Source: Glycera tridactyla (taxonomy: Eukaryota). Taken from it: DNA of 64,000 nucleotides. The position numbers and the translations under genes were made by a program. Shown here in pieces: positions 1-64,000 of this stretch. The DNA is taken from NCBI GenBank assembly GCA_965644265.1, contig OZ286459.1, forward strand, positions 116,684,001-116,748,000. The letters run 5' to 3'. The notes beneath the pieces were generated by a model. The model did no database searches, was not told the origin of the DNA, and saw nothing but the letters and a program-made list of their open reading frames with translations. The first letter of the stretch is position 1. Each line of letters opens with the position of its first letter.

Positions 1-3000
1 TGTTCATGAACACTGGGTTATATATGCACTGATCAGAATGAATTATTGAGATCATGATTCTCAGCTATTGTTTTTAGATTGACTTCCTTCTCAACAAGTT
101 GATTGAAGTAATCATAGTTCAATTGTGTTAGTCAATGTAATCAGCTACTTAGATCATGAAATCATGTGAACAAATTCAGCCTTGTGAAATTTGAACAGCC
201 AGGGAGTATCCTAGCATCATAATGGTCCTTGTAAATAAACCACAATACAATGAAAACCTGTTTCACAAACATACTTGAGGTATCATTCCCTATGTGATAT
301 TAGCCAGCTAAGTTGAGGAGGTTGAGAACACGTCTTATTCTATGTTTGATACCGTCCATTGAAGAATAGACTTTAACATAGCATTTATGATGTATGCTCA
401 CTATATTTTGACATGTGGGTAGAAGTGTGTCAGAACCGACAGCTGCCTGCAATTGACAACCTTTCTCTTTCCTCATCATCTTGTGTTTAGTGTTTGTGTG
501 AGTGAAGAACATTCGCGTCCATATCGCAATCTACAGAAAGCAATTGTAACCTGTTCTCATGTAATTCATTGAGAGAAGTGTGAGAGTTGAAGCTAAAAAG
601 GTTGGATCCATCAAATGAAGCTATATTGATGTTTGGTTTATTGATATGCATTTTTCAAAAACACAGATACATTTTCAATGATAGATGATGGTTGCTTGAT
701 TTTCTGTATATGGCCTACTTCAAATATGATAGGACATTTTGACATGGAAGGAAGCATTCAGATATTCAGCAATTAGTGTGGATAGTTTTCAATTTATTGA
801 TTTTCACCAACAAAAGGAACACTGTTGGATGGTGTTGACATTTTACTTGATGTCATTCGATGAGAATATTGAGTTGTTTTAAGGTGGCTAAACATTTACA
901 ATCAGCTTTAAAATTTCATCCAGAGTTATTATATGGCTGCCGGCTTATGGTTTTGATGCTGGTTATGTGAGGTTCAGTAGATATATTGAATTTACACATG
1001 CTTTGATGTGCATACATACAGTGAAAGCCATCTACAAAGGTCACTTTGTCCCATGAAAGAGTGACCCTTGTAGACAGGTGGCCTTTGTAGAGAAGTTGTT
1101 CATTATCATTGATGACATTTACAAAATTGTATAATGATACCACAGGCGCTCGGAATCGGTCCGAAACATCAGCCTTGTTTTATGTGAGGTGTATACTCTA
1201 CTATTACGCTCATCGCCACCGCCGCCCGTCCAATCCGAGTGCCTGTGGAGGATACCTACAATGTCTCATGGGAACACATGTGGATTGGCAATGTGCATGG
1301 TGCAAATGGCTATATTGGTACACTCTGACATTAAAGCTCATCACTTTATCATGAGTTTCCTTGTTTCACCATTTTAATTATATATACCCAACACCAATGT
1401 TTATTTTTGAATATTAAAGGGGTGGGACATGATATAATGTCGAGCTATGTGATAGTAGATGTTCGTTTTAGTTTATTTATTTGTTCTTGTACAGAAGCAC
1501 TTTGAAAAACTTCATATGTAATTTGTTTCTCAGCTAAAACTATTGAAAAAGAAATGAAATGTACAATATTAAATCATTAGTAAGCATCCTAGGTTAATCA
1601 CACTTGACCAAGAGTCCTGCTCAAACCTGATTTTGTGGTGATACATGACAGGGGCTGAGCTCAGATAAGCTCTTTGTTATGGTCTCTATTTCATGAAATA
1701 AGAAAAGAACTCTGACCACCTCTACCCTTGGAAAAAGTGAAATTTCTTAGGGATGGGGTCCAGAAAAGCAACAGCGATACTGATTAATTTCAGTATATTA
1801 CTGATACACACACAACCTTCATCAGTTCCTCACAGCTTTTGAATACCTACCAAATGTATTCCACATATTTTTACTTTTATTCATGAGAAAAGTTCTTAAA
1901 CAGATTCATTTGTTTTATCATGAAATAAGGTGACTACCTGAGCACAAATTGCCACCAACAATTCGAAATATATTGTTACACAAGTAGTAATTTTATACCT
2001 GTCAGAAGTTTACATTTGGATCATCGTATTGGGGTCATGATGGAGAACAAGACAATCTATATGTCTGTATTCAGCACATGTATATTTGTGAGCAAACACT
2101 CATAATATTTCAATGCCCTAATAAGAATATATATATACTTTTGATGTGTACAAGAAGAGTGAATATATTTAATATCATCAGATGATAAGTTGCATCTCAT
2201 CAAAATACCGACTGACTGAAATAAATTTTTTGTTTCTGCATTGCTACCCTACTAGTTATCAATCATTCATTTGAGGATTGAGAGAGGAGTCAACCCCATG
2301 CTGAGTCTGGAAATTATAATTCATAGATGATTTCATGATTCCTAGTGCCAGCCATATAGGAGCACATTGATTGATTGAGTGATGAGTGATTCTCAACGTC
2401 TTTTTCAACTTCTATTCTAGTACCGTTCCAATATGAAGATTAGCAATCATTACATTCCATGCAGGGTATCAGAGCTGATGTTCCATGGTGGTCACCAAAT
2501 CTCAGATAGATGTACTGTATGAAACACTCCAATACAGGGAAATGTAGGCAGATATGTAGCACATTGGCCATTCCTTTTCATGTAATGTGGATAGAGGTAT
2601 GGATGAACTGTCAGCTACTTTCTTCTAAATGACTTGTTTGGCTTCCCTTCCTCGTGTTCTGGGTCTGTGAGGGGTACTTGTAATGGGCAAAGCACCTAGT
2701 TCACTCGCAAAAATCTGGAACACATTGCATACATGAACTCATAGGTTGATACATGCATTTGAACCCTTACGTACTTATTTACTTACCAGAGTACACCGTA
2801 CTTACATATTTATCAAAGTTCAAACAACCATTCCAAACAACTGATCAATCACATTCAGGCAAAATACACATTCCTGGGCATTTTGCCCTGTAATCAAGAG
2901 TGAATTATGGCATGATATAATTATCGAAGATGCCACATTAATTTGATTCTTGTACAGGCCAGCAGCAGCATTATCAGTTCTTGATATGATGTAATAATCT

Positions 3001-3948
3001 ATCTGGGGCCTAATTATCATAGGATATTCGAAAAGTGATTGTACTTTTTCTAGAGAAGGATCTGATTGTTTGTGTAAGAAATACATACCTTTGGGGTTGT
3101 TCTTTCTTTGCTGCCAGTGCTATATCATTGTTTCATTTATCTCTATTTGGAAGAGATATTTTGAATTCAGTCGATTTTTCTCAACATTTTCTGCTGCTCT
3201 GTCCTCATCTCAGCCATCAGATTATCATTGAAATTCTCACTGTGACTCTGAATTTATTGGGCATATCCTGTACAGTGTAATCATAGAATATAGAGACCAA
3301 TCTGAAAGTGATCTCTCAAAAGACGCAGTATCATCAGAAGTATATTCGGCCATGTTGCATAGGAAAGCTGCCCTACAGAAGTGGTCTCCCATAAAAGGTG
3401 GTATCGCAGGGTCTCTTATTGCAGCCTCTCCTGCATCAATTATCATATGAATAATATTACATGTTGAGTTTGAATTTCAAAGTATCAAGTCCTAATTATG
3501 AACTACTATCCGATGCATGAAGGGGAACGTAGTGACAGTTATCAGCTTCATCTTTTTGCCATCACTGGGTCTGAAAAATGAGATGTCATGTCGGCAGGCA
3601 GATGAAAGCAGTACATCAAAAGTGGGAATGAAAACTAATACATGGAGATTCAGTCACACATGTGATCTGGCTTCCTTCCTTGACTATATTTTAGCTGTAT
3701 TCCAACATTTACTCTGTGCTTCATGGCAGGAACACAACAATCAGTTCAGGATCTGCTACCAAGCATATAAATCTACAGCAAAATTTTAGGTATCCAATCT
3801 ATGCATGAATGTCTGTATACAGCAAGTCAACATATGCCAAGTTGATGATATATATGTTGGTAATAAGTTCCTCTGGTTAACCACTATTGGTTCAATACCT
3901 TGTAGACCCTTTGCATATATTGCCAATTTAATGACCTGATATCTGCTA

Positions 3949-4093
3949 CAGTGAAACCTGTGACAAGAGACCCCCGAAGAGAGACCACCTCCAACAGGAT
4001 ACATAGTCAAATATACCTTCGACGAGAGACCACCTCTTTTGAGAGACCGATTTTGGTGACATTCAGTCTGGTCTCTGGTGGAAGGTTTCACTG
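3949..4093. mobile_element. Tc1/mariner (pogo/Tigger-like) MITE
   Basis: TA-CAGTGAAACC...GGTTTCACTG-TA with internal GAGACCACC repeats. Confidence 0.8.
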
Positions 4094-4893
4094 TATAGTA
4101 TTGTGCTCGCCAACTGGTGAGGAATTTCATATCTAGTTGAGCAATATGATTATGAATTGACACAAATCTATTCTGAAGATTTGCTGCATTTCTATTGTAG
4201 AAGGAGAGCTGGTATAGGTTAGGTGCTTCTTTATTTTAGGTTAAACTTTGAAAATGAATAATACTTGAATGAAATTGTCTTCAATTGTGCAAGGTATGTG
4301 CTTTCAGCTGATGATGTGTCTCTATTTAAAAAAAAATTTATCAACCAACCTTGGAAGTTGTACTTAGTACATTGCCTTCCAATGGTTAACCTTTTATTTT
4401 ACTGTGGTAAACATGCACATAAACAAGCCATAATGTGAGTGATGATCTGAGTTTTTTTGAAATTATTTTTTGAAAGGAGCTGGACTTTGATGGGTCAGAT
4501 ATTTCAAGATAATGCTTGAAAAAGATCAAAGGATGTAAATATAGGGAAGACCTGGTTTTTCAGTTGATGAAGGAATCCATACTGGGATCAGAGGTGGAAG
4601 AAAAATGGACCAGAGCAGCACCTGGACAATCCTCTTGCAAGATCTGCTTGCATCTAGAGTGGGACCTGGGATGTGTGTCAGAAATGTCAGTTACCTCCAC
4701 ATGACAACCTTTCAGGTTCCCATTATCTTGTGTTCAAGGTTTGTGCAAGTGATGCCTGCAGAGGACAGAACATCCCATATTCATCAACCAGGAACACAAG
4801 CCATACATAATCCTCTGGGTTGATACATGCCGTTAAAGCCTAGTTACACATGTCATTGGGCTTCTGAGTTGAGTTACTGTTTGAAAAAAGGGA

Positions 4894-5282
4894 GGTACCA
4901 GGCACACCAGTTCTGGGTAACTAGAGCTGTGATTAAGTTCACTAGATTGTGTAATGACTTTGTACTGCAAGCATCATGCAACTATAATAGTTTATGATTG
5001 AAAATATTGGTTTAGTAGTTTCCAAACCTGTTTCAAGTGATGTGCTCAGTTGAAAACAGCATTGCTATCAGGCTGGAGTGTCAGCTTCTAGCCAGTTACA
5101 TAGTCAGATACGCCATCACTAGTTTAAGTATGATCATCTTGAGTAGGTAGAGGTGTGTCTGAATCATCAGCTACTTCCACTTGACAATGTTTCAGGTTTC
5201 CCATCACCTTGTGTTCAGGGTTTGTGAGAGTCATGTCTCTGGGTTCATACATGCCATCGAAGCTAAAATAAACAATCAAACT
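4894..5282 (+). mobile_element. SINE-like family A, long copy (high-copy interspersed retroposon)
   Basis: Shared core ...gaggtgtgtctgaactgtcagctacttccacttgacaacctttcaggttcccatcatcttgtgttcagggtttgtg... and (CAAA)n tail; further + copies at about 415-510, 2590-2670, 4640-4840, 5560-5885, 6240-6430, 6790-6965, 12160-12260, 17230-17430, 49390-49600, 49800-50070. Confidence 0.8.
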
Positions 5283-6609
5283 TGGTTTAGAAGAGTTGGC
5301 CACCCAACTGTTGGTGGAGTTATAGTTTTCTTGTTGCCAGGGTATTCAGATATTACCTGCATATCGACAGCTAGAAGAACAACAATTCATGGCACTTTGT
5401 TCCTGTTTGACAATTTGTGACACTAGTATGTTAGATCTTTCTCGGGTTCTTATTTTTCCTGGACATCCTGCTACTTGACGATGGGGCTAATTTCTTCAAA
5501 CTTATGTGCACCCAAATGTGGCAGAGGTGTGCCCTCACTTGCATGTCTTTTTCAAGAAAAGCATTGCAATTGAGTGTTTCCGTGTAATTCTAGGTATAAT
5601 TACCCTATGGTGCAATGGACCTCAGAAGGTATCTATGTGTGAACCATAGTTGGATATACCATCATCAGGTCATATATGTTCATGTGAGATTGGTATAGGT
5701 GTGCCTGTTCTTACAGCTACTTTCTCCCGAGAATCTTTCAGGTTCCTAAACATCTTGTGTTCAGGTTTTGTGTGAGTGATGTCTGCAGGGGAGAAAAAAT
5801 CTAGCTTTCATTGACTGGGGGACACACAATATACATAAAGTTCTGTGTTGATACATGCTGTTAAGAAACAAACACAATCAAACCTGAGATGGAAATCCCA
5901 CTTCGACTATGGATACTAAATGGTACGTTTACGTGAGGAAAATCTTTCCATGGTCACCCCATATTATGGATTACTTCAATTACCCAATAAGAGGAAAAAT
6001 GCCATATAACTGAGTTGTTTGTCTTTGTACTCACGTGACCAAGGTTTCTGAGTATATGTATATGGATAAGTTGTCTATCATGATGAAGATCGCATTCATC
6101 CAGAAGCAATCATCATACGGTTTTATAATTTCAAGACTGTGGAATGTTTTATGCATCCGGATGATGTTGGCCATGCAAACTGTTATATATGGTGTAAAGT
6201 TTGTGATAAAAGCATACAACAAGGAAGAATATTTGTGTGATTATTTGTGTCTGATCTGTCCGCTACTCCTACTTGACAACCTTTTGGGTTCTCCATGTGG
6301 TCAGGGTTTGTGTAATTGATGCCTGCGGGGGGGGGGGGGGGGCAGGGGGGGGGGGGCAGGACATCTAGCTCTCATTGACCAGAAACACAAAACATACATA
6401 CCGTTAAACCAATAACAAACAAACAAACAAAAGTACCATCTATAATTATATAGACATCGGATCTGGATCAGTGAATATTCAACAATGTTGATTTTGATGT
6501 TTAGGAGGAACAAGGTATGAGACAGGGTCTGAACTGAAAGGCAGTCTCAGATTACAGCCTGTTTGGTTTCCTCATTAACAGGGTGTCACTATTGTCAACA
6601 TTTTATGAA

Positions 6610-7200
6610 CAGAAATGACACCCTGGGTGTCTGTGAATTTCATAAATGTTCACCTTCTGTTGGGGACCAAGTAGGAGGAGTATGAGTCTTGAATGACCTC
6701 ATCGATGCCAATTGCATGGGCGTCACAATATATCCCAAATGGAGCTGGCGTAATGTTGAATAAGAACCTTATTATGCTCATGTCAAGGAGTTGGAGGTTT
6801 TCTCAACTGTCAGTTACTTCCACTTGACAACCTTTCAGCTTCCACATCATCTTTTTTTCAGGGTTTGTGATAATGATGTCCACAGGGACTATGAACACAC
6901 GGCATACATCATTCTATGGGTTGCTACGTGCTGTTGAACATCAAACAAACTAACAAACCTCAACCAACCAACCACATAACCAACTCATGCTCAAGATTGG
7001 TGATAGTGATGCCACTGAAATGACACATTAAGTGTCTGTGAATTTCACGAAATTTCACCTTCCGTTGGAGAGCCAGAGAAAGAAATCTTGAATGATCCCA
7101 CGATCCCCATTGCACGAGCGTCTCAATATAACCCGGTTGGTGCGCATGGGACGTTGAACAAACGACTAATAGGCAGGGAACAGCATTCAACTTTTCTATT
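6610..7200 (+). repeat. Dispersed repeat family D: two copies here and a third at about 37650-37800
   Basis: aaatgacac...gtgtctgtgaatttca(t/c)aaat(g/t)ttcacctt(c)(t/c)gtt(g)gg...ttgaatga...ttgca(t/c)gggcgtc(a/t)caatat shared at about 6612, 7018 and 37648; class unknown. Confidence 0.7.
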
Positions 7201-8399
7201 TCAGAAACGCATGACTCGTATAAACCTTTGGGTTGTTACGTGCCATTGGACCCCAACGAAACGCGGGATAAATCACAGGGGTCAATTTTGCACCATCCAT
7301 CCTCATCACATGCTATACTAGGATTGCAATTTAGAAGCCTTTATTACAGTCATATTTTGAGTTGACACAAAAGGATGTGTTCCCCAAGGGGACAGTCTTG
7401 GATATTTCTGATTGTCTGATGAGAATGAATTAAAGATTGATCGTGATTTTCCATCTGCTTTTTCGAAAAGTCGTGCCATGGTTGATTTACAATACTCTGG
7501 TTCTGGTTTAACGTCACAATGCAAGGTTCCAGATAAGTTTTTCTGGCCCCCATCTCAACCTGGCACATCACATAAGTGTCATTAACATATCCCATTCTCG
7601 CCCAAGGTACAAACCGTGTCTCAACAAATATCAAGATATTAAGATGGCTCAGTGTCATCTGAAACATATTGGAGGCTGGTGCTACAGTAGAATAGGGTTT
7701 CCAGCACAAAAAGAGGTTCGATAATGTTGATCATCCCTCACAGATTGGAAATGTCAAACGTTGGTGCAGTGGTGGTATGGAAAACCAATAGTCTGAGGAA
7801 ATGAAAGTAGTTTCATGCAAGAATATAACATTTTGTCCCTTGGAGTACTTCATACTACCATCTCCTATATCTGTGACATATCTGAAATGATACCGAGAGT
7901 ATCTGTGATTTTCATATCCTTCACATCGGGCTCGATTGTCACCTTTCAGCAAGTTGCATAGTTAGGTACATGTATTTCATCGATATTTTCTTTTTATTCA
8001 AATACATGTGTATGGGTGCATGGAGCTATCCGTTATTTTCTCAGGTGGACTATATGATTCACGAGAATACGAATAAGGTAAGCAGGGGACGGGTGTATAC
8101 TGTTTGCTGGCATACTGGCATGTAGGTTTTATATTGCGAAGGCGGTAAAATCAGTTGGTGCGGGCTAAACTGCGTATATATGCCGGCGTTTGTACATAGA
8201 TATATAAATATGTATATGGGCATAAGCCTGTATAATAATAGTAATAACTCTATATATAGCTGTTGATATAAGTGGATAACTGTAGGTACTAGGTCGGGGT
8301 AAAACTGCAACAAAAGCATTGTATATTACCGGAGAAGCTGACATAAAAGTGAGGGGAAACCAAGGGAAGTGTACAAGGCCTTACACCATACAGACAGAG

Positions 8400-9966
8400 T
8401 TGATTGGCCTCGTTAATTTCAGCTGTCTCAAAGCAGTCAAAAAAATACAACCAAACGCACAGATACAAAAATTATTTTCCCCCTGATAACCCTGGAATGA
8501 ATGGATCAATTGGTATGAACATTTTGCCTCACACATCCACACTTCATGGTGATGACATATTTCAAGTAGTTTGCAGGACAACCTTTTGCGGACAGACCAA
8601 CCAACTGACAGAGTAACTCCAATATACCCCTTCCAAACATTGTTCGGCTGGTAGTTTAATCGTCATGAATTTACAACAAATGGTGAATCTGGCTTTGCAG
8701 CCATAAAAGTGACAGAACATGTACAAAATATGATTGCTTTCATTGAGTCTTGGGGAACCCCATTTACTGTTCGATGTACGCTGTCCTCCCTAATCCGGCA
8801 GGATTTCCTACTTGTTAAAGAGAGTTATACATGGAAGTTTGGGAGGAAAGATTGATCAATAGATCTGTTCATGTTATGTTTCAGGATCAGTTAAAAATAG
8901 TGAGAGGATACAATGGTATAAATCATGGGCGATTGATCTCAAAATGATCACTAAACACCACTTCCAGTCTTAATGTATTCATTCTGGCCAGCAAACTCTG
9001 ATGAGCAGAAACTTCTAAATCTTTTCCAAAACTGGGTTCTTGGGAATACAATAGTGAGATTTCGAGATGAGCAGTTTTCTGGAGATGCGGGTATATGCCA
9101 ATCCAGTGTCCGTCCATTCTGATGAACAGAATGTGTTGTTTTGTCAAATGAAACTGATATTCTGGTGGGATCGATGTATCACTGGCAAATTCTACAATCT
9201 AAATGTCTTGAGACTTGTAAGGTCCTTTCTGCAATTCACTATTTGAGTGGGTGTGACACCACTAGTAAATTGGCTGCCCCGAAGTCACCAACAACACAAT
9301 ATTCACAAGCTTATGGCAGAGATGAATTGGATCTCGATTCCAAACACATAATGGAAAAGGCTGAGTAGTATTTAATCTGAGTTTCGACAGGTGGAACTGA
9401 GTGCTGACCACTTGATGGGCTTCGCCATTGGATGTGCCACCACAGCAAGAATGTGACAATCAACAAGTCTCCGCCAATAAGTTATACAGTCAGATGTCAC
9501 ATTCTTTTAGACATCCTACTAGACTAGTGCAATCATCACCGGAAAACGCCGGATCCCAAATTTTCTGGGTATAGATAAGGTGGATGATGTTTTGATGCCG
9601 AATGCATGTGCAAGACTGCAGGTGCCAGATGACAGTTTCAATGTTTTCTAAAATGATGACAGCTACAAACATCATGTGTCACTCTAGTCCTATATTCATT
9701 CGTGATATACTTGACCGCAATTGCACTTATGAGTTTATATCATATGTCATACTTATTGATGTATTACGAATTTTATCATAATGTGATTTTGTCTATAACC
9801 GTGTAAAACGGCAATGTGTGTATTTGATACATTTTTCAAATAAACATTTATGAAGCCTTATGACCTGATACAGTATTGTGAATGCATGATGTGTGCTACT
9901 AAGGCGTGTACAACATCTTGAGTATAAGTATAGAATTATCCACCGGATATGTGCTCTACTGGACTA
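8400..9966 (+). mobile_element. Decayed Academ(X)-like DNA transposon: XPG/PIN-like nuclease and Cys-rich C-terminus
   Basis: Frameshifted motifs HLLFD, FWPANSDEQKLLNLFQNW, VLSNETDILV (S.DTDV-like), HYLSGCDTTSK (9237-9269), DGLRHW..KSPP (LPPT-like), DP...G, CMCK..C; candidate ...CTACTGGACTA terminus at about 9956-9966. Confidence 0.6.
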
Positions 9967-11076
9967 GTGACGTGGTGCATCACCAAGTGACCATTATAAC
10001 TACACCAGGACGCAGTTCAATTGCATCTAACGGCCGCTAACGTTTCGTGACAGAAAACGGATCCGCATTTTTTTGATCAAGAAAAATGGTAGAGGATTTG
10101 GCTAACGTGTTCTCTGTTGGCCAAACTGAACACCCCCCCCCCCTCCCCTCCCAATATTAAGCCACAGAACACCAGGACTTGGTGATTGTGAAAGCACCTC
10201 TCTGGGATCTTGAAATAATGGTCTTACGTTAACAGCAGTGTATACCCAGAGTTTCAGATTGTTTGTGGGCATGGCCATTCGCCCCCCCCCCCCCCGTTTT
10301 TGCCCTTTTAGCCCATTGATATTGCCCGTTATGGGTCATCTGATCCAACTCTTTTTTGGTCCCTGTTGATCATTGATGAATAGGGGATGGCACATCATTT
10401 CGAGTTATGACCCATGATATTTCTGAGGCGTGGTCCACATGGGCTCACTAACCTGTCAGAAAATATGAGGCTTGTTATACATATGCAGGCATGAGAGTAG
10501 GTGAGGGGGCCGAGATTCAATTATAAGGTAGAGGTTAGTTCTCGTGGCCAAAAATATGACTGCAGCAGTCTTTAGTTTACTTTCTTTATTTGTCTTCGTC
10601 AATCATACAAAGGTACAATATACAATGCTCCAGAAATTTGGTGCGTCTCCATGACGACGAAGGTTGAAGAAACAAATACACAAGACAGTACAATATACGG
10701 CAATCTATCAAGACAACTTATATGCATGAAAAAATTCTATTAAGAAACATATTAAACGATATTTCCAATAAAGATGAAGTTTTTTTCTGAGTTTCTGATA
10801 GCATAATTAAGAAACCATTTGAAGTATCATGTCCCCCCCCCCTCTCCGCTTCCCTCCCCTTTATCTCAATCTTCCCCACCCCTCCCAACCATAGACCACA
10901 GTGTATTTCACGCAGCATGACTGACACAGTATGAGAGCATCATATATATAAAAAGTAAAAAATAAATATTTAAATATTTAAATAGCTCAGTATATTTTCA
11001 GATATATGCTATATGTGCAAGAAATTTTCTACTTTCTCCTTAAAACTCATGTGATCCATACTGTCGAAATCTGGAA

Positions 11077-11257
11077 GATCAGGCCCTTCTGAGTCAGATA
11101 CTAGTATATCTTGGCTGAATCAGATCAGGCCCTTCTGAGTCAGATACCAGTATATCTTGGCTGAAACAGATCAGGCCCTTCTGAGTCAGATACTAGTATA
11201 TCTTGGCTCAATCAGATCAGGCCCTTCTGAGTCAGATACTAGTATATCTTGGCTGAA
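11077..11257 (+). repeat. Minisatellite, about 4 x 46 bp
   Basis: gatcaggcccttctgagtcagatactagtatatcttggct(g/c)aa(t/a)ca at 11077, 11123, 11169, 11215. Confidence 0.97.
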
Positions 11258-11503
11258 GTGATTCTGTCCATCAAAATAGCCTGACGAAACAACATATAAG
11301 ACCGTAGAGGACTATGACTGAATTGATTGCTGCAGAGTCTTTTATTTCCAGTCAACATGCTATACAGGCATTTTCAGTGCCGATAAAGCTTGCCTTGTCC
11401 ACCCGACTCCCAAGATTGGTTGGTTGATTGGAGCTTACCGGCATGTATTGATTGAGCCATAGTACGTGTACCATGCATTCCAGAGTCATGACAGCATGAT
11501 ATA

Positions 11504-11588
11504 CAGTCGAACCTATAACAGAATGGCTGTTAATGTATATGGTCAAGTGGCCTTAATGGAGAGGTGGTCTCTTGAGCAAGTTCGATTG
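11504..11588. mobile_element. Tc1/mariner-type MITE, short
   Basis: TA-CAGTCGAACC...AGTTCGATTG-TA. Confidence 0.7.
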
Positions 11589-12737
11589 TACAAAAAGAAT
11601 GCACGATTTTCAAATAGAGTCACAAACCCCATCAGGTAGGGCGACTGTGGGATGTCACGGGGTTGAATCAGCTATTGCCATTCCATACGTCCTTGCTTTT
11701 ATGACAATGCTTCATTATTTGAGAACATTTTTTCTTCTGCATCTGTGCGATACTCACCAGTGAGGTGGGGTCTCTGTGTCTAGTGGTCGATTGTTCCAAT
11801 CACACATCGTTCGTGGATATTAGCCAAACTCATAACCCTCTTGCTCGAAGTTTAGGTGCTTAAATCGGTCATGATCTGTCTCAGATAAGGAATCAGGTTC
11901 CTTCGCCTGGTACCCCCACTGACGATCTGCATACTGCTCCTAACCCAGTTCCCCCAGGATTTCTGTGACGCTTGACCAAGATCTCGTGCAACAAAGCTTG
12001 ACGCTTTTCTCTATGCTGTCTCGTACATTTTTGGTTGGTCACATCCTTAAGAGTGATTCTAAAATTGAGAAGTATATTCAATGGTGGTTTCAGGCAAACC
12101 CCGGCGAAGTTGTCTATATCTGGCATATGTAGTATACGTACTTGTATATGTAGGCACAAGTGTGTCTAAACCCAGAGCTAGTTCCACTCGACAACTTTTC
12201 TGATTTCCCGTCATCCCGTATTCAGAGTCTGTGATGTTGGTAGGGGCAGAGTATGCATCTTTCATGGGTCGGGAAAATTCAAAATACACATATTTCGTGT
12301 AGATATCAGGATCGTACTGCTGCCTTTGTCTGCACTGACACCTGGTAGCGCATGAGCAAAGCGATGGACACATCCTGATTCCAGTAGAGGGTGTTGCGTG
12401 CATGACGAGGTTGCGGGGCCCGTCCGTCGGCGTGGAAATCTGTTGCAATAATCTTAAATGCCTTCAGATTTTTGCCAAGCCCTCATTCTTGCCGTTCTGC
12501 ACACCAAAAAGCCCTGCTTTGGGTCGCAGCTCCCGCGTTTCTTTGTTAATCATGGATAAGTAGGAGTGGCCCATGATGTCTCTAGTGTATGTGCCTTAGG
12601 GGCCCTCTCACCTGTAAAAAAATCTGAAAGAGGTGTCGCGTTTGTGATGTGATAAATGAAATTCTCTTAGATTTATTGAAGCTTGGTAGATACGCTATTG
12701 AAGGAACCGATTGACTAAGCAAGGTCGGAAGTGGCGT

Positions 12738-12769
<32 letters not shown>

Positions 12770-13559
12770 GTCTCCCTTTTTCGGATCCCCAGATAATAAG
12801 ATGCCCAGGCGATTGGCATGAGTTGGATAATTCAGTTCTCCTCTTCCCGATTCCCGAACAGAAGGCGTGATGATAGGAAAATGACTTGAATCGGAAGAAC
12901 GCCCGAGGAGAAATAAAGACCCAGAAGATGATTGATTGATTGAGTGGGACTTCATGGTAGGAAGTGATGGTCCATCCTTAAACATCGTCCATACAAATAT
13001 TGGATTGAAAAATTGTTGTGGTTTTACTTTTGTATTTTTTTAGGTATTTTTCAATTTCGAAAAATAGCATTGGACAATAGAGCACTCCTGCCGGAAAACT
13101 TCCCCTACTCTTTGAGAAATGACAGGGTTGATCTTTTACGTACATGCAGCATAGCCACTTCCACACGCTCGAAACCAGATGCATTGAAATAGTCAGAAAC
13201 TGTGCTGTGCTCTGATGGTGCTTTCGATGACAACCACAAGTTCAGGTGACCTGGCGAATAGAAACCATTCAAGAAGAAAAAGCCATATACTATTGCCAAC
13301 TACAGTAGCTCTTGGGAAAAAATGGAACAAAAATATCGGAACTGTTTGAAGCCATCGCTTGCCAAGATAAGCCGAATTCAACTCATTGCACGCAGTGGCA
13401 TGCCCCCCTCCCGTCCGTTTGATTCGAGCCATGCATTTATTTCAAATTGAAATACACCACAGTCCATTTATCTCGGGAGGTGGTCTATATATCTTATAGG
13501 GGACATCGCAGCTTAGCTAACAAATTCAAAGGGTCAGAGGAGCGAACCACCTGCTAATG

Positions 13560-13775
13560 CATTCCACAAACCCAGTGGATGCTGACTGGGATATGAACGG
13601 TCTGTCGTGTATATGGGCGTCTATTTCTTAATGTATCGTTAAAGACCCACTGCTGTCTTCGGTGAAGAGTAGGGATTGACCCCGAAAGCGGTGCCTCTCT
13701 CCTTCGGCATTTTCAATTTCCAGTCTGATAAAACCCAAGAAGGTTGAAAGAACGTTAAACTCAAACGAACAAACT
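13560..13775 (+). mobile_element. SINE family B (Meta/MESC-domain-like)
   Basis: gactgggatat...gt(t)aaaga(c)ccactgctgtc...aagagtaggg...cccc...cagtctgata(a/t)aaccc...gttaaactcaaac(a/g)aac; core resembles the published Meta-SINE domain as I recall it; a minus fragment lies at about 13040-13150. Confidence 0.65.
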
Positions 13776-14001
13776 GAATACTGTATACAAACACTATCAC
13801 CATAAACTATTATATCAAAATCCGTTTGAGTTGATGTTAGAAGTGATGTATAACTTGCCAAGTCTTTGTGTGAGAAATAATCAAATATGTGTTGACAATA
13901 TGAAATGTTCTTTGAATCTCTGTCATCACACGCAATTAAAGGTCAAGAAACGTTTCGATGTCAGACTACATTGGTCGAGTATTCTCCGGACCTAGTGCTT
14001 C

Positions 14002-15883
14002 TTATACCCCGCTTTTGAAAAAGCGGGGTATAATAGTTTCACCTCCGGCGTCCGTACGTACGTACGTACGTACGTACGTACATACGTACGTACGTACGTA
14101 CGTACGTACGTCCGTCCGTCCGCTCACATTTCATGCAATAACTTTGGATTGGCTGGTCCAATTTTCATAAAACTTCATAACTGTGATCTATGAAAAATCG
14201 TATTCAAGAATTTGATTTTCGTACCCAAAGGTCAAAGGTCAAGGTCACAGGAGCTATTTATAGATTTTCTTATTTTACACTCTAACTCAAGTTAGCCTCA
14301 ATGGATATGCACCAAACTTACATAAAGTAATGACCCAATGTTGGGCCACCTCCCTTTCGATGCATGTGACCCTAGGTCAAAGGTCAAGGTCACAGGAGCT
14401 ATTTATAGATTTTCCCATTTTACACTCTAACTCAAGTTAGCCTCAATGGATATGCACCAAACCTACACAAAGTAATGACCCAATGGTAGGCCACCTCCCT
14501 TTCGATGCATGTGACCCCAGGTCGAAGGTCAAGGTCACAGGAGCTATTTATAGATTTCTCCATTTTACACTCTAACTCAAGCGAGCTTTGATGGATATGC
14601 ACCAAACTTACACAAAGTAATGACTTAATGGTAGGCCACCTCTCTCTCGATGCATGTGACCCCAGGTCAAAGGTCAAGGTCACAGGAGCTATTTATAAAT
14701 TTTCTTTTTTCACACTCTAACTCAAGTTAGCCTCAATGGATATGCATCAGAGTCACGCAAAGTAATGACCTCATGGTAGGCCACCTCCCTTTCGATGCGT
14801 GTGACCCTAGGACAAAGGTCTAGTTCACAGGAGCTATTTATAGATTTCCTCATTTTACACTCTAACTCAAGCCAGCTTAGATGGATATGCACCAAACTTA
14901 CACAAAGTAATGACCTAATGGTAGGCCACCTCTCTCTCGATGCATGTGACCCCAGGTCAAAGGTCAAGGTCACAGGAGCTATTTATAGATTTCCCCATTT
15001 TACACTCTAACTCAAGCCAGCTCTGATGGATATGCACCAAACTCACACAAAGTAATGACCTAATGGTAGGCCACCTCCCTTTCGATGCATGTGACCCCAG
15101 GTCAAAGGTCAAGGTCACAGGAGCTATTTGTAGATTTCCCCATTTTACACTCTAACTCAAGCCAGCTCTGATGGATATTCACCAAACTTACACAATGTAA
15201 TGACTTGACGGTAGGCCACCTCCCTTTAGATGCATGTGACCCCATGTCAAAGGTCAAGGTCACAGGAACTATTTACAGATTTTCCCATTTCACACTCTAA
15301 CCCAAGCGAGATGGATATGCATCAAACTTACACAAAGTAATGACATAATGGTAGGCCACCTCCTTTACGATGCATTTGATCCTAGGTCAAAGGTCAAGGT
15401 CACAGGAACTATTCATAAATTTTCTCATTTCACACTCCAGCTCAAGCTTGCATTGATCGATATGCACCGAAGTTTCACAACGTAAAGACCCAATGGTGAG
15501 ATATCTCCCATTTGATGCATGTGACCCTACATCAAAGGTCAAGGCCATAGGAGCTATTTTTAAATTTCCGCATCTCACACAATAACTCAGGCTAGCATTG
15601 TTGGATGAAGATCAAACTGATCTGGGATGATCAAGCAATGTAACAACATCTCTCTTACAATGCATGTGACCCTAAGTCATAGGTCAAGGTGAATGTTTTA
15701 GGAGCTACTACATATGTATTAGATTTTCTTATTCTACACAGTGATCCAGTGACTTATTACATAGCCGACCAAACATCTCAATGACCTTTTCCGATATGGG
15801 TTACCCACTGTGCTCCAGTGTGCGATATGGGTTACCCACTATGCTCCCGTGTGCGGGGTATATTGCCCCTCTGTGGCCTTGTT
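14002..15883 (+). mobile_element. Non-autonomous Helentron-associated interspersed element (HINE / DINE-1-like) carrying a satellite array
   Basis: 5' perfect 15-bp stem TTATACCCCGCTTTT-GA-AAAAGCGGGGTATAA (14002-14033), tetranucleotide microsatellite, tandem central repeats containing AAGGTCAAGGTCA, 3' sub-terminal GCGGGGTATA (15853-15862), short GC stem and CTTGTT end; inserted at TT. Confidence 0.85.
14226..15730 (+). repeat. Tandem array of about 10.5 copies of a 145-bp unit
   Basis: The cacag register of the unit recurs at 14246, 14391, 14536, 14681, 14826, 14971, 15116, 15261, 15401, 15546 (145-bp period; one 140-bp unit). Confidence 0.97.
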
Positions 15884-16100
15884 CTTGTTTCAAGTACTGC
15901 GCTAAGTCACAACATGAAAGCATTGCAACCAGGACTGAGTATCAGTTCCCAGCCAGTTACAGTCTGATATGCCAACACAAGGTTCAGTTTGTTCGTGTTG
16001 AATAGGTAGCAGTGTGTCTGGACCGTCAGCTACTTCTACTTGACAGACTTCCACGTTCCCATCATATTGTGTTCCTGATGTATCCCGTAACATGCAACAT

Positions 16101-16379
16101 CCCAAATAGCAAGCTGACGTCCACTGGACGTCGGAAACGTGGGAAGGTCCGAATTTGGACGTCCATTAGATGTCTTATTGACGTCGAAAGACAACGTCGG
16201 TAAATTGCAATGGTCCAAGGAATATAATTGGTTATATTTTAGACGTCCACTGAAAGTTTATTGGACGAAAAACGGACGTCCGATGAACGTCTTTCCGTGT
16301 CTCAAAATAGAGTGGACGTCTCCTGGATGTCATGCCGACGCCCATTGGACGTCAGATGGACATCGGCGTGCTATCGGGG
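16101..16379. mobile_element. EnSpm/CMC-like MITE with GACGTC-rich sub-terminal repeats
   Basis: Imperfect TIRs CCCAAATAGCAAGCTGACGTCCA / rc CCCCGATAGCACGCCGATGTCCA; 2-bp AT duplication (16099-16100, 16380-16381); many GGACGTCC palindromes. Confidence 0.7.
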
Positions 16380-16870
16380 ATGTATTCTTGTCTTATTGAA
16401 AAACTGTAGGTGCTGGGGATCACCAGGAAATACGATCAGTATATTACGATATTGAAATCGGTGATATGTATTGGGCACAGGAAGCTCCTGTTGTTACTGG
16501 CGATGCTGCTGCTACTGCTGCTGGTTTGGCAAGATGTGGATGATTTGGCAGCGGTTCCAGTCGAGTGCCTCCCTTCAAATCATCGGGGTTGGAATTCTTC
16601 GTATATAACCCGTATCTGCCGCTACGAAAACCATCCCAAAATGGCAACAGGCGCAGAAGCCACCACCGAAACAATAACAAAGTGATGAATGTTGTTAGGT
16701 TGGAGTACTGAGCTTTCTGCCTGTATTGCATACTTTGAAGGGGCAACTGAAGTGGTCCAAAATGAAGAAAGGGGACAGGAAATTCCAGCCTTTGCGCATC
16801 TACAAAACCAGGTGTTGAAGGCTTCTCATCGCCCAGACGACGGTGGACGCCGATCTGTGCGCAGCCAACC

Positions 16871-17114
16871 ATGACGAGTATGGAGTTCCTCGATAGCTCG
16901 GACGATGAGGTCTTCGACGATGTGCTGGCCACCATTCAGCCTTCCTCCTCCCCCATCCCTTCTTCTCAACCCACCATCACTGACGAGGGCCATGTTGATG
17001 AGGACGAGGAGCCGGACTACATCGATGAGTCGGAGATTCTTACGGGATGTCTACAGTCGCTACCGCCTCAGCCATCCACCGTGGTCAGGGTCTATCTCAG
17101 TTCCAACTATCTTG
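16871..17114 (+). CDS. NWD2-like: Exon 1: acidic N-terminal extension and start of the DUF4062-like domain (MTSMEFLDSS...LTGCLQSLPPQPSTVVRVYLSSNYL)
   Basis: CCAACC-ATG start with an upstream in-frame stop at 16763; donor G|GTGAGT at 17115 (phase 1); joins exon 2 to give SSNYL-D-FTLEKN. Confidence 0.85.
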
Positions 17115-17141
17115 GTGAGTTTTCCCTGTCATCTAATACCC

Positions 17142-17197
<56 letters not shown>

Positions 17198-20100
17198 CCA
17201 CATACAGAATAAGATTAGTATGTTCCCGGAATACTGAGAATGTGTCATTTGATACGCCATGGATATATTCATCAGTTTCGTATCGTGTAGGTGGAGGTGT
17301 GTCTGAAGTGTCACCTGTGTCATTTCGATAACCTATCTGACCCCGTCAACCCGCGCTCAGGGTGTATGAGGGTGATGCCGACTGAGGACAGAGCATCCTG
17401 CTCAAACATATCTGGAATACATAAATATACCGTGGCACCCTCAACCGACTTCCTATACAAAAATAACCAGTCTTTTTGAGACAAACTATCCTCATATCAG
17501 AATGAAACTATGTTTCACAATACACTATTGAAATGTACCAATCACATCTTCAGAAGTCATCCGATTTCTTGTGGATTTGAACCTGGGATCTCCAGCATGG
17601 CACCAACCACCCAGGCTGTGACAGTGCAAATTGTCTTGCACGCTGATCTACGTGGACTGCTCCGTAAAAAGCAGCCACATGCCACCAGGAGCACACCCCT
17701 CACACAGATATCCAAAGACCCAGTTGACCATCTGGTCACTGCTGCTTTTCACAGCAGTCGAGTCCAATATGTATGTTGAAGCATCGGAAATAAAATGCAC
17801 ACAGCCCTTGAGAAGTCTGGCTGGGATATCATCCATCCCAGTGACTTTGGCATCTTTTCAGTTGTTCATCAGTCAAGCCTTCTTTCCTCTCTTGACATAT
17901 CATAAACTCGTGTGCACCATCAGGTATCCAGTTCACAGCAACTTGTATCCTCTGTTCGAATTTCAAGTTATCTACAATAACGCTTGAATAAGTATTGATA
18001 CTTGCGGCAATTTCGCAACGCATGAATCTTTTCTTCACCCAACTTGTCTGATCATTAGTCAATTTAGAGCTCAGTTGCATTTGTTTCACTGACATCCAAA
18101 GTTGTCTATAATCATGCCTATATTGATGTAATGCAGTCATAGAGTATGCCTGTTGTGGGTTCCATTTCAAAGTTGGGGTCGTGCTGCGTGCTATTCGGTA
18201 GCATTCCCAATTTTCCCCTTTTGGTTTCTTTGTTTGTGTTAGTTCATCTCTCCCATCTTAGTACCTATCCATTTAACCACTCCTTCATGAGGCAGAGTTT
18301 ACATCCACTTCCTCTACATGGGACAGTTCTGTCCATCACAGTAAATTTATTTGGAAATAGTGGCCATGGTTCTTCACTATCGGTCTTAGTCATGACCTCC
18401 TCCCAACTCTCTTGTCCGGCTGTCTTCTGTAATCTCCCGTCGCTAAATCCCACGTAATTTTATTTTCTTCAATTATCTGACCCTTCTCCCTATATTCCTG
18501 ATCACTAGGAGGTTTTGTTTTGAAGCCCATTTGCCCAACTATTAGTATAACTGTGAGTGTCAGTATTGTCTGTCAAAGAGTGATCTATTGTCGTAAAACT
18601 GTCTCTGTTTGTCCTTGAGTGCTCAGTAATCAGTTGGTTGCAGTCCATAGTCGCAAGCCAATCTTCATGAGTTCGTCCTGGTGATACCCGATGGCGGTTT
18701 GTTGTTTAGGTGTTTGGTTGGTCATTTGCTTGGCCGGTCGGTCGGTTGACTGGTTGGTCCTAGCTTAGTGGCGTGCATAAGCCCATGGGAATACTCTTGT
18801 CATGTTTTCCAAATTTGTGGGCCTGGGGTTTTGTATATGGATGCTTGTCATCGGGAATGGTGTTCAAAGGCTGTAGCACCATCTCTCAATGCATCCTGGT
18901 CAAATGAAGACACAAGTCCGAAGTTCATGATCTTCTGTATGTGTGCATTCTCTATCAAAACTACCAAATCTTAAGGCAACTCCTTCACCGAATCTGTTCA
19001 CTCCATCTAAACCACATCAAATCAACAAACACTCATGTGTAGGTGGCCGATGGTCTGATCTGCCTTTCACATTATGGTCACGTTGCAAAGCGCCTAGAAT
19101 GGACACCAGTCCTTGATTGCTATGTATGTGGCTAGGTCTGCAAGGAAGCCTGATGGCATTAGCTTCCGGTGAGATTTGTACGGACAATATATACTGTGCA
19201 GTCGGACCAGTCTCCAAAGACCAAATCCAGTTGCATGACAAACTTGTCTTTTACGTGGATAGCCCCTGTAAAGACATTTAATCGAGTATAAGAATATACT
19301 GGTGCCATCTCGTGAGCGGTCTCAAGCAGGTGGTCTCGGACAGGGGTGGCCATCCTAGCAGGTTCCAATGTATGTATCGCATTCTCCACGTTCAATGATC
19401 ATGCGTCAATATTCCTTTGAATTAGAGAAATATATTTAATGTTATCTAAAGCAATGTCAGACATCCTGAATTCACATGTGTGGATGGAAATATAGGTTAA
19501 CTTGAACTTGCTCGATAGATCACCTCTCTACAAAAGTCGCCGGCCTACAGTGGCTACCTTGAGCTGCGACCGTGATGCTATTTTCCACAGTAAATTATCT
19601 CTCTGCAAAGGCCACCGAGATAGGCTCTAGTGCACATTCAGAGTTGTCTATAAAGACTATGCTTCCTCACATCCAACTTGAAAACGTATTCTAGGGAAAT
19701 ACAGCTGAAGCTTTCTTCCAAGACCCTCCATCCTCGCTTCAAAGAGTGAGCCAGCCAGCCGAATCTGCTGGGGTGGGTAATACAAGTTTGGAGCAGTCCT
19801 GTCGTCATTTGAGGATTATTTTGGGCAAACCAAAATGAAGTACGAGAGCGACTTGCCTACACAGACCACGTCTAGAGAGGAGCATAATAGTATTTTATAA
19901 TCTGCACAACTTCTCCAGACATTATCTTCCTGCAAAAGGCAATTTTCACGATGCCAAGGATCGTCTTCGTGGACAGGTACTCGAATATCAGCAAACGCTA
20001 CATAGAATAAGGAGGAATGCTAGAAACCAATATCGCAATACCAATTGATGGCGGAGATTGATCAATTGATTGGTTATTTGATCAGAGATAAAGTGACAAC

Positions 20101-23100
20101 GTATAGCTGCATGAAAGCTGACACTCTAGCCTCAAGACAAGGCTTTTAAACAAAGAGCGGTACTCGAAACAAGGAAATGTATCAACTTCAGGAAATATTT
20201 TACCTACGTATTCAATAGCCGACTTGAGAGAAGACCGGCAGCGACATCTAAGGGCAGCGGATGCGTTGCTAATGAGACAAACAAATCGCCACACCATATT
20301 GATTTGTACTCACCGTCATTGAAATCCCATTGCAACTNNNNNNNNNNNNNNNNNNNNNNNNNNNNNNNNNNNNNNNNNNNNNNNNNNNNNNNNNNNNNNN
20401 NNNNNNNNNNNNNNNNNNNNNNNNNNNNNNNNNNNNNNNNNNNNNNNNNNNNNNNNNNNNNNNNNNNNNNNNNNNNNNNNNNNNNNACCCAGTCTTGCCG
20501 GCCTAGGCGAAGGACGTGCCACGAACTGTCAGTCACACTTCCTGGTGAACCTAGTCGCAGTCCTGGAAAACAGAACAATCACACTTCCTAGTAAACCCAG
20601 TCGCAGCCCTAGTAACTCAGAACTTGTGTATCTGGTAGCCGCTTTGTGCATGCTGACAATATCAGCTGAAGGTGAAGCGCTGTCAACTACCCATGTAGAC
20701 AGGACGCATGAGCTATACAAGTTGAGAATATAGGCGTTTTGGATTGCTTTGTCCCCCCCCCCCCCCCGTCGGGTTCCGGGCCGCCTTACCACCAATGGAT
20801 CAAATAAGGGTAATACACAATCTATTTTTTTCCTGTAGCTTCATTTTTCATGAGCTCAAGTGTATATCATTGTGAAGATGAATCATCAATATGCAGAGTA
20901 TGGAAGTAATCTTGGGAGTGAGACCAAGAAAATTTCTGGCTCGAACTATGCAATGTTTCCTCGATGTCTGCTGTCAGTAATCATATGCAGGGTGATAGTA
21001 GTCAGTCCAATCCTCCTCCTCCTCCTCCGCCTCCTCCTCCTCCTCCTCCTCCTCCTCCACACAGGTTACCTTCGATATTGGTATGTCGTCATTGCCTCAC
21101 ATCTGAGATCACTGGTCCAATAGTGATAGTGAAATCTGACAGTGACGTAAGATTGCCTTGATTGCATCACTCAAGCGAGGTATCACCCTCGTCGGCAGAA
21201 TTGGTATTATTGACACCGATTCTCGCCTCCCACACTAGAGAGGAGCGAGTGCGAAATGCCCGTATCCACCCCGGGATCATTCTGTATTTGAGCTGGCGGA
21301 GTAAAATGGTGAATAGTTAGCAGTGTTAATGCTGATGACCGATATGATGGCACTACAGTTGATCCTGGCTGTTCATCATGCTATTCATCATATATTATTC
21401 AGGCCTCGCCTAGCTAACTCTAATCTCACCTCGCTATTGTTTACAACCGCCAAGTGAACCGTGAGCCTGAGCCATACCGACAATCAGTGATCATCAACCC
21501 CTTTAAACCCACCTTGGTTTCTCTCTTATATCCACGGAAAACAGTACGTGTTAAGTTTTCTACCCATTTCAAGAGGCACTTGTGCGATTATCGTTGTATG
21601 TAGTGGTGATAAAAAGTGCTCAACATGGTTTGAGGTTTATTGTTTGTAATAGGTGGTGAAAGATGAAGATACTTGTAGGAATGTTGTTGCAGTCGTTAAG
21701 GCAGCAAAAGCAGGAGCAGCAGTAGAAGCATCAATTACAGAGGGTCAAGGGTGATGCTGCCATTGGTGATTCTGCTGGTACAGCAGCTGTTTCTTCTCTA
21801 TGTCCTGCTACCGCTCTTGCTGCTACGTAGAAAAAGCAGAAGAAGGGGAGAGGAAGAAGAAAAAGAAGCCGAAGAAGGAGAAGAAAGAGAAGGGGAGACG
21901 GAGGAGCAGCCAAAAAGGTTGAGGACAAAGAAGAATACAAACAAGATAATGACGATGACACCGAAGATGACAGCGAAGCAACGACAATAATAAGATAACA
22001 ACGATGATGGTGGTGGTGGTGATGGTGGTGGTGGTGGTGGTGGTGAAGTGGTAGGTACCGCCATGGCGACTTTAAGACAAAGCGGAATCCTCGTAGATCG
22101 TCAAGAGATCTCCAAGGTCAGCGAAACAATAATGGAAGAAGAAGATTGGAAGGGAGTTTGAGGCAAGTTATAAATCAGTCAACAAACAGCATGTGGCATC
22201 CTCATCATGGCTGATTGGTAACCAAGGGAAACTGGCTCGGGCCCATCTCGTCAATATATAAATTCAAGATGTGATGAGGTACCAAGGAAGAGGCACGCAA
22301 CCTATTTTTATCCGTCTTCATGTGAAGCCCATATTTGCCAGTTAGGATAGCAATCACAGTCTCTCCTGGGGTTATAGTTGATCACATCTATAGAATTGAC
22401 CTGATCTCAAGCGCCTGCCAGTGCAGAGCAAACTCCCATTAATGCAATGTTCCAAGCGTTTCTCTAAATGGAACTTTTCACCCATGTGATGGGAATGATT
22501 AAACTAAGTCAATATAGCCCAGATGATGCTGACGACCTACCTTTCTTCCTACCCTCCTACCTACCTACCTACCTAACCAACCAACCCACCCACCCACCCG
22601 CCCAATGACCCACCCACCTACCTACCTATACGTGCCTGTAGGCATGTTGGTGTTTTCGTGCATGATCAGCTATACATACACGCCCAATATATTGTAAGTT
22701 GTCTGTTTGCAGATTTCACCTTGGAGAAGAATCGCCTGATGTTGGAAGCTGTGCCGGAAGTACGCAAATATTGTCGTGCTCGGGGCTTGGAGTTCCAGGT
22801 ACGTAACCCGTCCGTCTGGCTTATTTTACCTTCAGTAAAGCCTCTTTCACACAGAACTGTCATTCGATGGCATTTGATGGCAATGATCGGCGGTTTTTCT
22901 GACTGGAAAACCGCCATCGAATGTCATTCATTTCAACTGTTCATTCTCAAAATGCTGCTGCACACGATCCACTTACATTCAACTATGGCAAAACTACAGG
23001 CTTGCTACAGTTCCACAACACTTGGCGACAACTCGGAAGTTCCAGGGAATTCGGCTGCACTCATTGGCATTTTCGCACACTTGGTCACAGTTGTCCTACA

Positions 23101-26100
23101 TTTATTGGCATTCACTGGCATTCATTGGCATTCGCTGGCATTCACTGGCATTTGTATACACTTCAGCACAATCAAGAGTAGTCGCCACAGATTGCCGTTC
23201 AATGTGGCCGAATGTGCGACGACCGTACTTGTAATTATATGGTAAAATCTGACACATGGATCACCAATATGTGCATAAAGTGTTACTTTGCTTACCCAGC
23301 AGGTGCTAGAATTCACGATAAGTTTGCAGCTATGTCCATGGAGACTAATTCCTTCATGCTCATGGCGCCCATATAATCCACATTTTATGACCATTCAGCG
23401 GATGAAAGCACAATTCGGCAATCACAGGTGACATTAATGGTACATCTGATACTAATCAATATCAGATACGGATGCTGATAGGATTATGATTTGCATGCTT
23501 TATTATAGACAACTCAAACTTGAAGGCACCCACTTATGTAGAATTTTCTGCCAAGTACATGGGCTATTATTTTGACACATGCTCGAGTGACCTCAGATAA
23601 TGGGGACAGTGAATAATCTGTGATGTAAGCCCAGATTTCAAGATGCTTCTTATATTGTGATATGACCCTGGTATTAGGTGTCACCCATAAGAATTATGAG
23701 AGCCACATCAATAACTTTTCGAGTGGGAGAATGGTGATAATTATCGGATAAATACTCCTCAGCCCGCCCTCCCCACAAGTGAGGATGATATAGTGGCAGC
23801 AAACATTGGTAGAGTCGATGGTTACCGTAATAGACCTCAACTTGAAACATTCACTCCCAGTACGATTCACACTGGAGTCTGAGATATGAGTGTCACATGA
23901 TTAACAGTCTCTGTGAATGGCTTGCTGGGTCATGACTTCGTGTGATACATTGTGGGCTTCTGGGCAATATACAAAGCCCCTATTGTCAACACAGCTCTCC
24001 GTGACCATAGATGGTATGTCTCCCAGGTGTTCGACAAGGACACTCTATAGCGCCCCGTTTGACTGATCTTGCTCATCCATAGGGAATGATCCGAGGAAGC
24101 AACCTCACCAACAGGCAGTTAGAACACCTAGCCTGAATTACAGGAGCCCTGGGTGTCAGGATTCACCTTGCTCCATTTCTGTTGGATGCCCGTTTGTACC
24201 ACATTCCGACCCGTTCTTCCATCAGTGTTGGCAGCTTTGTGTAGGTGGATGTTGGAGGATCACTTCCGCAAAGCATTATGTCCCTCGATGCCTGTTTCCT
24301 GCCTGCTAAATGTTCTCCTGATGTGCGAGCGGAGAATAGTCGAGAATTCATGATGAACCTGCCTCAATCAGACGCCCTCTAAGCATCATCTCCAAAATGT
24401 GACCTTTCCTGATCATGCCCAAGAACTCCAGGAACTCCACCGAATGACTGAACTTCCTGCTCTCGATGAAGTCAATTGTCAAGTCACTCAATCTTCATCT
24501 AATTAGGTCCTTCCTCTTTGGCTCCCAAATAAGGCCAATCCAACCTCGGTTGAAGAGATGTTAAGCCATACTTAATCAATCAATCAATACTATCTGAAAT
24601 TCCTGATTGAGTGGCTGAGACCACCGGTGTTGTCTGCAGTTTCTGCCTCTCCTATTGCCGAAACAACTATGTAAGCAGTAGCCACAGCTGCAGTAGTCTA
24701 GCATGCTTCTGGAATGGCCTTCTCGAAATGCTTTCCTGAATTCTTGGCATTAATGGCCGCTCTGCTTCTTGCATATCTTCCCCAGGACCTCCAAGTCTTT
24801 GTCTGTGGAAGTAGCTGACAGTTCAGACACGCCCCTACCTTATCACCATGGACATAATGGTCCTGTCGATGGCATACAACTATGTAACTGGTTGGAAGCT
24901 GACACTCGAGCCTGATAGCTGTGATTTCCTTTGAAGTAAAGCGCAACACTTGAAACACTAATATGCTAATATGCTTAGTTAACTGCAAAGAGCATAGATC
25001 CCGGGTCCCCTCAACTGTGTTCAGTACTTCAGTGGAGGAGAGCATCAATATGAAATTGAGGTGTCGGACTTAGAATTGGAGCGTGAGCACGATTTCACTT
25101 CAGACGTAAATTGTTTTGGGGAGTTTCCAGACTCAAGACTGGGTATCTTGTGGTGATGGCCAGGTCTCACTGCGAGCGGCGTCATTTGCTGTCAGAAAAA
25201 ATCGCGCTAAAACATCGTATATTTTATCATGCCCCCGTAAAATTTGGAATGACTGGCGGTAATTCGGCAGTTGACGGCGCTTGACGGACCGTGGCGGCGG
25301 CGATCAAACTAGGTGCGAGAGCGTTCCGAGGAAGTCAAATTTGACTTTTTAACAGTTAGAAAGTCAAAGTGGAGTCACTGTCAAATTTTATAAAAATGTG
25401 ATAGTCACTGTCAATTTTTGGCGGAGACAGCATCAGGCAGGGACTGAAGGCGTCGATGACGGCGTATGCCCCTTTCAAACTGGTGCTGTCACCTCCTGTC
25501 CCCAAAAAGAGGATGAGAAAATCATATGCGTCCGGCGCCGTAATTATCCTCGGCCAAATTTGACTTAGCGCCGTCGTGATGCGTATGTCGGCGCTTCCGG
25601 AGAAAGTGACAGCGCTCCCAGAGAAAGTGGACAGGGACTACGATGGAGTTGCGCCGACGTTTGATGATGGTCAGGCAGGCAGGCAGTCTGGAGGTGGCGG
25701 TGATAATGCCGGTGATGGTGATGGTGATGGTGGTGGTGACAGTGACGGTGGTGTTGTTGATGGTGATGTAGGTGATGGAGGTGGTGGAGATGGTGGTGAT
25801 GATGGTGGTGGTGATGGTGGTGGTATTGTTGATGGTGAAGGTGGTGGTGGTGTAGATGATGGTGGTGGTGGTGGTGGTGGTGATGGTGGCAGTGGTGCTA
25901 GTCATCTTCCCACCTAACAATTCATCCAACCACCCAGTGCATGCCGACTGGGATATCAAAGGCCGGCCGCGTATTTAGGAGCCTTTTCCTTTACGCACGT
26001 TAAAGATTCACTGCTGTCTTTCGCAAAGAGTAGGGACGGCCCCCGGCATGCAGTGACTCTTTTTCTTCAGTATTTTCAGTTTTTCAGTCCGATATAACCC

Positions 26101-40000: not shown

Positions 40001-43000
40001 GCCTAGTCATTCCTGGAGTCTAATGGAGACTGGTTTTTTTGTTAGAGTGAGTAAACTGTAGTACATTGCTGATGTTTCCAGCCTAGAATTAGATTCACTC
40101 CACTCCCTCTATTGGCTTAGTAAATCCTACGCCATGTGAGAACCCAGACATTCAAATGTATTCCTTTGGTATTTAAGAGAGCATGATTTGACCTATACTT
40201 CATCACACGCCATCCCGTACGATCATATAAATGTGGTGGTTCGTGGTTTGGCATCCTTCAACAAATTCAACCGGATTCAAATCACATTTTGGCAGGCTGT
40301 TCAAGTTTGGGCCTTTTCGAGCCCCCCCCCCCCCCCGCGAGAATGAAGATATGGACTATATTACGCGTGCGAGCACTCTGCAGTCAACATCACTCCCTAT
40401 TGCCATGTACCCATTCACAGGTGGGTCGAGTGGAGTGGTGGAGTAAAAAGGCTCCACTCAGTTCTCTTCACAGGGGATGTGATGTGATGCAGTCTGTGTG
40501 TGAAGTTGTATCCAATTGAACCTGCCCGAGAGACCACCTCCATACAGAGGTGACCCTGTCTACAAAAGCTGCGACCATCTTATTATTTTCTACAGACAAG
40601 AAAATCTCTACTAAGGCCACCTATTACTACAAAGATCACTTTTAAGAATGACTCACGATGGGTTCCGTAGATCGTTTCGACCGTGTAATGGTGCAGATCT
40701 GATACTGAATTGTCAAACTTGATAGTCTTGTTCACTCATACGAGCAAGGGCTCTGCTCGCTGTTCTGTGACAGTGCTATTCGATTGAGAATCCACATTCA
40801 TCAGACCTAACTCGCACGCCCTATCCGAATTGTTGAAAGATAAGATGAATCCATAATCAACCAGTGTCAGATTACTTCGAAAAGGTAGACCCAGATGACT
40901 GATCGAAAATTTGAATTACATTACATCAGTAACTTGAATGGTCAACGTGATTATGAAAATTCAAAATAGAACATAATGGAGTGGCACTATTGACTAGTAC
41001 AATGAAAGCTTTCTTTCATCTCAATATTTCAATAAACAAAGGGGTGGGATATAAGTTGCAACATCTATGAAATAGCATGTGAATTTCATTGATTTCTACT
41101 TGACGGTGGGAGGGGTTGTGAATGATCTCACGAGTGCCTCTCGCATGGAATATAATATATATCAAGAGGACAAGGCAAAGCGTCCTTCGCTCTCGGCGGC
41201 AATACTCGGATTGGTTTTTGTTTACAGCTAACGCTGATGACGTGACATAGCGACGCGTCCACCAGGTGACACTAGTTGCTGTGTCACTAGGAGACACTAG
41301 GTGTCTCTCAGGTGATGCATCCCATTGTGATCTCACAGTCACTGAGGCAGTCCCATGCTCTGTTGACTGTGAAGGTGCTAACAATGCTATTGAATGCCAT
41401 TGTCCTGCTAGTCCGAGTTTCGGAATTTGGCCCTCTTCAGTTGCCTGATGTCTAATTTAGCTGAATTTGGTCTAAATTGTACACGATCTGATTCATCATA
41501 TAGGTTTAATTCAAATAAATATAGATCATTGACTTTGTCCAAAAAATCAGGAAAAATATGTGTTTTGAGTCAGGTATGTCCATACCCACTCATGGGTGGT
41601 GCTTTCTTATTCTGCATCCCATTTTTTATATATAGGACTTGATATTTAGATTCAAATGTATACGTTTTGTCATTATCAGCGTTGGTTGTTGGAGTTTGCA
41701 GAGCCATTCTGTTATGTGTGATCTCCGCTCAGTGTACTTTTTTCTAAATCCGGATCTAGCTATGAAGTGATTCTCAGCCACTACATTCATCTACAGGATG
41801 AGTAATTAAGTTGCTGAGGCAAAGTAGATGTTCGTAGTTGATCTGAATAAAGCCTCTGATGTGTTTGACCATCTGTGCAGAAATTCAGTGTGGGACTTAT
41901 ATGTGGGTGTCCTAACTTTTGTATTTGTTGGACTCCCTATAGAACCTCCANNNNNNNNNNNNNNNNNNNNNNNNNNNNNNNNNNNNNNNNNNNNNNNNNN
42001 NNNNNNNNNNNNNNNNNNNNNNNNNNNNNNNNNNNNNNNNNNNNNNNNNNNNNNNNNNNNNNNNNNNNNNNNNNNNNNNNNNNNNNNNNNNNNNNCTACA
42101 GAACTGACGTTACAAAAACATAACAATCCATTTTCTAATATGAAAAACAAGGGACGGGATATCACTTGGAACATGAATTAGTTTGTGAATTTAATCTATT
42201 ATCACTGAATGATCTCATTTGTACTTTTTCACGAAGGCTAGAAGGCTTCATAAATGCTTTTAACACCCACAGAAGTGACATTATAAAAACTGAGCAGTCA
42301 TTTTTCTCACACCAGAAGAGAGCGATATCGGAACCGTATTTGCTTCAGCTCACGCAAGCAGTGCGTTGCCGGCGTACATAAAAATGAGACCGAGGTTTGA
42401 TTACATTGATGCCTCTCCTAGCCACATCACAGGCTCCATGCGTGATGGAAGTATAGACCCACATGGTAATTACTTAGATGAGTTCATCAGAAAGATTGAT
42501 TGGATGCAATGAAAAGGACTATGAATATATTTACAGGAAGGTTGGAGTTCACCGGCCATACACAAATTCATGTTGGTACTTGTTTGACCTTTCAACATCT
42601 TAAAAAAATTGTCACTAGATTTATTTAATAAAATTGTCCTACTACTTTCTCTCCCATGGTAATTTCATTACTCTATAGTGGATTACAGTGATCAATCAAT
42701 TACCCTTTATCAAAATGCTTAATCATATTTGATCCTTGATAAATACAATCAGTGTATAAGATTCAAGGTTCACCTGTTTTGGGGCCATATTGTATGAAAT
42801 GGTATACCCCGTATAATTCTTGTTTGTTGGGAATGTGATTCGAGGGTTGGTTGGTTGATTTGAGGAAGCCACGCAATGTGCATTGTTCATTGTTCATTAG
42901 GATCTCCACACACTAGATAAACAGAAAGACGGGTTTGGCAATGACTTCGTGCACTAGGAAATGTTGGACGTAAACACAAACGGAAACTTTCCGCTTTCTT

Positions 43001-46000
43001 TGCATATCTACGGACAACGTGCAATCGCGCGGCGAATGCAAAATCCAAATTTTGTATCAGAATATGGAATGTCGCACCTCATCAATGGAGTGACATTCTC
43101 ATATGGAATGTCTGTTTCATTGAAGTTCTTTGTCCTGAAAAGGGGTGGATGAAATGAAGACACGCAATATAAAGGCTGGCTTGCCTCGTAACAGTGGCAC
43201 TGCTGAGGATCATTCTGTGACGTGACTACATTGCCTCCTCGACAGACAGTTGAAGTCATGCCAAGATAGAAGACATTAATCTTGCAAACTCGCTCACGAG
43301 CACTCACTGCTTTGGATCCAGTGATGGACTGGTGCACGGGATAAGGCCATGAGCTATCCTCAATCTGTGTATGACTGCCTCCGTGTCTGTGTGTGTGTGT
43401 GTGTGTGTTGGGGGGGGTATGTATGTGTACATGTGTGTGCACATGCGTGTGCGGGATTTGTGTCCCTGCTGCCTTTGCCATCTACCTATTTTTCCCTTGA
43501 TCAATTCTTCCATTCATCGATTCATCGATCTGTCTGTCAGTCTACCTGCCTGTATGTCTGTCTGCCTGCCTGTGCTTCAAGCTCAGCTCCCCGAGAAACC
43601 CTCTGAGAATTCACTCCATTGCAGACGCCACGTTGGGGTGAAATTGTACCATATTTTAATCAGAATTGTGTTATCCACTATATTGTTTTCTTTACGGATT
43701 TACTGATGATTGATAATGATGGTAGATGTAATGGAATGAGAATACTTCCATCTCTTAAATCGAGCCCCTTGCCAATTTATCCATGCGAATATAAAAAATT
43801 GAGTTGTTTATATATAGATATATTGAATCAGCCCATCAATCTCTTACTCATCCTATAGCAATGGTTTTCCTAACGTGTTACACTCTGTTTTGTACTCGGT
43901 ACTCGGGTACAATGTTTTAGCAGTGTTTTGAGGTAGTATGCTGTTACTAGCCTTATAACAATGGCTTTTCTAATATGTAATAGTTTGCTTTGTACTTCCG
44001 TCTTCGAAGTTAGCCACTCTCCCGAATCCAAGGGAGAGTGAATTGGGGTTCGGGGTTGTGAAAAGACCAAACTCACTCTCCCGTTGGAAGAGTGCGGATG
44101 TTCCAGTTGATGAGAAGGTGATGAATTTACTATCGAGATAGAATACCACAAGTTCGACTCCACAAATCAAATGTGATGAATGTACTATGAAGACAGAATA
44201 CCACAAGTTCGTCTCCACAAATCCAAAATAGATAAACTACAAATACACGACTGAATAACTGATATTGATTGTATTGTCTGTTTGATACAGAGAAGTACTT
44301 GGATCTGGATGGGACGAATTGGGATGAGGAAGCACGTGGGCTTCTCACTCAGCTGAAGCAGAGGGTGGCTGAGAGTTTGTCAGAGTCGAATCTAAGGACG
44401 TATAACCTGCAATGGTTGCCCCCTGGATTGTCACAGATCGACAACGAACATCAGGAATACATGGAAAGATTCATCGCCGACTTTATTGACCAGATGAAGC
44501 GACTGGTTGATTCCAATATCGCCGCCAAAAATGAAGTGCAGAATTTCATGCCCTTCACACAAGAGGTGCTTAGGCACTCGTGGCAGACCCAGGTGGGTGG
44601 ACGTAACATCAGTGTCGTCTGATACAACGATCCTGAGTGACCTAGCTTAGGAAGATGGTTGGCTAGGTTTGGTTGGGTTTGGTTTGGTTGAGATCCAACG
44701 GCAGCTTATCAGCATCTATTCGCTCGCCAAAAAATGTTGAAATCTCTTCAAATTTTTGTCAGCATATCTGTAGATTCAGACGCCAGTGGTAAGAAGAAGG
44801 CTGTCTAAAAGACAGGCGTCCTGAAAAAGAATATATTCTGGCAAAACATGTGTATTATTAGTAATGGACAGCTACAGAATTGGTCCAGTACAGACTTGGC
44901 ACCAAGTGTTTGTTACTATAATTTATTTTCTGTGAGGATATCACAATGAATATGGATGTTAAATAAACGAGTTTGATTTTTTCGAGTTATTATTCAAATA
45001 ACATTCCGTGAGCATCCGTAGATAAGTTCACCAGGTGGTGAGGATTTTCTCGGGCTCTTGAATTCCCCTTATACCCTTTGTATGGGCACTATAATGCACT
45101 CAAACCTGTCTATAGAAGCCACATTCGGTCGCCTCAAGAAGTAACCTTCATAGAGAGATCATATACTATTACAGCTCAGAATGACCTCCATAGGCTGGTG
45201 GCCTCTTTAGAGAGACGGTCTGTCAAGCTGATCCGACTGTGTGTTACAATATTTGCGTGACAGAATCNNNNNNNNNNNNNNNNNNNNNNNNNNNNNNNNN
45301 NNNNNNNNNNNNNNNNNNNNNNNNNNNNNNNNNNNNNNNNNNNNNNNNNNNNNNNNNNNNNNNNNNNNNNNNNNNNNNNNNNNNNNNNNNNNNNNNNNNN
45401 NNNNNNNNNNNNNNNNNNNNNNNNNNNNNNNNNNNNNNNNNNACGCCTCCAATGTGTTGTACGAGCGAAAGGTGGCAGTGGCCGACATCCGAGCGCAGTT
45501 GTTCCGTACGTGGAACGCCGATCACAGCGAACGTAAACCGGAACCCGGCGAGATCGACAGCGATTCCACCGAAACAGAATACTCCGAAGAAGAATTCGAA
45601 GTATTCGAGAATGTAGACGAACCTCTACCGGGAGGTGATGGAGGGGCGGGTGATGGCAACAAAGATGAGGAGGCAGAGACGACCGCCAAAGATGAGGATG
45701 ATGGTGGGAAAGATACGAACCAGAATGATGAACAGAAACCCGAGCAAAACGAGGACGAAACAGCCCCCGCCGAAGAAGCAGACAGCGAAGAGAAGAAGAA
45801 ACACGATGTTGAATCGTCAACGGATGTTGAGAATGGAAACGGGGATGAGAAGAAAGATGGAGAAGATAAAGAGGGGGAAGACGCAAATACCGATGATGCA
45901 GAGAAGGAAGAGAAATCAGAAGTGACAGAGAAAGTTGATACTGCCGAGAAAGATATAGACGGTGGGGAAGAGGCAGATGTTGAAGACAACGATGAAGTCG

Positions 46001-49000
46001 ACGAAAAAGACAAAGATGGGAGCGGAGATAATGATGAGAATAATCCGAAGGAGGATTTAGATGGAGATGCTGGAATTGAGATGCAAGCTAATGACCTTCT
46101 GGAGAAATTGGAAGCGTGGAAAAAGAGTAAACTGGAGGAGGATAAGGTGGAGCCCGAAGTGTTGAGTGTAGCAGAGTCAAGTGATGATGATGAGGGCATT
46201 CTTTTCATATCAAAAGGACTGATGGATCAGGATGTAGACAACAAGTACCCAGATCACGTACTGATTGCAGCAGTTGCCCCGCAAAAAGATGAGGTCTCGG
46301 CAAGTGAGGCTCTCTATGCTGAACTACAATTCCACGCTCTCAAACGCTACTCTAAACCTATGATTCTGTGCGGGCCTACAGCATGTGGCAAAACCACATT
46401 GATGGCATCAATCGCTATGGACATTGACAATTGGCTGGAGCATAAACCTGTAAAAATCATCCGATTTCTGGGCACCACTAAACATACACTCAATATTAGT
46501 GATATCATAATTGGAATTTGTGCACAAATCTGGCTGGCTTATGATGTGTGGATGCCTATAGACCTCCAAGTTGGTAAAGATTTCACGAAATTGTCAATCT
46601 ACTTCCGAAATCTCCTGCAGAAGATCAAAACAAAGACGCGCCCTCTTGTGATTATGCTAGACGCCATCGAGAAGCTCGATGATAAAGATGGCGCTCTCGC
46701 CCTGACGTGGCTTCCGAAGCAGCTCCCCCGAAATATTCACATGATCATCTCCATGCGTGACGAACAATGTCTGACGAATGCACAGAACTACATGGACGAC
46801 TACGATCGCTTCGTACAACTCAACCACGACCTCATTGACAAGGTCATCGTACAGGTCATCGAGCGATGGCGACATAAAACCAAGAAACAACTCACTGGCC
46901 ATCAGGTAGGATCAAGTCTTTTTCATTTTAACAGATAACACTGAAGGGGACCTGTATCATTTGGTCAATTCACATTTCGTCATGAATTGGCATTTTCTCC
47001 ATTACATGGTCGATGTATTGTACGGCACATGATTTCAACGATGTTATTACGCTATTGGTCACAGAGACATTCCTTTCATATATTATGTGTTCCTGCTTTG
47101 TATATATGTTATTGCACTATTGGTCAGAGAGACATCCCTTTAATATATCACATGTTCCTGCTTTGTATATATGTTATTGCACTATTGGTCACAGAGACAT
47201 CCCTTCAATATATCACATGTCCCTGCTTTGTATATATATTATTTCGTGAATTAATTTTGTTTCTACTCAAACTGGGGTAACGGTACGTAGACAGGTGGTC
47301 TACAGGTGGTCTATATCGAGTACATAGTATAGGATGATGGTATTGCTGACATCTCTCATTGTATGAAATTGTTATTTGGACCGTCTCAATACGTGTCTGT
47401 ACCATATTTTGGCGATAACTTATGGGTGATGTAATTCATGATGGGATGGAAATGCGATGTCGTATCTCCTCTCAAACATTATAAAGCATTTATGGAGCCT
47501 TATGAAGTTTTATGGAGCCCTAATGGCGACTTATGAAGTCTTTTTGAAGCCGTTATGAAGCCTCAAGTCTCTCATCTTTGACGTCAACAGGTGAATTTCT
47601 TGGTGACGCGAATAAAGAACGAGAAGCAGTTGCTGTTAATGAGGATGGGTTTGGAGTTGGCCATGATCTGGACATCCTACACCCCCAAGAGCGAGATGTT
47701 CTTATGTGCCAGCCTCTCAGATACCTGCGAGAGGCTCTTCAATGACCTTGAGAAGAGTTTTGGAAAGCCCGTCATGAATAAAGTCNNNNNNNNNNNNNNN
47801 NNNNNNNNNNNNNNNNNNNNNNNNNNNNNNNNNNNNNNNNNNNNNNNNNNNNNNNNNNNNNNNNNNNNNNNNNNNNNNNNNNNNNNNNNNNNNNNNNNNN
47901 NNNNNNNNNNNNNNNNNNNNNNNNNNNNNNNNNNNNNNNNNNNNNNTTTGCGATCATCACCAACATCGTAGTCGTCACCAGTAACACCAGTGCTCCACAC
48001 AGCCACAGGCACCACTTGTATTATCAATATTACCACCACAACCACCACTACAACCACCACCACTACTACCCCATCATCATAACCAGCACTACTACCACCA
48101 CCACCAATTCATCACCATTTCCACCAACGCAAGTGGGTGGCAAGTAAATCAGTCTGTAAACTCCTCCGCGGACCACCACGCTTGGAGGTGGGTCAGGGAA
48201 AGGCTTACTGAGAAACTGATTCGCTGCCTGACGAATTGGCTGACTGGCTGGGTGGCAGTCTGGCCAACGACGAGTGTTATGATCTCGATTTAATTGTTGG
48301 TGATGTTGTTAATGTCACTTTATTGTTTTGTTGTTGATGCTGATAATNNNNNNNNNNNNNNNNNNNNNNNNNNNNNNNNNNNNNNNNNNNNNNNNNNNNN
48401 NNNNNNNNNNNNNNNNNNNNNNNNNNNNNNNNNNNNNNNNNNNNNNNNNNNNNNNNNNNNNNNNNNNNNNNNNNNNNNNNNNNNNNNNNNNNNCAGGCTA
48501 CTTGACCGTGTCTCGGTACGGCCTCACCCCACTGGAAATGGAGGACTTACTAAGTTGTGACGAGGACATTCTACAAGATGCCTTCATCTACCACTCACCA
48601 CACAGTGAGCAATTGCTCCGCATTCCCCAACTCTTCTGGAGACGTCTACACAACGAACTGAAGCTCTACATTTCTCTCACTCGTCGCAATGCTCGCACTC
48701 TCATGGTCTGGTTCCACTCGGAGTTCGCCGGCTACGTCCACGAGAAGTACCTGACCCCACAGTCCGTCGAGCGCGAATTTCATCACGCACTCGCCGACTA
48801 TTTTCTAGGCAAATTGGTAGATCGTAAACATGGTACAATCGAACTTGGAAAGCCGCGCAAGAAATACGACATAAATAACAGAAATGTAGGTTCTTCGATG
48901 ATATCAACCCCGCCATTCCCACTTCCTTTCAGGTCCCTTTCCAAACTGGAGACACCAATGATGTAGGACATTGGTATCATNNNNNNNNNNNNNNNNNNNN

Positions 49001-52000
49001 NNNNNNNNNNNNNNNNNNNNNNNNNNNNNNNNNNNNNNNNNNNNNNNNNNNNNNNNNNNNNNNNNNNNNNNNNNNNNNNNNNNNNNNNNNNNNNNNNNNN
49101 NNNNNNNNNNNNNNNNNNNNNNNNNNNNNNNNNNNNNNNNNNNNNNNNNNNNNNNNNNNNNNNNNNNNNNNNNNNNNNNNNNNNNNNNNNNNNNNNNNNN
49201 NNNNNNNNNNNNNNNNNNNNNNNNNNNNNNNNNNNNNNNNNNNNNNNNNNGGGAAGTGTGATGGAATATCACTGCAAGCATGAGGCTGGTATGAAGTTGG
49301 TAGTTCATGACTGAACTCATCTCATATATATTCCTCATCATGCATTTCATTATTACAGGTACCATGCTTTGTCAGAATAATTGCACTGCTATCATGTGTG
49401 TCAGCTTTCAGCCAGTCACATTGTCAAATATGCTATTAATAGATTCTTTCAGGATAATTTGAGGGATGTGGTTTGTATCCGAACTGTCAGCTCATCCGAC
49501 TAGATGAATGTTCTGGTTCCCTGTCATCTTGTGTTCCCTGTTTGAGACAGTGATGCCTGCAGAGGAAAGAGCACCTAACTTTCGTATACCATTCCTTTAA
49601 TCATGTCCACTATTCTGATCTCTTCCAATATATAATGAACTATTTCTGGTGTGACTTTGTTCAGATTGATCCTTCATATTATCAAGATTGTTATATTCTT
49701 ATATGCTGAAAATGCAATATGTACTCGACAGTCAGTTGACGAGAGTGGCTCACAGATATTCTCCGAACCTTATGCTTGTCCATTTTTCAAGTGGTGCGTT
49801 TTGCTCAAAAAGAAAGCATTGCTAGCAGGCTTGAGTGTCAGCTCCCAACTAGATACTTGATTAGACCATTGGGTTCATGTTGAATAGATAGAGGTGTGTC
49901 TGAACTGTCAGCTATCTCCACTTGACGACCGTTCAGGCTCTGCATCATCTTGCGTTCAGGCTTAGTGTTGCCTGCAGGGGACAGAACATCTAGCTTTCAT
50001 TGACCAGGAACACATGACATACATAATCCTGTGGGATGATACATGCTGGTAAACCTGAGACATACAAACACATATATCACTGATCTCCAATCACTGTAGA
50101 ATCTCTGTTACTTTGCAGCTACTGACACAGCCCTTATTATTCAGTGGAATGAAGCAGTCGATTTACAACATGCGTTATATGACCGAACTGCCCTACCATC
50201 TTGTCCTCAGCTTCCGCTATACTGACTTCATCGACACTCTCTGTCGAAGATATGAATGGCTCTATCACAAATGTCAGGTAAGTCAAAGTCAAACAAACTT
50301 TATTTATACTCGTAAGACTCACCTTTCCCTTGCGATTCCCTTGTATATATTCTGTCGTTTTCGTTTGTATGTTTAGTCGATGTCTATGGGTTTGTCGGGA
50401 CTATTCTCGATAACATTTCCAAAATTCAAATTCATTACTTATTACTCAGTTTAAACATGTATATTGGAGTATGTAAACTCATATTTATGACACGAATGCT
50501 TATCCTTGTGTTGCAATTATTGGTCAGACAGGGGATATGCAGATCCACACTACCCCTACAGCAGATAATTTTTTGAAGCCTTTGAAGCCATTCCCCTACC
50601 TCGTGGTGTCAAAAAATTCCACAAGTCTGAAGTGCAACCAAATTCTACTCGACTATATCAAAACTTTACATACCGAATTCTACATCCAGTCGGGAATGAG
50701 AACTACAATGTTATTGCAAACGACGCAAAGGCAGCCTCACAATATTGAACATGGACGAGGGGTGTCACTGCTATTCTGGGTCTACATTCCCCTTTTCCTA
50801 GTCGCATTAGATCAGGAGAGATGATAAGATAGGCTGATAGCAAAATATATATATAACGGTAATAATTTCCATGATCAATTACAGCTGAATAGTGGTCTTG
50901 TATGTTGCCTTTATTAATGTATGTCTTGCTGTTAAGTCGCTTGTAGTATCAAGATAAAATGCTGTCTTTCATCGATTGTCCAAGATAGTAGAACATATCG
51001 AGAGATAAATCACACGATACTGTTCTCCTATATTTGTATTCGGAACACTTTCAATATTTCGAGCATTTTGAGTAGGTGGACTCGATGAGGTCGGTGTTGG
51101 ATGATCTACAGTTCGCCCTGAAACACGTACCAGCTGCTATATCCGAACTACAGAATGACGAGAATGACAAAGGTGCGCAGTTGAACGGTCAGGCTGAGGA
51201 GATCAAGGCTCTACACGACGTCCTCGCTCTCCGATTTGACGTCGTGCAACACAACCCTCGCTCACTCTCCACTCAGGTCGGTAACTATTTTAGTAGGGCT
51301 GCGACTAGGTTTACTAGGTTGTGTGATGGCATTGCACTGCAAGCATTGGGCACCCATTATTGTGGAGCTGGTTCGAAGTTGACAGTTCGTTATTCTCCAA
51401 ACCTAATGCTTTTCCTCGTTTCAAGCACTGCGCTTTGCAAAAAAAGCATAGCTATCAGGCTGGAGGGTCAACTTCCAGCCAGTTTCATAGTTAGATATGC
51501 CATCGTCAGGTTCATTATGTTCATGTTGTGTAGTCAGATGTGTGTCTGAACTGTCAGCTGCTCCCACTCGACAACTATTCAGATTACTATCATCTTGTGA
51601 TCAGGGTTTGTGAGAGTGATGTCTGCAGGGGAGAGAACATCTAGCTCTTATTGACCAAGAAAACACGACAAACATACTCTTCTAGGTTGATACATGTCGT
51701 TAAACCTCAAACAAACAAACAAAATCGGTAACTATTATTCATTTGCCAGATGATATTTGCCAGATGATTGATGGGGGAATTCAATCATAATGTATGGACT
51801 AGAGATGGGCATACCCTATCATAAAGATGGATTTGTTTGTTTGGGAGCATAGTGCTGAAGATATACAAGCCATGATATTGATTTCTCAGTAAATCTGTAC
51901 TTGTCATAGTTAAAGCATGTTAGGTGTACAATGCAATTTCTGCACTCCCATCAATCACATATGACGGTCGTGATGACTTGTCGAGTTGAATGTATCATAT

Positions 52001-55000
52001 TGATTGCTGAAAGTACTCAGAATCATATCTCGAAATCAGCGAGATAGGAACAGGAAGTGAGTCAGCTCACCACAAGCGCCACCTTGCGTCAATACACTAA
52101 AATACAGTGGTGTCAAAATCAATGAGATTATCATGGTGGAGATAGGGACAGGAAGTGGAAACCAGCTCACTGCAAGCGCCACCGTCTGCCAATACACTGA
52201 AATACACTGGTGAACATTTTTGGAACTAAAACCTGTCAACCACTATAGACATTGAGAGCAATTGCTTGATTTCCGCCACTTATTCCCACCACCAGACCAC
52301 TACGGCGGCCGGCGAGTTGGTACATACGGGTACTAGAATGGAAGAAGTGATGAGCAAGCATGAAGCCCCGACACTGATAACAACATCTAGATGGATGCAT
52401 ACAGTTTGCTTAACTTTGCCTCATTCTTTTCCAAATATCTCAATTGTAAATCGACGAATCTGCACAATTATTTCACGAAGATGTTGCGAACAAATTGGAT
52501 GAAAAAAGGACTGTGAAATAATGTACGCATCCAACAAATATAGAACTTCCGGCGATCATCTGACCCGGTTTCAAGAACGTGGACAGCAAGGCGCACATTG
52601 GAGAATTTTCTCGATCGGCCATCCCAAACACCTGCATTTCCACACATGTGGAAAATGAATCGAATGTTCGAACTGACGATGTTCCACCTCAAAACTGACA
52701 CCCTGTCATATTGGACACGCGTTTAGACAGTTTTGCCTACCAGAACATGAGGATTGTGCTAGGTTACTTAGTGGTGCGGCATAGCACTAGTAGTTTTGTA
52801 TTCATACAGCCGGTGAGAGCAATATTTCCACTCAGTGGAAGGATGCTCCAGAACTGTCCAGACACCATCCGTGGTAAAACAGTGATAATGGGAAAAGATT
52901 GAATGGATCAGTTTCTACTTGATGATCCTGTCATGTGATCTTACAATGCTCCAATCATGTAAAAATGAGGCGACTATTTAGTGTGAACAATAGCACTATT
53001 TGAAATATCTTCGTTGTTCAGTAATCACCACCGAAAACGAGATGATCAGAAGATTGAATTGCTTTAATTTGTTCAATTTCCTTGATGATACGCGTGAGAA
53101 TATGAAACTCCGAGTGGCGAAGATCATTCTGTAATTTCTTTCTCAACGTATCATTTATTCTGAGGATGTGGTTCTGTAGGCCAATCATCAGAGGAGATGA
53201 TATTGTGGTCGAACCAGCTCTGTATTTTTGTGTTTCACAGTTGCTGGGTCAAGTGATGGGTCGGGCCGATCTGCCAACAGGATTAGCACTGCTACGCAAG
53301 CAAGCGGAGATCTGGTGTGAAAGTATAGAACTACCACTTATTGTGCCAAAATCACAATGTCTGCCATATCCTGGAACGTCGCTGAAGAAAGTGATCGACG
53401 TGAACATGGTCAAGCCGATGGGTGAGCTTTTTTGTCGTTTCTTGCATGTTTGTTGGCATGTTTGAATGCAGAAAGGAGCATTAATGCTATTGGTATTCCT
53501 GAGGGNNNNNNNNNNNNNNNNNNNNNNNNNNNNNNNNNNNNNNNNNNNNNNNNNNNNNNNNNNNNNNNNNNNNNNNNNNNNNNNNNNNNNNNNNNNNNNN
53601 NNNNNNNNNNNNNNNNNNNNNNNNNNNNNNNNNNNNNNNNNNNNNNNNNNNNNNNNNNNNNNNNNNNNNNNNNNNNNNNNNNNNNNNNNNNNNNNNNNNN
53701 NNNNNNNNNNNNNNNNNNNNNNNNNNNNNNNNNNNNNNNNNNNNNNNNNNNNNNNNNNNNNNNNNNNNNNNNNNNNNNNNNNNNNNNNNNNNNNNNNNNN
53801 NNNNNNNNNNNNNNNNNNNNNNNNNNNNNNNNNNNNNNNNNNNNNNNNNNNNNNNNNNNNNNNNNNNNNNNNNNNNNNNNNNNNNNNNNNNNNNNNNNNN
53901 NNNNNNNNNNNNNNNNNNNNNNNNNNNNNNNNNNNNNNNNNNNNNNNNNNNNNNNNNNNNNNNNNNNNNNNNNNNNNNNNNNNNNNNNNNNNNNNNNNNN
54001 NNNNNNNNNNNNNNNNNNNNNNNNNNNNNNNNNNNNNNNNNNNNNNNNNNNNNNNNNNNNNNNNNNNNNNNNNNNNNNNNNNNNNNNNNNNNNNNNNNNN
54101 NNNNNNNNNNNNNNNNNNNNNNNNNGGGGCGCGTATGTGTACATGTTGAGTTGTTTGTTCTCTTTCTTTTTGGATCGCTTTAGATGCTTGCGATTTTAGA
54201 TGCTTCTGACATCCCAACATCGCACCATAGAATGATTGACCCCTACCAACCTTGCGGAGATTAATCTGATCTGATTTTGAATATACAATGCTACTGTATC
54301 ATCATGTTCGTTATTACAAATATATTAGTCAGTCATTGAAATTGCTAGCCATTCAAAGATGCAGCCAACTTACCTGTCAACCAACCCATAAAGCAATGAA
54401 TCAATCAACCAAACAGTCACTCGCTCCAACAATTGACCAGTCACTCTTTAAAATCGACCAGCCAGCCAGTTTAACTCTTTCTACCCCATACATGCACCTC
54501 AACACAAATCAATGAGTCCAGTCCATCCATCGGGGAGAACTCATTGATTTGGAACAAACACACGTGTGTATGTTTTGTGTTCAGCACTGCTCAATGCGAC
54601 TTTATTTCTTAATTCAACCTCACTTTCATGGCGCGCGTACAGCGTTTTATAATTTTGTCATGAGCTTTCTACTAACCCAGGTCTTGAAATAAGGAAATCC
54701 TTGCCGAAGTCGCATGGCTCTCCGAATGTGCAGCCATTCACAGGTAACAACACCCATCCCAGGATGAGCTGAGATTGTCATCTTTGTTCGGTGTCATTTA
54801 TGGATATTATGACGTCACAATCAGGAAAACTTTCAGACGTTCATGGACCAATTGCGACAATCGGGCAGGTTGTCATGCAATGTTGCAGTGAGGATAGAGG
54901 GCACCCATGCCGAAGATTCACCAATGCTGTTGACATTGTGACTCATTGGGTTGCGTGTTCTCCTATTTTCTTGCACCGTCCTTGAGCACCTAAACACTCA

Positions 55001-64000: not shown

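What the first reader, a model, noticed from the sequence alone, without database searches (positions are those of the whole stretch)
45514..46353. ~280-aa acidic, low-complexity insert directly before the NACHT Walker A
In NWD-family proteins the F/Y.GR...L..I..YL helix is followed within a few residues by P...G..G.GKT. Here YERKVAVADIRAQLFRTW is separated from PMILCGPTACGKT by 840 nt of open, D/E/K-rich coding sequence inside one exon, with no stops and no perfect tandem DNA repeat. That suggests a maintained disordered module (possibly a nucleic-acid mimic, Ca2+ or cation sink, protease-cleavable switch or condensate linker) at the nucleotide-binding domain of a STAND ATPase. The functional ideas are inference.
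Basis: partly seen in the sequence, partly recalled or inferred. Interest (0 to 1): 0.7.

Follow-up and report, generated by a model that had tools for sequence, protein, structure and literature searches.

The report
Acidic disordered loop inside NWD1-like NACHT
A real, coding-looking stretch of about 190 acidic, disordered residues lies inside the nucleotide-binding domain of an NWD1-like ATPase gene, but it is an overgrown version of an insertion that a whole clade of mollusc, annelid, nemertean and flatworm homologues carry at the same spot, so it is a modest variant and not a unique module.

Summary
Window 45514-46353 is 280 codons of open, D/E-rich sequence (36% D+E, net charge -71). It lies in one exon of an NWD1-like STAND gene, between the F.GR-type helix (here YERK...) and Walker A (GPTACGKT).

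It is not unique. Among 102 relatives, 72 have the classic spacing of 11-40 residues (all but one 11-22). Thirty, including the window's nearest kin, have 77-385. On a tree built from the NACHT core alone, 29 of these 30 form one clade (SH-aLRT 95). Named members are bivalves, gastropods, annelids, a nemertean and a flatworm. All 28 linkers measured are net negative.

Only about 186 residues (45514-46071) are low-complexity and predicted disordered. The last ~95 are a helix, a loop and a pre-Walker helix shared with the clade.

The frame is open beyond chance (0 of 5000 shuffles) and strongly 3-periodic. The disordered part has no plausible internal acceptor. No RNA data were available.

The few polymorphisms give pN/pS of about 1, so composition is kept but sequence is not.

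Best reading: a translated acidic loop-out between helix alpha-0 and strand beta-1 of the NBD, enlarged in this lineage, acting by charge and bulk if it acts at all. The scan had no earlier finding on it.

The parts
22694..33292 (+). 5' exons of the same gene (about 22694-22801, 32307-32471, 32978-33292). They match the DUF4062 (TIR-like) N-terminal region of full-length homologues.
   Evidence: tblastn of P0013, P0015, P0064 and P0155 against the window. Pfam places DUF4062 at residues 31-117 of P0155. The short window pieces alone give no Pfam hit.
44291..44592 (+). Upstream exon, ending ...EVLRHSWQTQ followed by a GT donor (phase 0). It holds the conserved EVLHH motif that precedes the F.GR helix.
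   Evidence: Sequence; tblastn to P0002, P0064 and P0155; alignment A1.
45443..46905 (+). Exon carrying the finding. The visible part starts right after the masked stretch 45268-45442, which holds the true acceptor (not read). The donor is CAG|GTAGGA at 46905/46906.
   Evidence: The next exon starts at 47591 after ...tcaacag.
45448..45513 (+). Pre-insert helix (exon residues 2-23). It is the counterpart of the family's F.GR...L..I helix, here YERK....I, and is taken as helix alpha-0 of the NBD.
   Evidence: It aligns with F.GR of 35 homologues. AF2 predicts a helix at residues 2-19 with pLDDT 79-91. Structural alignments to Cdc6, Apaf-1 and Avs3 start at model residues 1-4.
45514..46071 (+). 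Acidic low-complexity core of the insert (exon residues 24-209), predicted intrinsically disordered.
   Evidence: Composition. AF2 pLDDT 43-56 with no secondary structure. No alignable counterpart in relatives apart from composition. Open frame and 3-periodicity.
46072..46140 (+). Amphipathic helix (residues 210-232). It corresponds to a confidently predicted helix that precedes the conserved loop in clade members.
   Evidence: AF2 on the window: helix 210-232, pLDDT 65-75. AF2 on P0013: helix 77-99, pLDDT about 90. Alignment A1.
46141..46293 (+). Loop module (residues 233-283). It contains GILFISKGLMDQDVD, the counterpart of the clade motif MGV.F..GD...D.ESDP, plus an extra ~25 residues shared only with P0002.
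   Evidence: Alignment A1 columns 400-460. Low pLDDT of 32-45.
46294..46371 (+). Pre-Walker helix and strand beta-1 (residues 284-309). This is where detectable sequence homology to all top hits begins.
   Evidence: phmmer matches begin at query residues 67-95, which are exon residues 276-304. AF2 predicts helix 284-293 and strands 301-310.
46372..46395 (+). Walker A, GPTACGKT. It departs from the family consensus G.SGSGKT at two nearly invariant positions (S to T, G to A).
   Evidence: Sequence; conservation list of A1.
46396..46905 (+). Rest of the NACHT core in this exon. The Walker B aspartate (LDAIEKL) is at 46660-46662.
   Evidence: Pfam NACHT 28.0 bits against a cutoff of 26.7. D406 is invariant in A1. 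AF2 pLDDT above 90. Z 12-14 to Avs3, Cdc6, Apaf-1 and plant NLRs.
47591..58723 (+). Downstream exons of the same gene: 47591-47785 running into a mask, 48496-48966 (HTH_NWD1), about 50158-50283, about 53238-53408 and about 58526-58723. The gene probably continues past the window.
   Evidence: tblastn; Pfam HTH_NWD1 E 2.6e-8; acceptor at 47590/47591.

Best explanation
The segment is translated sequence of an NWD1-like STAND ATPase (DUF4062/TIR-like N-terminus, NACHT, NWD1 winged helix). It sits at a clade-specific insertion site between the F.GR helix (alpha-0 of the nucleotide-binding domain) and strand beta-1/Walker A. In a spiralian clade of these proteins the site carries a short acidic disordered linker, a helix and a conserved loop. 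In the window's lineage the acidic linker has grown to about 186 residues (224 by the alignment's borders, net -65). Because alpha-0 and beta-1 belong to one fold, the insert is a loop-out whose two ends stay close together. It therefore places a large, highly negative, flexible cloud on the NBD next to the nucleotide pocket; it is not a tether that sets the distance between domains. What is shown: position, composition, predicted disorder, clade distribution, and retention of negative charge without retention of sequence. What is inferred: the loop works through charge and bulk, as an electrostatic and steric 'bristle' that keeps the protein soluble and disfavours premature NACHT-NACHT assembly, which in this architecture is thought to switch on the N-terminal TIR-like domain. 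Growth by slippage or duplication of GAN/AAR-rich codons is also inferred.
For: Gene identity: Pfam NACHT and HTH_NWD1; ordered tblastn hits to full-length DUF4062-NACHT-HTH_NWD1-WD40 homologues. Bimodal spacing from the F.GR helix to Walker A: 11-40 residues in 72 proteins (all but one 11-22), and 77-385 in 30 including the window (P0002 read by eye). On a NACHT-core-only tree, 29 of 30 insert-bearers form one clade (SH-aLRT 95) and the window is sister to P0002, the other longest insert (94). Named members are molluscs, annelids, a nemertean and a flatworm; Owenia has both types. All 28 linkers are net negative, 33-308 residues long. AF2: window residues 30-209 have pLDDT 43-56 and no secondary structure, with flanks confident; the same layout appears in P0013. 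Alignments to Cdc6, Apaf-1 and Avs3 run from model residues 1-4 to about 462 (Z 12.7-13.8), consistent with the pre-insert helix lying in the alpha-0 position. Coding status: 0 of 5000 shuffles open and strong 3-periodicity; no pyrimidine-tract acceptor inside the disordered part; P0002's 385-residue insert is one uninterrupted genomic ORF; independent contigs at 96-97% identity show 11 substitutions and no indel. pN/pS about 1.0 with net charge kept. DUF4062 as a TIR-like NADase sitting in the CARD-equivalent position: bioRxiv 10.64898/2026.05.01.722283.
Against: There is no RNA or protein evidence for this organism: no listed sequencing run is on record as RNA, and only three short contigs matched. 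pN/pS of about 1 from 11 differences is equally what a functionless passenger would show. Model coordinates could not be inspected, so the packing of alpha-0 on the NBD rests on alignment ranges and on general knowledge of AAA+/STAND folds. The 28-of-28 negative linkers are phylogenetically related, not independent. The bristle/anti-oligomerisation mechanism is inference only. Walker A deviates at two near-invariant positions, so the ATPase itself may be atypical.
Confidence: 0.6

Rival explanations
1. Neutral passenger. The site is a permissive surface loop and the acidic low-complexity run is a slippage-driven expansion that is merely tolerated, with no selected role for its length or charge.
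For: pN/pS of about 1.0 in the disordered part. No conserved motif between the window's and P0002's inserts. Length varies about tenfold among relatives. P0002 shows overt internal peptide repeats. Weak cryptic DNA repeats occur in the window.
Against: All 28 linkers in the clade are net negative and none is basic or neutral. The frame has been kept open over 558-840 nt, which no shuffle achieves. The polymorphisms seen conserve net charge.
Confidence: 0.25
2. A specific regulatory module: a phospho-switch (acidophilic kinase sites), a cation sink, a protease-cleavable segment, a nucleic-acid mimic or a condensate driver at the NBD.
For: High charge density (NCPR about -0.29) and 7 S/T-x-x-D/E sites in the window's linker (27 in P0002). 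The location is next to the nucleotide pocket.
Against: No conserved short motif across the clade. Residue-level evolution looks unconstrained. No Pfam family matches other than P-loop domains. None of these activities was or could be tested here.
Confidence: 0.1
3. Not part of the mature protein: the low-complexity part is removed as an intron inside the exon (exitron), or the reading is an assembly or annotation artefact.
For: No RNA data were obtainable. The exon's 5' border is masked.
Against: Within 45514-46071 no AG has an upstream pyrimidine tract above 56%, and there is no GTRAG donor-like site there. The frame is open and 3-periodic. The same stretch is present in independent contigs without indels. 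Homologous inserts are open in the genomic ORF of P0002 and are included in database protein models of several species.
Confidence: 0.05

Closest known systems
Classic NWD1 / NWD1-like proteins (for example the Ptychodera flava, Acanthaster planci and Corticium candelabrum models named 'NACHT domain- and WD repeat-containing protein 1-like')
   Same: The EVLHH...F.GR helix, the NACHT core, the NWD1 winged helix, the DUF4062 N-terminus and the overall gene architecture are shared.
   Different: In these proteins Walker A follows the F.GR helix after 11-22 residues. The window has about 285 residues there.
Insert-bearing spiralian NWD1-like clade: P0002 (unnamed ENA genome assembly), Paralvinella palmiformis KAK2166420.1, Ylistrum balloti XP_060069536.1, Owenia fusiformis CAH1783942.1, Mytilus, Haliotis, Batillaria, Tubulanus, Macrostomum
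   Same: Same insertion site and same order of parts: acidic linker, helix, loop, pre-Walker helix. They group with the window on the NACHT tree. P0002 and Paralvinella also have very long acidic linkers.
   Different: Most members have a linker of only 33-77 residues. The window's is 224 residues with the second-highest charge density. Identity to any member is at most 43% in the NACHT core. The window and P0002 share an extra ~25-residue piece in the loop.
Hsp90 charged linker (from general knowledge, not tested here)
   Same: It is a D/E/K-rich, length-variable, poorly conserved disordered segment attached to an ATPase domain, thought to act through flexibility and charge rather than sequence.
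   Different: It connects two separate domains (N-terminal and middle) rather than looping out within one fold. The protein family is unrelated.
CIITA (NLRA) acidic domain, and the NLRP3 polybasic linker plus FISNA (from general knowledge, not tested here)
   Same: These are charged or disordered regions immediately N-terminal to a NACHT domain that tune the behaviour of an NLR-type STAND protein.
   Different: They lie before the NBD fold, not between alpha-0 and beta-1. CIITA's acidic domain is a transcriptional activation domain, and NLRP3's linker is basic and binds lipid. No sequence relationship was seen in Pfam.

Membership tests
NWD1-like STAND ATPases | NACHT-type P-loop NTPase domain with Walker A and Walker B | tested here: met
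   Pfam NACHT scores 28.0 bits against a cutoff of 26.7. GK[ST] and the invariant Walker B aspartate are present. Structural Z is 12-14 to Avs3, Apaf-1, Cdc6 and plant NLRs. Walker A departs from consensus at two near-invariant positions.
NWD1-like STAND ATPases | NWD1-type winged helix after the NACHT | tested here: met
   Pfam HTH_NWD1 scores 34.2 bits against a cutoff of 27 in exon 48496-48966.
NWD1-like STAND ATPases | N-terminal DUF4062 (TIR-like) domain | tested here: inconclusive
   Exons at 22694-33292 align with residues 34-207 of P0155 and with the same region of P0013, P0015 and P0064 (E down to 3.6e-16), where Pfam places DUF4062. The short window pieces alone give no Pfam hit.
NWD1-like STAND ATPases | C-terminal WD40 propellers | tested here: inconclusive
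   tblastn matches stop at about residue 1307 of P0155, at window position 58723. The WD40 part of homologues lies further on and probably falls beyond the window or in masked stretches.
NWD1-like STAND ATPases, classic layout | F.GR helix followed by Walker A within about 11-22 residues | tested here: not met
   The spacing is about 285 residues in the window, against 11-40 (all but one 11-22) in 72 classic members.
   The smallest starred set holding the window is 29 insert-bearers (SH-aLRT 95). The window is sister to P0002 (94) (quick search only).
   Alignment A1, linker charges, and AF2 of the window and of P0013. The loop motif is degenerate in the window (GILFISKGLMDQDVD).
CIITA-type acidic activation domain | Sequence homology to the CIITA N-terminal acidic domain and a position at the protein's N-terminus | not tested
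   This is an analogy only. The window's segment is internal to the NBD, and Pfam shows only P-loop families for the exon.

The most novel reading that the evidence does not exclude
The acidic loop-out is a tunable intramolecular gate. It is anchored at both ends beside the adenine pocket and the protomer interface of the NACHT domain. Its negative cloud would set the threshold for nucleotide exchange and ring assembly, and so for firing of the N-terminal TIR-like NADase. Spiralian lineages would then adjust that threshold by lengthening or shortening the loop. This would be the first intradomain disordered 'rheostat' described in a NACHT NBD.
Probability: 0.12. Interest if true: 0.6.

Novelty: new variant of a known kind. 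Interest (0 to 1): 0.3.

Why it matters
NWD1-type proteins are poorly understood STAND ATPases. Their N-terminal DUF4062 was recently reported to be a TIR-like NADase fold (bioRxiv 10.64898/2026.05.01.722283). A clade across Spiralia in which the nucleotide-binding domain itself carries an always-acidic, length-variable disordered loop has not been described in the literature I could search. It offers a natural length series of 33 to about 300 residues for asking whether charge and bulk next to the P-loop tune STAND activation. For annotation, it warns that the F.GR helix and Walker A of these genes can lie hundreds of codons apart within one exon. The window's copy on its own is an extreme member of that series, not a new kind of element.

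Tried and rejected
- **Word-index protein search.** The search with the exon (region 210-487) found nothing within the allowed length range. The exhaustive search was needed.
- **RNA evidence.** No run on record as RNA holds the stretch. Two small runs of uncertain kind gave three contigs of 170-252 nt inside the acidic part. These show the DNA exists elsewhere without indels but say nothing on splicing. Reads were laid only on the N-free stretch 45443-47785.
- **Pfam on short exons.** Single short exons of the gene gave no hits.
- **Fold searches.** Foldseek and VIA searches returned only generic AAA+/STAND matches and nothing for the insert. Model coordinates are not exposed, so helix-to-core contacts could not be measured.
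- **Earlier findings of the scan.** Nothing was recorded at this place. Two notes on other pieces of the genome (NLR-like LRR fields, decayed NACHT genes) did not bear on this gene.
- **Literature.** Searches on NWD1 plus invertebrate or spiralian terms found no description of the insert.
- **Rejected: tandem DNA repeat or microsatellite origin.** Only weak arrays were found, and third codon positions are diverse.
- **Rejected: the Ser-rich ORF on the minus strand (45522-46208) as a gene.** It is the mirror image of a GA-rich coding strand.
- **Rejected: an alternative in-frame acceptor at 45466/45467.** It would shorten the EVLRH-to-R spacing far below that of every homologue.
- **Masked stretch.** 45268-45442 was not filled or looked up.
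Full report
**Observation**

Window 45443-46905 (+) is one open exon. Its translation starts ASNVLYERKVAVADIRAQLFRTW. It then runs through 280 codons (45514-46353) containing 54 E, 46 D, 27 K and 2 R (36% acidic, net -71) to KPMILCGPTACGKT. Tandem Repeats Finder reports only three weak short arrays.

The open frame is more than chance given the T-poor composition:
- None of 5000 dinucleotide-preserving shuffles of the 840 nt, or of the 558-nt low-complexity part, stays open in that frame.
- The other five frames have 3-32 stops.
- Base composition is strongly 3-periodic (G 62% at position 1, A 62% at position 2, mixed at position 3).

**The gene**

Pfam finds NACHT in this exon and the NWD1 winged helix in exon 48496-48966. 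Full-length homologues with the architecture DUF4062, NACHT, HTH_NWD1, WD40 align in order along the + strand from about 22.7 kb to 58.7 kb. That series includes an exon at 44291-44592 ending EVLRHSWQTQ|gt and the next exon, which starts at 47591. This is one large NWD1-like gene with several exons partly masked.

A 2026 preprint (bioRxiv 10.64898/2026.05.01.722283) reports that DUF4062 is a TIR-like NADase fold. In NWD1, NWD2 and TEP1 it occupies the position that CARD has in Apaf-1. The authors speculate that NACHT oligomerisation activates it; in their hands human NWD1 itself was not active.

**Relatives**

The word-index search found nothing in its length range. The exhaustive search with window 46072-46905 found 2357 relatives, the best at 40% identity. 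Detectable homology starts about 27 residues before Walker A.

Reading the sequences upstream of Walker A, and measuring the distance from a profile of the EVLHH...F.GR helix to Walker A, gives a bimodal picture:
- 72 proteins have 11-40 residues, all but one of them 11-22.
- 30 proteins have 77-385 residues. These include the window (about 285) and P0002 (about 385, read by eye). All of the window's closest hits fall in this group.

Alignment A1 puts the window's YE-RK on the family's F.GR and shows the extra material as one insertion at one site.

**Phylogeny and range**

A tree was built from the NACHT core only, so the insert's own columns play no part. It places 29 of the 30 insert-bearers in one clade (SH-aLRT 95). 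The thirtieth (Owenia P0064) is unresolved next to that clade. The window is sister to P0002 (SH-aLRT 94) (quick search, midpoint root).

Named members of the clade:
- Bivalves: Ylistrum, Sinanodonta, Mya, Mytilus.
- Gastropods: Batillaria, Haliotis.
- Annelids: Paralvinella, Owenia.
- A nemertean: Tubulanus.
- A flatworm: Macrostomum.

Classic-spacing proteins come from a hemichordate, a sea star and a sponge. One also comes from Owenia, so both types coexist in at least one spiralian.

**Anatomy of the insert**

AF2 on the window's exon with A1 predicts:

| Exon residues | Prediction | pLDDT |
|---|---|---|
| 2-19 | helix | 79-91 |
| 30-209 | no secondary structure | 43-56 |
| 210-232 | helix | 65-75 |
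| 234-283 | low-confidence stretch | 32-45 |
| 284-293 | helix | 64-82 |
| from about 300 | NACHT core | above 90 |

A typical clade member, P0013:347-673, has the same order on a smaller scale: two confident N-terminal helices, a 35-residue low-confidence acidic linker, a confident 23-residue helix, a 20-residue loop (the MGV.F..GD...D.ESDP motif), then the NACHT core.

So only 45514-46071 is the low-complexity, disordered part.

Structural alignments of both models to Cdc6/Orc1, Apaf-1, CED-4, Avs3 and plant NLRs (Z 12-14) run from model residues 1-4 to the end of the core. This fits general knowledge that an (L/F).GRE-type helix is helix alpha-0 of this ATPase fold. I therefore read the insert as a loop-out between alpha-0 and beta-1, with both ends held together next to the nucleotide pocket. 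It is not a tether between separate domains.

**Is it in the protein?**

No RNA evidence was obtainable. No listed holder is on record as RNA, and the two small runs gave only three contigs of 170-252 nt inside the acidic part.

Indirect evidence favours translation:
- The frame and periodicity statistics above.
- No AG within 45514-46071 has an upstream pyrimidine tract above 56%, and there is no GTRAG donor-like site there.
- P0002's even longer insert lies in a single 815-codon ORF in genomic DNA.
- The contigs, at 96-97% identity, differ by 11 substitutions and no indel.
- Database protein models of several species include their inserts.

**Mode of evolution**

The 11 differences are 9 nonsynonymous and 2 synonymous, giving pN/pS of about 1.0. 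This is a very small sample. Together they change net charge by only -1.

Across the clade the linker is unalignable, and by the alignment's borders its length ranges from 33 to 308 residues. Even so, all 28 linkers measured are net negative (net charge per residue -0.03 to -0.40). The window's is 224 residues with net -65. P0002 shows overt peptide repeats. Long linkers occur in the window+P0002 pair, in Paralvinella and in P0029, so expansion has happened more than once or has been repeatedly trimmed. Composition is kept; sequence is not.

**Mechanism**

Shown: a disordered, strongly acidic, length-variable loop at a fixed site in the NBD of a clade of NWD1-like proteins, hypertrophied in this lineage.

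Inferred: it acts through charge and bulk. The most economical role is an electrostatic and steric bristle on the NBD face that keeps the protein soluble and raises the barrier to NACHT-NACHT assembly, and so to activation of the N-terminal TIR-like domain. I give the whole reading 0.6.

Rivals:
- A purely neutral, tolerated expansion (0.25). It predicts the same pN/pS but not the uniformly negative charge.
- A sequence-specific module such as a phospho-switch, cation sink, cleavage site or mimic (0.1). There is no conserved motif to support it.
- Removal from the mRNA, or an artefact (0.05).

**Comparison with known systems**

The gene meets the tested membership features of the NWD1-like family (NACHT and the NWD1 winged helix; the DUF4062 and WD40 rows were inconclusive). 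It fails the classic close spacing of the F.GR helix and Walker A. It meets both features of the insert-bearing spiralian clade delimited here.

From general knowledge, the nearest functional analogues are the Hsp90 charged linker, the CIITA acidic domain, and the NLRP3 polybasic linker with FISNA. None is homologous, and all lie between domains rather than inside the NBD fold.

Literature searches found no description of this insertion. The scan had no earlier finding at this place.

**Verdict**

This is a real feature with a sound observation, but the uniqueness claim does not hold. It is an extreme member of an undescribed clade-wide variant of a known protein kind. Acidic disordered expansions are common in eukaryotic proteins, so interest is modest. 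The clade-level pattern (fixed site inside the NBD, always acidic, tenfold length range) is the part worth following up.

Noticed in passing
window 46372-46395: Walker A reads GPTACGKT. The family consensus is G.SGSGKT, and the S and the following G are at least 90% conserved in the alignment. The sister protein P0002 also deviates (GEPGDGKT). This may point to altered nucleotide handling in this sub-lineage.
   Followed up: partly
window 44593-45442: An intron splits the EVLRH motif from the F.GR-type helix here. In P0002 and several other spiralian genomic ORFs the stretch from RF.D through the insert to the NACHT core is a single uninterrupted ORF. The intron therefore looks lineage-specific. 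Its acceptor lies in the masked stretch.
   Followed up: partly
window 45268-45442, 47786-47946, 48348-48493, 48981-49250, 53506-54125 and others: Thirteen N runs of 131-620 nt are scattered through the window, and several cut into exons of this gene. They were left unread, so exon borders next to them are approximate.
   Followed up: no
window 45522-46208 (- strand): There is a 228-codon Ser-rich ORF on the opposite strand of the acidic segment. It is the expected mirror image of GA-rich codons and not evidence of a gene.
   Followed up: yes
L001 10001-12448 (protein P0002): The 385-residue insert of the nearest relative contains overt tandem peptide repeats (units like ETKDERRISKE). This shows duplication-driven growth of the linker in that lineage.
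   Followed up: partly
alignment A1 columns about 428-460; window 46210-46290: The window and P0002 share an additional piece of about 25 residues (…PQKDEVSASEAL… / …PRRDEVTLSQAL…) between the clade's GD..D loop and the pre-Walker helix. It is absent from all other members.
   Followed up: partly
window 43330-43480, 56600-56660, 58090-58170, 62740-62790: Long (CA)n/(TG)n microsatellites lie in introns and flanks, visible as THTHTH or CVCVCV runs in the translations.
   Followed up: no
Owenia fusiformis proteins P0064 and P0066: One annelid genome encodes both an insert-bearing and a classic-spacing NWD1-like protein. The insert clade is therefore a paralogous lineage and not simply the spiralian orthologue.
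   Followed up: partly
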